Below, in pieces: positions 1 to 64,000 of a stretch of DNA of 64,000 bases (positions within the stretch are counted from its first letter, which is position 1; each line of letters starts with the position of its first letter). Position numbers and translations under genes: made by a program. This stretch comes from Planctomycetota bacterium (GTDB taxonomy: Bacteria; Planctomycetota; JAJSAM01; JAJVHW01). Below the pieces are notes generated by a model, which did no database searches, was not told the origin of the DNA, and saw only the letters and a list, made by a program, of their open reading frames with translations. The stretch covers positions 576,001 through 640,000 of the forward strand of contig CBDFJG010000001.1 of assembly GCA_965248445.1 (NCBI GenBank), given 5' to 3'.

Positions 1-87
1 GACACTCTGGATCTCCTGCTCGGCATGGGCGGTCTCCTTGGAGAGTCGAATCTGCGGCGTGCGGTCCGCCGAAGCAAGGAAGGGTTC

Positions 88-2250
88 ATGCACCAACGCC
101 ACCTAAAGAGAGTAGGGCAACGTCTCGGGAAGTATCAGCTTCGCAAATTAATCGGGGCGGGTAGCACGGGGGCGATTTACAGAGCTTATGACGAGTCGCT
201 TAGCCGAGAGGTCGCGATCAAAATATTGCTCAACGAGCGTGCGGAGAATAAGCTATACTTGGAACGCTTTCGATCCGAAGCCAAAGCGGCCGGCCAGCTT
301 AGGGACCAGCATGTCGTTGCGGTCTATGAACTCGGAGAAGATCGCGACACACATTTCATTGCGATGGAATTGGTCGATGGCGGGAGTGTCGCTGACGAAC
401 TCAAAAAGCGGGGCGCATTCCCGGTCACCGAAGCCACCCACATCACGGCAGATGCCTGCCGCGGCTTGAGTGCCGCTCATCAGCTTCGACTGGTGCATCG
501 CGACATTAAACCGGAAAACCTTCTGAGAACGAAGAACCAGCTAGTAAAGATTGCGGACTTTGGCCTGTCAAAGGGCGATTTCCGGAAGCACAACCAACTC
601 ACGATGACCGGCGAAATTCTCGGCACACCTTACTTCATGAGCCCGGAGCAATGCGAAGGTGCACCGGTAGACGAGCGAAGCGACATTTATTCGCTTGGGG
701 CGACATACTACATGCTGCTCACGGGAGCTTACCCCTATTCCGAAGCAACGACAATAATGCAAGTCATGCATTTGCATTGTTCGGACAAGGAGCTCGATCC
801 CTGTCTTGTCCACGCGAAACTTCCTGATCAATGCTCTGCAATCGTAAAAAGGGCGACTGCAAGGAGTCCGGACGACCGATACCAAACGGTCGATGACATG
901 CTTGTCGATCTCGAGGAGCTTCTAGCCGATCAGGACCGGATCTCCCAAAACACAAAGAAACGTGGAGAGACCAAGAGGAAGCGACAAGTTGTGATGGTAT
1001 CGATCATTGTGGCCGTGGTGGTTGCCGGCGCCACCTTGCTCATGTTGAATGCGAATAGAACAACAGGAGAGGCAAGGCATGGCGAACGTTCTCCAGCCAG
1101 CCGCCGATTTTCCGGTGCGCTGTCACAAGGAGTCACCGCGGACACCGTTACCTTTGGCACGACGACGGCCTACTCCGGCACCGCCGGTGATCTTGGCCGC
1201 AACATAGTATACGGGATCAGAGCTTGTTTCAAGGCAGTTAATAAACAGGGAGGAATACACGGGCGGAAGCTGGAGCTTGTTGTGCTCGACGACGGATACG
1301 AGCCAGTTAGAGCATTGAACAATATACGGATACTCTTTGAAGAGAAACAAATATTTGCAACGATCGGCAATGTTGGAACGCCGACGGCAAAGGCGATCCT
1401 CCCCTACACTATTGAGAATCGCTACCTGTTGTTCGCGCCATTCTCCGGTGCCAAGCTACTTCGGCGGGACCCACCGGACCGATACGTTTTTAATTTTCGC
1501 GCGAGCTACACCGAGGAGATTGCCGCCATGATGCAATACCTCGTCGAATTGCGTAAGATTGATCCGCAAAAAATCGCGGTCTTTGTCCAGGACGATTCGT
1601 TTGGAGACAGTGGTTTTGATGCGGTCGTTCAAGCATTGAGCGAGCATGAAATTGAGGGGAAGGATGTATTGCGGGTTAAGTATCGACGCAACAGTGTCGA
1701 GGTGGAAGATGCCGTGAAGGAGATCGTGCGCGAAATTGAGAACGTCGATGCTATCGTCATGATTTCGACGTATGAGCCAACTGCCAAATTTGTCAGATCG
1801 GTCAAAGACAAGAGTAAGAAAGAAATACATTTCGCAGCGGTGTCGTTTGTTGGCAGTCGCGGCTTGGCCGAAGAATTTCGCGAGATGGGCGCACGCTCAC
1901 GCTATGGTGAGGGCGTCATTGTTACCCAGGTCGTGCCGCACTATGATGCGAAGGCTAAGGGGGTGAATCGCTATCGACAGTTACTGCGGGAACATTGCCC
2001 AGAAGCGCGGCCAAGTTTTGCTTCGTTGGAGGGTTTTATTGCAGCGGAGTGCCTTGTCAAAGGATTGGAAGCCGTGGGGCCGAACCTGACTACGGAACGT
2101 CTTGTCGATGCGCTTGAGAACATCAAGGATTTGGATCTCGGAGTGGGGCCGCTCCTCAGCTTTGGACGATTTCGGCATCAGGCTTCAATGAAGATCTGGG
2201 GGACAATTCTAGACGACGAAGGCAACTACAAGAGTCTGAAGCTTGAATAA
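88..2250 (+). CDS. Hanks-type Ser/Thr protein kinase with a TM helix and a C-terminal periplasmic binding (Liv/PBP1-like) sensor domain
   Basis: Motifs IGAGSTG, VAIK, HRDIKPEN, DFG and GTPYFMSPEQ. Hydrophobic VVMVSIIVAVVVAGATLLML segment, then GGIHGRKLELVVLDDGYEP typical of branched-chain amino acid binding proteins. ATG at 88 follows AAGGAAGG; the ORF is open from 25. Confidence 0.9.
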   Translation: MHQRHLKRVGQRLGKYQLRKLIGAGSTGAIYRAYDESLSREVAIKILLNERAENKLYLERFRSEAKAAGQLRDQHVVAVYELGEDRDTHFIAMELVDGGSVADELKKRGAFPVTEATHITADACRGLSAAHQLRLVHRDIKPENLLRTKNQLVKIADFGLSKGDFRKHNQLTMTGEILGTPYFMSPEQCEGAPVDERSDIYSLGATYYMLLTGAYPYSEATTIMQVMHLHCSDKELDPCLVHAKLPDQCSAIVKRATARSPDDRYQTVDDMLVDLEELLADQDRISQNTKKRGETKRKRQVVMVSIIVAVVVAGATLLMLNANRTTGEARHGERSPASRRFSGALSQGVTADTVTFGTTTAYSGTAGDLGRNIVYGIRACFKAVNKQGGIHGRKLELVVLDDGYEPVRALNNIRILFEEKQIFATIGNVGTPTAKAILPYTIENRYLLFAPFSGAKLLRRDPPDRYVFNFRASYTEEIAAMMQYLVELRKIDPQKIAVFVQDDSFGDSGFDAVVQALSEHEIEGKDVLRVKYRRNSVEVEDAVKEIVREIENVDAIVMISTYEPTAKFVRSVKDKSKKEIHFAAVSFVGSRGLAEEFREMGARSRYGEGVIVTQVVPHYDAKAKGVNRYRQLLREHCPEARPSFASLEGFIAAECLVKGLEAVGPNLTTERLVDALENIKDLDLGVGPLLSFGRFRHQASMKIWGTILDDEGNYKSLKLE

Positions 2251-2261
2251 CGCAAAAACCG

Positions 2262-2394
2262 AACTCATCGAACGCACGAGCTTCCCGACGAAGTCCGCGG
2301 GTTCGGCTTCGAGTTGCTCGCGGTCGCCGTGCGTCTTGTACTCGCGCACACCCCGCATCAGTGCCTGCGCGATGTCGAGTCCGGCCTCACCGAA
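2262..2394 (-). pseudogene. Internal fragment of an IS66-family transposase
   Basis: Manual translation FGEAGLDIAQALMRGVREYKTHGDREQL aligns with FGKQAVRLAQAVMRAQRHFGEHGDRDRM and FGKKGVEIAGAVMRVHRGFRGHGDRTRL of the IS66 transposases in this window. Confidence 0.65.
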
Positions 2395-2395
2395 G

Positions 2396-3090
2396 CATGC
2401 ATATCCGGTTAATGACCGCGCCCACTACATCTTGTGCTAGAAGGGCAGCGGGCTTGCAGGCTCGTCGGCGTAGACCTGTTCGTACGTGCGCGGCGGCGTC
2501 TTCGCCGCGATGCCGAGGACCGTCTGGAACGCTGCCTGCGGCGTGCGTCTCCTGTTGAACCGGAACGTGAACTCGTCGAGATACCGCTGCAGGTGCTTCT
2601 CCGAGACCCGGCCGTGGTGCGTGCCTACGAGCCAGGTCTTGAGGTTGGAGAAGACCAGGTGGTGCAGGTGCCTCAGGACGTCCGCCTGCGCCGCGCCCAT
2701 CATCGTGGACTCGATCCCGTGCTCGTAGCCGAGTTTCTCGACTGCGTCGTAGGTCTCGTGGCCGTCGGTCACGACGAGCGCCCCACGCTCGATGCTGTCC
2801 TTGACGAACGCCAGCAGGTGCGGCTTCGATGAGGCCGGCACGTGGCGCAGCCGGATGCGTCCGGGCTGTGTGCCTCTCTTCGTCGGACGCACCTCGACCG
2901 CGCCGACCACGACGGCCTTGTCTGCCGCGGTGCGCTCCTCTCGGCCTCGAAACGGCGCTCCGATCAGCGCCTCGTCGACCTCGACGACGCCGAACAACTG
3001 CGCGCGCTCCGGCGCGACCATCGCAGATCGCAGTTTCTGGAGCATCTGGTACGCGGTCTCGTAGCGGGTCAGACCGAGCTGTCGCTGGAG
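2396..3090 (-). mobile_element. Truncated IS1595-family element (3' part and right TIR only)
   Basis: Near-identical reverse complement of ~7319-8008. TIR CATGCATATCCGGTTAATGACCG at 2396. Transposase C-terminus ends at 2437. Homology stops abruptly at 3090. Confidence 0.9.
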
Positions 3091-4400
3091 CCAGGGTCGA
3101 GCGGAACCTGTTCAGCGGCCAGCGGTCCGACGACCCCGGCGTCGACATCGACGGGCCGAACGCCGTGGTGCAAAAGAACCGGTTCGTCTACGGCCTCGGC
3201 GTCGGCATCCAGGTCGATGCCGAGAACGGTGGAACGGCCACGGTCTGCAAGAATACGGTCGATTCGATGGCGGGCGACTCCTACATCCTGGTGGAGAACG
3301 CGGCGGGCCCCAGGGTCCTGAAGAACGTCTTCAAGAACGCTTACATTGGCGATAGCTACGACCACGTCATCGACCTCCAGTCCTGTGACGACGCCCTAGT
3401 CTCCGGCAACAAGATACTGACGATGAACTACTCCATCGAGAGGGGGATCAACGTCGCGGGCGAACGGGCGACGGTAACGAAGAACTGCATCGAGAACGTG
3501 AATGGCTACTACTACGACCTGTATTGCATCTACGTGCAGGGGAACGACGCCGCGATCAGCCGCAACAAGATCCGGATCTGCGGCGCCGGGGAGGAATCCG
3601 ACACGTATGCGATCTACGTTTCCGGGAACACAGCGAGCGTCACGCGAAACGCGATCAACGACATAGCTGGTGGCGGCGACGAGATCTTCGGGGTCTATAT
3701 CGACGGCGACGACGGCTCCATCGACGGCAACCGGATCAGCCACCTGAACGAAGAGTACACGTACGCCATCTACTACACCGGCCACAGGGCCCGGATCGTC
3801 AAGAACAGGATCGCGCACGTGATGGCTGACGGGGACATCTACGTCCGCGGCGATGACTTCCTGATCGAGAACAACACCGTCAGGGACGGAGCGTACTACT
3901 GCACCGGTATCTACACGCGCGGATCCGCCACGATGCTCGGGGCGGCGGTGATCCAGCGGAACTCACTGAGCTTTCTCGGGTCGGACGGCATCGACCACGG
4001 AGGCAACGGGGTGGTCATCCGCGACAACAAGCTGAACCACCTGGCGGGGTTCGGGGTGATTGCGGACGGAAACGACAACGTGCTGATCGGTAACAGTGTG
4101 TCGGGCACGTACACGGCCGCTTTCCACATCGATGGCAACGACAACAGCGTGACGGGTTGTGCCGCCAGGGACAGCGACGGAGACGGGTTCAGGATCCAGG
4201 GCAACAACAACACGCTGGAGAACTGCACGGCGTCCAACTGCGCCGCCGAGGGCCTCGACAACAGCGGCACCGACACCAGCGCGATGAACTGCCGGTTCAC
4301 CGGCTCCCGAATCGACTACGCCGGCAACAACAACATGATCGACGACACCGGAACGACGTTCGGGACCGGAAGTGCCGCGACCGCGCCCGAGATCAACTGA
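3091..4400 (+). pseudogene. 5'-truncated right-handed parallel beta-helix repeat protein
   Basis: Repeated IxxNxI / GIYVxG units. The frame starts at the IS1595 breakpoint with no start codon or signal peptide of its own. Confidence 0.75.
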
Positions 4401-4524
4401 CCTCGGGACCATCGAGATCGGGACACCCGCGCGGACGGGTCCTGCGGATACCGAGATGGGATGAGATCCCGTCTTCTCGACCAAGGTTCTTAGAGCGTTG
4501 TTGGCGCTGCCCGCCTCGCCTGCG

Positions 4525-6056
4525 GTACCCGTTCAGGGTATGACGATCCGCGGCCTCAGCGCGTGATCGGGAGCGCGACGAGAGCCGGCGGCGAGCGGTT
4601 GTGCGCGAGTGCCGCGCTGACGTCTGCGAGGTAATCGAAGACGCTCTCGCCACGCTGGCGGAGCGTGGCGGTGACGGTCAGGATGCGCTCGACGAAGCGG
4701 AGTCCGCGCTCGCTCTGACTTCCGTGCGTTGCGCGTCTCCACAGGACCGGCTTGCGCACCGCGCGCTCAGCGGCGTTGTTCGTCGGGGAGACGCCAGGGA
4801 CGTCGGCGAAGGTCCACAGAGCCTCCGCTCGGTCGAGCAGATGCCGAGTCGTTCCGCGTACTCGGCGGTGCTTGCTGTCTGCGCCGCGCACGAGCAGCGT
4901 CAGGAGTCGGTCCCATGTGAGACGCAGCTCACGCCGCATGCGGTCGCGGTCCCCGTGCTCGCCGAAGTGACGCTGAGCTCGCATGACAGCCTGGGCGAGA
5001 CGCACGGCCTGCTTGCCGAAGCGCCGGCCGCCGCGCGAGCCCTCGGCCAGCGCTCGAAAGTCCCTCTCGAGATGCGCCCAGCAGATCTGGCGGCGCTCGG
5101 TGGGATGCTGGTCGTAAGCGCCCATACGGTCGGTCACGAGGACGCCCCTGAAGCGCTTGCCCACGAGTCGCCGCATGGCCTTGGCGCTCCTGCGCCGATC
5201 GATACGATGGACCGTGGCGTGCTCACAGACCGCGCTCCACAGCCAATGCAGCGTGCCACGACGCGACCACGGTGTCTCGTCTACATAGGCGACGCTGCTC
5301 GTGCGTACGGCCCCGAGGGCCTCGATGTGCGCTGAGGAGATGGCTCCCGACACCCGCTCCTCGATCGCACTGACCGTGCCCGGTGACATCGAGACGCCGA
5401 TGACGTCACGCAACAGACGACTGGTCTCGCGCCGCGACAGGCGGAAGACGCCGACCAGAGCCGCGGTGAGCGCACAGAGTCGCGGGCCGAAGGGACTCGC
5501 CGTCACACCGCTTGGCAGCGAGGCAGTGGACGTGGCGCCACAGTCCGTGCACCGTGCCCGGTGCAACCGGTGCTCGGTCACCTGGATCAGCCGTGGCGGG
5601 ACCTCGAAGACCTGCTGGCGTGTCGGGGCGCGATCGATCGGGACGAGCACGTCGCTCCCACACGCGCTGCACTCGCGCGGGCGGTGGTCCTCTACGCCAT
5701 CGACCTCGGACTCGTCCACGAGCTTGCGCGTCGCCCCTTTGTGGCCGGGCTGCGCACCCTGGCGCTTGTCCGACGGCGGCTTGCGCCGCCGCCGCTTCTT
5801 GGACCACGACGGATCCGAGGACGGTGGGCGCGAGGAGGTGCGGGAGTCCCGGCGAAGACGGCTCTCGAGATCGTCGATCCGTGCCGCCTGCCGCTCGATC
5901 ACCTCCGCCTGCTCGGCAATCGTCTCGTCCCGAGCGTCCAGACGACGGGTCAGGCGCTCGACCAGATCACGCAGCTCATCGGTGCCCACATCCGATTCAT
6001 CGACCGAACGGAAAGCGATCTGGATCCGAGCTCAGAACCAAGGGCTGAACGGGTAC
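4525..6056 (-). mobile_element. IS66-family single-ORF (ISBst12-like) element, copy 1
   Basis: TIRs GTACCCGTTCAG / CTGAACGGGTAC. 8-bp target duplication CGCCTGCG at 4517-4524 and 6057-6064. Length 1532 bp. Confidence 0.95.
4556..5989 (-). CDS. IS66-family transposase
   Basis: N-terminal coiled coil, SSRPPSSD, GAQPGH, two CxxC pairs, DET, LVTD, QICWAHLER and TNNAAER motifs. Confidence 0.93.
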   Translation of the reverse strand: MGTDELRDLVERLTRRLDARDETIAEQAEVIERQAARIDDLESRLRRDSRTSSRPPSSDPSWSKKRRRRKPPSDKRQGAQPGHKGATRKLVDESEVDGVEDHRPRECSACGSDVLVPIDRAPTRQQVFEVPPRLIQVTEHRLHRARCTDCGATSTASLPSGVTASPFGPRLCALTAALVGVFRLSRRETSRLLRDVIGVSMSPGTVSAIEERVSGAISSAHIEALGAVRTSSVAYVDETPWSRRGTLHWLWSAVCEHATVHRIDRRRSAKAMRRLVGKRFRGVLVTDRMGAYDQHPTERRQICWAHLERDFRALAEGSRGGRRFGKQAVRLAQAVMRAQRHFGEHGDRDRMRRELRLTWDRLLTLLVRGADSKHRRVRGTTRHLLDRAEALWTFADVPGVSPTNNAAERAVRKPVLWRRATHGSQSERGLRFVERILTVTATLRQRGESVFDYLADVSAALAHNRSPPALVALPITR

Positions 6057-6967
6057 CGCCTGCGCGCGGGGACCGCGCTCGGCGGGCCGCGAGGACAGGT
6101 TGGGTGGTGCGACGCCTTCGCCTGTCGGCTCGGGCATGAATCCGGGGCGGCGGAGCGCGCGCGAGTTCGCTCGGAAGACTCGTGGCTCATGCGGGCACCT
6201 GCGTGGCCGACGTGGCCACGGGTGTGGGCCGGGGGACGAAGGGCTGTTTGTTTCGAGCCACCCAGTGGACGGCGACCAGGAGCTTTCGCATGGACGCGAC
6301 GAGGGCGACCTTCGGGAGCTTGCCCTGGGACCGAAGCCGTTCGTAGAAGGCGCGCAGCCAGGGGTTCCTGCGCACCGCGGTCAGGACGGGCATCCACAGG
6401 GCCCTGCGCAGCCGGGCGTGCCCGATGCGGGTGATGGCGGCGCGTTGGCCCTGGTTGCGTCCGGACTGCTTGAGTGCCGGGACGACCCCGATGTATGACG
6501 CCAGCGCCTTGGCGTCGCGGAAACGAGTGATGTCGCCCAGCTCCGCGACGAGCCGCGCGGCGGTCTGTGGCCCGATGCCGTCGATGGTCGTGAGGAGCTT
6601 GCCGACCTCGTGGTGCTCCAGGGTTCCCCCGATCAGCTTCTCCAAGTCGCGAAGGCGCCGGCGCAGCAAGTCCAGATCCTCGCAGGCGTACCGGACCTGA
6701 GTGCGATAGGCCTCGGCGTGGTGGCGGCCCACGGACGACTTGGCTGCACGGACCAGGTCTTGGGCAAGCTGCCGCCCGACTCGGTGACGTCCGTCGTAAC
6801 GGAGCGCGGCGAGTCGCTTGACCGAGACACCCACAAAGGCCTGCGCGGTGGGATGGCGGTTGAGCAGCGCCGTGGCGAGTTCGCTGTCGAGGGTGCGGAC
6901 GTGGCGTGTGAACTCCGGGAAACCCAGGTCCACCAAGCGGTGAAGCCGGCGGACCCGGTCTCCAAAG

Positions 6968-8008
6968 CATGCATATCCGGTTGACGACCGTGACCCCAAG
7001 GGGTAGTGTCTCGGACGCATGCCGAAGCCGGGCTACCCTCGCAACATCGTGGAGTTCACGGAGCAGTTCGCGACGGAAGAGCAGTGCCTCGAGTACCTCG
7101 TGCAGTGTCGTTGGCCCGACGGGTTCCGCTGCCGCCGGTGCGGCGGCAAGAAGTACTGGCCCCGTCCAGATCGAAGAGCGATGCGGTGCGTGGGCTGCGA
7201 CCTGATCACGTCGGTCACCGCGGGCACAGTGCTGCATCGCAGCCGGCTGCCGCTGAAGTCCTGGATGTGGGCCGCGTACTTGATGACGACGGACAAGCGG
7301 GGCGTCTCTGCGCTCGCACTCCAGCGACAGCTCGGTCTGACCCGCTACGAGACCGCGTACCAGATGCTCCAGAAACTGCGATCTGCGATGGTCGCGCCGG
7401 AGCGCGCGCAGTTGTTCGGCGTCGTCGAGGTCGACGAGGCGCTGATCGGAGCGCCGTTTCGAGGCCGAGAGGAGCGCACCGCGGCAGACAAGGCCGTCGT
7501 GGTCGGCGCGGTCGAGGTGCGTCCGACGAAGAGAGGCACACAGCCCGGACGCATCCGGCTGCGCCACGTGCCGGCCTCATCGAAGCCGCACCTGCTGGCG
7601 TTCGTCAAGGACAGCATCGAGCGTGGGGCGCTCGTCGTGACCGACGGCCACGAGACCTACGACGCAGTCGAGAAACTCGGCTACGAGCACGGGATCGAGT
7701 CCACGATGATGGGCGCGGCGCAGGCGGACGTCCTGAGGCACCTGCACCTGGTCTTCTCCAACCTCAAGACCTGGCTCGTAGGCACGCACCACGGCCGGGT
7801 CTCGAAGAAGCACCTGCAGCGGTATCTCGACGAGTTCACGTTCCGGTTCAACAGGAGACGCACGCCGCAGGCAGCGTTCCAGACGGTCCTCGGCATCGCG
7901 GCGAAGACGCCGCCGCACGTACGAACAGGTCTACGCCGACGAGCCTGCAAGCCCGCTGCCCTTCTAGCACAAGATGTAGTGGGCGCGGTCATTAACCGGA
8001 TATGCATG
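6968..8008 (+). mobile_element. IS1595-family element, full length
   Basis: TIRs CATGCATATCCGGTTGACGACCG / CGGTCATTAACCGGATATGCATG. 8-bp duplication CTCCAAAG at 6960-6967 and 8009-8016 (6 bp if the TIR is drawn 1 bp longer). Confidence 0.93.
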
Positions 8009-8038
8009 CTCCAAAGTCCTGGACCACGCGATCCCTGA
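7019..8038 (+). CDS. IS1595-family transposase with a frameshifted extreme C-terminus
   Basis: Zinc ribbon CRRC...CVGC, VEVDE, VTDG and YLDEFTFRFNRR. A 2-bp deletion near 7915 relative to the partial copy makes the ORF run through the TIR. Confidence 0.9.
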   Translation: MPKPGYPRNIVEFTEQFATEEQCLEYLVQCRWPDGFRCRRCGGKKYWPRPDRRAMRCVGCDLITSVTAGTVLHRSRLPLKSWMWAAYLMTTDKRGVSALALQRQLGLTRYETAYQMLQKLRSAMVAPERAQLFGVVEVDEALIGAPFRGREERTAADKAVVVGAVEVRPTKRGTQPGRIRLRHVPASSKPHLLAFVKDSIERGALVVTDGHETYDAVEKLGYEHGIESTMMGAAQADVLRHLHLVFSNLKTWLVGTHHGRVSKKHLQRYLDEFTFRFNRRRTPQAAFQTVLGIAAKTPPHVRTGLRRRACKPAALLAQDVVGAVINRICMLQSPGPRDP

Positions 8039-8479
8039 GTCTGACGAGCTCGCGCAGTTCCTCGGTGCCGGAGTCGGGCAGCCGCGTGGGCTCCGGGCGT
8101 TTCTGGCGAGCGAACCGGGCGAGCCCGAGGGCGTCGATGGCATCGGTCTTGGTCCGCTGCAGGTCCTCGCCGGCGAAGCGGTGGGTCCGCAGCGGATTGA
8201 TCAGCACCATGGCGAAACCGCGCGAGAGAAGCTCCGCCGCCAAGTTGCGCCAGTAGTGCCCGGTCGCCTCCAAGGCCACGAGCACGTCTCGAGGGACGCC
8301 GAGCAACTCGAAGAGCTCCTCGTAGCCCTGTGCGTCCTCACCGAAGGCGGTGGGCCGCACCAGGATCTCTTCGTCCTCGTCCATCACCGCCACGACGTGC
8401 TTCTTCGAAGCGATGTCTATCCCCGCGTAGCGCATCGTGCACCTCCTGTCATGCGACGAGGAGGACCGGGAGCCTCGGA

Positions 8480-8665
8480 GCCGGCGACCGTACTCATCCT
8501 TGTTCATGCGAGGACGCGCGTCTGCGCGCCTCAGGATCCCGTCCGAGCGTGGGTCGCCGGTCGAGGGCGCCAATCTCATCTCCGAGGACTGCGCCTCGTG
8601 AAGGCCGCGGCGACCCTCTCCCGGCTCTCGTCGATCTCTGTCCACCGTAGGTCGCGGGCATGAGT
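8480..8665 (-). ncRNA. Bridge RNA of the IS621-like element (ends approximate)
   Basis: Two stem / internal loop / stem modules. Target loop carries CGGCCTTC and GATGAG; donor loop carries ACGGGATC and ACAAG. All four match the element's flanks or ends. Confidence 0.85.
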
Positions 8666-8760
8666 GGACGTCATACAAGAAGGCCGGTCCCTGCCTCGGT
8701 GTAACCCGTAGCGGTTTCCAGAGGCGCTGACGGGCTTGCGAGCCCGAGGAGGAACCGGCT

Positions 8761-9804
8761 ATGGCAAAGGCTACACGTTTCGTGATCGGGATGGACCTGG
8801 GCGACCGCGTGGTGCCTGTGTGTGTGCTGGACCGCAAGACGGGCGAGATCGTGGGCGAAGGGCGCGTCGCGACGACGCGTGCTCGCCTGACGGAGTTCCT
8901 CGGCGAGATCGAGCGCTCGAAGGTGGTGATGGAGAGCGGGACGCACTCGCCGTGGATCAGCCGCCTCGCCGAGGGTCTTGGTCACGACGTCATCGTGGCC
9001 GATGCGCGTCGGCTGCGCGCGGTGTGGGACTCGCCCAAGAAGAGTGACCGCCGCGACGCGCTGGTTCTGGCGCAACTGGGGGCCGGGCACCCAGGGCTCC
9101 TTCATCCGGTGTCTCACCGGAGCGAGCGCGCACAGACCCACATGGTCGTGCTCCGAGCGCGCGAGCGTGTGGTCGACGCGCGTACGAAGTTGGTCAATGC
9201 CGCGCGGGGCTCGGTGAAGTCGCTCGGGTACCGATTGCCCGCTTGCTCCGCTCCGAGCTTCCATCGCAAGGCACGCGAGGCGGTGCCGGAAACCCTCGTG
9301 GACGCCCTGGCCCCGTTGTTCGACGCGATCGCAGCGTTGACGGAGAGCATCGCGCGCTACGACCGCGAAGTCGAGCGTCTCGGCCGCGACGCGTATCCGG
9401 TGACACGACGCCTTCGCGAGGTACCCGGCTGCGGTCCCGTCACCGCGCTCGCCTACGTGCTCGTCGTCCACGACCCAGAGCGCTTCTCGCGCAATCGCGA
9501 CGTGGGCGCGTACGTCGGTCTCGTCCCGCGCCAGGACCAGTCGGGCAAGATCGATCGCCAACTCAGGATCACGAAGTGCGGCGACCGGATGCTCCGCCGG
9601 CTGCTCGTGCAGTGCGCGCACTACGTGCTCGGACCACACGGGCCCGACAGCGACCTGAGACGCTGGGGTCTGGAGCTGGCGCAACGGGGCGGGAAGAACG
9701 CGAAGAAACGGGCGACCGTCGCGGTCGCCCGCAAGCTCGCCGTGCTCTTCCACGCTCTGTGGATGAAGGACCGCGCGTACGAGCCGCTCGCTCGAGCGGC
9801 GTGA
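8761..9804 (+). CDS. IS110-family (IS1111 group) recombinase, intact
   Basis: GMDLG, MESG, KSDRRDA (DEDD), VPGCGP, GLVPRQDQSG and AVARKLA. RBS GAGGAGG upstream. Confidence 0.93.
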   Translation: MAKATRFVIGMDLGDRVVPVCVLDRKTGEIVGEGRVATTRARLTEFLGEIERSKVVMESGTHSPWISRLAEGLGHDVIVADARRLRAVWDSPKKSDRRDALVLAQLGAGHPGLLHPVSHRSERAQTHMVVLRARERVVDARTKLVNAARGSVKSLGYRLPACSAPSFHRKAREAVPETLVDALAPLFDAIAALTESIARYDREVERLGRDAYPVTRRLREVPGCGPVTALAYVLVVHDPERFSRNRDVGAYVGLVPRQDQSGKIDRQLRITKCGDRMLRRLLVQCAHYVLGPHGPDSDLRRWGLELAQRGGKNAKKRATVAVARKLAVLFHALWMKDRAYEPLARAA

Positions 9805-9869
9805 TGACCGACTGAACACCACGAACAACACGGGAGTCTGATCGACCGAGCAACGCGCCCACCCGGGCG

Positions 9870-10080
9870 ATGCCCATCTCCCAACTCGAAGGCGCGACGA
9901 CTGCGGTGGCTGAACGGGCCCGGCCCCGGCCGAGGCCGCGTAACTGATGGCAGCGTCGCCCTCGAGCGGATGCCTCAACGTGCACCGGGTCCAAACGACC
10001 CCCTGACGAGTGCGGATGGATGCGTGCAGAGGGAGCCGGCATCGGCTGCGGTGGACGGATCGCCAAGTCGATCCGACGCC
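9870..10080 (+). ncRNA. Candidate bridge/seek RNA in the 3' non-coding end of the IS1111-type element (ends approximate)
   Basis: Outer stem GCGACG-A-CTGC (9894-9904) / GCAGCGTCGC (9950-9959) encloses loop segments TGGCTGAACG and GTAACTG around a GGCC-rich inner hairpin. Confidence 0.7.
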
Positions 10081-10086
10081 TTGACA
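10081..10086 (+). promoter_or_regulatory. Outward-facing -35 box in the IS1111 right end (half of a circle-junction promoter)
   Basis: Perfect TTGACA just inside the right sTIR, as known for IS1111 elements. The matching -10 across the junction is poor. Confidence 0.55.
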
Positions 10087-10105
10087 CAAGAGGCCTTCTC
10101 ATGGA

Positions 10106-11632
10106 CGTTCAGCCATTGTGTCTGAGCCCGTATCCAGATCTCCGAGCGGGTTGACGATGAACACCATGTGGGCAAGGACGACCTCCGCGAGTTGATCGAG
10201 CGGCAGTCGCGGCGTCTCGCTGCCCAGGACGAGAAGATCGCTGAGCAGCAGCGTGTCATCGAGGGGCAGCAGGAGGAGATCGCAGATCTTCGGAACCGCC
10301 TGAAGCGGGATTCGCGCAACTCGTCGCGGCCGCCGTCCTCGGACGCGCCGTGGTCCAAGCGTCGGCGCCGGCGAAAGCCCCCGTCGGACAAGAAGCAGGG
10401 CGGCCAGCTGGGTCACGAGGGCAGGACGCGGCGGCTGGTGGACGAGGACGAGGTCGATGACGTCGAGGACCACCGCCCGAGCGAGTGCTCGAGCTGCGGG
10501 GGCAAGGAGCTCGAGCCGCTGGCGCGTCGTCCGCACCGCCACCAGGTGTGGGAGATCCCGCGGGTGCTGGTCCCGGTGACCGAGCATCGTCTTCACCGTG
10601 CGCGCTGCCGGGAGTGCGGCGAGGTGGTGGCGGCGGCGTTGCCCGAGGGCGTCACCAAGAGCGCCTTGGGCCCGCGGCTGAGCGCGCTTGCGGCATCCTT
10701 GAGCGGCGTCTACCGCGTGAGCCGCCGCGAGGTCTCCCGGCTTCTCTCGGAGGTCTTCGGTGTGACGATGTCGCCCGGCACCGTGAGCGCCATCGAGGGA
10801 CGGCTCGGTGAAGGGCTCTCGCTGCCGCACATCCAGGCGCTTGGCGCGGTGCGCACGAGCTCGGTGGCCAACGTGGACGAGACGCCGTGGAGCGAACGTG
10901 GCGAGCTGCGCTGGCTCTGGACCGCGGTGGCCGAAGGCGTTACCGCGCACCGCATCGACTCCCGCCGCAACGCGGCCGCGATGAAGCGCCTGATCGGCCG
11001 GCGCTATCGCGGGGTGCTGGTGACCGACCGCATGGGCGCCTACGACAAGCACCCGCTCAAGAGGCGCCAGCTCTGCTGGGCCCACTTGGAGCGCGACTTC
11101 CGCGCTCTCGCCGAAGGGCCGCGGGGCGGATGGGTCTTCGGCAAGAAGGGCGTCGAGATCGCGGGGGCCGTGATGCGAGTGCACCGCGGCTTCCGCGGCC
11201 ACGGCGACCGCACCCGGCTCGCGCGCCAGCTCCGCGATCCCAAGCGCCGGCTCCGCCGCCTGCTCGAACGCGGGGCACGCGCCAAGCACTGTCCGGTCAG
11301 GGGCATGTCCAAGCACCTGCTGGCGCGCTTCGATGCGCTCTTCACCTTCGCCGAGGTCCCCGACGTCGACCCTACGAACAACGCCGCCGAACGCGCGGTC
11401 CGCAAGCCGGTGCTCTGGCGCAAGGGCTGCTACGGCAGCCAGTCCGCTCGCGGCGAACGCTTCGTCGAGCGAGTGCTCACGGCCACCGCGACGCTGCGCC
11501 GCCGGGGGGGCAAGTCTTCGACTTCCTCGCCGACTCGCTCGCCGCGCACGTCTCCGGCGCCGACCCACCCGTCCTCGTCAGCCTGCCGATCCCGCGCTGA
11601 GGATCAGGGCCCCCGAAGGGCTGAACGGGTAC
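10106..11632 (+). mobile_element. Second IS66-family (ISBst12-like) element, with its left TIR cut by the IS1111 element
   Basis: Left TIR remnant CGTTCAGCC at 10106. Right TIR GGCTGAACGGGTAC ends at 11632. No target duplication recoverable. Confidence 0.88.
10168..11600 (+). pseudogene. IS66-family transposase with a frameshift in a G7 run
   Basis: Paralog of 4556-5989. One extra G at 11504-11510 restores ...RRRGGQVFDFLADSLAAHVSGADPPVLVSLPIPR*. Confidence 0.85.
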
Positions 11633-11730
11633 GTCGAGGTCGCCCGCAATGCGATCACCGGCACTCCGGCTCCTCGGCTCGTCCCTCAGGCCGCCTCGGC
11701 CTGAGGCTGGATACCCACGTGAACGGGTAC
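11633..11730 (+). mobile_element. 3' remnant of another IS66-family element
   Basis: VEVARNAITGTPAPRLVPQAASA* resembles the IS66 C-termini in this window. It is followed by TIR-like GTGAACGGGTAC ending at 11730. Confidence 0.6.
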
Positions 11731-12061
11731 TCGCGCTCTACCGGAGACTCCAGGTGACTCGCCCGTTCTCTGCCCCCTGTTCCAGTATGACGACCGACAT
11801 CAATGGCGACTTCAGTCGGACGTCTCGACTGTCCACAATCTCACCGCCCGCGATCGTCTGTGACACCGTCTCCTTGTCCAGCGTGTTGAAGTAGACGGTC
11901 AACCGCGAACCAGCCGGTTCGGGAGCGTCATTCCGTACGACGACCGCCCGTCCTCGTCGAGGGAGGTTCGGGGTCGATCTGATCCAGATCCGGAACGTCT
12001 TCGCGCGCGACAGCGCTGAGGTGGTCGTGATGTCGCGGGCGGTGTCGGGCGTTCCATCCAC

Positions 12062-13593
12062 GTACCCGTTCAGGGTATGACGATCCGCGGCCTCAGCGCG
12101 TGATCGGGAGCGCGACGAGAGCCGGCGGCGAGCGGTTGTGCGCGAGTGCCGCGCTGACGTCTGCGAGGTAATCGAAGACGCTCTCGCCACGCTGGCGGAG
12201 CGTGGCGGTGACGGTCAGGATGCGCTCGACGAAGCGGAGTCCGCGCTCGCTCTGACTTCCGTGCGTTGCGCGTCTCCACAGGACCGGCTTGCGCACCGCG
12301 CGCTCAGCGGCGTTGTTCGTCGGGGAGACGCCAGGGACGTCGGCGAAGGTCCACAGAGCCTCCGCTCGGTCGAGCAGATGCCGAGTCGTTCCGCGTACTC
12401 GGCGGTGCTTGCTGTCTGCGCCGCGCACGAGCAGCGTCAGGAGTCGGTCCCATGTGAGACGCAGCTCACGCCGCATGCGGTCGCGGTCCCCGTGCTCGCC
12501 GAAGTGACGCTGAGCTCGCATGACAGCCTGGGCGAGACGCACGGCCTGCTTGCCGAAGCGCCGGCCGCCGCGCGAGCCCTCGGCCAGCGCTCGAAAGTCC
12601 CTCTCGAGATGCGCCCAGCAGATCTGGCGGCGCTCGGTGGGATGCTGGTCGTAAGCGCCCATACGGTCGGTCACGAGGACGCCCCTGAAGCGCTTGCCCA
12701 CGAGTCGCCGCATGGCCTTGGCGCTCCTGCGCCGATCGATACGATGGACCGTGGCGTGCTCACAGACCGCGCTCCACAGCCAATGCAGCGTGCCACGACG
12801 CGACCACGGTGTCTCGTCTACATAGGCGACGCTGCTCGTGCGTACGGCCCCGAGGGCCTCGATGTGCGCTGAGGAGATGGCTCCCGACACCCGCTCCTCG
12901 ATCGCACTGACCGTGCCCGGTGACATCGAGACGCCGATGACGTCACGCAACAGACGACTGGTCTCGCGCCGCGACAGGCGGAAGACGCCGACCAGAGCCG
13001 CGGTGAGCGCACAGAGTCGCGGGCCGAAGGGACTCGCCGTCACACCGCTTGGCAGCGAGGCAGTGGACGTGGCGCCACAGTCCGTGCACCGTGCCCGGTG
13101 CAACCGGTGCTCGGTCACCTGGATCAGCCGTGGCGGGACCTCGAAGACCTGCTGGCGTGTCGGGGCGCGATCGATCGGGACGAGCACGTCGCTCCCACAC
13201 GCGCTGCACTCGCGCGGGCGGTGGTCCTCTACGCCATCGACCTCGGACTCGTCCACGAGCTTGCGCGTCGCCCCTTTGTGGCCGGGCTGCGCACCCTGGC
13301 GCTTGTCCGACGGCGGCTTGCGCCGCCGCCGCTTCTTGGACCACGACGGATCCGAGGACGGTGGGCGCGAGGAGGTGCGGGAGTCCCGGCGAAGACGGCT
13401 CTCGAGATCGTCGATCCGTGCCGCCTGCCGCTCGATCACCTCCGCCTGCTCGGCAATCGTCTCGTCCCGAGCGTCCAGACGACGGGTCAGGCGCTCGACC
13501 AGATCACGCAGCTCATCGGTGCCCACATCCGATTCATCGACCGAACGGAAAGCGATCTGGATCCGAGCTCAGAACCAAGGGCTGAACGGGTAC
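12062..13593 (-). mobile_element. IS66-family element, copy 2 (apparently identical to 4525-6056)
   Basis: Same TIRs, length and protein. Flanks CCATCCAC / ACGCGCGC are not duplicated. Confidence 0.95.
12093..13526 (-). CDS. IS66-family transposase
   Basis: Translation identical to 4556-5989. Confidence 0.93.
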   Translation of the reverse strand: MGTDELRDLVERLTRRLDARDETIAEQAEVIERQAARIDDLESRLRRDSRTSSRPPSSDPSWSKKRRRRKPPSDKRQGAQPGHKGATRKLVDESEVDGVEDHRPRECSACGSDVLVPIDRAPTRQQVFEVPPRLIQVTEHRLHRARCTDCGATSTASLPSGVTASPFGPRLCALTAALVGVFRLSRRETSRLLRDVIGVSMSPGTVSAIEERVSGAISSAHIEALGAVRTSSVAYVDETPWSRRGTLHWLWSAVCEHATVHRIDRRRSAKAMRRLVGKRFRGVLVTDRMGAYDQHPTERRQICWAHLERDFRALAEGSRGGRRFGKQAVRLAQAVMRAQRHFGEHGDRDRMRRELRLTWDRLLTLLVRGADSKHRRVRGTTRHLLDRAEALWTFADVPGVSPTNNAAERAVRKPVLWRRATHGSQSERGLRFVERILTVTATLRQRGESVFDYLADVSAALAHNRSPPALVALPITR

Positions 13594-14200
13594 ACGCGCG
13601 CTTCGTGGTCACCAACGTCTCGCGCAGCTACAAGCCCGAGACGACCTACTGCAAGACCTACTGCGGTCGCGGCGACGCCGAGAACCGCATCAAGGAACTC
13701 AAGGGTGGCCTGGCGGTGGATCGCACGAGCAACTCGAGCTTCCTGGCGAACCAGTTCCGCGTGCTGATGACCGCGGCGGCCTACGTACTCTTCCAGGAGT
13801 TACGCTACCAGTTGCGCGGCACCACGGCCGCAGTCTGGCAGGTGCACACGATCCGCGAACGGCTGCTCAAGATCGGCGCCCGCGTCGTGGAATCGGTGCG
13901 CCGCGTCGTCGTGCATCTCGCGGCGGCCTGCCCATGGCGCGAGCTGTGGTGCCGCGTCGCGCGAAGGCTCGGCGCTGCGCCGGTCTGAGCGCAGCCGATG
14001 GCCAGAAGAACGACACGCTTCCGGCTACCGGTCCGTCCAGACCTCGTCCGCGCGGCGGCAAATGGACTTGAACGCCCCCTCGGAACGAAGATCCCGCCGT
14101 CCGAGACCCCGCCGACCTCGGTGAACGCCGCAAGTCGAGCGCCCGGGCGCTCGGACCGGCCGAGGGACGCCATCGCGAGCGTCGTCATGAATAGTGCGGG
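13594..14200 (+). mobile_element. 3' remnant of an IS1380-family element
   Basis: RFVVTN...YCGRGDAENRIKELK...FLANQFR...IRERLLKIGARV, stop at 13988. End CATGAATAGTGCGGG followed by CTAG. Confidence 0.85.
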
Positions 14201-14338
14201 CTAGCAGGCGGGCGCGACCAGGTCAGGCGATCCTCGGGATGCGTGCAGATGGCCGACTGGCCGTCAGCGCGTCTAGCAACTTGGGCTAGTTGCAGGTGTC
14301 CCGCGTTGTACGCCGGTGACCGCTCGGTCAAGCGCGTT

Positions 14339-15490
14339 CTAGAGCCTCTCCGAGCCGAACTTGTTGTCGCCGGTGTACGTGTTCGCGCCGTCGCCGGCGG
14401 TGTCGTCCAACTCCTTGCCGCCGCTCTTCTTCGTCTTGTTGAGGGTGAAGGTGTTGCCGGTGCCGGAGACGTCCACGCCGTCGTTGCCGGCCTTCGTGAT
14501 CTTGTTCGCCGTCACGCTGTTGCCGTTGCTGCGGACGACCAATCCGTCCTCGTTCACCTTGCTCACCTTGTTGCCGTCGATGACGTTCGCGTCCGAACCG
14601 ACCTCGACGTCGATGCCGTCCGATCCTGTCCCCTCGATCTTCTGGAACCTGTTTCCGCGGATCGTGTGACCGCCGGTCCCGAGCAGCACGATGCCGTCTC
14701 CGAGCGTGCCCTTGACCTTGTTGGAGAAGAAGCTGTGTGCAGAGCCCTCGACGAGGATTGCCTGATCGCCGCTGCGCAGGCACACGTTGCGTTCGAACGT
14801 CGCTCGCTGCGAGGGGTTCTCCGCGTCCGTGTTCAGGGCGACACTCGCCGGGTCGAGCACCTTGTTGCGCGAGATCATGTTGTCGTCGCCCGCGATCTCG
14901 ATGCCGTCGTCCTGCGGGGCCTTGACCGTGTTCCTAGTGACGATGCAGTCGTGCGATGGGATGCGGCCCTCGCGGACCTCGTGGTCACCTCCGAGCGTGA
15001 TGGCGTCGCGTCCGACGCCCTCGACGCGGTTCTTCTGCACGGTAACGCGACGCGAGTCATCGACGCGGATGCCGTCGGACGCGCCGCCGGTCACGCGGCA
15101 CTTCTCGATCACCACGTCGGTCGAGGAGAGCACGTAGATGCCGATCCCGGCGGCGTCCTCGACGCGGATCTTCGAGACGTCGATGTTCGTGGAGTTGCTG
15201 ATCGTGAGACCGGTGCCGAGCCCCGACGCGTCGATCACGACCTTGCCCTTGCCGCGAATCTCGATGCCGTCCTTGCCGTCGAGCACCGGCGTTTCGGCGT
15301 AGGTGCCCCTCTTGATGACGATGACGTCGCCCGTGTCCGCACTCGTGAACGCCGTCTGGATGTCGGGGGCGGTGGCGCTGGGGACCTGGATCGTCGCGGC
15401 GAACGCCGGACCCATGGTCGCGAACGTCATGACAAGTGCGAGCGCGACCCGGAATCGGGGAGACCTGCTGCGCGGCGGCATCGGCGGCAC
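14339..15490 (-). CDS. Secreted right-handed parallel beta-helix repeat protein
   Basis: Signal peptide ending AFA, TIQVPS...IQTA...GDVIVIKRGTYAE, and repeated DGI/NxV units. Confidence 0.85.
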   Translation of the reverse strand: MPPMPPRSRSPRFRVALALVMTFATMGPAFAATIQVPSATAPDIQTAFTSADTGDVIVIKRGTYAETPVLDGKDGIEIRGKGKVVIDASGLGTGLTISNSTNIDVSKIRVEDAAGIGIYVLSSTDVVIEKCRVTGGASDGIRVDDSRRVTVQKNRVEGVGRDAITLGGDHEVREGRIPSHDCIVTRNTVKAPQDDGIEIAGDDNMISRNKVLDPASVALNTDAENPSQRATFERNVCLRSGDQAILVEGSAHSFFSNKVKGTLGDGIVLLGTGGHTIRGNRFQKIEGTGSDGIDVEVGSDANVIDGNKVSKVNEDGLVVRSNGNSVTANKITKAGNDGVDVSGTGNTFTLNKTKKSGGKELDDTAGDGANTYTGDNKFGSERL

Positions 15491-15867
15491 CTCCTGGCTT
15501 CGAGATGGCTGTCTGCGAGCGACGGGAATAGTGCGACTCTATCGTCGCGACGGCGTCCGGTGTTCATCCCCTCGACGTCGCGTTTGGCGCGAGGACGCGC
15601 TCGGCGGTCGCGTCGTCCGGTTTGCTGCGTCGAAACTCCACGGTGCGCCGCGGAGATGCCGCAGGATGGCGTCGACGACCCTCGGATTCACCAGCACCGC
15701 GAGCAGCGCGCGTCAGGCAGGGTGACTCGGGCGGCGCGGGTCGTCAGCAAAGCCACGAGCGACGACGCTCGGAGCCTGCCGCGCAGTCACTCTTGGGTGA
15801 CCAAAGCGGGCGACGATCCCCGCATTCTGAGAGTCGGAGGCGCAAGTCACTGGCTTGCAACGAGTTG

Positions 15868-15899
15868 GGTGTGGCACGCCCGTGAGGAGTCGAACCTCA
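15868..15899 (-). repeat. att-like direct repeat of the tRNA-Arg 3' end
   Basis: 32 bp GGTGTGGCACGCCCGTGAGGAGTCGAACCTCA identical to 16935-16966. Confidence 0.9.
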
Positions 15900-16276
15900 G
15901 GACCGCTCGCCACTTCGTGCCCGATGTGGCGGCAGAGTTCCTCGGGGACGCGGTCCAGCTCGACGAGTAACTCCCGCAGCGTCTGCCCCTCGACGTACTC
16001 CATCGCCATGAAGTGCTGCCCGCCCGTCGCGTCGCAGTCGTAGGTGCGGACGACGTTCGGGTGCCGGACGACCTTGCCGATCTCCGCCTCACGCAGGAAC
16101 CGTTTGAAGAAGCCCGGCGTCTCCAAGAGGTGCGCGTGGACCACCTTGAGCGCGACGCGCGTGCCCTCGTCCAGCCCCGGCACGCGACCGTCCACGACGG
16201 CGGCGTAGACCTTGCCCATCCCGCCGGAGCCAAGCTCGCGGTCGATCAGATACGGGCCGAGGCGGTTTCCCTCCAC
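15900..16276 (-). pseudogene. N-terminal fragment of a Ser/Thr kinase, truncated at the att repeat
   Basis: LGSGGMGKVY, VALK, HPNVV and MEYVEG are present. Homology ends before the HRD motif, exactly at the tRNA fragment. Confidence 0.85.
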
Positions 16277-16346
16277 GTGCGAAGGCTACCAAGGGAGCGG
16301 GCTGTCCAGCGGTGGCGAGATGGAGTGCGTACGTCGTGTGACCGGA

Positions 16347-16835
16347 TCAGCGCTCCTCGTCCGGCCGCAGAAAGCGATGGACGTCCGGTGACGCCGAACC
16401 GGCAAGTTCTTCGAGGCAAGCGACTGCGCGTGCGCGACCACCCAACTCGATGCACGAAGCATCGGCGTGCACATAGAGCAGACCGGCGACCGCTCCCGCC
16501 CGGCGCAACGGGACGCATGCAACCGTGACGCACTCGAGATCGAGGATCGAAGGAGCAGGCGTGACGTCCGGCCGGAGGACGTCGATCAGGCTGACGCCTC
16601 GCCCCCCGTCCACCACGCGCTGCACGGCGACCCTCGAGTACAAAGGCGTGCCGGAGGGAACGGTGCCGTCGTCCAGCCGCCCGCGGACGAGGCGCGGCCG
16701 CTCCCCGGCGTCAAGAGCGAGCAGCAGTGCGGTCTGGGCACCGGTGACCTCCAGTGCCCGCTGCAAGAATCGGTCAGCAGCGTCCACGTCGCCCTCCGGT
16801 GAGCATTGCGGCGATCCCGCCGGAGCCAAGCTCAC
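16347..16835 (-). CDS. GAF-domain protein or fragment
   Basis: SRVAVQRVV...SILDL...VACVPL...VAGLLYV pattern. Start uncertain. Confidence 0.55.
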   Translation of the reverse strand: MSLAPAGSPQCSPEGDVDAADRFLQRALEVTGAQTALLLALDAGERPRLVRGRLDDGTVPSGTPLYSRVAVQRVVDGGRGVSLIDVLRPDVTPAPSILDLECVTVACVPLRRAGAVAGLLYVHADASCIELGGRARAVACLEELAGSASPDVHRFLRPDEER

Positions 16836-16938
16836 GGTCGATGCGGTTGGGGCCGAGGGTCTCGGGAGTCACGGCGGCACGGTATCAGGGTGCGGTGGGC
16901 CGAGTCGCCGGGCGGGACCTTCGCCGAATTGGAAGGTG

Positions 16939-17015
16939 TGGCACGCCCGTGAGGAGTCGAACCTCAAACCTCCTGATCCGTAGTCAGGTGCTCTATCCAA
17001 TTGAGCTACGGGCGC
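16939..17015 (-). tRNA. tRNA-Arg(ACG)
   Basis: GCGCCCGTAGCTCAATTGGATAGAGCACCTGACTACGGATCAGGAGGTTTGAGGTTCGACTCCTCACGGGCGTGCCA: 77-nt cloverleaf, anticodon ACG, encoded CCA. Confidence 0.97.
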
Positions 17016-17048
17016 GCCGGTCCCGCCTGTGAGGCAGGGTCGGTCGTC

Positions 17049-19136
17049 TTAGCCGGGCAAATCCCTGCGGTCAACTTCTCCGGTTGTCCCCGGATCGGGC
17101 TCTTGAGGCGCACGCGCGAGACCGAACAGGACGGCGACCCCGGCCACGACGATCAGCAGCGAGACGCCGACCGCGACGCCGTTGTCGCCGCCAGCATGAT
17201 CGTGTGCGCTGGCGAGCATCGAGTCCTCGCCCAGCTTCGCGGTCAGCACCAAGGACGCGTTGTTGAGCGCGTGCGCGGCGATCGCCGGCCAGATCGAGCG
17301 GCCGGCGACGGCGAGCAGGCCGAGCAGGAGCCCGACGAGGAAGGTGCCGAGCCACTTCTCTGGGTAGATGTGAAAGACCGCGAAGAGCGCGGCGGTGGCG
17401 ACCACAGCGGTGACGCCCGGGCGGCCGCGTCGCTTCTTCGTCGCCGAGAGTCCCGACATGACGAAGCCCCGGTAGAAGAGCTCCTCGCAGACGGCCGGAA
17501 GCACCCCGATCAGGAGCACCAGCACGACGGCGGGCGTCGACTGCACCAGCGCCTCGAACGCCTCCGCGAGCTTGTGGAACGGCCCCTCCGGCGCGATCTC
17601 GCCGATCACGTGGTGCTGGATGAAGCCGTTGACCACCGGCGCAGCGAGGCCGAGCGGCACCGCGAGGAGCATCGCGAGCGCCTGAGGACGGCGCAACCGG
17701 AACGTGTCGCGGAACGACACGTGGAACCACCACGCGAACAGTGCACAGGGCGCGGCGATCACCAGCGCCTGCGTCGCAAACACGTTCTCGAGCAGGTTCT
17801 CGGTCGGGAGAACGGGCTGCAGGTACCAGATCAGCGCGAGCGAGATGGTGCAGAGCGTCAGCGCCGTCGCGGGCGTCGGGAAGCGTCGGGACTTGGGCCG
17901 CTGGAGCAGCGGCGCGCTGCCCTCCGGGCCGCGGAACAGCGTCTCCTCCCGCAAGAAGAGCTGCACCGTGCCGTAGAGCGCGAGTCCGGCGGTCGCGACG
18001 GTCGAGAGAAGCGTGATCGCGGCAATCGTCCCGTCGAACTTGCCGACCATCAGGTCGCGGAAGAAGAGCACTACGTTCGTGATCGGGAGCGCCGCAAGCG
18101 TCGGCGTCAATTCGATGCCCGGGATCACGACCACCATCGCGAGCGGCATGACCAGCAGGAACATCGGCGTCAGGTAATGCTGCGCCTCCTTGACGCTGCG
18201 CGCCATCGTCGAGAGCGCGATCGAGAGCGCGCTGAACAGTGCGGCGAGCGGGACGAGCAGCGCGAGGATCCCCAACACCGACAACGGCCCGAGCGACAGC
18301 CCTTCCATGCCCTCGACGCCCATCGAACTGACCAGCGGGCCGAGCGTCAGCCACATCGACAGCAGATTGAGCAGGGCCGCGACGAGCGTGACGGCGCCCA
18401 CCGCGAGGTACTTCCCGAGAACGAGCTCCTGGCGGCTGCACGGCGCCACCAGCAGCGTCTCCATCGTGCCGCGTTCCTTCTCGCCGGCGACGACATCGAC
18501 CGCGGGGTAGAAGCTGCTCGTCAGCGTCATCAGCAGGAGAATGAGTGCGAGCATCTTTCCGAGCACGTAACCCGACCGCGCCTCGGACGACGCGATGTCG
18601 AGCGATTCGCGGACCTCGATCGGTTTCAGCCACGATGCCGGCAGCTCGTGGTCGCCCAAGCGTTCGAGGAGGATGCGATCGGCCGCGAGTTGCGCGCGGC
18701 TCTGCCACTTGCGGCGGGCGGCACGGCTCTCGTCGTCGCTGCTGTCGTGGTGCACGACGACACCAGCCGAACGGTCTCCGGCGAGCGCCGCGGCGGCGCC
18801 GTCCGTGGCCTCGACCCACAGTGCGATCTCTCCGCGCGCAAGCGAAGCGGCCGGATCATCGACCGGGACGACCTGAAGGTCCGGATCTTCTCCCTCTTCC
18901 CAGCGGAACACGGCGTCCGCGATCACCGCGGCGTCCTGACCGGTGACGGCGACGGTCTGCGCGCGCGCGGCGATACGCTGGCGCTGTTTCCCGATCAGCG
19001 GCCCGACGGCCAGCATCATCATCGGGTAGAGCAGCACCGGCACGACGAGCGCGACGAACAGCGTGCGGCGATCGCGGGCTGCTTCGAGCAGTTCCTTCTG
19101 CGCGACGAGCAGCACCGTGCGAAGGCTGAGCTTCAT
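17049..19136 (-). CDS. NatB-like ABC permease fused to a CPBP (Abi/CAAX) intramembrane protease domain
   Basis: KELLEAARDRRT, AGEKERGTMETLL, C-terminal EELFYRG...FAVFH...HALNN. Confidence 0.88.
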   Translation of the reverse strand: MKLSLRTVLLVAQKELLEAARDRRTLFVALVVPVLLYPMMMLAVGPLIGKQRQRIAARAQTVAVTGQDAAVIADAVFRWEEGEDPDLQVVPVDDPAASLARGEIALWVEATDGAAAALAGDRSAGVVVHHDSSDDESRAARRKWQSRAQLAADRILLERLGDHELPASWLKPIEVRESLDIASSEARSGYVLGKMLALILLLMTLTSSFYPAVDVVAGEKERGTMETLLVAPCSRQELVLGKYLAVGAVTLVAALLNLLSMWLTLGPLVSSMGVEGMEGLSLGPLSVLGILALLVPLAALFSALSIALSTMARSVKEAQHYLTPMFLLVMPLAMVVVIPGIELTPTLAALPITNVVLFFRDLMVGKFDGTIAAITLLSTVATAGLALYGTVQLFLREETLFRGPEGSAPLLQRPKSRRFPTPATALTLCTISLALIWYLQPVLPTENLLENVFATQALVIAAPCALFAWWFHVSFRDTFRLRRPQALAMLLAVPLGLAAPVVNGFIQHHVIGEIAPEGPFHKLAEAFEALVQSTPAVVLVLLIGVLPAVCEELFYRGFVMSGLSATKKRRGRPGVTAVVATAALFAVFHIYPEKWLGTFLVGLLLGLLAVAGRSIWPAIAAHALNNASLVLTAKLGEDSMLASAHDHAGGDNGVAVGVSLLIVVAGVAVLFGLARAPQEPDPGTTGEVDRRDLPG

Positions 19137-19888
19137 CCCCGCACCAACCGGAAGAACGCGTCTTCGAGGTTCGACTCACCGGTGCGTGCTTGCAGCTCCG
19201 CGAGCGTGCCCTTGGCGAGCACCTTGCCCTCGTGGACGATCACGATTCGATCGCACAGCCGCTCCGCCTCGCTGAAGAGGTGCGTCGAGAGGAGGATCGC
19301 CCGGCCCTGCGTGCGCGCGGACTCCACGAACTCCACGACGTTGCGCGCCACGATCACGTCGAGGTTGGCGGTCGGCTCGTCGAGCACGAGGACCGGCGGG
19401 TCGTGGATGATCGCCCGCGCCAGCGAGACCTTCTGGCGTTGTCCAGCGGAGAGCCGTCCACAGACCCGGTCGCAGAAGTCGTTCATCTCGAGCAGGTCGA
19501 GGACCTCGCTCACGCGGGCCGTGAGGGCGGTCTCGTCCATGCCGTGGAGACGGGCGTAGTACACGAGCGTCTCGCGGCCGGTCAGGCGTTCGTACACGCC
19601 CGTCGAGGACGACACGAACCCGAGTCGCCGGCGCACGCCGTCCGGGTCCTCCTGAACGTCGCGGCCGCCGACGCGCGCGCTGCCCGAAGTCGGCTGCAGG
19701 ATCGTGGCGAGGATACGCAGCGCCGTCGTCTTGCCGGCGCCGTTCGGTCCGAGCAGCCCGACGATCTCGCCGCTCGCACACGTGAACGACACGCCGTCCA
19801 CGGCGCGCACCTCGCCCCCGCCCGGAGCGCGGAAGATCTTGTAGAGGTCACGGACCTCGACGGCGGGGCCGGAGGTGAGTTCGCTCAA
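19133..19888 (-). CDS. NatA-like ABC ATP-binding protein
   Basis: GPNGAGKT, LSAGQRQ, LDEPT and STH. Probable TTG start overlapping the upstream stop. Confidence 0.9.
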   Translation of the reverse strand: MSELTSGPAVEVRDLYKIFRAPGGGEVRAVDGVSFTCASGEIVGLLGPNGAGKTTALRILATILQPTSGSARVGGRDVQEDPDGVRRRLGFVSSSTGVYERLTGRETLVYYARLHGMDETALTARVSEVLDLLEMNDFCDRVCGRLSAGQRQKVSLARAIIHDPPVLVLDEPTANLDVIVARNVVEFVESARTQGRAILLSTHLFSEAERLCDRIVIVHEGKVLAKGTLAELQARTGESNLEDAFFRLVRG

Positions 19889-20701
19889 TCGGGGATGTAG
19901 ATGTTGGAGTCGTCGTCGTCGTCCGAGTCGAGGCGCGCGATGAGGACGGTGATGTTGTCTTTGCCGCCGCGTTCGTTCGCGAGGTCGATCAGCGCCTGCG
20001 TGCTCCGCTGAAGATCCAGGTCGCTCATCTGCATCGTGGCGAGGATCTCCTGGCCGTTGGCGAGGTCCGACAGGCCGTCGCTGCAGAGCAGGTACAGATC
20101 CCCGGGCTCGGCGGGGAACACGTTCACGTCGGCCTTGCACTTGACGCCGGTCCCGATGGCCCGCGTGATGATGTTGCGGTAGGGACTGCGCTCGGCCTCC
20201 TCCGCGGAGATCAGCCCGGCGCGCAGCTGCGCGTTCACGAACGAGTGGTCCTCGGTGATCTGCTCGATGCCGCCGTCACGAATGCGATAGACGCGGCTGT
20301 CACCGACGTGCGCCACGACGACGAAGTCCTCCTGGTGGTAGACCAGCGCGACGGTCGTGCCCATCTCCTGATAGCGGTCGTCGATCGCACCGAAGCCATG
20401 TACGGCCTTGTTGACGTCACGCAGCCACGTGTCGAGCGTCTGCTTGAACGCATTCGCGACGACCGGCTCGGAGATGGCGCTCCGGCCACGCAGCGTCTCG
20501 GGGAAGTACTTCTTGAAGGTCTTGTTCAGCGTCGAGACGCAGAGCGAGGACGCCACCTCGCCGAAGTCCCGCCCGCCCATGCCGTCCGCGACCACGCAGA
20601 ACCCGTCCTTCTCGGACCAGTACAGCGTGTCCTCGTTCAGTTCGCGGCGGAGGCCCACGTCGGTCTTGCCGAAACACGTGATGCGGATGGCTGGTCCCCA
20701 A
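19885..20701 (-). CDS. PP2C-family (Stp1-like) Ser/Thr phosphatase, start uncertain
   Basis: TDVGLRRELNED, VADGMGG, MGTT, HVGDSR, LCSDGL and GGKDNIT. The conserved first strand lies upstream of the called GTG at 20658. Confidence 0.85.
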
Positions 20702-20803
20702 CTGCCCGAAGTGGATCAGGTCGGATGCTGCTGCGAGTGACGGGCTACCCCTTCTTCGACGGCATCGCTCGCGAGCCGCAATATAGGGCCCCGTGATCAG
20801 GAG

Positions 20804-21256
20804 ATGAGGATGCTCGACCGTCTGCTCGGCCTGACGCCAGCTCTTGGGATACTTCTCGGCCCGGTTCTCGCCCTCGGGGGCTGCGCCCTGTTCGGCGCCG
20901 GCCACACCGTCCACGCCACCCTGGCGCAGCAGGGCCGGGTGATGCGGCTGTCACCCGGCGACGACCTCGCGGTCACGCTCCCGAACGTCAGCGGTCCGTC
21001 TGCCAGTGCCTCAAGGGGCTTCGACTGGGCCCCCGCCGCCTACGACGAGGACGTCCTCTCTTACGACGACGATCCCGAGCACATCCGCTCCCTCAGGAAC
21101 GGCAAGCCCGACCCCTGGGCGCCGGCCTTCGAGCGCCACACGTTCCGGGCCCGCGGCACAGGCAAGGGCGAGATCCTGATGGGTGCGCCGGGTGCCGAGC
21201 CACTGGAGGGCGGCCTCTCCGGTCGCGCGTTCCGCCTCGGCGTGATCGTCAGGTAG
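20804..21256 (+). CDS. Lipoprotein, possibly with an I42/chagasin-like inhibitor fold
   Basis: Lipobox LGGC. GDDLAVTL...GFDW...ERHTFRARGTG pattern. Confidence 0.5.
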   Translation: MRMLDRLLGLTPALGILLGPVLALGGCALFGAGHTVHATLAQQGRVMRLSPGDDLAVTLPNVSGPSASASRGFDWAPAAYDEDVLSYDDDPEHIRSLRNGKPDPWAPAFERHTFRARGTGKGEILMGAPGAEPLEGGLSGRAFRLGVIVR

Positions 21257-21415
21257 GCCGCTCCGAGCCTGGAGTCCCGCGCTCGGTGTGCGGATTTCCT
21301 TCCCCGCGCGTGCGCGAGGCCGCACTACTCTCCGGGGCTCTTTGCCGACTCCGGGCCTCCGCTGGGATGTACCGGGCGGCTCGGCGCAGCTCGGCAGAGC
21401 CACGAAAGGACGGTC

Positions 21416-22657
21416 ATGACGACGGCAGGCGACTCCGGCGACCCTCTGATGGTCGCGTTCTCGGGCGGACTCGACACCACTTGGCTGGTGGCGCGATCAC
21501 GTGAGATCGAGGAGCGACGTCCGGTCATCACCGTGACGGTGGACACCGGGGGGTTCTCGCCCGAGGAGCTTCGTCAGATCGAGGACCGCTCCCGCCAGGC
21601 CGGAGCGGCCCGGCACGTCCTGATCGACGGGCGGCAGTCGGTGTTCGACCGGTTCGTGCGGTTCCTGATCGCCGGAAACTGCCTGCGCGGCGGGTCCTAC
21701 CCGCTGTGCGTGGCCGCCGAGCGGATCGTGCAGGCCGAGGAACTGGCGTGCGCCGCGCGGACCTCCCGCGTGCGCACCGTCGTCCACGGCAGCACCGGGG
21801 CCGGCAACGACCAGATCCGGTTCGACGTCGCGCTGGCGGTGCTGCTGCCGGAGGCCGAGGTCCGCGCCCCCGTGCGGGAACTCAGTCCCTCGCGCGAAGA
21901 GGAGTACGCGTTCCTCGAGGAGCGCGGACTGCCCGTGGACCGCGCCGCCAGGACGTACTCCGTCAACCGCGGGCTCTGGGGCACGACGATCGGCGGCGGC
22001 GACCTGCACCACCCGGAGAAGCCGATCCCGGCGGACTGCTGGGCCGACACGGCGGATCCGGATGCGTGCGACGCCGTGGGCGAGACCGTGGCGGTGACGT
22101 TCCGGCAGGGCGTGCCCGTCGCGCTCGACGACGCCGAGATGTCCGGGCCGGACCTCGTCGCGGCGCTGAACGAACGCGCGGCGGCACAAGGCGTCGGCCG
22201 CGGCATTCACACCGGCGACACCATCCTCGGTATCAAGGGACGCCTCGCGTTCGAGGCTCCTGCGGCGGCTGTGCTGGTCTTCGCGCACCGCGAACTCGAG
22301 AAGCTGGTGCTCACCAAGCGCCAGATGGAGTGGAAGGACCGCCTCGGCGCGTACTACGCCGCGCTGGTCCACGAGGCGCTCTACTTCGACCCGGTGGCGC
22401 GGGACATCGAGGCGTTTCTCGCGTCATCACAGACCACGGTCACGGGCACCGTGCGCGTGCGCTGCGTGCGCGGCCGCACCGAGGTCGCCGGGATCGAGAC
22501 CGACGCGTCGCTCATGGGGCGGCTCGGTTCGGTGTACGGCGAGGGTGCCGGCGCGTGGTCCGGCGACGAGGCGCGCGCGTTCGCGAAGCTGTACGGCTTG
22601 CCGTCGGTGCTCGCGGCGCGGCGGGACGCGGACCTGGCCGACGGCGGTGCGTCATGA
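21416..22657 (+). CDS. argG: Argininosuccinate synthase
   Basis: AFSGGLDT, HGSTGAGNDQIRF, IKGRLAFEAPA. Confidence 0.93.
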   Translation: MTTAGDSGDPLMVAFSGGLDTTWLVARSREIEERRPVITVTVDTGGFSPEELRQIEDRSRQAGAARHVLIDGRQSVFDRFVRFLIAGNCLRGGSYPLCVAAERIVQAEELACAARTSRVRTVVHGSTGAGNDQIRFDVALAVLLPEAEVRAPVRELSPSREEEYAFLEERGLPVDRAARTYSVNRGLWGTTIGGGDLHHPEKPIPADCWADTADPDACDAVGETVAVTFRQGVPVALDDAEMSGPDLVAALNERAAAQGVGRGIHTGDTILGIKGRLAFEAPAAAVLVFAHRELEKLVLTKRQMEWKDRLGAYYAALVHEALYFDPVARDIEAFLASSQTTVTGTVRVRCVRGRTEVAGIETDASLMGRLGSVYGEGAGAWSGDEARAFAKLYGLPSVLAARRDADLADGGAS

Positions 22658-23667
22658 AGACGCACCTCGACAAGATCGCTTCCTGCACCATCAACGCGAA
22701 GCTCGACCGCGAGGTCGAGGTCAGCGACCAGCTCGCGCCGGAACTCGGGCGGGTGGTCGTCGTGCGCGCATTGCGCGAGAAGACCGTCTACGACAAGGTC
22801 GAGCTGGTCAGCGGCCGCATGGCGAAGATCAGCAAGGACGACGTGATCGCGGGTGTGCTCGGCCGGCGTCGCGCGTTGCGCGGCTTCGTCGGTGACATCC
22901 CGGACGAGATCCGCGTCGGCGACCGGGTGCACATCCTGAACATCGGCGGCGTCGTCGGCGTCGTCGTATCGGGCAACCTCGACCTCGGACAGCCGCTGCT
23001 CTGCGAGGTCGTGGGCGCGGTCATGCACAACGGCGAACCGGCCAGCATCTCGAAGGGCATCCCGCCTCCGCCGGACACGCTCGGTGACGTGCCACTGATC
23101 CTCGTCGAAGGCACGTGCATGAACTCGGGCAAGACTTACGCGGCTGCAACGCTCATCCAGAAGCTGACGCAGCGGGGCTACCGGCTGAACGGCGCGAAGT
23201 TGACGGGCGTCGCGTGCATGCGCGACCAGCTCAACATGGAGGACCACGGAGCCGTGCGCACGAAGAGCTTCCTCGACGTGGGGCTGCCCTCGACCGTCGG
23301 CGTCGACGACGTCGCGGGCGTGGCGCGAACCCTCCTCGCGGACCTCGCGAGCGACAAGCCCGACGCGATCATCGCCGAACTCGGCGACGGCATCATCGGC
23401 TACTACGGCTGCGACAAGATCCTGGCCGACCCGGAGATCCGCAGGGCGACCAAGGCGCACGTCATGTGCGCCAACGACCTCGTCGGCGCGTGGGGCGCGG
23501 TCGAGGTCATGCGCAAGTGGGGTCTCGAGATCGACGTGCTGACCGGACCGGCGACGGACAACGACGTGGGCGAGGGCTACGCGAAGCAGGAACTGCGGCT
23601 GCCGGCAGCGAACGCACGGCTCAACCCGCACAAGCTCGCCGACCTGGTCGAAGGCCTGGTGTTCTGA
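22654..23667 (+). CDS. DUF1611-like P-loop protein of unknown function within the arg operon
   Basis: ATGA overlap with argG and TGATG overlap with argC. Motifs GTCMNSGKT, GAKLTG and ELGDGI. Confidence 0.7.
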   Translation: MKTHLDKIASCTINAKLDREVEVSDQLAPELGRVVVVRALREKTVYDKVELVSGRMAKISKDDVIAGVLGRRRALRGFVGDIPDEIRVGDRVHILNIGGVVGVVVSGNLDLGQPLLCEVVGAVMHNGEPASISKGIPPPPDTLGDVPLILVEGTCMNSGKTYAAATLIQKLTQRGYRLNGAKLTGVACMRDQLNMEDHGAVRTKSFLDVGLPSTVGVDDVAGVARTLLADLASDKPDAIIAELGDGIIGYYGCDKILADPEIRRATKAHVMCANDLVGAWGAVEVMRKWGLEIDVLTGPATDNDVGEGYAKQELRLPAANARLNPHKLADLVEGLVF

Positions 23668-24734
23668 TGATCGCGACGGCCGGACCGTCGACGCGATTCA
23701 AGATCGCCATCGCCGGTGCCAGCGGCTACGGCGGCGCGGAGATGCTCCGCTGGATCGCGGTGCACCCCAATCTCGAGGCGTGCGCGGTGACGTCGCGCCG
23801 CAACCAGGGGCGCGCCGTGCCGGAGGTGCACCCGAATCTGGCCGGCTTCCACGACGACCTGAACTTCGTCGGTAACGTCGACGACATGCTCGCGACGGAG
23901 CCGCAGGCAGTCGTGCTCGCCGTGCCGCACAAGACCGCTGCCGACATGGCGCTGAAGGTGCAGACGGCACTCCCGGACGTCCCGATCGTGGATCTGTCCG
24001 GCGACCATCGCCTGGACGACCCGGACTCGTATCGCGCGCACTACGGCGTGACGCACCCCCACCCCGGCGCACTGACGTCCGGCGAGTGGGTGTACGGGTT
24101 GAGCGAGGCAAACCGCGATCGCATCTGCAACGCGCGTCTCATCGCCAACCCCGGCTGCTACGCGACCGGCGCGGCACTCGCCGCGCTGCCGCTCTCGGAA
24201 GAAGGGCTGATCGCCGGACCGGTGCGGCACGTGGCGATCACCGGCTCGTCCGGCGGGGGCGTCGAAGCAAGACGCGGAACTCACCATCCCGAACGGGTCG
24301 AGAACGTGCGCGCATACAAGGTGCTGGCGCATCAGCACGTGCCCGAAATCGTGCGGTGCCTGCGCGAACACGGGATGGGCGACCACGCGTGGCACATGGT
24401 CCCGCAGTCCGGTCCGTTCGCCCGCGGCATCCTGACGACGCTGTTCGTCGAGCTCACGCGAGAGATGACGGGCGACGAGTTGCGCGGCATCTACGACGGC
24501 GCGTTCGAGAACGAGCCTTTCGTGCGCATGCGCGACGGCTCGCCGCAGATCGCCCACGTGCACGGCACGAACTTCTGCGACATCGCCGTGCACGTGGATG
24601 GCAAACAGGCAGTCGTGCTGTCGGCGATCGACAACCTCGGCAAGGGCATGGCCGGACAGGCCGTGCAGAACCTGAATCTCCTCCTCGGCCTGAACGAGGC
24701 CGCTGGCATCGCGGTGCCCGGGAGCCGGCCGTGA
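23667..24734 (+). CDS. argC: N-acetyl-gamma-glutamyl-phosphate reductase
   Basis: GASGYGG, DLSGDHRL, IANPGCY, IDNLGKGMAGQAVQNLN. Confidence 0.95.
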   Translation: MIATAGPSTRFKIAIAGASGYGGAEMLRWIAVHPNLEACAVTSRRNQGRAVPEVHPNLAGFHDDLNFVGNVDDMLATEPQAVVLAVPHKTAADMALKVQTALPDVPIVDLSGDHRLDDPDSYRAHYGVTHPHPGALTSGEWVYGLSEANRDRICNARLIANPGCYATGAALAALPLSEEGLIAGPVRHVAITGSSGGGVEARRGTHHPERVENVRAYKVLAHQHVPEIVRCLREHGMGDHAWHMVPQSGPFARGILTTLFVELTREMTGDELRGIYDGAFENEPFVRMRDGSPQIAHVHGTNFCDIAVHVDGKQAVVLSAIDNLGKGMAGQAVQNLNLLLGLNEAAGIAVPGSRP

Positions 24735-25897
24735 CCGAGGATATCCGCGACGCCGAGGCGCGGTACGGCATCCCGACGTACTCGCAGCTCCCGCTCACAC
24801 TGGTGCGCGGCGAGGGCTGCTACGTCTGGGACAGCGACGGCAACCGACACCTCGATCTCTACGGCGGGCACGCGGTTGCGCTGACCGGGCATTGCCACCC
24901 GCGCGTCGTGGCGGCGATCCGAGAGCAGGCAGGCAAGCTGCTCTTCTACAGCAACGCCGTGTCGAGCGACGTGCGTGCACGCGCACTCGAAGACCTGGCA
25001 GCGACGGCGCCCGAAGACGGCTTCCGCGTGTTCCTCTGTAACTCGGGGACAGAGGCGAACGAAGCCGCCATCAAGCTGGCGCGAAAGACGACCGGACGCC
25101 GTGAGGTCCTCTCGATGGAGGGCGGTTTCCACGGCCGCACGATGGGATCGCTGTCGGCGACACACCTCGGCCACTACCTCGCGGACTACGCCCCCGGAGT
25201 GCCGGGACACCGGTTCATCCCGTTCGGCGACCTCGACGCCGCAAGCGCCGCGATCAGCAGCGAGACCGCTTCGGTCATGCTCGAGCCGATCCAGAGCATG
25301 GCGGGGATGCAGACCGCCACGGACGAGTACCTGCGCGCGCTCCGCGCGCGGTGCGACGAACACGGTGCGCTGCTGCACTTCGACGAGGTGCAGACGGGGC
25401 CGGCGCGGACCGGAACCTGGTGGTACGGCGATCACGGCGGGGTCGTGCCGGATCTCATCAGCACGGCCAAGGGCCTGGCGAGCGGCGTACCCGCGGGTGC
25501 GGTGCTCGCGCGGGCGAACGTCGCCGAGGCGGTTCGGCACGGCGACCAGGGCACGACGTTCGGCGGCGGGATGCTCGCGTGCGCGGCGATCTCGGCAACG
25601 CTCGCCGTCGTGCGCGACGAGGGCCTGCTCGAGAACGCGACCCGGCGCGGCGCCGAGATCACAGAAGGCGTCTCGGCGCTCGCGGGCGTCACGGACGTGC
25701 GCGGACGCGGCATGCTGTTAGGGATCGCGCTCGATCGGCCGGCCAAGCCCGTCGTCGCGGCGCTACGCGATCGAAGGATCCTGACCGGCACGACGGTCGG
25801 CGATGCGCACGTCCTGCGCATCCTGTCCCCCATCACACTCGGCGACGCTCAGGTGGCGACGTTCATCACACAGCTGGGCGAGGTGCTCGATGCGTAA
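24731..25897 (+). CDS. argD: Acetylornithine aminotransferase
   Basis: NSGTEANE, FHGRT, DEVQTG, AKGLASG, GTTFGG, plus operon context. Confidence 0.9.
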   Translation: MTEDIRDAEARYGIPTYSQLPLTLVRGEGCYVWDSDGNRHLDLYGGHAVALTGHCHPRVVAAIREQAGKLLFYSNAVSSDVRARALEDLAATAPEDGFRVFLCNSGTEANEAAIKLARKTTGRREVLSMEGGFHGRTMGSLSATHLGHYLADYAPGVPGHRFIPFGDLDAASAAISSETASVMLEPIQSMAGMQTATDEYLRALRARCDEHGALLHFDEVQTGPARTGTWWYGDHGGVVPDLISTAKGLASGVPAGAVLARANVAEAVRHGDQGTTFGGGMLACAAISATLAVVRDEGLLENATRRGAEITEGVSALAGVTDVRGRGMLLGIALDRPAKPVVAALRDRRILTGTTVGDAHVLRILSPITLGDAQVATFITQLGEVLDA

Positions 25898-26891
25898 CCT
25901 GCTCTCGCTGGCGGACCTGCCGGGCAGGGAACTGGAAACCCTCCTCGCAGAGGCCGCGCGCATCGCGCGTGACGGCCCGGATCCCACGGCCCTGCGCGGC
26001 AAGCGCGTCGCTCTGCTCTTCCTCAACCCATCGCTGCGCACGCGCACGTCGATGGAACTCGCCGCCAAGACGCAGGGGGCGCACTCCGTCACGCTCGTGC
26101 CCGGCGCCGACGCTTGGAAGGTGGAGCTCGAACGCGGCGCGGTCATGAATGGAGAGGCTGCGGAGCACATGGTGGACGCGATCCGCGTGCTCTCGCGCAT
26201 GTGCGACGGGATCGGCGTCCGCACGTTCGCTGGATTGCGCGACGCCGACGAGGACCGGCAGGAGCGCGTGCTCTCTCTCATCGCGGAGGAGAGCACCGTT
26301 CCCGTCGTGAACATGGAGTCGGCTTTGGATCACCCGCTCCAGGCGCTGGCCGACCTGCAGACGCTGCAGGAGGAACTGGGTGATCTGCGCGGTGCGCCGG
26401 TCGCGCTGACGTGGGCGCCTCATCCGAAGGCGCTGCCGATGGCGGCGGCCGCCGCTTTCCTGCGCGGTGCCGCGCGCGTGGGCGCGGACGTCCGCGTCGC
26501 CGCCCCCGAGGGGTTCGCGCTGCCGGACGAACTCGTGGAGGAGGCGCGCACGCTGCTTCCCGGCACCGGCAGCGTCTCCACCACGAACGACCAGCGAGCG
26601 GCCGTGCAAGGCGTGCGCGCCGTGTACGCCAAGGCCTGGGCGGCTCCGGCTCTCTACGCGGATGCGGCCGCCGGAAGCGCTGGACGCGATCGAAACGCCG
26701 CCTGGACCGTCACGGAGGGTCTGATGGCGGAGGGCGCCGACGCGGTGTTCCTCCACTGCCTCCCCGTGCGCCGCAACGTGGTCGTCACGGACGAGGTGCT
26801 GGACGGGCCGCGCAGCCGCGTGTACCGCGAAGCGGAGCACCGGTATCACACGGCTTGCGCCGTGCTGAGCCGCGTGCTGGGAGGCGCGTGA
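25890..26891 (+). CDS. argF: N-acyl(acetyl/succinyl)ornithine transcarbamylase (ArgF')
   Basis: SLRTR, HPLQ, TWAPHPKALP loop and HCLPVRRNV, characteristic of AOTCase/SOTCase rather than OTCase. Confidence 0.88.
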   Translation: MRNLLSLADLPGRELETLLAEAARIARDGPDPTALRGKRVALLFLNPSLRTRTSMELAAKTQGAHSVTLVPGADAWKVELERGAVMNGEAAEHMVDAIRVLSRMCDGIGVRTFAGLRDADEDRQERVLSLIAEESTVPVVNMESALDHPLQALADLQTLQEELGDLRGAPVALTWAPHPKALPMAAAAAFLRGAARVGADVRVAAPEGFALPDELVEEARTLLPGTGSVSTTNDQRAAVQGVRAVYAKAWAAPALYADAAAGSAGRDRNAAWTVTEGLMAEGADAVFLHCLPVRRNVVVTDEVLDGPRSRVYREAEHRYHTACAVLSRVLGGA

Positions 26892-27802
26892 TGGACGACG
26901 TGAAGATCCTGATGCAGGCGCTGCCCTACATCCGCGCGCACCGCGGGAAGACGTTCGTCGTCAAGTTCGGCGGCGCGGTCGTGGAGAACACGGAGGCCTT
27001 GGCCACTCTCGCAAAGGACGTGTCCCTGCTCACGAGCGTCGGCATCGACATCTGCATCGTCCACGGTGGCGGGCCGCAGGCGACGGCGATGTCCGAGAAG
27101 CTCGGCCTCGCGCCGAAGTTCGTCGAGGGTCGCCGCATCACGGACGCCGACACGCTCGAGATCGCGAAGATGGTCTTCGCGGGCAAGATCAACCTCGAGA
27201 TCCTCGGCGCCCTGCGCGCGCAGGGCTTGAGTGCGGTCGGGCTCTCCGGGGTCTCCGGCGACCTCGTGCAGGCCGTCCGTCGCCAACCCACGGAGTATCG
27301 CGACGACGATACGGGCGAGAAGCGTGTGGTCGACATGGGCCACGTGGGCGACATCGAAAGTGTCGACACGTACCTGCTCCGAGAGCTGATGGACACGGGC
27401 CACGTACCGGTCGTGAGTTCGCTGGCCGCGGACGGTGACGGCAACTTCCTGAACATCAACGCCGACACGGTCGCGACGGCCATGGCGGTCGATCTCGCGG
27501 CCGACAAGTTCCTGCTGATGACCAACGTCGACGGCATCCTCCGCGACAAGGACGACCCGTCGTCCCTCGTCGCGACCGTGACCGCCGCCGAGGCGGAGAA
27601 GCTGATCGAGGACGGTGTGATCGCCAGGGGCATGATCCCGAAGGTCAACAACGCCCTCGACGCGCTGCGCGGCGGCGTGGATCGCGTGCACATCCTGAAC
27701 GGCGAGCGTCCGCACACGCTCCTGACCGAGCTGCTCACGAAGCGCGGCAACGGCACCTTGCTCACGCTGGAAGAACAGCCGCCGGGGTACCTCATCGGAT
27801 GA
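26891..27802 (+). CDS. argB: Acetylglutamate kinase
   Basis: VKFGG, VHGGGPQ, GRRITD, NINAD, GMIPK. Confidence 0.95.
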   Translation: MDDVKILMQALPYIRAHRGKTFVVKFGGAVVENTEALATLAKDVSLLTSVGIDICIVHGGGPQATAMSEKLGLAPKFVEGRRITDADTLEIAKMVFAGKINLEILGALRAQGLSAVGLSGVSGDLVQAVRRQPTEYRDDDTGEKRVVDMGHVGDIESVDTYLLRELMDTGHVPVVSSLAADGDGNFLNINADTVATAMAVDLAADKFLLMTNVDGILRDKDDPSSLVATVTAAEAEKLIEDGVIARGMIPKVNNALDALRGGVDRVHILNGERPHTLLTELLTKRGNGTLLTLEEQPPGYLIG

Positions 27803-28887
27803 GCACGCCGGTGTTCACCGCGGACGACCCGGTCGACCTGACCGTGCGCCTGGTCGAGACGCCGTCGGTCTCCGGCGGTGAGTCGGCGGTCGTCGGCCTG
27901 ATCGCCGAGGGGCTGCGCGCCGCAGGACTGCGGCCGATCGTGACCGGCCGCAACGTGCATGCCGTCGTAGAGGGCAAGCGCCCTGGCCGCCACACGCTCC
28001 TGCTGCAGGGGCACATCGACACGGTGCCCGCTGGACAGGATTGGACCCGCGATCCGTGGCGCGCGTCGCGAGAGGACGGGCGGATCTACGGCCTCGGGTC
28101 CAACGACACGAAGGGCGGCGTCGCCGCGATGATCTGCGCTTTCGCGGACCTCGCGAAGACGCGGGACTTCGGCGGGACGCTCGTGTTCGCTGCCACATGC
28201 GATGAGGAGACCGGCGGCGAGGGCCTCGAGACACTGCGCCCCCACCTGCCGCCGCTGACCGGCGCGGTGATCGCTGAGCCGACGACGCTGCGAGTCTGCA
28301 CGGCTCAGCGCGGGTTGATGCGAATCGTCGTCGCGTGCCACGGCCGTTCCGCGCACGCGTCGCGACCGTGGCAAGGCAGCAACGCGATCGAGTTGGCGCT
28401 GGCCGACATCGCGGCTCTCCGCGCGATCGAGGCGCCGGACGTGCACCCGCTGCTCGGACGCACGACCTGCACGCCCACCATGATCGAAGGCGGCGTCGGG
28501 TCCAACGTCGTCCCGCCGCTCTGCCGCTACACACTCGACGTGCGCCCCACGCCCAACTACCCGAACGCGTGGTGGGAGGAGCGCATCCGGGCCACGGTCC
28601 AGGGCGAGATCGAGGTGTTCCGGGGTCGCATGGTGCCGGTGGAGACCGAGCCCGGAGACCGGCTCGTGCAGGCGGCACTCCTGGCGGCCGCCACCGGCGA
28701 CGCGGCACCGTTCGGCGGCGTCAGCGATCTGTTCCACGTGCGCGACGTCGCCGGCGTCGTGCTCGGTCCAGGGCGCTCGGAGCAGAGCCACTCCCCCGAC
28801 GAGTGGGTGGAGGAAGAACAGGTGCGTGCGGCGGTCGCCGTGTACCGCGACCTTGTGCTGAGTTACCTGACGGGAGAGGCCGCATGA
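27799..28887 (+). CDS. argE: M20-family deacylase (ArgE/DapE-like)
   Basis: GHIDTVP, GLGSNDTKG, DEE, EPT, GPG...SH, plus operon context. Confidence 0.8.
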   Translation: MSTPVFTADDPVDLTVRLVETPSVSGGESAVVGLIAEGLRAAGLRPIVTGRNVHAVVEGKRPGRHTLLLQGHIDTVPAGQDWTRDPWRASREDGRIYGLGSNDTKGGVAAMICAFADLAKTRDFGGTLVFAATCDEETGGEGLETLRPHLPPLTGAVIAEPTTLRVCTAQRGLMRIVVACHGRSAHASRPWQGSNAIELALADIAALRAIEAPDVHPLLGRTTCTPTMIEGGVGSNVVPPLCRYTLDVRPTPNYPNAWWEERIRATVQGEIEVFRGRMVPVETEPGDRLVQAALLAAATGDAAPFGGVSDLFHVRDVAGVVLGPGRSEQSHSPDEWVEEEQVRAAVAVYRDLVLSYLTGEAA

Positions 28888-30302
28888 CCAAACGCAAGAA
28901 CCCCGCGACATCGCGCACATCCAAGCGGGGCCTGTGGGGCGCACGGTTCGACGGCGGACCGTCGGCCGCGATGCGCGCGATCGGGGACTCGCTGCACGTC
29001 GATCAGCGTCTCGTGGACCAGGACCTCCGCGGGTCGATCGCTCACGCGCGCATGCTCGGAGACCAGGGCATCCTACGGAAGGCCGACGCACGGAAGATCG
29101 TGAGCGAGCTCGGCAAGATGCGACGCGAGATCGCGCGCGGGGAACTCGTCGTGGAGGGCGCCGACGAGGACGTCCACTCCTGGATCGAACGCGTCCTGAC
29201 GGAGCGGATCGGCGACGACGGCGCACGGCTGCACACGGCCCGAAGCCGCAACGATCAGGTTGCCACGGCGTTCCGCCTCTTCCTGCGGGACGGGACCGCG
29301 GAGGTCAACGACGCTCTGCGCGCACTGCAGTCGTCTCTGGTCGCGCGGGCGGCCGAGATGATCGGCGTCATCGTGCCGGCGTACACGCACCTCCAGCGGG
29401 GCCAACCTGTGCTTCTGTCGCACCAGTTCCTGGCCTACGTGGAGATGCTCGAGCGCGACCGCGGACGGTTCCTCGACCAGGCGCGCCGCATGAACGAGTG
29501 CCCGCTCGGCGCGGGCGCGGCAACCGGCGTGCCGTATCCCATCGACCGCGCCGCGACGGCGAAGGAACTCCTGTTCGATCGGCCGACAGCCAACTCCATG
29601 GACAGCGTGGCGGATCGCGACTTCGCTGCGGAGTGGCTGGCCGCAGCGGCAATCCTCGCCGTGCATCTCTCGCGGCTGGCCGAGGACATCTGCCTATGGG
29701 CGTCGTCCGAGTTCGGGCTTCTCTCGCTCGGCGACGCGGTCTCGACGGGCTCGTCGATCATGCCTCAGAAGCGCAACCCCGACGGCGCGGAGCTTGTGCG
29801 CGGGAAGGCCGGTCGCGTGATCGGCTCGCTGGTGTCCCTTCTGACGACCCTCAAGGCGCTGCCGCTGACGTACAACCGCGACCTGCAGGAGGACAAGGAG
29901 GTCGTGTTCGACGCGCTCGACACGTCCCTCGTGTGCCTGCGCATGCTGGACGACACGCTCGCAGAGAGCCGCTTCGTGCCGGAGGCGGCCGCGCGGCTGC
30001 TCGAGGGCGGACACCTGCTGGCGACGGAACTGGCGGACTTCCTCGTCGGGAAGGGCGTCCCGTTCCGACTCGCGCACGAGGCGGTCGGCGAGGTTGTGAA
30101 GGAGTGCGACGACCGAGGCGTCGACCTCTCCGAGCTGTCGGAGGAGGACCTGGTCGCGCTGCACCCGCGCTTCGCGGACTGCGCAGAGACACTCGACTTC
30201 GCCAGCGCCGTGGATCGGCGCGACCACCTCGGGGGCACGGCGACGAAGCGCGTACGCGCTGCCATCCGCAAGTGGGTGCGCCGCCTCGCGCCGCGGAGGT
30301 AG
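28884..30302 (+). CDS. argH: Argininosuccinate lyase
   Basis: LWGARF, HTARSRNDQ, YTHLQ, GSSIMPQKRNPD, YNRDLQEDK. Confidence 0.96.
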   Translation: MTKRKNPATSRTSKRGLWGARFDGGPSAAMRAIGDSLHVDQRLVDQDLRGSIAHARMLGDQGILRKADARKIVSELGKMRREIARGELVVEGADEDVHSWIERVLTERIGDDGARLHTARSRNDQVATAFRLFLRDGTAEVNDALRALQSSLVARAAEMIGVIVPAYTHLQRGQPVLLSHQFLAYVEMLERDRGRFLDQARRMNECPLGAGAATGVPYPIDRAATAKELLFDRPTANSMDSVADRDFAAEWLAAAAILAVHLSRLAEDICLWASSEFGLLSLGDAVSTGSSIMPQKRNPDGAELVRGKAGRVIGSLVSLLTTLKALPLTYNRDLQEDKEVVFDALDTSLVCLRMLDDTLAESRFVPEAAARLLEGGHLLATELADFLVGKGVPFRLAHEAVGEVVKECDDRGVDLSELSEEDLVALHPRFADCAETLDFASAVDRRDHLGGTATKRVRAAIRKWVRRLAPRR

Positions 30303-30311
30303 TCGATCCGG

Positions 30312-30890
30312 ATGGAACTCGACGACGCCGTCGTGCGCAACGCTTTGCGCCCCGCCACCGGAGACTGGCGATCGTCGAACGACCTGAAGGACGCCGCCGT
30401 ACTTCTGCCGTTGCTGCGTCGGGACGGCGCCGATCACCTGCTCTTCACGCTGCGCCGCGCGGACCTGCCCGACCACCCAGGCCAGGTTGCGTTCCCCGGC
30501 GGGTCACGCGACGCGGGCGAGGATGTCGTGACGTGCGCCCTGCGCGAGACCGAGGAGGAGGTCGGGCTCCCGGCCGACCTGCTGACGCCGCTCGGCCGCC
30601 TGCCGGAGCGCGTCTCGATCGCGGGCTTTCTCGTCGCGCCGGTCGTTGCGCGGCTCACACGTGAGCATCCGCCCGTGCCGGATCTGCGCGAGGTCGAGGA
30701 CGTCTTCGACGTCCCACTCTCCGCACTCCTCGACAAGAGCCTCTGGCGTTTCGAGTCGCTCTCGACACCTCGGGGCAACTTCAACCACATCCCGTACTTC
30801 GACGGCGGACGCCACACTGTCTGGGGACTGACCGCCGTGATCGCCCGCGACTTCCTGCGCAGCGTGCTGGAGTTCGATCCGGGCCCGTGA
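30312..30890 (+). CDS. Nudix hydrolase, CoA pyrophosphatase type
   Basis: HPGQVAFPGG...ALRETEEEVGL and VWGLTA. Confidence 0.9.
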   Translation: MELDDAVVRNALRPATGDWRSSNDLKDAAVLLPLLRRDGADHLLFTLRRADLPDHPGQVAFPGGSRDAGEDVVTCALRETEEEVGLPADLLTPLGRLPERVSIAGFLVAPVVARLTREHPPVPDLREVEDVFDVPLSALLDKSLWRFESLSTPRGNFNHIPYFDGGRHTVWGLTAVIARDFLRSVLEFDPGP

Positions 30891-32257
30891 CCGACTCGAC
30901 GTTCGAGTTGACGTCCTTCGTGCAGGCAACGCCGCAGACAGTGTTCGACTGGCATGCACGACCGGGTGCGCTCGAACGCCTCGCTCCGCCGTGGGAGCGC
31001 GTCGAATTCCTGCAGAAGGCTCCGCTCAGCGTCGGCAGCCAGGTGGTGCTCCGCGTGTCGGCACCCTGGCCCCGCAGGTGGGTGATTGAGCACATCGAGG
31101 TGCAACCGGGCAGGTCCTTCCGCGACGTGTAGGTGACTGGGCCCTTCGGGAAGTTCGACCACCAGCACCTCTTTGCAGCCCAAGCGGTGGGTTGCCTGTA
31201 CTCGGACCGTATCGTCTACCAGTTGCCACTCGGGCGGCTGGGTCACGCCGTGGGGAGCGGCGTGTTGCGCGCGAAGCTCGCGCGGTCATTCGCGTATAGG
31301 CATCGGACAGTGTGCGGCGATCTCGCCGCCCGACGTGCGTTGCCATCGGAGCAGACCATGTTGATCGCGATCACTGGCGCCGGCGGGCTCGTCGGGCGCG
31401 CCCTGGTACCGTTCTTGACCACCGGCGGGGACGAGGTCGTGCGGCTCGTCCGCCGCGACCCGAGTTCCGAGGACGAGGTCGCGTGGAGCCCCGCCGACGG
31501 GACCGTCGACACGCGCGGTCTGCGCGGCGTGGACGCCGTCGTGCACCTGGCCGGCGAGGGCATCGCCGACGGGCGCTGGAACGCCGCCAAGAAGGAGCGC
31601 ATCCGCGCCAGCCGCGTGGACGGCACGGCAGCCATCGCGAAGGCCATCGCCTCGATGGACGAGCCCCCGCGCGTGCTCGTGTGCGCGTCTGCCATCGGGT
31701 TCTACGGCGACCGCGGCGACGAAGAACTGACCGAGGACAGCGCCGCCGGGACAGGGTTCCTCCCGGAGGTCTGCCAGGCCTGGGAAGACGCTGCCGCTCC
31801 CGCCAGGGAAGCGGGAATCCGCGTCGTGAATCTGCGCATCGGCATCGTGCTGTCCGCGCGCGGCGGCGCCCTCCACAAGATGCTGACGCCCTTCAAGCTC
31901 GGTGCGGGCGGAGTGATCGGCAGCGGCGACCAGTGGATGAGCTGGATCGCGATCGACGACGTGCTGGGAGCGATCCGTCACGCCATCGCACAGGAGCAGA
32001 TGACGGGTCCGGTGAACGTCGTCGCACCGCAACCCGTGACGAACCGGACGTTCACGAAGACGCTCGGCCGCGTACTCCGGCGTCCCACCGTTCTCCCGCT
32101 CCCGGCGTTCGCCGTGCGGCTGGTGTTCGGACAGATGGGCGAAGATCTGCTGATCGCCGGACAGCGGGTGCTGCCCCGTCGCCTGGCGGCCCACGGATAC
32201 GCGCTCCAGTACACCGACCTCGAGACCGCCCTCCGCCATCAGCTCGGCAAGGGCTGA
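30887..32257 (+). pseudogene. SRPBCC + TIGR01777 (YfcH-like) oxidoreductase fusion interrupted by an in-frame TAG
   Basis: ORFs 30887-31132 and 31133-32257 share one frame. FRDV*VTGPF lies inside the SRPBCC domain; ITGAGGLVG and HLAGEGI follow. Confidence 0.8.
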
Positions 32258-32285
32258 GTCCCGCTGCGACGACTATCCTGCACGC

Positions 32286-32609
32286 ATGGCGGGTGGATTC
32301 CTGGAGGAGCTCACAGACCCGAGTGCGAAGGCCATGCGGTCGCGCACCGTCGCGCAGACGGCGCTCGTCCTCGGGGTCTCGTCGCTGGTGTTCGTACCGA
32401 CGGTCGGACTGCGCGCGCTGCTGCTCTGCCCGGTGGCGTGGCTCATCGGCCACGTCGATCGGGCGAACGCGAGGACTCAGGGCAACCGGCCGGACCCGTC
32501 AGGCGAACTCGGCCGCTCGATCGGGAAGTTCGTGACGCTCATCGGCGCCGCGCCGGTCGCGATCTGGGGGTTCGTCTGGTGGCTCCACAGCTGGAGCTTC
32601 GGCATATGA
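32286..32609 (+). CDS. Small membrane protein
   Basis: Two to three hydrophobic segments, co-oriented with neighbours. Confidence 0.55.
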   Translation: MAGGFLEELTDPSAKAMRSRTVAQTALVLGVSSLVFVPTVGLRALLLCPVAWLIGHVDRANARTQGNRPDPSGELGRSIGKFVTLIGAAPVAIWGFVWWLHSWSFGI

Positions 32610-32631
32610 ACCCACACTCGAGGCTCGGAAC

Positions 32632-33054
32632 GTGTCGCTGATCCTGCGCTGCCCGAAGTGCGCGACGGAGATCGTGATTCGCCGCAGGCATCGCGGTGCG
32701 ACCGTGCCATGCCCCCACGACGGTTGCCCCGGCGACGTCCAGGTACCGCAGGAGTTCGACTCGCAGGGGCGTGTCCGCGAACTGCTCCAGGACCGCAAGC
32801 GCGCCGAGGGGATGACGGCCTTCGCGCTCGCCTCCTGCGTGATCTGGATTCCGATCGTGCCGGCGTTCGTGTGGTTCCACGCGCTGCGCCGGATCTGGAG
32901 TGCGCGCAGAGAGAACCGAGTGGTCACGCTCGACCTCTACACGGCGCGGACAACTGCGATCGTCGCGTTGATCGGGCAGCTGGCCTGGTACGCCGCGCGG
33001 TACGCGCACGAATCCCACGGCGTCGGCTTCAAGCCCTTCATGAGCTGGTGGTAG
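32632..33054 (+). CDS. Zinc-ribbon membrane protein
   Basis: CPKC...CPHDGC followed by two hydrophobic helices. Confidence 0.6.
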   Translation: MSLILRCPKCATEIVIRRRHRGATVPCPHDGCPGDVQVPQEFDSQGRVRELLQDRKRAEGMTAFALASCVIWIPIVPAFVWFHALRRIWSARRENRVVTLDLYTARTTAIVALIGQLAWYAARYAHESHGVGFKPFMSWW

Positions 33055-33161
33055 CCCGCAGCCGGGCCAACGGAACACAGCGGCGCTCTGTGACCTCGGA
33101 GGCACCCCGCGCGTCCTGACCTGCGCGACATCTCGGCTCGTATACTCACCCCGGAGGAGTC

Positions 33162-33689
33162 ATGCCGACCACGGACACAGAGAAGTTCACGCGCCGCGAG
33201 TACAACCAATTGCCCGAGGGCTTCCCCGCCTACCTCCTCGACGGCATGCTCGTCCGCGAGCCTGCCCCGACATTCAGCCATCAGGCGATCGTCGGCGCGT
33301 TGTACCTCCGCCTCGTCGCAGTGGCGCCCCGCCGCGTCCTGATGTCGCCGGTGGACGTCGTCATCGACGACTGGAACGTCCTGCAGCCCGATGTACTGGT
33401 GTTCCGTCCCGGCCGGCGGGCCGGGGTCGACACGCCGGCCGAGGAGATCCCAGTGGCCGTCTTCGAGGTGCTCTCGCCGTCGACCGCTCGTCGCGACCGG
33501 AGAGAGAAGACGGCGGCCTACCTGCGCGCCGGGATCGAGGAGGTGTGGCTCGTCGACCCCGTCGCCTGCGAGGTCACGATCGTCACCGCTGTCGGTCGGA
33601 GCCACCTCTCCGCGAACGAGTACGCGGAGTCGAAGGTGATACCCGGCCTGCGCTTCACGTGGTCCGAGATCGTGCGCGACCTGGGCTAG
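33162..33689 (+). CDS. Uma2-family putative endonuclease
   Basis: LQPDVLV, EVLSPST, DRREK...Y...GIEEVWLVDP. RBS GGAGG. Confidence 0.9.
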   Translation: MPTTDTEKFTRREYNQLPEGFPAYLLDGMLVREPAPTFSHQAIVGALYLRLVAVAPRRVLMSPVDVVIDDWNVLQPDVLVFRPGRRAGVDTPAEEIPVAVFEVLSPSTARRDRREKTAAYLRAGIEEVWLVDPVACEVTIVTAVGRSHLSANEYAESKVIPGLRFTWSEIVRDLG

Positions 33690-33696
33690 CTCGCTT

Positions 33697-35871
33697 TCAG
33701 TTCTCGCCGTCGTAGGGCACGTCGAGCTCGTTCGCCACGAATGCCCACTTGTCGGCGACCTCGTCGATCTGCTTGCTGACCGGCTTTCCGGCGCCGTGAC
33801 CCGCGCGGGTCTCGATCCGGATCAGGCACGGCGCGTCGCCGCCCTGCGCCCGCTGGAGTGCCGCGGCGAACTTGAAGCTGTGCGACGGCACGACGCGATC
33901 GTCGTGATCGCCCGTCATCACCATCGTGGGCGGGTACGAGGCACCCTCCTCGAGGTTGTGGTACGGCGAGTACTCACGGATATAGGCGAACGCATCCGGC
34001 TCATCTGGTGAGCCGTAGTCCGAGACCCAGGCCCATCCGATCGTGAACTTGTGGAAGCGCAGCATGTCGAGCACGCCCACGGCCGGGATGCACGCGCCGA
34101 ACAGATCCGGCCGCTGCGTCATGCACGCACCGACGAGCAGCCCGCCGTTGCTCCCGCCCGCGATGGCGAGCTTCGGCGTCGACGTGTACTTCTCCGCGAT
34201 CAGCCACTCGGCGGCCGCGATGAAGTCGTCGAACACGTTCTGCTTGCGCTCGAGCGTGCCGGCCGCGTGCCACTCCTCGCCGTATTCCCCGCCACCCCGC
34301 AGGTTCGCGACGGCATGCACCCCACCCATCTCGAGCCACACGAGGTTCGATATGGCGAATCCGGGTGTCAACGGGATGTTGAACCCGCCGTAACCGTAGA
34401 GGTACGTCGGGTTGTTCCCGTCGAGCACGAGGCCCTTCTTGTGCGTCAGGAACATCAGGATCCGCGTCCCGTCCTTCGAGTTGTAGAAGACCTGCTCCGT
34501 CTCGAACGCGGTGCGCTCGAACGGCAGTTCGACGCGGCGGAAGAGCGTGCTCTCACCGGTCACGACGTCGTAGCGGTGGATCTCCGTCGGCGTCGTGAAG
34601 CTCGAGTACGCGTAGTGCGTGACGTCATCGCCGACGTGCCCGCCGAAGCCCGTCGCCGTCCCGAGCCCGGGCAACGGCACGTCGCGAACGTGTGAACCGT
34701 CGAGCCCGTGCACCCGCACGAGGCTGCGCGCGTCCTGCAGGTACTCGCAGACGAGGTGATCTCCGACACGTGAGACGTTCCTCAGCGTCTCGTCGGCATG
34801 CGGGATCAGCTCGACCCACTGGTCGCGCGCCGGCCGGTCGAGGTCGATCGCGAGGACCCGGCCGCGCTCGGCATCGAGATCGGTGCGCACGATGAAGCGG
34901 CGGCCGACGTTGGCCACGACGTCATAGCTCGCGTCGTTCTCGTCGAGCAAGCGGACGAGCTCACCCTCGCGGCCGTCGTCCAGATCGACGTAGTGGATGC
35001 GGTTCTCGCGCGCCGTGCCTTCCCACACGTAGATGACCAGGAACGCCCCGTCCTCGCTCACACGGGCGCCGAAGCCGCGCTTGGGGTGCTCGGGATCCTG
35101 GAGAACCACGCGATCTCCGTTGGGATCGGTCCCCAGCGCATGGAACTGCATGCGCTGCTTCTCGTTCTTGCTCTCGTACTCCTCGCCTTCCGCGGGCTGG
35201 TCGTAGCAGCTGTAGTAGAAGCCGCTGCCGTCCCGGGCCCACGCGGCGCCGCTGAACTTCGCCCACTCGACTCGATCCGCGCGGTCCGCGCCGGTGGCCA
35301 CCTCGCGTACACGCCACTCGATCCAGTCGGAGCCGGCGATCTGTACTGCATACGCGACCAGCGCGCCGTCGGGACTCGGCGACACCTGCCCGAGAGCAAC
35401 GGTGCCGTCCTCGGACAACTTGTTCGGATCGATGAGCGCGCGCGGCTCGGCGCCGTCGTGATCCACCACGTACAGAACGCTCTGGTCCTGCAGCCCGTCG
35501 TTGTGGCGGTAGAACGTCTTACCGCCGCGCCGGTAAGGAACGTCGTACCGTTCGTGGTCCCACAGGTCCTCGATCCGCTTGCGGATGGCGGCCCGCTGAG
35601 GGATGCCCGCGAGATGCGCCTGCGTCACCGCGTTCTGCGCCTCGACGAACGCAGCCGTTGCCGGACTGTCCAGGTCTTCCAGCCAGCGGTACGGATCGGC
35701 GACCTCGACACCGTGCAACGTCTCAACGACGTCGCCGCGACGCACGTCGGGGTAGGCCGGCGCTTCGGTGGTCTCGCTCATGGGTTGGTCGCCTCCGCAG
35801 GCCGCCACGATCGAGACAGCCGCCAGGACGGCGAAGACTCGGACAGAGTGGGCACCTGTTTGCATCTGCAT
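33697..35871 (-). CDS. Prolyl oligopeptidase (S9A), lipoprotein
   Basis: DPYRWLE, YGYGGF, GGSNGG, DHDDRV, AGHG. Lipobox VAAC. Confidence 0.95.
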   Translation of the reverse strand: MQMQTGAHSVRVFAVLAAVSIVAACGGDQPMSETTEAPAYPDVRRGDVVETLHGVEVADPYRWLEDLDSPATAAFVEAQNAVTQAHLAGIPQRAAIRKRIEDLWDHERYDVPYRRGGKTFYRHNDGLQDQSVLYVVDHDGAEPRALIDPNKLSEDGTVALGQVSPSPDGALVAYAVQIAGSDWIEWRVREVATGADRADRVEWAKFSGAAWARDGSGFYYSCYDQPAEGEEYESKNEKQRMQFHALGTDPNGDRVVLQDPEHPKRGFGARVSEDGAFLVIYVWEGTARENRIHYVDLDDGREGELVRLLDENDASYDVVANVGRRFIVRTDLDAERGRVLAIDLDRPARDQWVELIPHADETLRNVSRVGDHLVCEYLQDARSLVRVHGLDGSHVRDVPLPGLGTATGFGGHVGDDVTHYAYSSFTTPTEIHRYDVVTGESTLFRRVELPFERTAFETEQVFYNSKDGTRILMFLTHKKGLVLDGNNPTYLYGYGGFNIPLTPGFAISNLVWLEMGGVHAVANLRGGGEYGEEWHAAGTLERKQNVFDDFIAAAEWLIAEKYTSTPKLAIAGGSNGGLLVGACMTQRPDLFGACIPAVGVLDMLRFHKFTIGWAWVSDYGSPDEPDAFAYIREYSPYHNLEEGASYPPTMVMTGDHDDRVVPSHSFKFAAALQRAQGGDAPCLIRIETRAGHGAGKPVSKQIDEVADKWAFVANELDVPYDGEN

Positions 35872-35958
35872 CTCTCTGGTCCAGCGCCACCCGCGCGCGC
35901 CGAGCCGCAGATCGTAGCCCGGCCGCAGGCTTCGTCCACGCGCAGGTCGGGCGCGGCG

Positions 35959-37136
35959 TCAGCTGAGGCCGGAGAGCGCCTGATCGACGTCCGCCCAGAC
36001 GTCCTCGACGTGCTCGATCCCGCACGAGATACGCAGGAGCCCGTCGCCGATCCCGAGCAGTTCGCGCTGCTCGGCGGTCAACGCGGCGTGAGACGACGTG
36101 GCGGGGTGCGCCACGGTCGTCGTCACGCCGCCCAGGCTGGGCGTGAACGTGAGCAGGCGCAGGGCCCGCACGAAGTCGTCGACGCGAGCCCGCGAACCCG
36201 TGTCGAACGCCACGAGCGCGCATGCGCCCGAGTGATGCACGGCCCCACCGCCGGGTGTTCGCGCAGGCGTGCGGCCAGTGTCGCCGCGTTCTGGCACCCG
36301 CGCTCCATGCGGAGTGCGAGCGTGCGCAGCCCGCGGTCGCAGAGCCACGCGTCGAACGGACTGGCCCGGCCGCCCAGGTGGACCGACTTCGTGCGCACAC
36401 GGTCCATATCCGCTGTGGTGCCGCACACGACACCGACCGTCACGTCGTGGTGTCCGCCGAGGAACTTGGTCCCCGAGTGCAAGACGATGTCTGCGCCCTC
36501 GGTGAGCGGGCGGGAGAGCATCGGCGTCGCGAACGTCCCATCTACGACGAGGCGGACGTCCGCATCTCCGCACGCAGCCGCTAGCGCGGCGACGTCCACG
36601 CGGCGGAGCAGGGGATTCGAGATGGACTCGACGAGCAGCAGCTTCGGGTTGCCGCCGGCCGCCGCGCGGACGGCGTCCGTGTCGTACGCATCGACCGCAA
36701 CGACATCGATGCCCAGCGGCCCGAGGTCGCCCTCTAACAGTCCCATCGTGCCGCCGTACGCGTCGGACTGGACAAGGACCGCGTCTCCGGAAGATGCGAA
36801 GGCCAGCACCGTCGCCGAGATCGCCGCGAGTCCGCTCGCCGTCGCCACGCCGTCCTCGGCCTCCTCGAGCGCCACCATGGACAGCTCGAGCGTGCGGCCG
36901 TTCGGGTGGCCGTACCGCGCGTACGCGTATCCCTCGCGACCGGACAGTGGACGGAGCGACGCGGCCACGTCCTCGAAGTCGTACGCGGTGCTGACCTGCA
37001 GCGGCGGCCGGTGCGGGCGCGCGCGCAGGCCCGGGGGCTGCTGCTCGGGAGCAGGTGCGCGGGCGCCACGGGCCGCCTGCGTCTCCCTGCGCTGCACCGC
37101 TTCTCTGGGCGGCGCCGGCGGCTCCTTGTCACTCAT
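35959..37136 (-). pseudogene. Cys/Met metabolism PLP enzyme (cystathionine gamma-synthase / methionine gamma-lyase type) with a frameshift
   Basis: [15 protein letters not shown] and [10 protein letters not shown] in one frame; SLGG...HPATSSH...LLRISCGIE in another. The switch falls at a 4-base homopolymer (36243-36246). Confidence 0.85.
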
Positions 37137-37158
37137 CCGAGCAGGGTACCCCGCCGAC

Positions 37159-38532
37159 TCAACGGGTTCGAAGTGGAGCGTGGAACTTCACGAAGAGCCG
37201 GCCGGCACGGGTCACGACCAACACCCGGCCCGCGAGGGCCTCCGGGGCACCTTCCGGCGGCAGCGTGACATCGCACTCGACCCAGACCGAGAGGCGTCGG
37301 CCTGCGCCCAGCGCGGTCCGCCTCGTGGGCTGTCCGATGCGCAGCCGCTCATCCGTGAACTCCAGCAGCGGAGACGCAACCAAGTCGGCCGTTCGCAACC
37401 CCTTCGCGAAGTGCAGACCAACGTGCAGACGCACGAGGGCGCGTCCCGTGCTGTCGCCGACGATCACGGTCTCGACGGTGATGCGCTCCCCGGCGTTCTC
37501 GGACCCGGCGAAATCAAGCTCGCTACGCTCGACCGTCTTGCGCACGCGCGGATCGAGCAACTCCGCACCGGAGAGGCCCGTACGGAGGTCGAGCGGGTGC
37601 TCGTCGCGCGGCTGTATCGACCGCCGGGCTTCGCTGACCCACGGATAGAACGGGTACGGCTTGTCGAGCAACGGCCCGTACTGCTGGATGCGACGACGCC
37701 AGATGTACTGCTTCTTCCGGAGATCCAGGGCGCCGGACCAGGCGTCCACAGCCCGTTGGAAGTCCCCCGGCTGCGCACCGTTCGAGTCGTGGCGCATGCG
37801 ATGCGCAACGCCCAGGCGGAACCGCGCGGCCGCGTCCTCGGAGTGCGTGTCGACGTACGCGCCGATCGTCTCAATCGCTCCGTCGCGAGCGTCCTCGGAG
37901 CCCCACAGCAGGGATGTCAGGGCCTCGAAGTACTTGCGATCGGGAGCCGTCCGAGCCATCCCGTCGAGCTCGATCAGACGACCCTTGGCGTGCGCGCCGT
38001 CGGCCGGCGGCAGGTCATCGGGGGCGTCGAACGCGACGTCGAGGAACTCCTTCTCGATCGTCTCGAGCGTCGGCCGTTTGGAACGCACGACGCCGTGTTC
38101 GTCGACCAGCGTCAGGTTCGGCACGGCGGCAGCCCCCGTGACGTTCAGCGGATCCCACAGGATCGGCCAGTCGATCTCGTGCCACTGAGCGAACAGGCGC
38201 GCGCGGTCCCGGTGCTGTTCCTGCACGATGCCGATGACCGCGAGCTTCCCGCTCTTGCGCCACTTCTCGGTCGCGCGGTGCCACACGGGCACCTTCTTGC
38301 GGCAACCCGCTCACCAGGAGGCAAACTCGATCAGGAGCAACTTCTTGCCGCGGTAGTCCGAGAGGCGGACCGTCTGCTCACCGTCGATCGTTGGCAATCG
38401 CACGTCGGGCAGGACCTCCCCGATCGCGGCCCGTGCCGGCTCTCGGTCGCCCGCGATCGCCACGGCGCTGAGCGTAACGACAAGCATTGTCGCGAGCCTG
38501 CGTGGACGCATCACAAGCCTGCGTGGACGCAT
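37159..38532 (-). CDS. Probable selenoprotein: secreted TlpA/redoxin-like protein with a UxxC motif
   Basis: LSDYRGKKLLLIEFASW-TGA-AGCRKKVPVWH continues in frame into the 377-aa ORF. TGA (38311-38313) occupies the first Cys position of WCxxC. Confidence 0.8.
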
Positions 38533-38534
38533 CA
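38495..38534. repeat. 21-bp-period tandem duplication at the selenoprotein start
   Basis: AGCCTGCGTGGACGCATCA at 38495-38513 and 38516-38534, encoding MRPRRL twice. Confidence 0.85.
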
Positions 38535-38903
38535 GAAGAAGCCGTGATCCAGGTCCACCTCGTGGCTGTCCAGGACCCCTTCACTCAGCCGGATCGTGAC
38601 TGTGCCGTGCGTGTTTCCCGGATCGATGTCCGCAGCGACACGCGCAAAGCGATCCTTGCCGTGGGAGTCCTTCCACCGCACGCGGACCTTTTCGGTCGGT
38701 GCGGTGGGCTCGACCTTGACGCTGTCGCTGGCGCCGTCTTCCAGATCATCGAGCGGGTACTCCGTCCCCTGTACCTCGACCCGCACTGACGTGAGTGTCA
38801 CGCCGGACACGTTCTCGACGACAACCCGGATGCCCTTGCCGAGCGCCACCCACACGAAGAGTGCGATCGTGAGCACCGCGACGACTACCGCGACCTTCTT
38901 CAT
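38532..38903 (-). CDS. Small membrane-anchored hypothetical protein
   Basis: MKKVAVVVAVLTIALFVWVALG N-terminus. Start and stop overlap both neighbours. Confidence 0.7.
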   Translation of the reverse strand: MKKVAVVVAVLTIALFVWVALGKGIRVVVENVSGVTLTSVRVEVQGTEYPLDDLEDGASDSVKVEPTAPTEKVRVRWKDSHGKDRFARVAADIDPGNTHGTVTIRLSEGVLDSHEVDLDHGFF

Positions 38904-40735
38904 TCGTCGTCCTCTTCTTCGGTGGCGGGCGGCACTTCGCTCGCGAGCGGGATCCACTCGACGTACCCGATCATCATCTCCTCCGAAGTCTGCTCCCCGA
39001 AGCGCACTCTGCGCGTGGGGTCGGGATTGGCCGGGTTGTCGGCGCTGTTGTCGAACCACGCAACGCAGTCGATCCGCGCTCCGGCAGGCACGTCGATGGG
39101 ATCGCGGAGGCGGTAGTTCAGCTGCCAGTTGAAGTCGTACCGCGGCACGTCGAGGAGCCGCGTGCGCTCCCCGTCCGGCAGCACCAGTTCGTAACGGAAG
39201 CCGGCACCGCGGAGGTGCATGTGCGGCGTGAGAGACAGCAGACGCGCCGGCTGGCGGAACGAGTGGTCCGCGCGAACTGCGTGGCGCTTCGCACCGGGGG
39301 GGATGCGGAAGCGAGTATTGTGGATGCCCGTCGAACGCACCTCGTGGTCCGGGGGGCCGTCCGTGAACACGAGACCGAGCCGCGGTCGGTCCTGCACCGC
39401 CTCGCCGTTCGGCGTGTAGTGGATCTGGAAGCGCAGGCGCGCGCCCTTCGGCAAGAAGCGCCCGGACGCGCGCGGGAACACCAGGTGGTTCTGTCCGGGG
39501 ACCATCGCTGCGAAGTACCCGGAGACACCATTCTGGTCGCGCGGCTGCTCCATCATCCGCGGGTGTGACGCCGGATAGTGGCAGAACACGAGGATGTGGT
39601 GCACGACCTGGGGGTGCGTCGGCTGCACCTCGAACGCGCGCACCCACTTGTCCTCGTCGAACGACGTGGTCAGCGTCTGATACTGGTACTGCATGATGCC
39701 GTCGGCCGGCACGTCGGTCGTCTTGGGCACGTCGATCACGACGTCCGGCCGGCCGATGTTCCAGCCGGTCGCCCGCGCGATCGGTAGGGGCGCGTCCGAC
39801 GTCTCGCCCTCTGGGCAGTCGCCCGCGATCCACTCGAGAAGCGTCGCGCGCTCCCGCTCGGTGAGACTCAGGTCGTTGCCCATCGGCACGGAGTGGGCCG
39901 CGTCGGCAAACCACGGCGGCATGACCCGACGCTCGACGACATCGGCGATCATCGCGCGATGCCCGCGCACCTCCTTGTACGACGTCAGCGAGAAGGGCGC
40001 GCTTTGCTGCGGCCGATGGCACGAGACGCACCGACGATCGACGATGCGCGCCACGCTGCCGTGGTACGTCGGCAGTTCCTCCGCCGCAAGCGCATCGCCG
40101 GCTGCGACTGCGCACCCCGGAGCGGTCGTGGCGGCGACGTCCGGCGCGGCGTTCGCCGCCACCGACGCCAGCGCGTCACGCAGGTAGTGGTGCCGCGCCG
40201 CCGCGAGCGCGTAGCCGAACCCGTAGCGATCGTCGATCGCACCGCGGTAGACCAGTGTGCGCGCGCCGTCGAGGACGAACGCCTCGGTCGTCGTCCCGAC
40301 GCGCAGCGCCCGGGCCAGCTCACCGCCTGGATCGTGGATCCAGCGGCCGGAGACACCGGTCTTCTCCCGGCTCGTGCGCACCATCTCGACCGTGTCGGCC
40401 TCACCGACGCCGAGCACGATGCAGACGATCCCGTCTTTCTCGAACTGCGCCGAGAGTGACTTCTGCGTCGGGCCGTACCGCTTGGACAGCGGGCACGTGG
40501 TCGAACGGGCGAGCACCACGACCGTCTTGCCCCTGTACTCCGACAGCCGTCCGACCTTGCCGTCGATGTCAGAGAACGCCGCGTCCGCAACGAGGACCCC
40601 GACGCCGGCTGCGGCCGCGTCGAGTGTGCGCGGCGCCTGGCGCACGGCGCTCTCGCCCTCCCCCGCGGTGATGCTCACGGGCCACGCGACGCACGCAATG
40701 CCGAGGAGGGTCAGCAGAGTGCGTATGACCGTCAC
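38900..40735 (-). CDS. Redoxin domain + c-type heme motif + copper type II monooxygenase-like domain protein
   Basis: TCP...LVYRGAIDD redoxin, CVSCH, MPPW, VVHHILV, HYTP, PHMHLRG, YDFNWQ and EEMM. GTG start overlaps the upstream stop. Confidence 0.82.
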   Translation of the reverse strand: MTVIRTLLTLLGIACVAWPVSITAGEGESAVRQAPRTLDAAAAGVGVLVADAAFSDIDGKVGRLSEYRGKTVVVLARSTTCPLSKRYGPTQKSLSAQFEKDGIVCIVLGVGEADTVEMVRTSREKTGVSGRWIHDPGGELARALRVGTTTEAFVLDGARTLVYRGAIDDRYGFGYALAAARHHYLRDALASVAANAAPDVAATTAPGCAVAAGDALAAEELPTYHGSVARIVDRRCVSCHRPQQSAPFSLTSYKEVRGHRAMIADVVERRVMPPWFADAAHSVPMGNDLSLTERERATLLEWIAGDCPEGETSDAPLPIARATGWNIGRPDVVIDVPKTTDVPADGIMQYQYQTLTTSFDEDKWVRAFEVQPTHPQVVHHILVFCHYPASHPRMMEQPRDQNGVSGYFAAMVPGQNHLVFPRASGRFLPKGARLRFQIHYTPNGEAVQDRPRLGLVFTDGPPDHEVRSTGIHNTRFRIPPGAKRHAVRADHSFRQPARLLSLTPHMHLRGAGFRYELVLPDGERTRLLDVPRYDFNWQLNYRLRDPIDVPAGARIDCVAWFDNSADNPANPDPTRRVRFGEQTSEEMMIGYVEWIPLASEVPPATEEEDDE

Positions 40736-41154
40736 GCGTCTCCCTCGCCGGAATCCCCCGCCGCGTGCAGACGCCACCGCATCCCGGCGAACGTCAGGAG
40801 CAGCGCGGGTGCAATGGTCAACAGCTGCGCCAACCGCCCGATCTCGAAGACGAGTTGCGCGCCGGTGACCCAGAGGAGCGAGTAGAGCGCCGCACCTACG
40901 CCGAGCCAGAGCGCGCGCCCCGTCCACGGACGTCCGTTCCACATGCCCGCCGCGGCGAGGCCCGGGAAGAGGACGTACGCGATGAAATCCGGAGGTACGA
41001 AGCTCCAGGCGAAGTGTGGCTCGACGCCCGCCGGCAGGTACTGCTCCGCCACGAGTTCAGGACGCAGAAGCGTGACGACGATGCCCGCTGTGCCCGCGAG
41101 CGACAGCGCGATCAGCGCAGCGGTCCACCAGCGTCTCTCCCCCCGTGCGAGCAT
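40732..41154 (-). CDS. Membrane protein
   Basis: About four hydrophobic helices, coupled to the downstream gene. Confidence 0.65.
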   Translation of the reverse strand: MLARGERRWWTAALIALSLAGTAGIVVTLLRPELVAEQYLPAGVEPHFAWSFVPPDFIAYVLFPGLAAAGMWNGRPWTGRALWLGVGAALYSLLWVTGAQLVFEIGRLAQLLTIAPALLLTFAGMRWRLHAAGDSGEGDA

Positions 41155-41190
41155 CTGACCCTTCTAACAAAATTGGGCTACCAGTCCCGG

Positions 41191-41757
41191 TCACCAGTGA
41201 TGGCCGAACCCGAAGCCGTAGCCGTGGTGGCCGCCGTAGTGGCCGAACCCGAAGGACCAGTGGCCGTAGTGCGGGTACGCGTCATGGTAGGCGTATCGCA
41301 CCCGCTCGAAGTTGACGTGTCCGTCCGCGGTCTTGTTCCCGACGAGGGCCCTCCAGCGGACGGCCAGGCCGTCGAGGTCGACGTCGACGTCCTCGGGGAG
41401 CCCGAAGTACGCCGTGAACTGCCGCGACGTACCAGCCGGGACCGTCGTGTCACCGTCCGGGCCGAAGCCCACCAGCGGTAGGTCGATCAGGTCGGCCGAC
41501 ACGGCGTTCAGGTGCTCCTTCTGGAGCGTGACGTCCCGGTCGGGTGGCGCTTCGATGCGGAGCCGGACGTCCACCGACTCGGGCAGTCCGTCGGCGGCCG
41601 AGGCGCGGCGCACACCTTCGACGGCGGCGAGCACGCGGGCCTTGCTCTCGGTGACAGCGACGGCGGGAGCCGGCGAGTACTGAAAGCCGGGACGGTAGGT
41701 GGAGCAGGCGGAGAGCAGCAGCAGGGCCGCCGCGGGAATGAGGATGCGATGGGTCAT
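41191..41757 (-). CDS. Lipoprotein with a His/Gly/aromatic-rich C-terminal tail
   Basis: Lipobox LSAC. Tail HYGHWSFGFGHYGGHHGYGFGFGHHW. Confidence 0.75.
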   Translation of the reverse strand: MTHRILIPAAALLLLSACSTYRPGFQYSPAPAVAVTESKARVLAAVEGVRRASAADGLPESVDVRLRIEAPPDRDVTLQKEHLNAVSADLIDLPLVGFGPDGDTTVPAGTSRQFTAYFGLPEDVDVDLDGLAVRWRALVGNKTADGHVNFERVRYAYHDAYPHYGHWSFGFGHYGGHHGYGFGFGHHW

Positions 41758-41839
41758 GGTGTCTCTCCGTGAGGAGGGTGTCCGGGGGACCCGCCGCTAA
41801 GAGGGTACCCTCCCGCTTCGAACCGACAGGAGAACGTCC

Positions 41840-42406
41840 ATGGCCAAGCTCTACTTCCGGTACGGCGCCGTCAGCAGCGCGAAGACCCTGAACCTCCTCG
41901 CGGTCGCACACAACTACGAACGGCAGGGCAAGCGCGTGCGCGTCCTGAAGCCCCGCCGCGACACGCGTGACGGCGACCGCACTGTCGCCAGCCGCGCAGG
42001 TCTCGGGCGGGACGCGGACGCGCTCCTGGACGACGACGCACCGCTCGACCCCGCCGACTTCTCGGGGCACGACTGTGTCCTGCTCGACGAGGCGCAGTTC
42101 CTCTCCCCGGACCTCGTGGACCAGCTCCGCGACCTGACCCGCGACCCCGGCGTACCGGTCATCTGCTACGGCCTGAGGACCGACTTCCGCACACGCCTGT
42201 TCCCGGGCAGCCGCCGCCTGCTCGAGGTTGCCGACAGCATCGAGGAGATCAAGACCACCTGCGCCGGCTGCAACAGCAAGGCCGTCTTCAACCTGAAGAC
42301 CGAAGAGGGTCGGGCCGTACGCGAAGGCGACCCCGTCGAACTCGGGGACCACGACCTCTATCGCGGGGTGTGCTACGAGCACTACGTGGCGGCGTTCGCG
42401 GACTGA
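41840..42406 (+). CDS. tdk: Thymidine kinase
   Basis: KLYFRYGAVSSAKT, DEAQF, YGLRTDFR, Zn ligands CAGC...CYEH. Confidence 0.93.
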   Translation: MAKLYFRYGAVSSAKTLNLLAVAHNYERQGKRVRVLKPRRDTRDGDRTVASRAGLGRDADALLDDDAPLDPADFSGHDCVLLDEAQFLSPDLVDQLRDLTRDPGVPVICYGLRTDFRTRLFPGSRRLLEVADSIEEIKTTCAGCNSKAVFNLKTEEGRAVREGDPVELGDHDLYRGVCYEHYVAAFAD

Positions 42407-42728
42407 GCCGGCGCCGCCGCCGCCGGGACGATCCGACGCAGCTTCCGCGTGCGCATGGCTCGCGCCGCCCTGCAGCCGGCGAAGCACGTGGAGCGCGCAA
42501 TCGAAGTCGGTGTCGCGTATTGCGGCACCGCGTACGCGACCACCGCGCTCGTGCGCTACCGGGTCCGGCGCAAGATCGGCACGGCAAAGCTGACCGGCTC
42601 GGAGTAGCACGGGGCCCTCGCGCGCGAGGCTGCCGCGAAAGCCCGCTTGTCGTGGCACCACCAGTGAGTGTTACTCTCCGGCGCGGCGAAGCCGCGATGG
42701 CAGCGCCAATCTCAACTGGAGGTGAGAG

Positions 42729-43883
42729 ATGACGTGGAAGGTCGCTGCAGTTGCAGCTCTGACGATGCTCGCGATCGCGCCTGGAGTGGTGACTGAGTCC
42801 GCGGACGCGGCTCCCGGGATCTCCACCGAGGCTGGGTTCCAGGCGGCGCTCGACGCTGGTGCCACGCGCATCCGGCTCGCGCCCCGGTCGACGATCAGCA
42901 TCAAGACCGGACTCACCCACTCCGGTACGAACCGAGTCACCATCTCCGGTCGCAACGCGACGCTCGACGCCCGTTTCGTGCCGGGCGACGCGATGGTGTT
43001 CTCCGGAGGCGGGAACATCACGATCAGCCACATGTCGCTGATCAACGCGCCGAATCGCGGGATCGTCATCGACGTGCCGGCGGGCGCGACCGGGAACGTG
43101 ACGGTGAAGATGCGCAAAGTCACAGTCCAGCGCTGTGACGGCATCGGCGTGCATCTGGACGACTCCGACGCGTCGGCCGCAGGCGTCTACCTTCAGATGC
43201 GTCAGTGCAAGATGCTGAACAACGGGGTCCGCACGAGCTCGGGCGGCACCGCAGATCAGGATGCGGTGCGCGTGGACGAGGCCGGTACCGGTGACCTCCG
43301 CGCACACTTCGACCGCGTGTTCTGCGAGGGCAACAAGCACGACGCCATTCAGGTCTCTGAGTCCGGCGACGGCAACCTGCGCGCGTTCGTGTACAGGACC
43401 ATCTTCTTGCGGAACGGGAACATCACCGACCGCGGGGACGGCATCAACATCGACGAGTCGGGCGACGGATTCCTGTTCACCCAGCTGCGTGGCATCACGG
43501 CGACTCAGAACATCGGCGCCGGCGTCGATTGCAGCGAGTCGGGCAACGGGGACGCGATCGTGCGCTTGACGCACGCGACCGTGCGCGCCTGCCGCGGCGA
43601 CCGGGTCACGGCCACCGAATCCGGTGACGGCGACCTGAGCGCCAACTTCCTGAGGCTGACGTCGCTGCAGAACCACATGAACGGTCTGGAGCTCACCGAG
43701 AGTGGCGCCGGGGACTTCCTCCTCCACTATCGGGGCAGCGTCTGCAGCAAGAACAAGGGCGACGGCACCACGCTCGCGCAGAGCGGCGGCGGGACCGGCC
43801 TGGCCGAGCTCGGGCACGTGAGGCTCAAGCTCAACCGAGGCGAGAACCTCCGGGCCACCGGGGTCACGGTCAACCAGCGCTAG
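42729..43883 (+). CDS. Secreted beta-helix repeat protein
   Basis: Signal peptide and repeated DGIxxxESGxGD units. Confidence 0.75.
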   Translation: MTWKVAAVAALTMLAIAPGVVTESADAAPGISTEAGFQAALDAGATRIRLAPRSTISIKTGLTHSGTNRVTISGRNATLDARFVPGDAMVFSGGGNITISHMSLINAPNRGIVIDVPAGATGNVTVKMRKVTVQRCDGIGVHLDDSDASAAGVYLQMRQCKMLNNGVRTSSGGTADQDAVRVDEAGTGDLRAHFDRVFCEGNKHDAIQVSESGDGNLRAFVYRTIFLRNGNITDRGDGINIDESGDGFLFTQLRGITATQNIGAGVDCSESGNGDAIVRLTHATVRACRGDRVTATESGDGDLSANFLRLTSLQNHMNGLELTESGAGDFLLHYRGSVCSKNKGDGTTLAQSGGGTGLAELGHVRLKLNRGENLRATGVTVNQR

Positions 43884-44127
43884 CCCTCACGGGTCTTCGA
43901 AGAGGCGCCGCCGGGCTCCCCCGGTGGCGCCTCTTCGCGTCCCCGAGCCTAGAATCCGCTCAAAAGGAGCGCGGCCCACGGGCCGGTGGGCGGATACCGT
44001 GACGGCACCTCGACCTTTCGGGGTGCATCGTTCGTCCTGAGTGCAGGCGTCAAAGCGCCGCACATCCTGCTGGTGCCAGAGCGGTTCGATGTCTGAAGTT
44101 GCGCGCCGGTAGAAATGAGATGGATAG

Positions 44128-44436
44128 ATGGGTACGAAGATCTTCGTTGGCGGTCTCGCCTGGGCGACCACGGATGACTCGTTGCGCGACGCATTCGCGT
44201 CGTGCGGGACGATTTCCGAGTCCAAGGTGATCACCGATCGTGACACGGGCCGCAGCCGCGGCTTCGGGTTCGTGACGTTCACGGACGAGGACGGTTGCCG
44301 CAAGGCGATCGAGAGCATGGACGGACAGGACATCGACGGACGCGCAGTCCGCGTGAACGAGGCGGAAAACAAGCCGCGTCGTGACGGCGGCGGCGGCGGA
44401 CGTGGTGGCGGCGGCGGCGGCGGCGGTCGCTGGTAA
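44128..44436 (+). CDS. RRM RNA-binding protein with a Gly-rich tail
   Basis: RNP2 IFVGGL and RNP1 RGFGFVTF. Confidence 0.95.
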   Translation: MGTKIFVGGLAWATTDDSLRDAFASCGTISESKVITDRDTGRSRGFGFVTFTDEDGCRKAIESMDGQDIDGRAVRVNEAENKPRRDGGGGGRGGGGGGGGRW

Positions 44437-44482
44437 CCAGCAGCTGACCTCACCCCTCGTCAACTGACGACGGCAATCAAAC

Positions 44483-44525
44483 GGCCCCGGCGCGACGCAG
44501 TCGCGCCGGGGCCTGTAGCGTTTCT
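44483..44525 (+). terminator. Probable intrinsic terminator
   Basis: Perfect 14-bp stem GGCCCCGGCGCGAC-GCA-GTCGCGCCGGGGCC with a weak T tail, between convergent genes. Confidence 0.7.
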
Positions 44526-44629
44526 GGGTCGCCGTCTGTTCCACGGCGAGCCGGTGGTATCTGGGGTCTTGATCGCCGCCTTCTTCGGTCGGCATCTGAC
44601 GATGGCGAGCCGCGTCCTGGCCGGCCGCA

Positions 44630-45793
44630 TCAGCCAGGCAACATGAGCGCACGCCATGCGTCGACGATCCCGATCAGCATGCCGAGCCGCGCGCCCGCGC
44701 GCCCAGGAGGGACGTCGATCACCGGTGCGGCGACCGTCTTCGCCGCGTAGCTCTCGAGCGTCCCGTTCTTCGCGTTCGTGAACACTCGCGCTGCGTCCCG
44801 CAGGTCGAGGTACTCGTCGGGCAGCAGACCGCCCGCGTCCTGGAACAGGCGCAGACCGTGGTGTCCCCACGAAGTGACCACGTCGGACGGATGCGTGAAC
44901 GCGGCGAACGCGGCGAGCAACCCCTCCAGCGTCCCGCCGGCGACGAGGCGTTCCGCCGGGAGCCCGGTGTGCCGCGGCGTGTCGGGCGAGAGCGGGTTGC
45001 GCGGCGCCAAGACGAACTCGAGCGTCTGCCCGGTGCTCGGGCGGTGCGCGACCCAGTACACGAGCTCCTGGCCGTACTCGCGCTCGCGAGTGCCGTGCGG
45101 CCAGGCGTTCGCATCCCCGAAGACGAGCACAAGGTCGTCGTAGCGGTCCCGGATCTGCACCGGCAGACGCTCGACGGGCGAGACTCTCTTCCGCGGGCGC
45201 CACTCACGAGGACGCGGTGCCCCCCGCTGCGCCTCGAGCTGCGCCTCGACCATCGCGTTCATCGGATGCATCAGAGCCCGGAACCGTTCGGCGTCGCGCT
45301 CGAGTGCCCCCAGCACGTGCATGAGCGCCTCGAGCGTCGAGACGTACTCGACCTTCGGCTCCTTGCGGATCCGATAGTTCGACGGCGCCGGCGCGTTGAA
45401 CGCGTACCGCGGCAATGCTGCCAGACGCGGGTTCTCGCGCACGAGCGTGCGGGCCTGCGACCAGGTCCCGTCCAGCACGATCAGCGTCACGGGCCCCGGC
45501 GGCGGGTCCAGCAAGATGTCACGCGCTTGCGCTCCGGGGTGGAGGACGATCGCGGGGCGCTCCGGATCCGCGCAGGCGTCACGGAGCACGGCGCTCTCGT
45601 CCCACTCGATCCCGACATGCAAGCTGGACTGCGGCAGGCACAGGTGCGCCATCCGCGCCGTCCCGATGGGCATCCCCTTCTCGCGCGGATGCTGCAGGAT
45701 CACGATGCGCGTTCGCGTCTCGAGCGTGGTGAGCGCGCTGCAGTAGCACACGCTGACCGGTCGCTCGCAGTGCGAGCACATCGCACGCGGCAT
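44630..45793 (-). CDS. DTW-domain tRNA-uridine aminocarboxypropyltransferase with an extra C-terminal domain
   Basis: CSHC...CYC, ILQHPRE, GTA, LDGTW, YRIRKEP and STLEA. Confidence 0.85.
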   Translation of the reverse strand: MPRAMCSHCERPVSVCYCSALTTLETRTRIVILQHPREKGMPIGTARMAHLCLPQSSLHVGIEWDESAVLRDACADPERPAIVLHPGAQARDILLDPPPGPVTLIVLDGTWSQARTLVRENPRLAALPRYAFNAPAPSNYRIRKEPKVEYVSTLEALMHVLGALERDAERFRALMHPMNAMVEAQLEAQRGAPRPREWRPRKRVSPVERLPVQIRDRYDDLVLVFGDANAWPHGTREREYGQELVYWVAHRPSTGQTLEFVLAPRNPLSPDTPRHTGLPAERLVAGGTLEGLLAAFAAFTHPSDVVTSWGHHGLRLFQDAGGLLPDEYLDLRDAARVFTNAKNGTLESYAAKTVAAPVIDVPPGRAGARLGMLIGIVDAWRALMLPG

Positions 45794-46034
45794 CCTCACG
45801 TCGGATGCGAGGTTGGCGGGGTGGTCGGTGGGATCCACGGAACGAACTCCGCCCGGAAGCTCCAGCGGCGAGACGCACGGTAGCGACGCACCCCGACGCC
45901 TCACGGGCAGGAACGAGAACTCGGAAACATGCGACGATATCTCGTAATTCACGAGATCCCGGCAGGCCGAACGCGCGAGTCTTGACATCGCTAAGGCATT
46001 GTACAATAGAGCGTTACGACTCTCAGATCGGCAT

Positions 46035-46050
46035 TGGCACAGGCATTGCA
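46035..46050 (+). promoter_or_regulatory. Sigma54 (-24/-12) promoter
   Basis: TGGCAC-AGGCA-TTGCA matches TGGCAC-N5-TTGCW, about 54 bp upstream of ATG 46104. Confidence 0.75.
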
Positions 46051-46103
46051 ATAGTGAACTCCGACCGGCGGCCAGCGCCGCACACACCGAACCGGAGATC
46101 GAC

Positions 46104-46520
46104 ATGCCTCTGACACTGACGCTCACAGACGGGATCATCCCGCCCGCCCAGGTCCCCGAGGCCATCGCCCGGCTGAGTGGTGCGATGCTCGCGGCTCACG
46201 ATCTGACCGGCAACTCGGTCATGACGCCGAACATCACGGCCAACGTGCACATCGTATCGGCCGGCCAGAGCTACTCTGGCGGCCAGGTGTTCAAGGGTGC
46301 CTGGGTCGAGTGGAAGGTCCCCTCGTTCGCATTCGCGACGACCGCCATCCAGAAGAGCTACGGGCAGCAGGTGACCGACATCATCCGCGAGCTCTCCGGG
46401 GGCACGCAGCCCCGGGACAACATCTACTTCAATGTGGTGCACACGGTCGACGGGGCATGGAACCTCGACGGCGGCGCCATGAGCAACGACGAGATCATCC
46501 AGGCCCTCGCCAGAGGCTGA
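46104..46520 (+). CDS. Tautomerase-superfamily protein
   Basis: Starts M-P (Pro1). GGAG RBS. Size and pattern fit a beta-alpha-beta fold. Confidence 0.7.
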   Translation: MPLTLTLTDGIIPPAQVPEAIARLSGAMLAAHDLTGNSVMTPNITANVHIVSAGQSYSGGQVFKGAWVEWKVPSFAFATTAIQKSYGQQVTDIIRELSGGTQPRDNIYFNVVHTVDGAWNLDGGAMSNDEIIQALARG

Positions 46521-46533
46521 AGGGAACAGACTC

Positions 46534-47274
46534 ATGACACGTCACATCTTGGTTCACGGCGCCTGGGAAGGCGCTTGGTCGTGGGAGAACGTGGTGCCCT
46601 TGCTCGAGCAGAGGGGTCACGACGTCGCCACAGTCGACCTCCCGGGCAGCTCGAGCAGGGCGCGACCGGTCGCCGAGGTCACACGCGAGGCGTATGTCTC
46701 GGCCGTCGCCGACGTGCTGGCGCAGAGCGACGACAAGGTCGTGCTCTCCGGGCACAGCTTGGGCGGCACGGTGATCTCTCAGGTCGCCGAGCGCTTCCCC
46801 GAGCGCATCGAGAGGCTCGTGTACGTCACGGCGTTCTTGCTCCCCGACGGCGCCAGTGCGCTCGAGACCATGCAGAGCGACGCGGACGGGCAGCTGCTGC
46901 CGAAGCTCGTCTTCTCCGAGGACCAGTCCTACGCGACCGCTACCGACGACGTGTGGCGGGAGGTCGCGTTCCACGACGCGACAGCCGCCGCCATCGCCGC
47001 GGCGCTGCCCCGACTGTCCGACAGGCAGTCGACCGATCCGTTCACCGCGAACCTCGAACTCACCGCTGCGCGCTTCGGCACGGTGCCCAAGCACTACATC
47101 CGCACATCGATCGACCGCATCCTCACCCCGGCGCTCCAGGATCGCATGCTCGCGAACTGGCAGGTCGACGGTGTCACGACCCTCGAGGCCGGCCACTTCC
47201 CCGCGCTCTCGATGCCCAACGAGCTGGCGAGTGCCATGCTGGCGATCGCAGAGACAGCCGCAAGCGCCGCGTAG
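46534..47274 (+). CDS. Alpha/beta hydrolase (methylesterase-like)
   Basis: LVHGAW, DLPG, GHSLGG, catalytic D and GH. Confidence 0.9.
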   Translation: MTRHILVHGAWEGAWSWENVVPLLEQRGHDVATVDLPGSSSRARPVAEVTREAYVSAVADVLAQSDDKVVLSGHSLGGTVISQVAERFPERIERLVYVTAFLLPDGASALETMQSDADGQLLPKLVFSEDQSYATATDDVWREVAFHDATAAAIAAALPRLSDRQSTDPFTANLELTAARFGTVPKHYIRTSIDRILTPALQDRMLANWQVDGVTTLEAGHFPALSMPNELASAMLAIAETAASAA

Positions 47275-47305
47275 TCGCGCGGCCCCGGAACCTCAGGAGA
47301 CGAAC

Positions 47306-47578
47306 ATGAGCGAACGACGCGAGCATGAACTTGTCGGCTTCCGTTACGAGTCCGGGCACCTCGACCCGAAGACCCTGCACCTGGTGAGGATCGCAACGCA
47401 TCTCGCGGCCGGCAACGGCTACTGCGCCAAGTGGAGCATCGAACCCCTGCGCGCAGCGGGTGCCACGGAGGGTGAGATCAACGAGGCGATCGGCATGGCG
47501 ATCCGCGCAGGCGCATCGCTCGTGTGGCAAGAGGCCATCGACAACTTCCCGGACGACGTCACGCCGCCACGAAAGTAG
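47306..47578 (+). CDS. Carboxymuconolactone decarboxylase/AhpD-like small protein
   Basis: LDPKTLHLVRIA...YC...AGATEGEINEAI. RBS AGGAG. Confidence 0.7.
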   Translation: MSERREHELVGFRYESGHLDPKTLHLVRIATHLAAGNGYCAKWSIEPLRAAGATEGEINEAIGMAIRAGASLVWQEAIDNFPDDVTPPRK

Positions 47579-47685
47579 CCCGCCTGGCGGCGCTTCCGCG
47601 TGAACCGGAAGCGTCAGGTGCGGGTTCGTAGACTCTGTAGCAGATCCCCGCGTCGTGCGGGTCACACGGAGAGTCGAGGTCACCC

Positions 47686-48648
47686 ATGTCCCGTCACGAC
47701 GTCGAGGCCGACATCACGCTGGACGAACGCCGGCTCACTCCCGGCGGGACAGCCACCGTTCGGATCCGGACGACAGCGCACGAGCCGGTCAAGATCCGCG
47801 GCGCGCATGTCGAGTTCGTCGGATACGAGCAGACCCAGGCGACCTACGTGACGACTACGGGCAAGACCACCACGGTCCAGACCGCGACGGAACGCAACAC
47901 GGTCGTGGAGGAGCAACGAACGTTCCAGGGCCGCGCGCCCGCCGGGTTCTTCGGCAACCTCAAGGACGGCGCGCTCACGCTTCTGGGTGGTGGCGATCAC
48001 GAGGAGTTGCCGGAGGGTGACCACGACGTGGTGCTCGAGGTCGATCTCCCGGCGGGCATGCCCGAGAGCTTCGAGGGCAAGAAGGTGAAGGTCGCGTACG
48101 AGGCGTCGATCCACCTCGACATCCCGGGCGGACGCGACTTCCGGCACAAGGTCACGTTCGAAGCACCGCCGCTGCGGGACGACGACGAGGACGTCGACGA
48201 CGTCGCCGCGGAGCCGCTGATGATCCTGTATCCGGAGGACGCCTCACGCGGGTTCTTCGATTCGGTCTTCGGCCCCGAAGTCACGATGCGCGTCGAACTC
48301 TCGTCGACGGTCGTGCGCCGCGGCGGGGTGCTAACGGGCACGATCGAGGTCGGCTTCCCGGACCGCGCACCCAGAGTCAGGGCTCTCGCGTGCGCACTGC
48401 TGCGACGCGAGAGCAGCAAGGCGCACGGGCACACAGACGGGCACACGGAGAAGATCGTCACGGAGCGGTTCCCTCAGGGTGAGGGAGGGACCGACAGCCT
48501 GTTCATCCAGTTCGACGTGCGGCTCCCGGACGAGATGATCCCCACGTGCAGCGGTGCCAAGTTCACGATCGTCCACGAGCTGGCTATTTCGCTCGACGTG
48601 CCGTGGGCCAAAGACCCGACCATCCGCATCCCCATCACGGTCGTCTGA
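47686..48648 (+). CDS. Arrestin/Spo0M-like two-domain protein
   Basis: Two internally similar beta-rich halves (LPAGMPESFEG...VAYEASIHLDIPG and LPDEMIPTCSG...IVHELAISLDVPW). Confidence 0.65.
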   Translation: MSRHDVEADITLDERRLTPGGTATVRIRTTAHEPVKIRGAHVEFVGYEQTQATYVTTTGKTTTVQTATERNTVVEEQRTFQGRAPAGFFGNLKDGALTLLGGGDHEELPEGDHDVVLEVDLPAGMPESFEGKKVKVAYEASIHLDIPGGRDFRHKVTFEAPPLRDDDEDVDDVAAEPLMILYPEDASRGFFDSVFGPEVTMRVELSSTVVRRGGVLTGTIEVGFPDRAPRVRALACALLRRESSKAHGHTDGHTEKIVTERFPQGEGGTDSLFIQFDVRLPDEMIPTCSGAKFTIVHELAISLDVPWAKDPTIRIPITVV

Positions 48649-48683
48649 GCGCAAGCGACGTCGCGCAGGGGCGCGCTCGCCCC

Positions 48684-50834
48684 TCACCGTCGCTGGCGAA
48701 TGCTGATCTCGTCGAAGTGCAACCCCTCCTGGTGCCAGCCGTGGCGGCCGCCCGGCGCGGCCTCCAGGACGATGAGGACCTCCTTGCCGGCGAACGGCTC
48801 CAGGTCGGCATCGAGAGTGCGCCAGTTCTCCGCACTCGCCTTCTTGTCACCGCCGATCGTCTCGGAAAGCAGTCGATGCAGCGCTCCGTCGTAGACACCG
48901 ACCTTCAGCACCGCGTCGACGATCCCCGTGTCTGTGGGAACGGAGGAGACGCGGATACGAAGCTGACTAGCGACTTCCGGTACGCGCACCTTCCAGTAGG
49001 CGAACGCAGAGCGGTCCTTCCACGGAGCGTGCAGAGACATCGACCCGAACGTGCCCGGGTTCGGGAGCGGCCCCTTCGCCTTCTCCGGTTCCTCCGGGTA
49101 CGCACCGCGCCAGCCCGGGTACTTGTTGTACGCACGCGTGAACGCCAGGCGTTCGAGTTGCTCCGGCGTGTCGAACGTGAGGATCCGTTGTCCGTCGCGC
49201 GGCAAGTGTTGCAGCAGACCGCCGAGTGTGAAGAGCTCGGGCTGCGCCAGGGCCGCCTGCGCCAACTCCGGGTCCTTCTCGGAGAAAGACGGGATCACGC
49301 GTTGCTCCACGCCGCCACCCGGCCGCACGATGCGAAACCAGAAGCGATGGTTGCCGGAGACGTTCTCCACCTGGAACAGCAGACGATGCACGCCCTTCGC
49401 GAGACGGACGTGCTTGCGCACGACGTCGGAGTTGACCCGAGCGTGGAAGTGATGGCGGTAGATCTCGACACCGTCGAGGAGCACGACGGCACCATCTTCG
49501 TGACCGAACCACAGCACGACATCGACGTCTTCGGCGGCGTGCAGATAGAGGAACGCATACGTGAGAGACTTTGCGCGGGGTCCGTCCTCCCCACCGAGTT
49601 TCACTTCGGGCGTCAGACTGCGGTACGCGCGCCAGCGCATGCCGGCCTTGGTTGCCCGCACGCGCGGTGCAAGCTTCGCCACGGCGACCTTCGGCTTGTC
49701 CAGCAGAGCGTCATCGGGGTTGTCGAACGGACCGAGCTGGAGCCAGCGGCGGATGAACGGAACCTTGCGTAACGGGGCCTTGGCCGGCGGCTCTTCGGTC
49801 TTCGCGGTCACGTCACCGACGACGTTGCGCGGCGCTCGATCCATCGTCGTGAACGTCGCCCGCCGCAAGAACAAGAGCGCGAAGCACGTGTCGTGCGCTG
49901 ACCGCCATCGCCCGTCCTTCTCCTGCACGTCGATCAGGTGACGCGCTCCGGCGTCGTACCAATCGTGTGTCCCGATCCGCTCGCGGCCACCTGCGATCGC
50001 GGCCAGCCGTTCGATCCCGTAGAGGTAGTAGTAGGTCCAAGACGACCCGAACGCGTACTCACCGTGCGGGTTGGCGTCCGCCACGAACCTGCGTTCGAGG
50101 TACTCCCAGCCCTTCGCAACCGCCTTCTTCGCCCTGCTGCGCGCGGCGCGGTACTTGAAGTCGTCGCGCGACACGCGAGCCAGCGCGAGTTCGAGCACGG
50201 TGAGACCGGCCACCGTCATGGAACCCGTCTGCAGCCGCCCGGGGCGGTATCCGAAGCCGCCGTCCTCTGTCTGGAACGTCGGGATCGACTCGAGCAAGCC
50301 GCCCCAGACCTCCCCCCGCGCGGTGAAGCCGTGCTTCTCGGCGATCCAGAGCCCCAACGCAGCGTACTGCGTGTTCGAGAGGTCGGTGTTGCTGCCCGGG
50401 TAGTTCCAGCGCTTGGACGTCGGGTGGAAATTCTCGTCCAGCCACTTGGCCGCCCGCTGGATCCACTCCTTGTGAGCGGGGTCGCCGTGCGCGTCGAGCG
50501 CCATGATCAGGCATCCCACGCTGTACGTCTTCTTGAACGGCCGATAGCGCAGGAACTGGAGACCCTTGGTGACCTGCGGGTCGTCGGTGGGGACGCCCGA
50601 CTTGATCAGCGTGTACACGCCGAGGGCCGTGCACCCGGCGGGGTAGCCCGAGGCGTACTTGCTGTTGAACGACCCGTTCTTCTGCTCGTACGCGCGGAGC
50701 TTCGCGACACCGCGCTCGATCGCGCGATTGACCTGCACCTCGAGCGAGTCGGCGCGCGCCTCCTCCGTCGCCAGGCCTCCCAGGGCCGAGACCCCCAAGA
50801 GCATCGCAATCGCCGGAGCGCGCAAGAGCCTCAC
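48684..50834 (-). CDS. Secreted prenyltransferase/squalene-cyclase-like alpha-barrel protein with C-terminal beta-sandwich domains
   Basis: AIERGV, QxxDGGFGY, DLSNTQYA, YYLYGIER, QEKDGRW and TCFALLFL. Confidence 0.75.
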   Translation of the reverse strand: MRLLRAPAIAMLLGVSALGGLATEEARADSLEVQVNRAIERGVAKLRAYEQKNGSFNSKYASGYPAGCTALGVYTLIKSGVPTDDPQVTKGLQFLRYRPFKKTYSVGCLIMALDAHGDPAHKEWIQRAAKWLDENFHPTSKRWNYPGSNTDLSNTQYAALGLWIAEKHGFTARGEVWGGLLESIPTFQTEDGGFGYRPGRLQTGSMTVAGLTVLELALARVSRDDFKYRAARSRAKKAVAKGWEYLERRFVADANPHGEYAFGSSWTYYYLYGIERLAAIAGGRERIGTHDWYDAGARHLIDVQEKDGRWRSAHDTCFALLFLRRATFTTMDRAPRNVVGDVTAKTEEPPAKAPLRKVPFIRRWLQLGPFDNPDDALLDKPKVAVAKLAPRVRATKAGMRWRAYRSLTPEVKLGGEDGPRAKSLTYAFLYLHAAEDVDVVLWFGHEDGAVVLLDGVEIYRHHFHARVNSDVVRKHVRLAKGVHRLLFQVENVSGNHRFWFRIVRPGGGVEQRVIPSFSEKDPELAQAALAQPELFTLGGLLQHLPRDGQRILTFDTPEQLERLAFTRAYNKYPGWRGAYPEEPEKAKGPLPNPGTFGSMSLHAPWKDRSAFAYWKVRVPEVASQLRIRVSSVPTDTGIVDAVLKVGVYDGALHRLLSETIGGDKKASAENWRTLDADLEPFAGKEVLIVLEAAPGGRHGWHQEGLHFDEISIRQRR

Positions 50835-51000
50835 GGTGCGATGCTACCGTCTCAGCCGTCGCCGCCGGATTGGCCTTCCTCTTCGTGCGCACGCCGACGG
50901 GCGGCTAGCGCCGACGCCGGTCCCAGCATGCGACGAGAAAGGGCACCGCAGCCGAAGCCGCGGTGCCCTGAGGAGAGTGAGAGGCGACGGTCCCGCGGGG

Positions 51001-52509
51001 CTACTCGCCGTGGTGGGGATGGTTCCGCCCGTTGTGCGGGGTTGCCGCGTACGGGAAGACCTTGCTGTACGCGATGTCGTTGCTGGACACGTTGTCCAGG
51101 TCGATCTCCGGCCCAGGCGCCGCGACGGTGGGGTCCTGAGGATCGAGGAACAGAGCGCGCAGGGCGATGTCGAGAACGTCGTCGCCGAAGCGCCTTCCGT
51201 TCGGGAACCCGCCGGGAACGTCGGTCTGCTGCAGCGCGCTGAACAGCACGTCGCCGCCGCCTGGACCGAACACGCTCAGTCGCGAGAACCCGGTGTCGTC
51301 GGGGTTCGTGGCGTGGTCCTCGCCGCCGCCCGCGAGTCGCGCGGGACCGGTGGAGAGGTCGACACGGATCAGGTCCGGTGCGAACAGGCCCTCGAGGTCG
51401 GAGCGTCCGTCCTCGCGAACCACCATCTCGCCGCCGTTCAGGACGATGTTGACGAGCTTCGCCAGCTCGGGAGTCCGCGCGAACTCGCCGAAGTTCTTCC
51501 GGTCGTCTGCGGGACTCGTCTGGTTGTAGAGATCCTTCTTCGCGACCGGGACGAACGCCTCGCAGAAGAGAGGGTTCCCCTGCCGCGCCACTTGGACCCA
51601 GCCACCGCGCGTGCGGTCGTTCTTGCCGGCCCGGCGCACGGTGATGCGCTGGCGGCTCGTGGTGGCGTACACACCCGCGACTTGCATGTCGCCGCCGAGT
51701 GCGGCGACGGGGATCGAGAGCGCGATCGTGTGGACGTTGAAGCCGCCCTGGCTGTCGAACACCACCTCGGTACCCGTACGCAGGTTCAGGGCGTCGAAGA
51801 CGGACTGGATGTCGGCATAGAAGCCGTCGTCCCGCTGTCCGGCGAACGCGACGTAGCCGTCGGCCAGTGTGGCGATCGCCTGCTGCGTGTACGCATCCAG
51901 GTCGCCTGCGGTCGAGACGCCGTCGAGCGCCGGTCCTTCGCCCGCATCGGAGTTGTACAGCGGCGTCACGCGCCCCTGGTTGTTCGGCGGCACGATCCCG
52001 CTGCCGAGGAGGGTCGAGCGGCGCTTCTTCTTGCGCCGGTCGAAGACCCTGACCTCGTAGCGCTGGATGAGATTCTGCGCGTCGTCACCGACCTCGAGGA
52101 TCGCGACGCCGCTGGCCTGCGGCTGGAAAGACTGCAAGATCGTGTTCTCGTTCTGGAATTCGGTCTTGAAGCGGAACTGGTAGCTCAGTGTCGCGCGGCC
52201 GGCCGCGACGTCATCTCCCAGAGCAACGTGGATCTGGTAGAGCACGTCGTCCGAGAAGTTGTACTTGTTGGGGCCGATGCCCGGCTCCTCGAAGGGGTAG
52301 ACCGCAAGAGCCGTGGTCAGGTACTTCGTGCCGCCCGAGTCGCTCACGAACGCATAGACGTCCGTCGTGTTCGCAGCGTCGTCGTCCGTGACGCCGGGGG
52401 CATCCATGTGACTGGAAGCGAGGGCGTGGGGCGCGCCGAACAGGCCGCCAGAGGCCAGGCCGAGCGCCGCCGCCATGCCCATGGTGGCGATGCGTGTGTT
52501 GATCGTCAT
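51001..52509 (-). CDS. DUF4331-family secreted protein
   Basis: Signal peptide then ASSHMDAP...TDVYAF, QVARQGNPL, GFPNGRRFGDDV and FPY. Confidence 0.85.
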   Translation of the reverse strand: MTINTRIATMGMAAALGLASGGLFGAPHALASSHMDAPGVTDDDAANTTDVYAFVSDSGGTKYLTTALAVYPFEEPGIGPNKYNFSDDVLYQIHVALGDDVAAGRATLSYQFRFKTEFQNENTILQSFQPQASGVAILEVGDDAQNLIQRYEVRVFDRRKKKRRSTLLGSGIVPPNNQGRVTPLYNSDAGEGPALDGVSTAGDLDAYTQQAIATLADGYVAFAGQRDDGFYADIQSVFDALNLRTGTEVVFDSQGGFNVHTIALSIPVAALGGDMQVAGVYATTSRQRITVRRAGKNDRTRGGWVQVARQGNPLFCEAFVPVAKKDLYNQTSPADDRKNFGEFARTPELAKLVNIVLNGGEMVVREDGRSDLEGLFAPDLIRVDLSTGPARLAGGGEDHATNPDDTGFSRLSVFGPGGGDVLFSALQQTDVPGGFPNGRRFGDDVLDIALRALFLDPQDPTVAAPGPEIDLDNVSSNDIAYSKVFPYAATPHNGRNHPHHGE

Positions 52510-52596
52510 CGTTGTCTCTCCGTGCGTAGTGCGTGAAAGGGAAGAAGGGGATGTGGGTGCAACCGCTGTTGGGCCACGGCTGCCGTTGCGGGGAAG

Positions 52597-52621
52597 TACG
52601 GCACGGGTCGCAGCGCGGATG
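52597..52621 (-). promoter_or_regulatory. ECF-type promoter upstream of the DUF4331 gene
   Basis: CATCC-N16-CGTA on the minus strand. Confidence 0.7.
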
Positions 52622-52635
52622 TCGAAAAGTAACGA

Positions 52636-52660
52636 CATCCCTCCGGGCCCCGTGCGCGTA
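52636..52660 (+). promoter_or_regulatory. ECF-type promoter upstream of the DUF4198 gene
   Basis: CATCC-N16-CGTA on the plus strand. Confidence 0.7.
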
Positions 52661-52701
52661 TGTGTCCATGACGCACATGCACCATGCAGACGGAGGACGC
52701 C

Positions 52702-53577
52702 ATGCATCGACTCAGCCGAAGAACGACACTGGCAGCGATCGTTGTCACCGCACTGGCCTCGGGCGCGCTGGCGCACGACTTCTGGATTTCGCCGTCCGAC
52801 TTCCGGCCTGAGCCCGAGTCGTCGATCGACGTGCGAATGCTGGTCGGCGAAGCGTTCTCAGGTGAGGGATTCGCGCGCAACACGCGTCACGTCGAACGCT
52901 TCGTCATGCGCGGACCGGCCGGCACGAACTCGGTCACCGGAAACGCGGGATCCGACCCAGCCGGCAGCGTGAAAGTCGGGCCGGCGGGAACTTACATCAT
53001 CGCCTTCCGCAGCACGCGGACCCGGGTGGAACTGCCGGCGGACGAGTTCGAGGCGTACCTCGAACACGAGGGTCTGGATCACGTCATCCGTGCGCGCCGC
53101 AAGAGCGGTACGAGCGACGCTCCCGGTCGCGAGGTCTTCTCGCGCTGCGCCAAGTCGATCGTACGTGTTGGCAAGGCCGGATCGGATCACGCGAGCGAAG
53201 CGGCGGGGTTGCGCCTGGAACTCGTGCCGGAGCGCGATCCGTACGAGCTCGCAGCGGGCGACACGCTCGTCGTCCGTGTGCTCCTGGACGGGCGCGCACT
53301 CCCGAACGCGCTCGTGACGGCGCACCACACGCCCGGGTCAGAAGACGTGGTGCAGGTGCGCTCCGACAAGCACGGACGCGCCGCACTGGTTCTCGATCGC
53401 GCCGGCCCGTGGCTGCTCAACACGGTCCACATGCTCGCGGCGCCGATGGGCGTCGAGGCGGACTGGGAGAGCCTGTGGTCTTCGCTGACGTTCGACCTGG
53501 CCGTGGCGCGAAAGCGCGTTCCCGAGAGTCGCCCGTCGCCGGGCCTCTCGCCGGCCGGATCCGGCGCGACGCGCTGA
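52702..53577 (+). CDS. DUF4198-family periplasmic protein
   Basis: Signal peptide then AHDFWI, FEAYLEHEGL, LELVP..DP and WESLWSSLTF. GGAGG RBS before ATG 52702. Confidence 0.8.
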   Translation: MHRLSRRTTLAAIVVTALASGALAHDFWISPSDFRPEPESSIDVRMLVGEAFSGEGFARNTRHVERFVMRGPAGTNSVTGNAGSDPAGSVKVGPAGTYIIAFRSTRTRVELPADEFEAYLEHEGLDHVIRARRKSGTSDAPGREVFSRCAKSIVRVGKAGSDHASEAAGLRLELVPERDPYELAAGDTLVVRVLLDGRALPNALVTAHHTPGSEDVVQVRSDKHGRAALVLDRAGPWLLNTVHMLAAPMGVEADWESLWSSLTFDLAVARKRVPESRPSPGLSPAGSGATR

Positions 53578-53585
53578 CCCTCCGC

Positions 53586-54101
53586 TCAGGCGGCTGCCGC
53601 CTCCGTGAGAGTGACGATGCACCGGCAACCGTCCACAGACCACAGTTCGCCGTGTTGCGAGCCGCCGGGCATGAACTGGTAGTCGCCGGCGCGCAACACC
53701 GTCTTCTCCGTGCAGAGGTCACCCTCGATCACGTAGCACTCCTCGTCGCCAGGGTGCTGGTGGGCCGGATAGCGCGCGCCTGGGTCCATGTGCAAGAGCA
53801 AGGTCACGCGGCGCGTGGCCTCGTTGCGCCGCAGGATGCGGACCTTCACGCCCGGCGCCGGGTGCTCGTCCCACGCCGCCTCCTCGTCGCGCCGCACGAC
53901 CGTGTCGCCGGCGCCGACCGCGCGCACTCGATCGAGCAAGCGCCCAACCGAACCTGCGGGCAGCGCAACCGGCGCCACGACCTGCCCGATCGCCGCTGCC
54001 GCCACGGCGTCCTCGGCCGCGACGGGACCCGCACTCGCGTCCGAGCCGAGCGCACGGTCGATCGACCGCTGTTCCGCTGAGTCGTGGGAATCGCTACTCA
54101 T
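53586..54101 (-). CDS. ChrR-like cupin anti-sigma factor
   Basis: PGARYPAHQH...EECYVIEG...GDY...GSQH. Overlaps the sigma stop. Confidence 0.8.
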   Translation of the reverse strand: MSSDSHDSAEQRSIDRALGSDASAGPVAAEDAVAAAAIGQVVAPVALPAGSVGRLLDRVRAVGAGDTVVRRDEEAAWDEHPAPGVKVRILRRNEATRRVTLLLHMDPGARYPAHQHPGDEECYVIEGDLCTEKTVLRAGDYQFMPGGSQHGELWSVDGCRCIVTLTEAAAA

Positions 54102-54670
54102 GCGACCTCTCCTGCAAACTCGCGCAGGGCGCCACGCAGACGACGCAGTCCGTTCCGGGTGCGGCCCTTGACCGTACCGAGCGGCGCGCCGGTCCGCTCC
54201 GCGATGGCGAGTTGCGTGAGCCCCTCGAAGTACGAGAGTTCGAGCACTTCGCGCTCGCCCGGGGGTAGGGACTCGAGCGCCGTGACGACCCGCTGCCGAG
54301 AGTCGGCCGTGAGCGCCGCGTCGAGCGGTGTCGGTTCCGGCCCCACCAGCGTGTCGGTGTGCAGTTCGGTTCCCGTTTCCCCGCGCGTGCGGACCGACCG
54401 CAGCTTGTCGATGGCGCGGTTGCGGGTCACGGTGGTCAGCCAGCCGCCGAGCGTGCCGCGGGAGGCATCCAACCGGTCCGAGGTGCTCCAGAGCCGGAGG
54501 AACGCGTCCTGGGTGACGTCCTCAGCGGCCACGGGGTCGCCGAGGATGCGCAGGGCGACCGCGTACGCGCGGGGACCGTGTCGTCGATATGCCAGGCTCA
54601 ACCCTTCCTCCGCTCCATCGCGAATCTGCAACAGGAGTTGCTCGTCCGTGTGGTCCGCCGTCTCGCCCAT
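54098..54670 (-). CDS. ECF RNA polymerase sigma factor (SigK-like)
   Basis: AEDVTQDAFLRLW, RNRAID, YFEGLT...IA...PLGTVKGR. Confidence 0.92.
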   Translation of the reverse strand: MGETADHTDEQLLLQIRDGAEEGLSLAYRRHGPRAYAVALRILGDPVAAEDVTQDAFLRLWSTSDRLDASRGTLGGWLTTVTRNRAIDKLRSVRTRGETGTELHTDTLVGPEPTPLDAALTADSRQRVVTALESLPPGEREVLELSYFEGLTQLAIAERTGAPLGTVKGRTRNGLRRLRGALREFAGEVA

Positions 54671-54676
54671 CTGAAG

Positions 54677-54701
54677 TACGATAGTCGGGCGCTCCGGGAT
54701 G
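54677..54701 (-). promoter_or_regulatory. Autoregulatory ECF-type promoter, likely giving a leaderless transcript
   Basis: CATCC-N16-CGTA ending 6 nt before ATG 54670. Confidence 0.7.
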
Positions 54702-54739
54702 TGGGAACTCCGCAAATTCGGCCCACGTCCCCCAGCGCA

Positions 54740-57010
54740 CTACTTCCCGTCTGTGGTATCGACCTTCTTCGGCCACCTGCCGAGGGCGTACTGGCCGGGC
54801 CAGTGCTGATCGGCGTAGTCGTAGTCGTGAGCGGCGCGCAGGGTCAGGTACGGCTCGCGCAGGTGCGGGCGGGCCATGGCGACGAGGTCGGCGCGGCCGG
54901 CGGCGAGGATCGTGTTGGCGTGGTCCGCGCCGAGCACTGCGCCGACCGTCATCACGGGCACGCCGATCTCATGGCGGATGCGCTCGGCGAACGGCACCTG
55001 GAACATGCGGCCGTAGTTCGGCTGCGCATCGGCGGAGATCCCGCTGGTCGAGACGTCGAGCACGTCGCAACCGGCGTCGACGAGCAAGCCGCAGAGCGCC
55101 ATCGTGTCGTCCATCGTGATTCCGTCCGGGACCCAGTCACTCGCCGAGATCCGGACCGCCAGCGGCATGCCGCGAGACGTCTCCGGACGGATCGCGCGCA
55201 GGACCTCGAGAGGGAAGCGGGCGCGGTTCTCGATCGGGCCGCCGTACTCGTCGGTGCGCTTGTTGGTGACCGGCGAGAGGAACGTGTTGAGCAGGTAGCC
55301 GTGCGCCATGTGCAGTTCAATGACCTGGAAGCCCGCGGCGACCGAGCGCTTCGTGGCGGCCACGAACTCCTCGATCGTGCGGTCCATGTCGGCGCGGTCC
55401 ATCTCGCGCGGTGCGGGCCAGTCCGGTAGGAACGGGATCGGCGACGGACCGAGCGTCTCCCAGCCATCGTTGCCCGGCAACGGCGTGTCGTGACCCTCCC
55501 ACGGGTGCTGGCACGAGCCCTTGCGACCGGCGTGTCCGAGCTGGATCCCGATCACCGTGTCCGGAGAGTGGTCGCGGACGAAGTCGGTGACGCGCTTCCA
55601 CGCCGTGGTGTGGGCGTCGGTGTAGATGCCCGTGCACTGTCGCGAGATGCGGGCGTCTGCCGAGACGTTCGTCATCTCGGTGAAGACGAGGCCGGCGCCG
55701 CCCACGGCTCGCGATCCCAGGTGGACGAGGTGCCAGTCGTTCGGCGTGCCGTCGACCGCGCTGTACTGGCACATCGGGCTGACCACGATCCGGTTGCGGA
55801 GGGTCAGGTTGCCGATCCGGAGCGGCGCGAAGATCGGCGCGGGCGAGTTGCCGTCCGAGGCGTGAGGTGCGCCCTGGTCGTCGGCGAACCACTCGGTCAC
55901 GCGCTCGACAAGAGCGGGATCGCGGAGTCGGAGTTCGTCGTACGTGATGCGCTTGCTGCGCGTCATCAGGTTGAACTTGAACTGCAGCGGGTGCTGCTTC
56001 ATGTAGCGCTTGGCGTTCTCGAACCACTCGAGACTCGTCTGCGCCGCCTTCTGCAACTTGAGGACGGGGACCTCGAGTTCCTCGCGGTATGCAGCCAGGA
56101 CACGCGAGATGTCCTGTGTACCGTGCGCCTCGAACGCCGCGACCAGTGCGATGGCATCCTCCATCGCGAGCTTGGTGCCCGATCCGATCGAGAAGTGGGC
56201 GGTGTGCAGCGAGTCACCGAGCAGCACCGTGTTGCCGTGGTGCCAAACCTCGTTGCGCACCGTCGGGAACTGACGCCACGTCGAGCGGTTGGTGAGCAGC
56301 GGGTGTCCGTCCAGGTCCTCGGCGAAGAGCTTTGTGCAGTACGCGACCGTGTTTTCCTCGGTTGCCCGGTCGAGCTTCGCGGCGCGCCACGTCTCCTCGT
56401 CGCACTCCACGATCCACGTCGACAGGCCGTCCTCGAACGGGTAGGCGTGAGTCATGAACAGCCCGTGCTCGTTCTCCTTGAAAACGAACGTGAACGCCTC
56501 GAGCGGCCGCGTGGTGCCGAGCCAGCAAAAGCGGTTGGGGCGCCAGTCGAGAGACGGCTTGAAGTGCTCCGCGAACTCGGCGCGCACGGCGCTGTTGACG
56601 CCGTCGGCCGCGATCACGACGTCGTGATCGGCGAACTGCGTCGCCGATTCCACCTCCGTCTCGAAGTTCAGCGTGACTCCCACGTCGCGGCAGCGTGCCT
56701 GCAGGATGTTGAGCAGCTTCTTGCGCGACATGCCGCAGAAGCCGTGACCGGTGGAGACGACGCACTCCCCGCCGAAGTACGTCTCGATGTCGCTCCAGTA
56801 GCGGAAGCCCGAACGGATCTCGTTGTAGCTCTGGAGGTCGGCCTCCTCGAACGCGCCGAGGGTCTCGTCGCTGAAGACGACGCCCCACCCGAACGTGTCG
56901 TCCGCCCGGTTGCGCTCGTGAACGGCGATCTCTGCGTCCGGATACGCCTTCTTCATGAGGATGGCGAAGTACAGGCCGCCGGGGCCGCCTCCGATGATCG
57001 CGATCTTCAT
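54740..57010 (-). CDS. Bifunctional salicylyl-CoA 5-hydroxylase / anthraniloyl-CoA monooxygenase-reductase type flavoprotein
   Basis: GGGPGGL, TFGWGVVFSD and TAHFSIGSGTKLA, fused to an OYE domain (SPMCQYSA, HAGRK, HMAHGYLL). Confidence 0.92.
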   Translation of the reverse strand: MKIAIIGGGPGGLYFAILMKKAYPDAEIAVHERNRADDTFGWGVVFSDETLGAFEEADLQSYNEIRSGFRYWSDIETYFGGECVVSTGHGFCGMSRKKLLNILQARCRDVGVTLNFETEVESATQFADHDVVIAADGVNSAVRAEFAEHFKPSLDWRPNRFCWLGTTRPLEAFTFVFKENEHGLFMTHAYPFEDGLSTWIVECDEETWRAAKLDRATEENTVAYCTKLFAEDLDGHPLLTNRSTWRQFPTVRNEVWHHGNTVLLGDSLHTAHFSIGSGTKLAMEDAIALVAAFEAHGTQDISRVLAAYREELEVPVLKLQKAAQTSLEWFENAKRYMKQHPLQFKFNLMTRSKRITYDELRLRDPALVERVTEWFADDQGAPHASDGNSPAPIFAPLRIGNLTLRNRIVVSPMCQYSAVDGTPNDWHLVHLGSRAVGGAGLVFTEMTNVSADARISRQCTGIYTDAHTTAWKRVTDFVRDHSPDTVIGIQLGHAGRKGSCQHPWEGHDTPLPGNDGWETLGPSPIPFLPDWPAPREMDRADMDRTIEEFVAATKRSVAAGFQVIELHMAHGYLLNTFLSPVTNKRTDEYGGPIENRARFPLEVLRAIRPETSRGMPLAVRISASDWVPDGITMDDTMALCGLLVDAGCDVLDVSTSGISADAQPNYGRMFQVPFAERIRHEIGVPVMTVGAVLGADHANTILAAGRADLVAMARPHLREPYLTLRAAHDYDYADQHWPGQYALGRWPKKVDTTDGK

Positions 57011-57073
57011 ACCGTCCGGGTCCTCACGACTGAGCGGGGCGGGATTGTAGGCCGCGGGGCATGGCGGCCGCCC

Positions 57074-58192
57074 TCAGTTGTTCAACAGGATGACTGCAGT
57101 CACGATCGCGGCGACCAGCAGCACGATCACGAGGATCTTCACCCAGCTGGTCGGCGCCCGCCCGGCCACGCGCCCGTCCTGGCCGTTCAGCAGCACGGGG
57201 TACGTCTTGCCCTTCCACTCGTACGCGAGGCTCCAGAGCGGGAGCAGCACGAGCTTCCAGTGCACGTCCCCGACGACGGTGTAGACGTCCAGCGAACGCT
57301 GCGTGTCGCCCGGCACGTCGCCCGAGCAGCGGTACCGCTGGGTCGCTCGCACGCGTCCTTCAGCGCCCTCCCAAGCGTCGTCCATCGACACCTGGTACTC
57401 CTCCGCCGCCCATCCGGAGAGATACGCGGGGCTGTAGGGCACGAGGCCTTCCAGGTCGAACTTGCCGATGCGCTTGACGAGCGGCCCGTCGAGACCGCGG
57501 GACCCGAGCACGGTCAGGTTCACGAACGTGTCGTGGCGCTCGCCGGCTGCGGGCTCCCAGCGCACGCGGCGTTCCTGGCGCATGACGGAGACGGTCTTCC
57601 CGCCGCGCCTCACCGTCACGGGCCGCTGCACGTAGTAGTAGTGGCCGGCCTCCGCGGTCCAGCGCGACGACGCCTGGCAGTCGAACGCCCAGAACGGCAC
57701 GTACACGCCGACGGCGTCGAAGTCGGCCATCCGCCGGACCGCGCCCGGCGCGAACCACCGACCCTTCAGCCACTTCTGGAACGCGGCCTCGACGCGCTCG
57801 CGCCCGACCTCGAGCGGGACGATGCTGCCCGGACGGACGGCGTTGCGGTGCGCCTCCTCCTCGAGCACGCCGCTCGTGCCGCAGAACAGGCAGGCTCGCG
57901 CAAGGTCCCTGTCGCCGAACGCAACGCGTGCGCCGCAGTTGCCGCAGACCGCCGTGCGGGCGGCAAGGCCGAGGCCGCGCTCCGCGTCGTCCGCAGCGTC
58001 GAGCGAGTACGTCGAGACGGCCTGGCCGTCCCCCTCCTCCACGGCCGTCGTGCCGCCGCAGTACCCGCACACGAGGGACGCCTCGTCGGGGTCCCACTCC
58101 ATGCGGGCCGAGCAGGTCGCGCAGCGGAAAAGGGCGGCCTCGCCACCGTCGCCGCCGCGCTCGGTCTGCTCCGCTTGTGCCTCGTCCGCCAT
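57074..58192 (-). CDS. Zinc-ribbon membrane protein (YdjG-like)
   Basis: Four CxxC pairs, YVPFW, LLPLW, NGQDG and a C-terminal TM. Confidence 0.75.
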   Translation of the reverse strand: MADEAQAEQTERGGDGGEAALFRCATCSARMEWDPDEASLVCGYCGGTTAVEEGDGQAVSTYSLDAADDAERGLGLAARTAVCGNCGARVAFGDRDLARACLFCGTSGVLEEEAHRNAVRPGSIVPLEVGRERVEAAFQKWLKGRWFAPGAVRRMADFDAVGVYVPFWAFDCQASSRWTAEAGHYYYVQRPVTVRRGGKTVSVMRQERRVRWEPAAGERHDTFVNLTVLGSRGLDGPLVKRIGKFDLEGLVPYSPAYLSGWAAEEYQVSMDDAWEGAEGRVRATQRYRCSGDVPGDTQRSLDVYTVVGDVHWKLVLLPLWSLAYEWKGKTYPVLLNGQDGRVAGRAPTSWVKILVIVLLVAAIVTAVILLNN

Positions 58193-58373
58193 TCGCCCCC
58201 CCTTCTACCGGCGGGTCTCCGAACCGGCACGCACCGGGCCAGGTTCTGGGCAGAGGAGAGCCGACTCTTTCGCCTCGGAAGGGCAACCCGGCTACGTTGT
58301 CTGCCCGTCTGCTGATGCGGACGGCGCGGGTCTTCACAGGCTCGATGGAGAGATCCCCCACCGGAGGTGCGAC

Positions 58374-59495
58374 ATGGGCGTGATGGACTGGTTCAAGAAG
58401 GGCGTCGGCGAGATTATGGTCGCGCGTCCGGACGCGGCGAAGGCGCACGTCGTCTGGAAGCACCCGGACGCCACCATCCCGATGAAGTCCCAGCTCACGG
58501 TGGAGGCGGACGAGAAGGCCGTCTTCTTCCGAGACGGCAGGGTCGTCCGGGTGATGGACGCCGGGCGCTACACGCTCGACTCGGCGAACCTGCCGTTCCT
58601 GAGCGATCTGGTCGACTCGTTCACCGGCGGCAACGTCTTCATCTCCGAGGTGTTCTTCGTCAACGTTCGCGAGCACCCGGGCAACAAGTTCGGCGGTCGC
58701 ATCGGCTACGTCGAAGACCCCAAGAGCGGCATCCCCGTCGAGACGATGGTGCACGGCGAGTTCTCGTTCCGCGTCGTCGACCCCGAGCAGCTGATCGTCG
58801 GCCTGGTCGGCATGGGCCGCGCCGAGAGCTTCATGGTGCGCGCGTGGATGAAGGAGCAGGTGCTCAAGGTCCTGCGCGACCGCATCGCGGAGCTGTGCGT
58901 CAAGAACAAGTGGCCGCTGCTCGACGTCACGTCCGGCGCGTACACCGAGGAACTCGAGGAGGCGGTGATCGAGAGCGTCAGCAAGCACGTCGACAGCTAC
59001 GGCATCGAGATCGTGCGGTTGGGCAACTTCACCATCGCGATCGATGACGAGGACGTCGAGAACCTGAAGCGGCTCTACACGGACGCGGCCTACCTGCGCA
59101 CCGTCGGCGGCGTCGGCGCGTACCAGCAGTTCGCGGCCGGCAAGGCCATGATGGGCGCCGGCGAAGGCATGGCGAAGGGCGACGGCGGTGGTGGTGGTGG
59201 TGGCGGCGGAGGAGGCGGCGGTGGCGGCCTTCTCGGCGGCGCCGGCCTCGGCGTCGGCTTCGGCCTCGCGCAGATGCTCGTCAAGGACCACGCCGGCGGC
59301 CAGACGCTGGTCCCGGTGGCTCCGGCGGTCCCGTGCAGCGAGTGCAACGCGAGCGTCCCCCCCGGCAAGTTCTGCAACGCGTGCGGCAAGGAGATGGCGA
59401 AGAAGCCCGAAGCCACCGGCTTCTGCAGCGGCTGCGGCAGCCCTCTCGGCGCCGCCGCCAAGTTCTGCGGGCAATGTGGGGTGAAGCGGGACTGA
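58374..59495 (+). CDS. SPFH-domain protein (YdjI-like) with a poly-Gly linker and double zinc ribbon
   Basis: SQLTV...AVFFRDG...GRYTL..NLP, EVFFVN, and C-terminal KFCxxCG repeats. RBS GGAGG. Confidence 0.85.
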   Translation: MGVMDWFKKGVGEIMVARPDAAKAHVVWKHPDATIPMKSQLTVEADEKAVFFRDGRVVRVMDAGRYTLDSANLPFLSDLVDSFTGGNVFISEVFFVNVREHPGNKFGGRIGYVEDPKSGIPVETMVHGEFSFRVVDPEQLIVGLVGMGRAESFMVRAWMKEQVLKVLRDRIAELCVKNKWPLLDVTSGAYTEELEEAVIESVSKHVDSYGIEIVRLGNFTIAIDDEDVENLKRLYTDAAYLRTVGGVGAYQQFAAGKAMMGAGEGMAKGDGGGGGGGGGGGGGGGLLGGAGLGVGFGLAQMLVKDHAGGQTLVPVAPAVPCSECNASVPPGKFCNACGKEMAKKPEATGFCSGCGSPLGAAAKFCGQCGVKRD

Positions 59496-59851
59496 CTCGA
59501 GAATCGAGCACAACGCGACGTCCGTTGAGTCACAGCGCGGTCCCACATCGACGACGGGCTACGTCGTCAGTCCCGCTTCACCGGCCGCGGCCCGAGTCCG
59601 CGCGTCAGCGGACGAGGGAGCAGAAGCCATAGACAATGGCTTCTTCAGCGGCATGGAGTGGGGTCCACACAACTCGATAACCGACCCCGGCACGGCCAGT
59701 CGCGGGCGGGCGCGACGACCCGCCCCTCCGCATGTCCGGTTCCGCCACCCACGCGGCAGCTACGCCGTCGGGTAACCTCGCCCGCCCGAGGTGGCCGATG
59801 TCGGATCGAGGCGTCGTTCCAGGCCTGCCGAGAGCCGGTGGAGTGAGTCCG

Positions 59852-60661
59852 TCAGAGCACTGACAACGCCACGTCCCGGCACCGCGGCGCATCGATCGAC
59901 TCGACCCATGCGCCTGGGGCGGTCCCGTCGGCGAGCGTCTCCTCGAGCACGTCCCGCAGGTCCCGGTGCATCGCGAAGAACGTCCGCCCGGTCTCCGCGG
60001 GCTGGGGCGTGAACGCGCCATCGCCCTCCGCCGTCAGCCGCTCGATCGCAGCGACGAACAGCGGCGCGCGGTGCGCATCGAATGCCCGGCGCAACTCTGC
60101 GACACCCGCGCCGTCGGTTCGTGGGAGCACCGCATCGTGCAGCACCGCGCCTGTGTCCAGACCCGCTTCGATCCGGTGCACCGCCGGGCGGAACGGCAGA
60201 CCGAACCACGCGGTCCACTCGATCGCGTTGAACCCCCGCGTGTACGGCAGCCCGCAGTGCACGTTCAGCACCGGCCCCGCAGCTTCGAGGAGGTTCTCCC
60301 GGAGGATGCCGCACTCGCCCGTGTCCGCCGAAGCGCGGGGTGCGATCTCCGCCAGGAGGGCGAGGCACTTCGCGTCGCCCATGCGCGAGACCTCGTGCAT
60401 GACGACTCCCGGCACGTCGCAGAGAGCCGGCGAAGCCGCAGGTGCTCCGCCGACGACACGCGTGACGCGGCTCTTCACGATGCCGGCGACCTTGCGCAGG
60501 ACGCGGCCCGGCGTCACACGTCGCACGCGGTCGAGGGTCACGCGCTCGCACACGGCATGCAGTTCGAAGCGCTCCTTCGGCAGGGCCGCAGCGATCTCGC
60601 CGCCGAGCGTCGAGAAGCGGTCCGCCGCCAGGAAGACGATGCGCGCGCGCTCGGTGCTCAT
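59852..60661 (-). CDS. Formyltransferase-like protein
   Basis: LNVHCG..TRG and VHRIEAGLDTG resemble Formyl_trans_N motifs. Confidence 0.7.
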   Translation of the reverse strand: MSTERARIVFLAADRFSTLGGEIAAALPKERFELHAVCERVTLDRVRRVTPGRVLRKVAGIVKSRVTRVVGGAPAASPALCDVPGVVMHEVSRMGDAKCLALLAEIAPRASADTGECGILRENLLEAAGPVLNVHCGLPYTRGFNAIEWTAWFGLPFRPAVHRIEAGLDTGAVLHDAVLPRTDGAGVAELRRAFDAHRAPLFVAAIERLTAEGDGAFTPQPAETGRTFFAMHRDLRDVLEETLADGTAPGAWVESIDAPRCRDVALSVL

Positions 60662-61416
60662 CTTCGCCCCCGCAGCGCCGCAACGGCCTCGCGCTCGCGC
60701 GACGCCGCCAGCAGATGGAGCGCGGTCGCGGCAGGCGAGAGTTCGTACGCGCCGGCAGCGATCACTGCGCGGAGTCCGTGCCAGGTCTCCGCGTTCGTGG
60801 CGGCGGCGTCGGCCACGGTCATGCGCGTCCAGTCAGCGAGCTTCAGCGCTCCATTCAGGAAGCGCGGATCCCCGGTGATCGCGGTGAGCGTGCGCCACGT
60901 CGCGCGGAGCACGCCGAGAGCAACCATGTCAGCAGCGTCGCGGCCCGCGTACGTCAGGCCGAGCGCGTGCTTGCGCCGCTCGAACCGGATCAGCAGCGTC
61001 TCCGCGCGCTCGTGAGCGCGGCGGAAGCACTCGTCGTCGCCCAGAAGCGCGGCACCGAGCACTGCAACGTGCAGTTCGGCACCGGCAACCGCATCCGGCC
61101 GGTCGGCAGCAGCGACGGCAGCCCGCAGTTCGCTCTCCGCAATCGAGTCTGTCTCGCTGAGCGCGCGCACCAGAACGCCGACACGCGGATCGCAGCCAGC
61201 GAGTCCGATCCACTCGAGGTCCCCGTCCGGTCCGTGCCGCGCGAGCCACGCACCGAGCAGCGTGTCCACATCGGGCAAGACGGGAGCCGCCAGCGCCCAT
61301 GGGTCGCGTGTGGCCGAGAGCGAGGGAAACTCGTCTCGGTCGAACGCCGCGAGTCGCTTCCGGACGGCCGCATCCGCCAGCAGGTCGAGGACGGGGGGCG
61401 TCACTGTTACCGTCAC
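60658..61416 (-). CDS. Hypothetical protein
   Basis: ORF between galE and the formyltransferase, with an ATGA overlap. Confidence 0.55.
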   Translation of the reverse strand: MTVTVTPPVLDLLADAAVRKRLAAFDRDEFPSLSATRDPWALAAPVLPDVDTLLGAWLARHGPDGDLEWIGLAGCDPRVGVLVRALSETDSIAESELRAAVAAADRPDAVAGAELHVAVLGAALLGDDECFRRAHERAETLLIRFERRKHALGLTYAGRDAADMVALGVLRATWRTLTAITGDPRFLNGALKLADWTRMTVADAAATNAETWHGLRAVIAAGAYELSPAATALHLLAASREREAVAALRGRR

Positions 61417-61426
61417 CGTTCGCTCC

Positions 61427-62470
61427 TCAGACGCCGCCCGTGGCGTTCGTCCGGTAGCCGTCCGGGTAGCGGCTCTGCCACCGCCACGCGTCGCGCACGC
61501 AGTCCTCGAGCGTGCGCGTGGCCGTCCAGTTCAGCTCGGCGTTGGCGCGGCTGGGATCGGCGTAGCTCTCGGCGACGTCTCCCGGGCGGCGCGGAGTGAT
61601 GCGGTGAGGCACTTCCTTGCCGGTCACGCGACGCACCGTGTCGAGCACCTCCAGCACACTGTTCCCCTGGCCCGTCCCGAGATTGTACGCGACGCATCCT
61701 GTCAGTCGGTCGAGCGCGCTCAACGCGGCGAGGTGGCCCTGCGCGAGATCGACGACGTGGATGTAATCGCGCACGCCGGTGCCGTCTGGAGTCGCGTAGT
61801 CGTTGCCGAACACCGACACGTGCGAGCGCCGGCCGACGGCCACCTGCATGACGTACGGCATGAGGTTGTTCGGCTCACCCTGCGGATCCTCGCCGATCTC
61901 GCCCGAGGGGTGGGAGCCAATGGGGTTGAAGTACCGCAGGAGCACGATCGACCAAGCCGGCCCGCCCGGAGTCGCCGCGATGTCGCGCAGCATGTCCTCG
62001 ATCATCAACTTGGTGCGACCGTAAGGATTGGTCGCCGAGAGCGGCGCGGTCTCCGGGATCGGAACCGACTGCGGCTCGCCGTACACCGTCGCGGACGAGG
62101 AGAAGACGAGCCGGCGCACCTCGGCGGCCGCCATCGCCTCGATCAGGGTCAGAGTGCCGGCCACGTTCGCGCGGTAGTACGCCGCAGGAATGCGGTTGCT
62201 CTCACCGACCGCCTTCTTTCCCGCGAAGTGGATGACCGCGTCGATCGGGTGATTGGCGAAGACGTCGTCGAGCAGCGCCCGGTCGTCGGTGGAACCCTCG
62301 ACGAACACGATGTCGCTCCGGGCCAGCGCCTCGACCCGGCCGATCGAGGCGATGCTCGCGTTCGAGAGGTCGTCCAGCACCACGACGTCGTGACCCGCGA
62401 GCAGGAGTTCGACGTTGGTGTGGCTGCCGATGTAGCCGGCGCCGCCGGTGACCAGGTAGGTGCGGGACAT
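61427..62470 (-). CDS. galE: UDP-glucose 4-epimerase
   Basis: VTGGAGYIGSH, FSSSATVYG, YGRTK, LRYFNP, DGTGVRDYIHV. Confidence 0.95.
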   Translation of the reverse strand: MSRTYLVTGGAGYIGSHTNVELLLAGHDVVVLDDLSNASIASIGRVEALARSDIVFVEGSTDDRALLDDVFANHPIDAVIHFAGKKAVGESNRIPAAYYRANVAGTLTLIEAMAAAEVRRLVFSSSATVYGEPQSVPIPETAPLSATNPYGRTKLMIEDMLRDIAATPGGPAWSIVLLRYFNPIGSHPSGEIGEDPQGEPNNLMPYVMQVAVGRRSHVSVFGNDYATPDGTGVRDYIHVVDLAQGHLAALSALDRLTGCVAYNLGTGQGNSVLEVLDTVRRVTGKEVPHRITPRRPGDVAESYADPSRANAELNWTATRTLEDCVRDAWRWQSRYPDGYRTNATGGV

Positions 62471-62605
62471 GGAACGACTGCTCTCGGGGTGCGCGGGCCG
62501 TCCGAAGTGGACGAGCCCTACCCCCTCCATATCGGCGTCCCGGCGCCGAACGTTGGGAGCCTGCGGGGCTCGCCCCGGCGCGGCGCGCTGGGTAGCCTCC
62601 GGCGC

Positions 62606-63067
62606 ATGGCCAGAAGGCGCAATCTCGGCAGCACCCTCGCGCTCCTCGCGGTCATCGCGATCGTCTACTACCTGAAGCAGAAGGACAGCCGCCCGGAGCC
62701 TCCGCCGAGGACCGGCGGGACGGCGGCCAACGAGGCTGCTTCGGGCTCGATCGAGTCACTGTTCGAGGCTGGCCAGTCCGACACGTGGGTCGAGAGCAGC
62801 GGGCGCGTCCAACGCGTGCTGGCGGACGACAACGAGGGCTCGCGGCACCAGCGGTTCCTGCTCGAGCTCGCCTCGGGGCACACCATCCTGATCGCCCACA
62901 ACATCGATGTCGCCCCTCGCGTGCCGCTCGAGACGGGGGACGAGATCCGCTTCCGGGGCGAGTTCGAGTGGAGTGACCGGGGCGGCGTCGTCCACTGGAC
63001 CCACCGAGACACCCGCGGGCGCAAGAAGGGCGGCTGGCTGGAGCTGGCGGGGAAGACCTATCGCTGA
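62606..63067 (+). CDS. DUF3465-family protein
   Basis: DDNEGSRHQRF, IAHNID, GGVVHWTH, N-terminal TM. Confidence 0.85.
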   Translation: MARRRNLGSTLALLAVIAIVYYLKQKDSRPEPPPRTGGTAANEAASGSIESLFEAGQSDTWVESSGRVQRVLADDNEGSRHQRFLLELASGHTILIAHNIDVAPRVPLETGDEIRFRGEFEWSDRGGVVHWTHRDTRGRKKGGWLELAGKTYR

Positions 63068-63304
63068 GCTGAGCCGGGGCCGGCAGACTCTCAGATCGAG
63101 AAACCGCCGTAACCAGGCTGTCCCGAGCCTGCGACGGTCACAAAAGTCGCCTGTATTCTCAATCTGACACTTTGCGGCCGAGGAAGCGTCTGCCACAATT
63201 CTCCGCCTCAGCCCCCGCCACCGGCAGATGAGTTCGCACGAGTCTTCACGCTCTCGATAACGGCATCGGAGCAATTCGTGATCTCGGAGCGAAAAGGAGG
63301 ATAG

Positions 63305-63679
63305 ATGCGCCTTCAGCCGATGCTACTGGCGCTCCCGCTCTTCGTGGCGGGATGCGCTTGCGCCGGTGCCTCCACTTACTCCGACGCCGACACCTATGCG
63401 GTGATCGTCGAAGAAGTGGCCCCTGCGCCCGATGCCAATGCAGGCTCGGGGACCTCGTGGGGAACGGCAGCCGGGGGTGCCGCGACAGCGGACTACTCGA
63501 ACCCGTGCGCGCCCTGTGCGCCGATCAACCGCACCGTGTTCCACGATGCGGGCTCGGTGTACGTGGACCACGTGCACTCCTATCGCGAGATCCATCGACA
63601 CTCGCTCGAGGTCTCTCGTGAGGATCAGGGCTGCGCCGATTGCCCGCCGGGTGTGAACCCGGGCGTGCTGTCCAAGTAA
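63305..63679 (+). CDS. Small Cys/His-rich lipoprotein
   Basis: AAGGAGG RBS, lipobox VAGC, CAPC and CADC. Confidence 0.7.
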   Translation: MRLQPMLLALPLFVAGCACAGASTYSDADTYAVIVEEVAPAPDANAGSGTSWGTAAGGAATADYSNPCAPCAPINRTVFHDAGSVYVDHVHSYREIHRHSLEVSREDQGCADCPPGVNPGVLSK

Positions 63680-63849
63680 CGCCAGACCGCGACACCGGGT
63701 CTGCGGCTGCGTGTGAGGCTCTCCGTTCACACCGCACGTTCGCTCCGACGGCCCCTCTCTGTGCGCTGCTGTCCCTGGCGCTGTACTTGTTCCGACACTC
63801 TTCGACGTCGTGCGCGTCGCCCGGTTTGCGACAGACACGATCGGAGGAA

Positions 63850-64000
63850 ATGATGAAGATCCGACTTGCACTTCTCACGATGGCAGTCGCTCTGGCCGGT
63901 TGCGCGTCCCACGGGTACGCGCCCCGCGTTCAGCAGCGCTACGCAACCAGCAACTACCTCGCAGGCACTGCCAGCGCACGCATCGCGCGTCGCGCCCCGG
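63850..64000 (+). CDS. Lipoprotein, partial (runs off the window)
   Basis: GGAGG RBS, MMKIRLALLTMAVALAGC. Confidence 0.65.
   Translation, partial: MMKIRLALLTMAVALAGCASHGYAPRVQQRYATSNYLAGTASARIARRAP

What the first reader, a model, noticed from the sequence alone, without database searches (positions are those of the whole stretch)
4447..11632. Three-tier chain of RNA-guided elements: IS110 targets IS1111, which targets IS66
Seen: removing insertions in order (IS1595 6968-8008, IS66 4525-6056, IS110 4464-8679, IS1111 4454-10105) leaves clean joins each time. Removing the IS110 rebuilds ATGAGAAGGCC, the inverse of the IS1111 right sTIR. Removing the IS1111 leaves GATAC-CG-TTCAGCC at the start of an IS66 element. 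In both IS110-family steps the element's own non-coding end carries guides matching the site it occupies. Known: IS110-family recombinases use bridge/seek RNAs, and IS4321/IS5075 target Tn21 terminal repeats. Inference: one bridge-recombinase element is programmed against the end of another, which is itself programmed against a DDE transposon end. I do not know of such a chain being described, but cannot check the literature here.
Basis: partly seen in the sequence, partly recalled or inferred. Interest (0 to 1): 0.92.

Follow-up and report, generated by a model that had tools for sequence, protein, structure and literature searches.

The report
RNA-guided transposons aimed at each other
In this planctomycete genome one RNA-guided jumping gene is aimed by its own guide RNA at the end of a second RNA-guided jumping gene, which is in turn aimed at the ends of an ordinary transposon; each single step has precedents, but the stacked arrangement appears not to have been described.

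Summary
The nest is real. An IS66-family and an IS1595-family element sit, each with an 8-bp duplication, inside an IS110-group element. That element sits without duplication in the left sub-terminal repeat of an IS1111-group element, whose right end abuts an IS66-family terminal repeat.

Step 1 (IS110 into IS1111) is strongly supported.
- All 4 of 4 genomic IS110 copies occupy the same position, each beside a different outer flank.
- An exact empty site exists elsewhere in the genome.
- The two guide segments of a covariation-supported bridge RNA spell the site CGGCCTT-CT-CATCTC.
- None of 39 relatives with a recognisable scaffold carries these guides.

Step 2 (IS1111 into IS66 ends) is supported less cleanly.
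- The element's guide loop spells GTAAC-(T/C)G-TTCAGCCA, against the IS66 tip GTACC-(C/T)G-TTCAGCC.
- Two independent right junctions and one left junction fit this.
- The left junction in this window does not rebuild an IS66 tip.
- Two other left junctions lie at an unrelated repeated motif.
- Recombination between element copies has made mosaics.

Precedents exist for bridge or seek-RNA elements that target other transposons: IS1383 into IS1384 repeats, IS4321 into Tn21 repeats, and ISEc21 into IS3 transposase genes. I therefore class this as a new variant of a known kind, of moderate interest.

The parts
4440..4453 (.). Left flank of the IS1111-type end (TCCTGCGGATACCG). It is not an IS66 tip. 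The same flank, with 1.38 kb to its left, is duplicated at C4:1674415-1675794.
4454..4465 (+). IS1111-type left tip: core AG (4454-4455), 5-nt extension ATGGG (4456-4460), and the first part of the left sub-terminal repeat, ATGAG (4461-4465). 4464-4465 also serve as the IS110 core.
4466..8679 (-). IS110-group element, counted with the right-hand core copy AG at 8678-8679 (CT on its own strand). Its own length is about 1.62 kb. Here it carries two nested insertions and is therefore dead.
4525..6056 (-). IS66-family element with a single transposase ORF, 4556-5989(-). Its ends are GTACCCGTTCAG.../...CTGAACGGGTAC, with the 8-bp duplication CGCCTGCG at 4517-4524 and 6057-6064. It is one of 32 or more near-identical copies.
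6187..6967 (-). C-terminal part of the IS110 recombinase gene (Transposase_20 domain).
6968..8008 (+). IS1595-family element with 8-bp duplication CTCCAAAG at 6960-6967 and 8009-8016.
8017..8435 (-). N-terminal part of the IS110 recombinase gene (DEDD_Tnp_IS110 domain), with its start codon at 8435-8433.
8443..8627 (-). Bridge RNA region of the IS110 element: a target-binding stem-loop and a donor-binding stem-loop.
   Evidence: 36 sequences, 34 pairs, 11 with compensatory changes
8598..8608 (-). Left target guide. The RNA letters GCGGCCUUCAC include CGGCCUUC, which equals the left target half plus the first core base.
8573..8583 (-). Right target guide. The RNA letters GGAGAUGAGAU are complementary to AT-CT-CATCTC.
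8680..8760 (+). Remainder of the IS1111 left end, starting AAGGCCGGTCCC, where AGGCC is the second part of the left sub-terminal repeat.
8761..9804 (+). IS1111-group DEDD recombinase gene, 347 aa.
9805..10105 (+). IS1111 right non-coding end (301 nt), which encodes its seek/bridge RNA. The right sub-terminal repeat is at 10092-10102 and the 3-nt extension GGA at 10103-10105.
9907..9916 (+). Top-strand guide TGGCUGAACG, the reverse complement of CG-TTCAGCCA (the core plus the 8 nt to the right of this copy).
9940..9950 (+). Bottom-strand guide GUAAC-UG-AUGG: 5 nt of left target, the core, and the first 4 nt of the element.
10016..10022 (+). Donor guide AUGGA-UG: the right tip of the element plus the core.
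10106..10107 (+). Core dinucleotide CG at the right junction.
10108..11632 (+). Outer IS66-family element. It is single-copy and lacks its first 5-7 nt. Its right end is ...GGGCTGAACGGGTAC at 11632, and its transposase ORF starts at 10168.

Best explanation
Two different RNA-guided DEDD (bridge or seek RNA) insertion sequences live in this genome, and each is programmed against another transposon.

Step 1. The IS110-group element makes a bridge RNA of about 185 nt from its upstream non-coding region.
- The internal loop of the first stem-loop carries CGGCCUUC and GAGAUGAGAU.
- Together these specify CGGCCTT-CT-CATCTC.
- That sequence is the outermost part of the left end of IS1111-group elements: the inner half of the sub-terminal repeat, the core, the outer half, and the 5-nt extension.
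- The recombinase exchanges strands at the CT core and inserts the circularised element without duplication.
- This splits the IS1111 repeat and separates the IS1111 tip from its gene.

Step 2. The IS1111-group element makes its RNA from the downstream non-coding end.
- One loop carries UGGCUGAA-CG and GUAAC-UG-AUGG, which specify GTAAC-(C/T)G-TTCAGCCA.
- This matches the first 14-15 nt of IS66-family terminal repeats in this genome, GTACC-(C/T)G-TTCAGCC, with one mismatch.

The IS66 and IS1595 copies inside the IS110 are ordinary untargeted DDE insertions.

Shown: the anatomy, the copy positions, the empty site, the guide-to-site matches, and guide-to-flank covariation in relatives.
Inferred: that the RNAs are made and used, that insertion disables the IS1111, and the order of events.

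The odd left junction in this window is best explained by later homologous exchange between element copies.
For: IS110 step.
- 4 of 4 copies, 100% identical over the aligned parts, lie at the same position and in the same orientation. Their outer flanks are four different sequences, and two different IS1111 tips occur (AG-ATGGG once, TG-ATGAG three times).
- The IS1111 bodies to the right are of two types, 72-85% identical to each other over most 60-nt bins of the recombinase gene.
- The join occurs exactly at an unoccupied site.
- 44 of 85 loci (the own copy, 4 genome relatives, 80 metagenome loci) have the same RNA scaffold, and all cores read CT.
- The right guide matches its own right flank for 5 nt or more in 27 of 34 loci, against 5.4% of swapped pairs. 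The left guide matches for 6 nt or more in 9 of 34, against 1.4%. The own copy scores 8 and 6.
- The RNAalifold consensus of 36 sequences has two stem-loops with 11 of 34 pairs showing compensatory changes.
- None of the 39 other scaffold-bearing relatives carries guides for this site.

IS1111 step.
- Of 30 relatives fetched, 20 show the sub-terminal repeat with a readable left tip, as in the 7/3 layout described in PMC11187229.
- 17 of the 19 with both junctions readable have the same core on both sides.
- A match of 8 nt or more, running flank-core-element, lies in the right end of 10 of 17 relatives.
- In the 147-191 nt window from the end, 5 of 6 evaluable relatives match all 5 flank bases.
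- A core-anchored top-strand match of 8 nt or more is found in 5 of 17 relatives, against 1 of 270 swapped pairs. This window's copy has 10 of 10.
- Junctions: right end to CG-TTCAGCCATTG here; right end to TG-TTCAGCCATTG at C3:295661 (the C2:855573 copy lies in the same duplicated block); left junction GTACC-TG at C4:88337.
- 14 of the 92 intact tips natively carry TG at the core.
Against: - The window's own IS1111 left flank (TACCG before the core) matches 0 of 5 bases of the guide. The outer IS66 has no target duplication.
- Two of four IS1111 left junctions (C3:478470 and C4:1974281) lie at GGCGTTGG-TG. This is part of a motif with 14 full copies (GGCGTTGGTGCATGA), for which no surviving right end has guides.
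- Three of four IS1111 copies have lost their right ends, so only 2 independent right junctions exist.
- None of the 45 intact tips of the form GTA[AC]C[CT]GTTCAGCC is occupied.
- The copy at C4:84343-85659 is a mosaic: its first 120 nt or so are identical to the window's type and the rest is identical to the other type. Recombination or conversion has therefore acted next to the IS110 copies. The identity of the IS110 copies could partly reflect conversion, and the number of independent IS110 insertions is at least 2, not provably 4.
- No RNA or transposition data exist.
- The MFE folds of the single sequences are only weakly better than shuffles (z = -2.3, -2.6, -1.5).
Confidence: 0.75

Rival explanations
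1. The IS110-in-IS1111 arrangement arose once and was then spread. The routes would be segmental duplication, homologous recombination or gene conversion, or transposition of the IS1111::IS110 composite as one unit. There would then be no repeated RNA-guided targeting of IS1111 ends.
For: - One IS1111 copy is a mosaic with about 120 nt next to the IS110 identical to another type.
- Large duplicated blocks exist in this genome: 1.38 kb at 99.6% identity and at least 2.2 kb identical.
- Three of four left tips are the same, TG-ATGAG.
Against: - The four outer flanks differ from the first base outside the 13-nt tip. Homology to the left of the IS110 is therefore far too short for conversion to copy it in.
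- Two tip variants and two body types carry it.
- An exact empty site exists.
- Both guides spell the site, at positions validated in relatives.
Confidence: 0.08
2. The IS1111 element is not specialised on IS66 ends. The match of its loop to the IS66 tip and the few junctions would be coincidence, or a relic of one event. Its real target would be something else, for example the GGCGTTGGTGCATGA motif.
For: - 2 of 4 left junctions lie at that motif, with the TG core in the right place.
- The window's left junction is not an IS66 tip.
- No intact IS66 tip of the 92 is newly occupied, and only two independent right junctions exist.
Against: - The 10-nt top-strand guide and the 5+2+4 bottom-strand guide sit where relatives carry guides for their own sites.
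- The chance of a 10-nt exact match anywhere in a 300-nt end is about 3 in 10,000 (my arithmetic).
- The two right junctions are in different IS66 variants, with different cores CG and TG.
- The surviving right ends contain no guide for the motif.
Confidence: 0.15
3. The nest is an assembly artefact of a repeat-rich genome.
For: - The genome holds dozens of identical IS copies.
- Only short-read-derived contigs could be laid, and they break at repeat borders, so no single record spans the nest.
Against: - Every junction has the signature expected of a real insertion: 8-bp duplications, shared cores, and an exact rebuild of intact copies.
- Contigs of four runs cross 8679/8680 (for example a 744-nt record covering 8009-8752).
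- Depths scale with copy number: roughly 300, 30 and 19 for IS66, IS110 and IS1111 in run X1.
- The runs probably come from the sample that gave the assembly, so this is not independent support.
Confidence: 0.02

Closest known systems
IS1383 (IS1111 group) integrating into the inverted repeats of IS1384 in Pseudomonas putida H (Muller, Lauf and Herrmann 2001; I saw only the title, in the reference list of PMC11208160)
   Same: An IS1111-group element whose specific target is the terminal repeat of another insertion sequence. This is the same kind of relation as step 2 here.
   Different: A different host, target family and sequence. No second RNA-guided element sitting on top of it is reported in the title. 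I could not read the paper.
IS4321/IS5075 (IS1111 group) targeting the 38-bp terminal repeats of Tn21-family transposons (Partridge and Hall 2003; title seen, and the 7/3 extension rule read as summarised in PMC11187229; the paper itself is not held)
   Same: Sub-terminal repeats, a 7-nt left and 3-nt right extension, orientation-specific insertion without duplication into a transposon's terminal repeat.
   Different: The target is a Tn3-family transposon end, not an IS66 end. The sub-terminal repeat sequence here (ATGAGAAGGCC) belongs to a clade found in 32 of 401 genomes searched in this phylum.
ISEc21 (IS110 group), whose target lies in the DDE codons of IS3-family transposase genes (PMC11187229, section 12 read)
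   Same: An IS110-group element with an upstream non-coding RNA whose natural target lies inside another insertion sequence. The top-strand match lies 3' of the bottom-strand match, as here.
   Different: ISEc21 hits a coding region of a DDE transposase. The element here hits the non-coding recombination end of another DEDD, RNA-guided element.
IS621 bridge RNA system (PMC11208160, passages read)
   Same: Two stem-loops with internal loops that bind target and donor, a CT core, and a left and a right target guide that each include core positions.
   Different: IS621 targets REP-like chromosomal sequence. The recombinase here is a distant relative whose activity is untested.

Membership tests
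IS110 group of the IS110 family (bridge-RNA elements) | DEDD RuvC-like domain plus Tnp (Transposase_20) domain in one recombinase | tested here: met
   PF01548 scores 1.6e-34 on 7992-8837(-) and PF02371 scores 1.7e-29 on 6187-7020(-). An intact ORF in two other copies gives a 447-aa open frame, probably 399 aa from the MRYAGID start.
IS110 group of the IS110 family (bridge-RNA elements) | Long non-coding region upstream of the recombinase gene that encodes a two-loop RNA | tested here: met
   About 240 nt lie upstream. The consensus of 36 sequences has 34 pairs, 11 of them with compensatory changes. No Rfam family matched.
IS110 group of the IS110 family (bridge-RNA elements) | Loop segments complementary to both halves of the target and to the element's own ends, around a shared core dinucleotide | tested here: met
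   Target guides match 8 and 6 (+4) nt with core CT. Donor segments are ACGGGAUC and ACAAG.
IS110 group of the IS110 family (bridge-RNA elements) | Insertion without target duplication | tested here: met
   The join equals the empty site exactly over 78 nt.
IS110 group of the IS110 family (bridge-RNA elements) | RNA bound by the recombinase and required for transposition | not testable with these tools
   No RNA-holding run is listed.
IS1111 group | Sub-terminal inverted repeats of 11-13 bp with 7-nt left and 3-nt right extensions | tested here: met
   ATGAGAAGGCC occurs on both sides, with AG+ATGGG on the left and GGA on the right. The same layout is seen in 20 relatives.
IS1111 group | Non-coding region downstream of the recombinase gene, with the top-strand match 5' of the bottom-strand match | tested here: met
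   The right end is 301 nt. The guides lie at 9907-9916 (top strand) and 9940-9950 (bottom strand). The order is as stated in PMC11187229 section 9.
IS1111 group | Both flanks of a copy match its guides | tested here: inconclusive
   The right flank matches 10 of 10. The left flank of this window's copy matches 0 of 5. The left flank of the C4:88337 copy matches 4 of 5 plus the core.
IS66 family | DDE_Tnp_IS66 transposase, terminal inverted repeats, 8-bp target duplication | tested here: met
   Inner copy: PF03050 at 5.8e-32, ends GTACCCGTTCAG, and an 8-bp duplication. Outer copy: the domain is met, but the left tip and the duplication are not present. No tnpA/tnpB-like accessory ORFs were seen. 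The single-ORF subgroup name is recalled, not tested.
IS1595 family | DDE_Tnp_IS1595 plus an N-terminal zinc ribbon, terminal repeats, 8-bp duplication | tested here: met
   PF12762 scores 2.4e-30 and PF12760 scores 2e-10. The ends are CATGCATATCCGGTT and its complement, with the 8-bp duplication CTCCAAAG.

The most novel reading that the evidence does not exclude
The IS110-group element acts as a hyperparasite of IS1111-group elements. Its bridge RNA has been reprogrammed onto the one stretch an IS1111 cannot easily change: the tip and sub-terminal repeat that its own RNA and recombinase must recognise. It has thereby knocked out every full-length IS1111 copy in this genome. Its identical copies then act as portable homology that reshuffles the IS1111 elements. 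This would be a natural arms race between two co-resident, orthogonal RNA-guided recombination systems.
Probability: 0.3. Interest if true: 0.75.

Novelty: new variant of a known kind. Interest (0 to 1): 0.55.

Why it matters
It gives a natural example of two bridge or seek-RNA recombination systems working in one cell with non-overlapping guide, donor and core rules (CT core against NG core). That is the kind of orthogonal pair people try to engineer.

It shows that the recombination end of one RNA-guided element can itself be the programmed target of another. It also suggests a simple test of whether such an insertion disables the host element.

The 40 or so relatives collected here carry readable guide-to-flank pairs. 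They form a small natural data set for the targeting rules of this recombinase clade.

It adds to the picture that IS110-family elements repeatedly pick other transposons as safe, multi-copy landing sites. A relative in the same bacterial family sits inside an rve-type transposase gene.

Tried and rejected
- Rfam scan of 4300-11800 at E up to 1. There were only two chance-level hits and no bridge-RNA family.
- Genome-contig scan with the IS1111 recombinase. It gave only two partial loci at 65% and 53% identity, of no use for flanks.
- DNA search of 61 relatives with the IS110 5' part. One real relative was found, at 71% identity.
- Sequencing runs. No RNA holder is listed. The four holders are contigs from one sample and break at repeat borders, so they neither prove nor disprove the long-range order.
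- Second guide module. I tried to read the 15-nt patch that differs between the two 99%-identical IS1111 copies (10041-10055 here) as a second guide module for the GGCGTTGGTGCATGA site. The similarity needs a gap, and relatives give no consistent support, so I dropped it and left the patch unexplained.
- The window's left junction as a variant IS66 tip. No tip of the form TACCG-N-GTTCAG exists in the genome (0 hits).
- CCCAUCU at 9873-9879 as a donor guide. It fits the window's tip AG-ATGGG. A few relatives with unusual tips have matching segments, but most show nothing of 6 nt or more, so this is only a lead.
- Protein homology, structure and complex tools were not used. The families are clear from Pfam.

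Full report
**Setting.** The window is C1:576001-640000 of a 5.4-Mb, 4-contig, 69% G+C genome. Earlier notes of this scan call it a high-GC planctomycete, and the nearest public hit for one recombinase is a Planctomycetota MAG. The genome is full of insertion sequences. A 1530-nt query from the inner IS66 element finds 32 copies at 90% identity or more over more than 90% of its length, most of them 100% identical. The IS1595 element has 6 such copies, and the outer IS66 only itself.

**Anatomy.**
- The inner IS66 (4525-6056) and the IS1595 (6968-8008) each have perfect 8-bp duplications.
- Cutting both out, with one duplication copy each, gives 1627 nt identical to the intact copy at C4:1972655-1974281.
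- The IS110-group element lies on the minus strand. On its own strand the junctions read ...CCGGCCTT-CT-TGTATGAC... and ...GACGGGAT-CT-CATCCCATC..., so the dinucleotide CT is shared by both junctions.
- Removing it with one CT rebuilds ATGAGAAGGCC, the exact inverse of the right repeat at 10092-10102.
- The 78-nt join is present, uninterrupted, at C4:~1674400.
- The IS1111-group element has the layout described for the group in PMC11187229: an 11-nt sub-terminal repeat, 7 nt outside it on the left (AG+ATGGG), 3 nt on the right (GGA), and a 301-nt non-coding right end.

**Step 1, IS110 into IS1111.**
- The genome has four IS110 copies and four IS1111-type recombinase genes, one of them truncated. 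Every IS110 copy sits at the same place in an IS1111 left end.
- The outer flanks are four unrelated sequences. The 7-nt tip is AG-ATGGG once and TG-ATGAG three times.
- The bodies to the right are of two types that are 58-85% identical per 60-nt bin across the gene.
- The only IS1111-type left end without the IS110 is the remnant on C4. Its continuation (CCGGACGCAGTAGCG...) is as far from this window's type (73% over 70 nt) as from relatives in other genomes (71-74%).

- There are 4 relatives among the 401 genomes searched in the phylum, at 59-68% amino-acid identity.
- There are 80 metagenome loci at 58-74% identity.
- 44 of 85 loci have the scaffold TCGCC-[variable]-GAGGC...GTCCTC-[variable]-TGGCG.
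- In a 36-sequence alignment this scaffold folds into a stem, an internal loop and a hairpin, followed by a second stem-loop. 11 of 34 pairs show compensatory changes.
- The two variable stretches track the flanks. After the CT core, the right one matches its own flank for 5 nt or more in 27 of 34 distinct loci, against 5.4% of swapped pairs. The left one matches for 6 nt or more in 9 of 34, against 1.4%.
- In this genome's element they read CGGCCUUC and GAGAUGAGAU, which gives CGGCCTT-CT-CATCTC.
- This is a perfect fit to the TG-ATGAG type of left end and a one-mismatch fit to the window's AG-ATGGG type.
- The right repeat of the IS1111 shares only GGCCTTCTCAT and then diverges, which fits the exclusive use of the left end.
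- None of the 39 relatives with a scaffold has these guide letters.
- The second stem-loop carries ACGG(G/U)AUC and ACAAG, which match the element's own two ends around CT.

**Step 2, IS1111 into IS66 ends.**
- 32 of 401 genomes of the phylum hold a relative of the recombinase at E of 1e-40 or better (at most 56% identity), and 30 loci were fetched.
- 20 show the same repeat word and a readable left tip. Of the 19 with both junctions readable, 17 have the same dinucleotide on both sides: AG 14 times, AC twice, GG once. The element therefore also recombines at a shared core.
- In their right ends, a segment equal to "5 flank bases + core + first 4 element bases" lies 147-191 nt from the end. 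It matches all 5 flank bases in 5 of 6 evaluable relatives. Matches of 8 nt or more of this kind occur in 10 of 17.
- About 25-45 nt upstream lies the reverse complement of "core + 7-8 right-flank bases". This is 8 nt or more in 5 of 17 relatives, against 1 of 270 swapped pairs.
- At the corresponding places this window's element reads UGGCUGAA-CG (9907-9916) and GUAAC-UG-AUGG (9940-9950). These lie on the two sides of an internal loop closed by GCGACGACUGC/GCAGCGUCGC. The distal hairpin shows a G-C to A-U change in the other element type.
- The specified site is GTAAC-(C/T)G-TTCAGCCA. With G-U wobble both guides accept C or T at the first core base (my inference).
- The IS66-type ends of this genome read GTACC-(C/T)G-TTCAG(CC/GG). 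There are 92 intact tips, 45 with TTCAGCC and 14 with TG.
- Observed junctions that fit:
  - the right junction here (GGA-CG-TTCAGCCATTG, continuing into an IS66 transposase gene);
  - a right-end remnant at C3:295661 (GGA-TG-TTCAGCCATTG, continuing into the last 31 codons of an IS66 transposase). Its twin on C2 lies in the same duplicated block of at least 2.2 kb and counts as one event;
  - the left junction GAGTACC-TG at C4:88337.

**What does not fit.**
- The left flank in this window reads GGATACCG before the core. The join after removing 4454-10105 is GGATACCG|CGTTCAGCC.
No such tip exists elsewhere, the outer IS66 lacks a duplication, and the two junction cores differ (AG and CG).
- The same flank plus tip occurs at the C4 remnant, inside a 1380-nt duplication that is 99.6% identical and bounded on its other side by an IS1595 fragment.
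- Two further left junctions (C3:478470 and C4:1974281) read GGCGTTGG-TG followed by the tip. GGCGTTGGTGCATGA occurs 14 times in the genome with unique left flanks. It is the reverse complement of ribosome-site-plus-ATGCACCAACGCC starts of short reading frames.
- The TG lies exactly where the core should be, so these look like true insertions at a second kind of site. However, the right ends of those two copies are truncated or lost, and the surviving right ends have no guide for it.
- The copy at C4:84343-85659 is identical to the window's type for its first 120 nt or so and identical to the other type afterwards.
- My reading, which is inferred, is that the identical IS110 copies and the adjacent left-end DNA have served as homology for exchanges between loci. 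Left and right halves of some nests, including this one, then no longer come from one insertion event.
- An alternative is an aberrant or off-target integration. I cannot decide between them.

**Independence.** At least two IS110 insertions are required, because two tip variants and two body types carry it. Four is the simplest count, because homology to the left of the IS110 is only 13 nt. The 100% identity of the IS110 copies may reflect recent movement, conversion, or both.

**Assembly.**
- Four runs of one sample, probably the source of the assembly, hold 91-96% of the sampled words of 4300-10300.
- Their contigs stop at repeat borders. They show the alternative joints expected from intact IS110 copies elsewhere (4516 to 6057 and 6959 to 8009), and they cross 8679/8680.
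- Their depths follow copy number.
- This is consistent with the assembly but is not independent proof of the long-range order.

**Literature.**
- I read sections 9, 12 and 13 and passages of PMC11187229, and passages of PMC11208160 and of the preprint 10.64898/2026.08.14.744561.
- Known natural targets include Tn21 terminal repeats (IS4321/IS5075), the inverted repeats of IS1384 (IS1383; title only), and IS3-family transposase codons (ISEc21).
- Seven full-text searches found no report of an IS110-group element aimed at an IS1111-group end, and no report of a two-step chain.
- Most of the older subscription literature and ISfinder notes are outside the library. The supplements of the two 2024 papers, which list many targets, were not examined.

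**Verdict.** Step 1 is well supported, and step 2 is supported at the guide level with conflicting junctions. The locus is probably a recombinant rather than a clean stack. The kind of relation, an RNA-guided IS that lands in another transposon, is known. One RNA-guided element aimed at the recombination end of another, and the two relations chained in one genome, is a new variant.

Noticed in passing
genome-wide; e.g. C4:~1673900-1674300 (three copies); target of IS1111 tips at C3:478470 and C4:1974281: The motif GGCGTTGGTGCATGA(A/G)(T/C) occurs 14-16 times, each with a unique sequence on one side. Read on the other strand it is a ribosome-binding site followed by ATG CAC CAA CGC C, opening short frames (MHQR...), some only 10-11 codons long. 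It could be a shared leader or regulatory element, and it is a second recurrent landing site of IS1111 tips.
   Followed up: partly
window 3090-4466 and C4:1674415-1675794: A 1380-nt duplication at 99.6% identity covers the 3' part of the NosD-like gene and an IS1111-type tip. In the window it is bounded on the left by a partial IS1595 (2394-3090). The C4 copy lacks the IS110 and continues as a different IS1111-type left end with no recombinase gene.
   Followed up: partly
window 10041-10055 versus C3:~483005-483020: Two IS1111 copies that are 99% identical differ in a single 15-nt patch of the right end: ATCGGCTGCGGTGGA against AACGCACAACGTGGG. The patch looks like a swapped module. Its role is unexplained.
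   Followed up: partly
C4:84343-85659: This IS1111 copy is a mosaic. Its first 120 nt or so are 100% identical to the window's type, and the rest is 100% identical to the type at C4:1972045-1972654.
   Followed up: yes
L045 (G006, same bacterial family), stored coordinates 2284-2613: An IS1111-clade left end abuts an rve-type (IS3/IS481-like) transposase gene, cut just before ...IRVDNGPEF (rve_3 4.9e-27). This resembles the published ISEc21 target region.
   Followed up: partly
L027 (G177): The last 323 nt of an IS1111-clade element, from AG-TCCGGGTGACTGCGG to the right tip, are repeated head to tail at least twice after the element. This is a tandem array of the RNA-coding right end.
   Followed up: partly
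window 6968-8008: This IS1595 copy is 2-4 nt shorter than the other copies (1040 nt against 1042-1044 aligned; small insertions at 7766 and 7913 in contigs of other copies). Two overlapping long frames suggest a frameshifted transposase.
   Followed up: no
window 10168-11757: The outer IS66 transposase frame runs past the element's right end at 11632, after a G-run near 11500. This single-copy element is probably decayed.
   Followed up: no
C3:480170-481706: An IS66-family variant has inserted into the left end of the IS1111 copy on C3, 73 nt after the IS110. Its tips are GGTACCCGTTCAGG and ...CCTGAACGGATACC, flanked by GAGGAGG on both sides.
   Followed up: no
C3:1386235: An unoccupied near-target of the IS110 lies inside what looks like a gene: CGGCCTTCTCATCGG, with the left half perfect and 4 of 6 bases of the right half matching.
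   Followed up: no

Follow-up and report, generated by a model that had tools for sequence, protein, structure and literature searches.

A predicted IS621-type bridge RNA in a planctomycetal IS110-group element, with guides that match the subterminal inverted repeat of a resident IS1111-type element

The IS110-group element IS621 of E. coli, as described in 2024 by Durrant et al. (PMC11208160) and Hiraizumi et al. (PMC11208158) and represented by PDB 8wt6, encodes a 326-aa recombinase and a 177-nt bridge RNA, and its model has excision rebuild a promoter at the joined ends of the element (PMC11208160, in part). The related IS1111 group is characterized by Siddiquee et al. 2024 (PMC11187229) through inverted repeats of 11-13 bp in a subterminal position, with terminal extensions of 7 bp on the left and 3 bp on the right, and through long non-coding sequence 3′ of the gene.

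The window analysed here, a stretch of 64,000 nucleotides from a Planctomycetota bacterium (contig CBDFJG010000001.1, positions 576,001 to 640,000; genome of 5.4 Mb in 4 contigs), contains two IS110-family genes, and we refer to the elements that carry them as A and B. Element B, which extends on the minus strand from 8679 to 4466, is a copy of an IS110-group insertion sequence, and there is every indication, from the sequence of its left end and those of its relatives, that this end encodes an IS621-type bridge RNA. The positions of the features are collected in Table 1.

Table 1. Features of elements A and B in the window, with the strand on which each is read
Feature	Position	Strand	Basis or remark
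Element B, CT core at the left junction	8678..8679	-	left target half CGGCCTT just outside, 8686-8680
Element B, CT core at the right junction	4464..4465	-	right target half CATCC at 4463-4459
Element B, predicted bridge RNA, structured core (closing helix and two stem-loops)	8468..8622	-	RNAalifold, alignment A1 columns 94-261
Target-binding stem-loop (outer stem, internal loops, inner hairpin)	8563..8618	-	RNAalifold, helices 2 and 3
Left target guide (LTG), CGGCCTTC plus A	8599..8607	-	CGGCCTTC proper is 8607-8600; same letters as left flank 8686-8679; own-flank match 7/7
Right target guide (RTG), GAGATGAG	8575..8582	-	reverse complement of CTCATCTC
Donor-binding stem-loop	8481..8560	-	RNAalifold and pair counts, helices 4-7
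Left donor guide (LDG), ACGGGATC	8535..8542	-	identical to right end of B, 4472-4465
Right donor guide (RDG), ACAAG	8499..8503	-	reverse complement of left end CTTGT, 8679-8675
Recombinase gene part 1, about residues 1-141, DEDD/RuvC-like domain	8013..8435	-	PF01548 (DEDD_Tnp_IS110), E = 4.3e-35
Recombinase gene part 2, coiled-coil, Tnp domain and stop codon	6190..6967	-	PF02371 (Transposase_20), E = 1.5e-29
Nested IS1595-family element, 1041 bp	6968..8008	+	Pfam PF12762, PF12760; terminal inverted repeats
Nested IS66-family element, 1532 bp, in the 3′ non-coding part of B	4525..6056	-	PF03050, PF20042, PF13005
Right end of B, last 59 nt	4466..4524	-	-35-like TTGGTC 15 nt before the end of the CT core
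Element A body, IS1111-type insertion sequence	8680..10105	+	Pfam and NCBIfam; homologue-conserved ends
Element A left terminus, split off by B	4454..4465	+	extension AGATGGG (7 bp) and first 5 bp of the repeat, ATGAG|AAGGCC

The architecture of B is that of IS621, as its mechanism would be, and nothing about the known mechanism is changed. Its recombinase has the DEDD and Tnp domains with the same five catalytic residues; its RNA lies in the left end, with the target-binding loop followed by the donor-binding loop; in each loop the left guide is identical to the top strand and the right guide complementary to it; and the donor guides are conserved and the target guides variable. A -35 in the right end and a -10 in the left end may be shared as well. 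That the layout and the CT core follow IS621 had been proposed when the sequence was first inspected, and we find the same 7+2+5-nt arrangement of target and donor, with CT at both junctions. There are nonetheless several differences. The recombinase of B has 399 aa rather than 326, the surplus lying between the domains and at the C-terminus (query residues 172-255 are unmatched in the phmmer alignment), and the two recombinases are only moderately similar in sequence (E = 4e-37). B also has a long 3′ non-coding end of about 190 nt, and in its subfamily the two bases directly to the right of the core are always CA, which a constant UGAG in the RTG reads. IS621 has a REP element as its natural target and B has the end of a second insertion sequence; B is known from sequence alone. 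Among solved structures the best match to the recombinase is ISCro4 (PDB 9t56, E = 2.9e-40), which has the same domain order in 341 aa as against 399.

On the minus strand the junctions of B read CGGCCTT-CT-TGTAT (8686-8673) and ACGGGAT-CT-CATCC (4472-4459). The ends of the element, CTTGTAT... and ...ACGGGATCT, have no inverted-repeat relation to each other. Between the left core (8679) and the ATG (8435) there are 244 nt of non-coding sequence. Conservation among homologues starts sharply at CTTGTA(T) on the left and stops at ACGG[T/G]ATCT on the right, and because of this the ends of B are fixed independently of the guides. Right ends were found in 17 loci as ACGG[N]AT[C/G]T soon past the stop codon, and not in six others, of which four have early-broken ORFs and two (L021 and L026) have a full-length ORF and lack the pattern.

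The far end of the element had been placed 4.2 kb away, across two insertions, which proved correct, and both insertions could be located with their ends and duplications. Native B is 1.6 kb long and the window copy measures 4.2 kb because it has received an IS1595-family and an IS66-family element, both flanked by target duplications of 8 bp (CTCCAAAG at 6960-6967 and 8009-8016 for the former, CGCCTGCG at 4517-4524 and 6057-6064 for the latter). The IS1595-family element is present in six full-length genomic copies with at least 99% identity, and contigs without this insertion occur in metagenome runs X1, X2 and X5. For the IS66-family element the 5.4-Mb genome has 32 full-length copies at the same level of identity (at least 99%), a copy number that reflects a very recent burst, and contigs without the insertion occur in runs X1, X2 and X6. 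The genome contains four copies of B, 100% identical across the 710 nt tested. Two of them, on contigs 3 and 4, lack both insertions, are 1.6 kb long and contain an open 399-aa gene, and a third copy has an IS1595 element at a different position. Uninterrupted forms of B are also present in independent metagenome runs (X5, without IS1595, and X6, without IS66; other studies).

The nested elements have features of their own. The transposase ORF of the IS1595-family element (7019-8038, plus strand) overruns the right inverted repeat of the element (8008) by 30 nt before it reaches a stop codon, so that the sequence at the insertion site would determine its C-terminus. The IS66-family element consists of a single ORF of 477 aa (DUF6444, zf-IS66, DDE_Tnp_IS66), with no separate accessory genes seen, and a sister family, 79% identical, is present in the genome.

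In the window copy the recombinase ORF starts at 8435, is interrupted after about residue 141 by the IS1595-family insertion and resumes at 6967; in the intact copies of B the two parts are continuous. The sequence-only reading held that this ORF needs repair, which is not the case: as two intact 399-aa copies sit elsewhere in the same genome, repair is unnecessary. The intact recombinase scores 254.9 bits against NF033542, 'IS110 family RNA-guided transposase', for which the cut-off is 140. In the phmmer alignment to 8wt6 its residues D7, E56, D98, D101 and S308 align with D11, E60, D102, D105 and S241 of IS621, where an offset of 2 between chain and native numbering was inferred for the mapping; these are the DEDD and serine catalytic residues of IS621 (PMC11208158, in part).

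A one-genome-per-species scan yielded 25 relative loci (54-73% identity), most of which come from metagenome bins, proteobacterial and myxococcal ones among them. We aligned the 268 nt up to the start codon from 22 of these loci together with the window (alignment A1, 23 rows), omitting L022, whose match begins at residue 76, L024, which nearly duplicates L023 of the same genome, and L027, a contig of 632 nt. RNAalifold, run unguided on A1, predicts two stem-loops, each containing an internal loop, together with a closing helix, at the positions where they had first been read. The structure has 43 pairs in seven helices, and 96.2% of its 983 cells are standard pairs across the 23 sequences, as against only 39-49% when the partners are slid by 1-3 columns. 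Compensatory change on both sides is seen in 16 of the 43 pairs, compared with 4-8 when slid, and none of 500 column shuffles equalled any of the observed structure measures. The compensatory pairs of the donor stem-loop include 163/244 (UA 14, CG 8), 165/242 (CG 9, UA 8) and 177/235 (UA 13, CG 8); three predicted donor-loop pairs are invariant and thus uninformative. Every segment that the sequence-only reading had named in the target loop reads back on the minus strand as given, with an outer stem of GAGGG-T-CGCC (8618-8609) and GGCG-CCCTC (8571-8563) and an inner hairpin of CGAGG (8598-8594) and CCTCG (8587-8583). The two-loop fold is borne out by covariation across 23 left ends, but not by the single-sequence minimum free energy fold of 8680-8436, which is a different, long-range fold with z = -1.89 and is uninformative. 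A search of 4000-10500 against Rfam 15, at E up to 1, gave no match to a bridge-RNA family and two chance-level hits only.

No columns of the RNA vary more than those of the guide loops. Column entropy is 1.28 bits in the LTG and 1.26 bits in the RTG, compared with 0.20 in the LDG and a range of 0.06-0.25 in the stems on either side; variable target loops together with a fixed LDG are the pattern expected for a programmable target and fixed donor guides. The LDG is conserved in homologues as ACGGTATC, and their right ends likewise finish in ACGGTATCT. For the RDG, ACAAG is intact in 22 of the 23 rows of A1, and the left-end CTTGTA is present in 20 of 23, counting L017.

All four guides had been claimed to match target and donor, and their letters and coordinates are confirmed on the minus strand. 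In the window copy the GATGAG of the RTG (8580-8575) is the reverse complement of the flank CTCATC (4465-4460), giving six contiguous pairs with a single mismatch at the fifth base past the core, and the pairing extends to eight positions with the flank CTCATCTC of the other three copies. At fixed registers we estimate the chance of the 7/7 match of the LTG at about 4^-7; the core-equivalent of the LTG is CA, not CT.

We have also examined whether the guides change together with the flanks among the homologues. Every homologue flank past the CT core begins with CA, read by the constant UGAG of the RTG, and the next four positions vary. Sixteen elements had 6 nt of flank or more. In these the RTG, read as its reverse complement, agrees with the right flank of its own element at 44 of the 64 variable positions, compared with 329 of 960 (34%) for non-self combinations, and a score of 44 was reached in none of 20000 permutations. 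The LTG could be compared with the left flank in 19 rows (L015, L016 and L026 have no CTTGTA at the aligned end, and the flank of L017 is too short); it agrees with its own flank at 75 of 133 positions, the non-self mean being 2.68 of 7 (38%), and again this was equalled in none of 20000 permutations. The agreement is uneven: eight loci match at 5-7 of the 7 positions, a ninth matches at 4, and the remaining ten match at 2-3. L014, one of the poor loci, matches at 8/8 once shifted by one base, and chimeric bin contigs, later rearrangements or tolerated mismatches are possible explanations for the poor loci. L031, from the same phylum and with 63% identity, has a different RTG, which matches its own different flank over 7 nt. 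A contig of run X6 is 99.75% identical to the left end of B; the one difference in 404 nt is at 8582, the ninth position of the RTG loop, and is possibly a natural guide variant.

Element A is predicted from its sequence to be a complete IS1111-type element. Its gene (8761-9804, plus strand), the second IS110-family gene of the window, encodes 347 aa and scores 224.8 bits against NF033542. The 11-bp subterminal inverted repeats are ATGAGAAGGCC and GGCCTTCTCAT; on the right, the 3′ non-coding region (9805-10091) is followed by the repeat (10092-10102) and the 3-bp extension GGA, and in all about 300 nt of non-coding sequence lie 3′ of the gene versus about 95 nt upstream. We assign A to the IS1111 type because its repeats, its 7-bp and 3-bp extensions and its long 3′ non-coding region fit the definition in the available part of PMC11187229, and it shares a DEDD transposase with the IS1111/seekRNA elements described there. 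Among 23 homologous loci, 12 have an exact left 11-mer, 16 have it with at most one mismatch, and 12 have an exact right 11-mer; (C/G)AGATGGGATGAGAAGGCC is conserved about 80-135 nt upstream of the start codon, and the 3′ end is conserved as TTGAC-N6-GGCCTTCTCAT-(G/A)GA. Relatives of A are present in 21 of 301 genomes sampled from the phylum of the window.

By analogy with these elements, the 3′ non-coding region of A should encode a seekRNA or bridge RNA of its own. Two copies of A are about 99% identical and differ in compact patches of this region, at about 10040-10058 and 10077-10079 in the window, with the counterpart at about 483003-483042 of contig 3. The patches look like natural re-programming of A's own guide loops. 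We attempted to read A's guides from them and obtained only flank matches of 6 nt and 5 nt, in inconsistent registers and strands, and this assignment was rejected. A second IS66-like element, 79% related, begins exactly at the right terminus of A (10106 onward, plus strand, ORF 10168-11757), and fragments of 114 bp with this same junction between the right end of A and the IS66-like element are found again on contig 2 (855560-855673) and contig 3 (295648-295761).

All four copies of B are head to head with an A gene. The 14-nt target of B is the reverse complement of GGATGAGAAGGCCG, A's left subterminal inverted repeat, and B is inserted inside this repeat, 12 nt from the A terminus (window 4454). 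Of 23 A-family left ends in other genomes, 7 contain the exact 14-mer and 15 contain it with no more than one mismatch. The A terminus at the window copy is canonical, with the flank CATCCCATCT; the other three copies have the variant CATCTCATCA. The sequence-only reading had taken the target with CATCC as its right half; CGGCCTT-CT-CATCTC, found at three of the four copies, is the better-matched natural target. That the target is the end of a second IS110-family element had escaped that reading. The right repeat of A in the window (10092-10102) matches the target of B at 11 of 14 positions and is unoccupied.

The intact 14-mer, comprising both target halves and the core, occurs once in the 5.4-Mb genome, at 1674409-1674422 of contig 4, where it adjoins a 99.6% duplicate of the window's right-flank neighbour gene. 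With this duplicate of the window's right flank beside it, the site serves as an empty site. No A gene was found behind it (tblastn, best E = 1.9), so that it is a solo A-family left end. The duplication itself covers 1.38 kb (window 3090-4466 against contig 4 1674415-1675794, 99.6%), includes most of a NosD-like (PF05048) gene and stops exactly at the insertion point of B.

New here is the identity of the 14-nt target, namely the left subterminal inverted repeat of A, an IS1111-type element conserved within the phylum. Targeting of another mobile element's inverted repeat is reportedly a known habit of the IS110 family, of which IS4321 and IS5075 are the examples. B resembles these elements in belonging to the IS110 family and in having as its fixed target the inverted-repeat end of another mobile element. 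They differ in type and in target, being IS1111-type elements at the ends of Tn3-family transposons, whereas B is an IS110-type element at an IS1111-type subterminal repeat. In those parts of the literature that were available, supplementary tables aside, we found no IS110-type element aimed at an IS1111-type subterminal repeat.

B was not found in seven genomes of the same family, and only one of 60 relatives has it, with 63% identity and guides aimed at a different target; B looks imported, since its best relatives are in other phyla. The copies of A fall into two variants about 11% apart while B is identical in all four, a pattern consistent with homing of B into the ends of A, recently and more than once, or else with homogenisation through recombination among the copies of B. 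One contig of run X5 continues from B into the same A flank.

Several alternative explanations for these observations have to be considered. The left end could be merely a 5′ leader or promoter, with the guide identities being DNA-level repeats left by transposition and no RNA guide involved. The matches are indeed short (5-8 nt) and the single-sequence fold is unremarkable, yet the stems covary, the guide loops vary independently of them, and the guide letters change with the flanks across elements in unrelated targets; moreover, the RTG is complementary to its flank rather than identical, so it is no duplication, and the recombinase family is one with a structurally solved mechanism. We therefore regard an origin of the matches as DNA repeats as very improbable. 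A further thought is that the RNA might be a seekRNA or bridge RNA not of the IS621/IS110 but of the IS1111 type, which lies 3′ of its gene and has its guides in the opposite order, given that the recombinase family is common to both groups and that the neighbour A is itself IS1111 type. This is scarcely credible for an element whose structured RNA lies upstream of the gene and which has no 11-13-bp subterminal inverted repeats; the LTG (bottom-strand match) also precedes the RTG (top-strand complement), which is the IS110-type order in the consulted portions of PMC11187229 and PMC11208160. The interpretation as an IS621-type bridge RNA, which the sequence-only reading had put forward, is in turn supported by the family and residues of the recombinase, the left-end location, the covarying two-loop fold, the four guides, the covariation of guides with flanks and the two nested insertions that account for the 4.2-kb distance to the right end.

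A different question is whether a genuine bridge RNA is still put to use. B might be a fossil, inserted once into A, after which A and B spread or were copied as a unit; the spread would have been driven by A's machinery or by homologous recombination, with the targeting of A used no more than once. In keeping with this, all A copies carry B and there is no B outside A ends; the 70-80 nt of A adjoining B are 100% identical in three copies while the rest of A is only 89% identical, local identity of the kind that gene conversion is expected to produce; and among the contigs of runs X1, X2, X5 and X6, which cannot show absence, we see neither a circle junction between right end and left end nor an excised site with 4465 joined to 8680. 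Weighing against it, B is 100% identical within A variants that are about 11% apart, which argues for recent independent arrival or homogenisation, and its right flanks come in two A-terminus versions, CATCCCATCT and CATCTCATCA. Two copies also have an intact recombinase with all catalytic residues, and the same B-in-A junction is present in other metagenome runs at 95-99% identity. A single insertion followed by spread of the unit is, on this evidence, unlikely, as is the corollary that the spread was due to A or to homologous recombination, though neither is so improbable as to be set aside. As a tentative possibility we propose that B is an RNA-guided hyperparasite of the RNA-guided A, its target loop tuned to the phylum-conserved A repeat, and that by splitting this repeat it disables A or hitch-hikes on it.

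A search for sequencing runs that contain the stretch listed no RNA run. In the integrated state, a scan of 8380-8800 found no sigma-70-like promoter and no terminator. The hexamer TATGAC begins 2 nt past the core in the left end of B, and TTGGTC lies in the right end, so that joining of the ends would place the two hexamers 17 nt apart. Both are weak, matching the consensus at 3/6 and 3/6. A TTG is present at the same right-end register in 16 of 16 loci with enough context, among the 17 with right ends (TTGAC in 10, TTGCT in 6). This arrangement would agree with the promoter model of IS621.

These features suggest the following scheme for the movement of B. The bridge RNA would be transcribed, probably from the promoter assembled at the junction of the right and left ends, and would fold into two stem-loops, each with an internal loop. 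It would presumably bind the recombinase and direct recombination, with the LDG and RDG of the donor loop pairing with the joined ends of the excised circular element, and the 399-aa DEDD/Ser recombinase would exchange strands at the shared CT core to give a precise insertion. The programmed target, CGGCCTT-CT-CATC(T/C), is the left subterminal inverted repeat of the resident A, and B would thus home into the end of A. In the window copy the RNA gene and both ends are intact and the recombinase gene is split by the IS1595-family insertion; without recombinase from the two intact copies this one could not move.

B adds a natural recombinase and bridge-RNA pair with a readable code (donor ACGGGAT-CT-TGTAT, target CGGCCTT-CT-CATCT/C), from a lineage whose recombinase is only moderately similar to the two solved bridge recombinases and whose intact gene, present in the same genome, is clonable as it is. 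Its guide is aimed at a relative that would itself be RNA-guided, and every copy of A in the genome is occupied, an arrangement in which guide programming lets one mobile element live inside another. B within A also provides a natural setting in which to ask if an insertion of this kind silences its host. If the interpretation of B as a hyperparasite is true, the repeat that A keeps for its own recombination would offer a safe landing site wherever A lives, and two bridge or seekRNA elements would be competing through the programming of their guides.

Follow-up and report, generated by a model that had tools for sequence, protein, structure and literature searches.

Organisation of the locus

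The window, by which we mean the whole stretch of 64,000 nucleotides that was analysed, corresponds to C1:576001-640000 of a planctomycete genome of 5.4 Mb and 69% G+C, assembled in four contigs (C1-C4). Its first 14 kb are stacked insertion sequences, containing three IS66-family genes, one IS1595-family gene, two IS110-family genes and one DDE_Tnp_1_4 fragment. The genome as a whole is extremely rich in insertion sequences, with 215 termini of the type GTAnC[CT]GTTCA, at least four IS66 subfamilies and several cases of one element nested within another. In a scan of the whole window against Rfam at gathering thresholds, the sole match was a tRNA gene at 16942-17015 on the minus strand, and no match to a bridge-RNA family was found. 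Two elements are considered here: element B, whose right end abuts an IS66-family element, and element A, which interrupts the left end of B. The features from the transposase gene of B to the adjoining IS66-family element are the following.

8761-9804, plus strand: transposase of element B, 347 amino acids, intact, with PF01548 (E 1.3e-15) and PF02371 (E 1.5e-22)
9894-9959, plus strand: predicted target-binding stem-loop, with outer stem 9894-9904/9950-9959 and inner stem 9917-9920/9934-9937 (RNAalifold, 20 elements)
9907-9916, plus strand: right target guide TGGCTGAACG on the 5' loop strand, the reverse complement of core CG plus right flank TTCAGCCA
9940-9946, plus strand: left target guide GTAAC plus core TG on the 3' loop strand, its position and rule taken from relatives
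9965-10027, plus strand: predicted donor-binding loop with stem 9982-9986/10008-10013, from the alignment compared with the element ends
10081-10086, plus strand: TTGACA, a box resembling a -35 element, five bases before the right subterminal repeat, with a TTGAC-like box in the same place in relatives
10092-10102, plus strand: right subterminal inverted repeat of B, GGCCTTCTCAT, conserved in relatives and extended by GGA to 10105 (10092-10105)
10106-11730, plus strand: IS66var, a single-copy IS66-family element with its transposase at 10168-11757 and a left repeat that starts at base 6 (CGTTCAGCCATTG)

Element B and its relatives

The transposase of B has DEDD_Tnp_IS110 (RuvC-like) and Transposase_20 domains and scores 224.8 bits against NF033542, 'IS110 family RNA-guided transposase', for which the cut-off is 140. 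A search for related loci with the single protein gave two partial relatives, and whole-genome searches, which returned relatives of 37-56% identity, were used instead. The phylum-wide search gave a match to B in 25 of 401 genomes, this one included, and among the genomes searched the relatives were confined to Planctomycetota.

The ends of these relatives are conserved. On the left they read flank-AG-ATGGG-ATGAGAAGGCC and on the right GGCCTTCTCAT-GGA-AG-flank, which gives a subterminal inverted repeat (ATGAGAAGGCC / GGCCTTCTCAT) of 11 bp with terminal extensions of seven bases on the left (AGATGGG) and three on the right (GGA); both ends were recognised in 20 of the 30 rows from other genomes. 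The same extensions are found in the window, GGA at 10103-10105 and AGATGGG at 4454-4460. The original prediction had assumed that B ends on the right at 10105, and the right repeat at 10092-10102 followed by the three-base GGA places the end at exactly that position. The non-coding stretch 3' of the transposase gene is 301 nt long (9805-10105), while about 90 nt lie upstream of the gene once element A is subtracted. A junction promoter is known for the IS1111 family, according to the part of PMC11187229 used here. The core dinucleotide is YG for B and AG in most relatives.

Taken together, the DEDD and Transposase_20 domains, the match to NF033542, the 11-bp subterminal repeat, the seven- and three-base extensions, the long downstream non-coding region and the strand order of the guides described below identify B as an IS1111-type insertion sequence, that is, a member of the IS1111 group of the IS110 family.

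A predicted guide RNA downstream of the B transposase

The 3' non-coding regions of 20 elements, that of the window and 19 from other genomes, were aligned; three elements in which the anchors or the ends could not be located (L026, L035 and L037) were excluded, as were rows with no recognisable right end. RNAalifold predicted an outer stem, an internal loop shut by a short inner stem, and then a second stem downstream. The limits originally proposed for a guide loop, 9894-9959, are exactly those of the conserved outer stem. Compensatory changes were present in 12 of the 19 pairs, and 93.4% of cells were paired compared with 84.5% in shuffles, none of 500 shuffles equalling the real value and partner-slid controls reaching 24-42%. 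The single-sequence fold was modestly better than shuffles (z = -2.42). This comparison confirms 9894-9959 as the target-binding stem-loop of the predicted 3' bridge/seek RNA of B.

Directly after the left guide, ATG at 9947-9949 repeats the first bases of the left end of B. The donor-binding loop is organised in a corresponding way, its 5' strand carrying CCTC at 9973-9976, which reads the left-end bases ATGAG, and its 3' strand carrying ATGGA-TG at 10016-10022, which repeats the right end plus core. In the relatives this 3' strand is ATGGA-AG, ATAGA-AG or ATAAA-AG, and the ATGG, ATAG or ATAA variant agrees with the right end in all 20 rows. The 5' four-mer tracks the left end (CCCC with ATGGG, CCTC or TCTC with ATGAG, CTCC with ATGGA, TTCT with AGAAT), agreeing in four of the five variant elements whose left end is known; the exception is L036.

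Between the donor loop and the terminal hairpin, about 9 of 16 bases in the block 10042-10056 are different in the C3 copy of B (window region compared with C3:483005-483049, L012/L016). The two copies, which are 98.9% identical overall, also differ at the two bases 10078-10079 ahead of TTGACA. The block was considered as a further guide and rejected, its flank matches by eye being five to six bases long and within chance.

Agreement between guides and flanking sequences

It had been noted that TGGCTGAACG (9907-9916) and the right flank at 10106-10115 are exact reverse complements of each other and that the opposite loop segment at 9940-9946 reads GTAACTG, and both statements are confirmed from the sequence. 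The 10-mer CGTTCAGCCA occurs at just two places in the 64-kb window, where 0.15 are expected (100 shuffles, one of which reached two), and 28 times on both strands of the 5.4-Mb genome.

The loop rule from which the target had been read holds in 19 relatives from other Planctomycetota genomes when cognate and non-cognate runs are compared. In these relatives the reverse complement of the 5' strand gives the core and the right flank; on the 3' strand, the left flank and core are repeated and the first bases of the element follow. Agreement was scored as the longest shared contiguous run. For right guides the mean cognate run was 6.5, with runs of at least 6 in 10 of 18 elements (9 of 17 without the window), compared with a non-cognate mean of 3.37 and runs of at least 6 in 2.3% of 304 pairs. 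Left guides gave a cognate mean of 5.69, with at least 6 in 11 of 16, compared with 3.35 and 3.75% of 240 non-cognate pairs. In the tabulation of the flanks of homologous copies, which had been suggested as a check on IS66-end targeting, each loop follows its own flanks, and IS66 ends do not flank the relatives from other genomes. The sites of four relatives (L004, L006, L014 and L021) look palindromic by eye, for example GGGGAC-AG-TCCCC and GGTGTC-AG-ACACC, which suggests that REP-like hairpins are the usual targets of the clade to which B belongs.

The predicted target and IS66-family termini

The claim that the guides of B are aimed at IS66 repeats was borne out, in that the site they specify, GTAAC-YG-TTCAGCCA, corresponds to the tip (first 15 bases) of IS66-family terminal repeats. 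At the core the left guide carries UG and the right guide CG, and wobble pairing (G-U/G-T) would permit either a CG or a TG core. The motif CTGAACG/CGTTCAG, which had been assigned to IS66 ends, is indeed part of IS66-type ends, as seen in the 215 GTAnC[CT]GTTCA termini of the genome. These include 97 with GTAACCGTTCACCCC, 35 with GTACCCGTTCAGGG and 47 of the TTCAGCC class, the last comprising GTACC-CG (39), GTACC-TG (6) and GTATC-CG (2). The local IS66 termini fall into the classes TTCAGCCA, TTCAGCCC, TTCAGGG and TTCACCCC, with a core of CG or TG.

Nowhere in the genome is there a site with zero or one mismatch to the ideal 15-mer. Sites with two mismatches number 145 within the genome, of which at least 139 are GTAnCCGTTCA termini, and none of these approximately 139 near-ideal IS66 termini is occupied by B. 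Either B has almost no activity or its target must agree more closely with the guides than these termini do. A shuffled-target control was too noisy to use, with a mean of 112 matches at three or fewer mismatches and a maximum of 592. None of the relatives of B in other genomes was found at an IS66 end, tblastn with two IS66 transposases matching loci of this genome only. The specificity for IS66 ends is therefore a local reprogramming and not a trait of the family.

Right junctions and the adjoining IS66-family element

In the window the junction reads right end-CG-TTCAGCCATTG and runs into IS66var. This element is assigned to the IS66 family by PF03050, PF13005 and PF20042 and by a score of 270.8 bits against NF033517. 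Its left repeat lacks the five-base tip GTAYC, and the repeat on the right is complete (GTACCCGTTCACGTG in reverse complement). The intact form, GTATC-CG-TTCAGGCATTG, is kept by a related element at C3:481707. Complete copies of the abundant IS66-family element of this genome are 1532 bp long, with one gene and 8-bp duplications, and we take the single-gene IS66 group to which the victim belongs to be ISBst12-like. The IS66 element at the junction had been described as having no target duplication, and no 8-bp duplication is detectable between 11731-11738 and the left side. The stretch 10076-10795 is spanned by contigs from four runs of one sample, so the junction between B and IS66var is not an artefact of this assembly. 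Neither a joint deleting B nor a circle junction was seen among the contigs of these four runs over 4300-11900, contigs being ill-suited to showing circle junctions.

A second right junction is provided by a 114-bp fragment of the right end of B at C2:855560-855673, which is duplicated at C3:295648-295761; the surroundings of the two fragments are identical, and they were therefore counted as one junction. It reads right end-TG-TTCAGCCATTG and adjoins the 3' end of an IS66 transposase remnant. Both of the independent right junctions in the genome thus lie at the same position of an IS66 repeat and in the same orientation, at opposite ends of different elements.

The left junctions of the sister copies are more varied. 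At C4:88346 unique host DNA is followed by GTACC-TG and then by the left end of B, which is what the cut-off tip of an IS66 element would leave; the right side of this copy is lost behind an IS1595 insertion. We considered this as the original partner of the right junction in the window and rejected it, since the eight bases before the GTACC tip (CTTGAGGA) differ from the eight after the right repeat of IS66var (TCGCGCTC). Comparison of window 8800-9700 with C4:85540-84640 shows the C4:88346 copy to be a mosaic: its identity to the window copy is 100% up to about 8800, about 80-85% within the bulk of the transposase gene, and again about 96% from about 9700, a pattern suggestive of recombination or gene conversion among lineages of B.

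The other two sister left junctions, C3:478461 and C4:1974290 (two of the four), lie in GGCGTTGG-TG, which is half of a 14-copy motif, GGCGTTGGTGCATGA, that is unrelated to IS66 and unmatched by the guides. On its opposite strand this motif supplies the start codon of open reading frames beginning MHQRR (for example, L015 at about 1795-1925), and it is these two copies, each of them B with A inside it (left flanks C3:478452 and C4:1974299), that are inserted in the motif. The C3 copy has no right subterminal repeat after TTGACA, and the C4:1974290 copy is truncated before the RNA. The expectation that other copies would also be flanked by TTCAGCC or IS66 ends is upheld as far as it could be examined, at the sole other right junction, that of C2/C3, and is qualified by the two left junctions in the unrelated motif. 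At all four B loci at least one side is rearranged or truncated, and none retains an intact pair of junctions. Two preprints, to the extent used here, may bear on these odd junctions: one reports half-match recombination by bridge recombinases (10.64898/2026.08.31.748434) and the other describes expanded IS110 loci with just one canonical boundary (10.64898/2026.08.14.744561).

The split left end of element B

The left end of B in the window is in two parts.

4456-4465, plus strand: detached IS1111-type left-end tip ATGGGATGAG, preceded by AG at 4454-4455, of a foreign type, the sister copies of B carrying ATGAGATGAG
8678-8760, plus strand: rest of the left end of B, with the second repeat half AAGGCC from 8680 and then the leader to the start codon, placed by comparison with the intact ends of relatives and with C4:1674420

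Element A splits the left subterminal repeat into 4461-4465 and 8680-8685. The left flank had been given as GATAC. This sequence is present at 4447-4451, an insertion in the left end having placed it 4.2 kb upstream of the transposase. The register used for it was off by two bases, the position corresponding to the core of relatives being AG at 4454-4455 and not CG at 4452-4453. In either register the left junction matches the left guide poorly.

The suspicion that the left side is rearranged proved well founded. Window positions 3090-4466, including the AG-ATGGGATGAG tip, duplicate C4:1675794-1674415, and the donor guide of B, CCTC, fits the ATGAG tip of three sister copies but not the ATGGG tip of the window. 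It follows that the outermost tip and its flank are from another element, probably acquired by recombination between copies. The C4 locus (L015, C4:1672400-1675400) has an uninterrupted IS1111-type left end at C4:1674420, with a leader of about 100 nt and no transposase, and this end follows a stretch of 1377 bp that is 99.6% identical to window 3090-4466. In the window a partial IS1595 copy (2394-3090) marks the left limit of this segment.

Element A within the left end of element B

The insertion that divides the left end of B is itself interrupted twice.

4466-8677, minus strand: element A, IS110-type, in the left subterminal repeat of B, with core CT on either side when read on its own strand
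4525-6056, minus strand: 1532-bp single-gene IS66-family copy nested in A, with an 8-bp duplication; the joint 4516 to 6057 is found in contigs of other copies
6968-8008, plus strand: IS1595-family element nested in the transposase gene of A, with an 8-bp duplication; joint 6959 to 8009
8573-8607, minus strand: predicted target-binding loop of the leader RNA of A, with left guide CGGCCTTC (8607 to 8600), a hairpin and right guide GAGATGAGAT (8582 to 8573)

The transposase of A is 399 amino acids long in intact copies, with PF01548 and PF02371 and a score of 254.9 bits against NF033542; in the window its gene is broken by the two nested insertions. A long upstream leader RNA and the core dinucleotide at both junctions, without a long subterminal repeat, make A a member of the IS110 group, and the left guide precedes the right guide as expected for that group. 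The leader is 241 nt long, with conserved stems around variable guide columns, and four relatives in other genomes (59-68% identity) have the same invariant stems.

All four copies of A in the genome are at the same point of a B left end, and the two guides of A together spell CGGCCTT-CT-CATCTC, which is the left end of B read on the strand of A. Across A and its four relatives the core is CT in five of five, cognate runs are 8, 3, 7, 5 and 5 on the left and 8, 7, 5, 7 and 8 on the right compared with non-cognate runs of mostly 2-4, and the donor guide tracks the right end in five of five. The guides of these elements track their own, unrelated flanks, an IS1111-type end being targeted only by the A of this genome; none of the A relatives in other genomes was in an IS1111 end, and no gene like that of A was found near the relatives of B within the available flanks.

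Discussion

The best explanation of these observations, to which we would give a probability of roughly 85%, is that 9894-9959 is the target loop of a bridge or seek RNA of B, that its guides read the tip of IS66 repeats, and that B landed in the left end of IS66var. This explanation draws on sequence and comparison, namely the structure of the RNA, the rule linking guides to flanks, the agreement with IS66 termini, the two right junctions at the same repeat position and the missing tip. If B follows the mechanism published for its family, its DEDD recombinase would bind the 3' RNA, the target loop would read the IS66 tip, the second loop (9965-10027) would likewise read the joined ends of B itself, and the recombinase would swap strands at the two-base core. 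B would then land between bases 5 and 8 of the IS66 repeat in one orientation, severing the five-base tip, and in the window it would have hit the left end of the single-copy element at 10106-11730. It is presumed here that the RNA is made and used, and the cutting of the repeat may disable or immobilise the IS66 element.

The strongest of the alternatives, which we nevertheless regard as unlikely, accepts the guides as real but holds that IS66 ends are not their proper target, which might for instance be the 14-copy motif, and that the IS66 junctions arose off-target, by half-matching or by later recombination. The two left junctions at GGCGTTGG-TG and the unoccupied state of the approximately 139 near-ideal IS66 termini would fit such a history, and half-match insertion by bridge recombinases has been reported in the preprint cited above (10.64898/2026.08.31.748434). 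The guides, however, misfit the motif by eye, agreeing at two of five bases plus the core in the left half and at none of eight in the right half, whereas the right guide and the IS66 flank agree at 10 of 10 positions in the window and at 9 of 10 in C2/C3, where the core pairing is a G-T wobble. The available right junctions, two in all, both lie at IS66 ends, and the original guides of the two copies in the motif are not readable, the C3 copy having no right end and the C4:1974290 copy being truncated before the RNA.

Less likely still is the reverse order of events, in which B already occupied the site when the IS66-family element moved in beside its right end, the complementarity being a coincidence or a preference of the IS66 element. 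The undetectable 8-bp duplication around IS66var is in keeping with this order, but an IS66 element transposing there would bring a complete repeat, and beside B exactly the five-base tip is absent; moreover, an identical break point is found in another IS66 remnant, at its opposite end, and the guide-flank rule holds in relatives with no IS66 nearby. The weakest proposal, that the complementarity is due to chance or that recognition is by protein only and the stem-loop is a terminator or other structural RNA, can point to the modest z-score of the single-sequence fold, but is very hard to sustain when the guide columns vary while the stems covary, the loop of each relative spells its own flanks and only 0.15 occurrences of the 10-mer are expected in the window.

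The locus represents a clean case of natural reprogramming of a bridge or seek RNA onto the ends of another transposon family, supported by comparative genomics, in a phylum with no prior study of such elements. The approximately 20 related elements with readable guides and flanks form a natural specificity table for this RNA scaffold. The nesting of A in B suggests that RNA-guided insertion sequences can home on the recognition sequences of one another, which bears on competition in genomes saturated with insertion sequences. One possible, if rather doubtful, extension is an RNA-programmed parasitism at three levels, with an IS1111-type guide retuned to an IS66 repeat and an IS110-type guide retuned in turn to the IS1111-type end (subterminal repeat plus tip) that is needed for donor recognition. 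On this reading, and if each hit disables its victim, guide RNAs would be natural weapons between transposons, evolving by simple reprogramming within one genome.

Comparison with known systems

In the parts of the published accounts used here, the IS1111-family members ISEc11, ISKpn4 and ISPa11 have subterminal repeats of 11-13 bp with left extensions of 7 bp and right extensions of 3 bp (Siddiquee et al. 2024, PMC11187229), the range for the IS1111 group being 7-17 bp (Durrant et al. 2024, PMC11208160). The IS1111-type seekRNA is described as a short RNA from the non-coding stretch after the transposase gene, in which the complement of the top strand comes before the match to the bottom strand, and natural reprogramming between IS1111 relatives is reported (PMC11187229). 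B resembles these elements in repeat length, extensions, downstream RNA region and strand order. It differs in its target, theirs not being the ends of other insertion sequences (IS66 has no mention in PMC11187229 as used here), and in that the case for B is made from sequence and covariation.

The bridge RNA of IS621 has two internal loops in which the left guide pairs with the bottom strand and the right guide with the top strand, the core being included in each, and IS1111-group RNAs lie in the right end (PMC11208160, in the sections used). B is like IS621 in having two loops with the same strand logic and a core in each pairing; it is unlike IS621 in that its RNA is at the 3' end, the strand order is reversed and the core is YG rather than CT. 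Element A, with its upstream leader RNA, its left guide first and its CT core, belongs to the same IS110 group as IS621.

The closest precedent for B is the pair IS4321/IS5075, which insert into the terminal repeats of Tn21-family transposons (PMC8269217, in the portion used here). These are IS1111-type elements with subterminal repeats, as B is, and they occupy one position, in one orientation, in the terminal repeat of another transposon family; similar sequences elsewhere can also be hit. B may show this pattern too: two of two independent right junctions share a repeat position and orientation and one left junction has a GTACC tip, but two further left junctions are at the other motif and no pair of junctions is intact. 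The victim of B, however, is a single-gene element of the IS66 family and not of the Tn3 family, and its host is a planctomycete; the transposase of B, found in Planctomycetota alone among the genomes searched, is probably only distantly related to that of IS5075. In the literature searched we came across no IS110-family element described as targeting IS66 ends or IS1111 ends, which is no proof of absence. B is a new example of a known mechanism, that of seek or bridge RNA, and probably of a known behaviour, and the more unusual and less expected part of the locus is the IS110-type guide of A aimed at an IS1111-type end.
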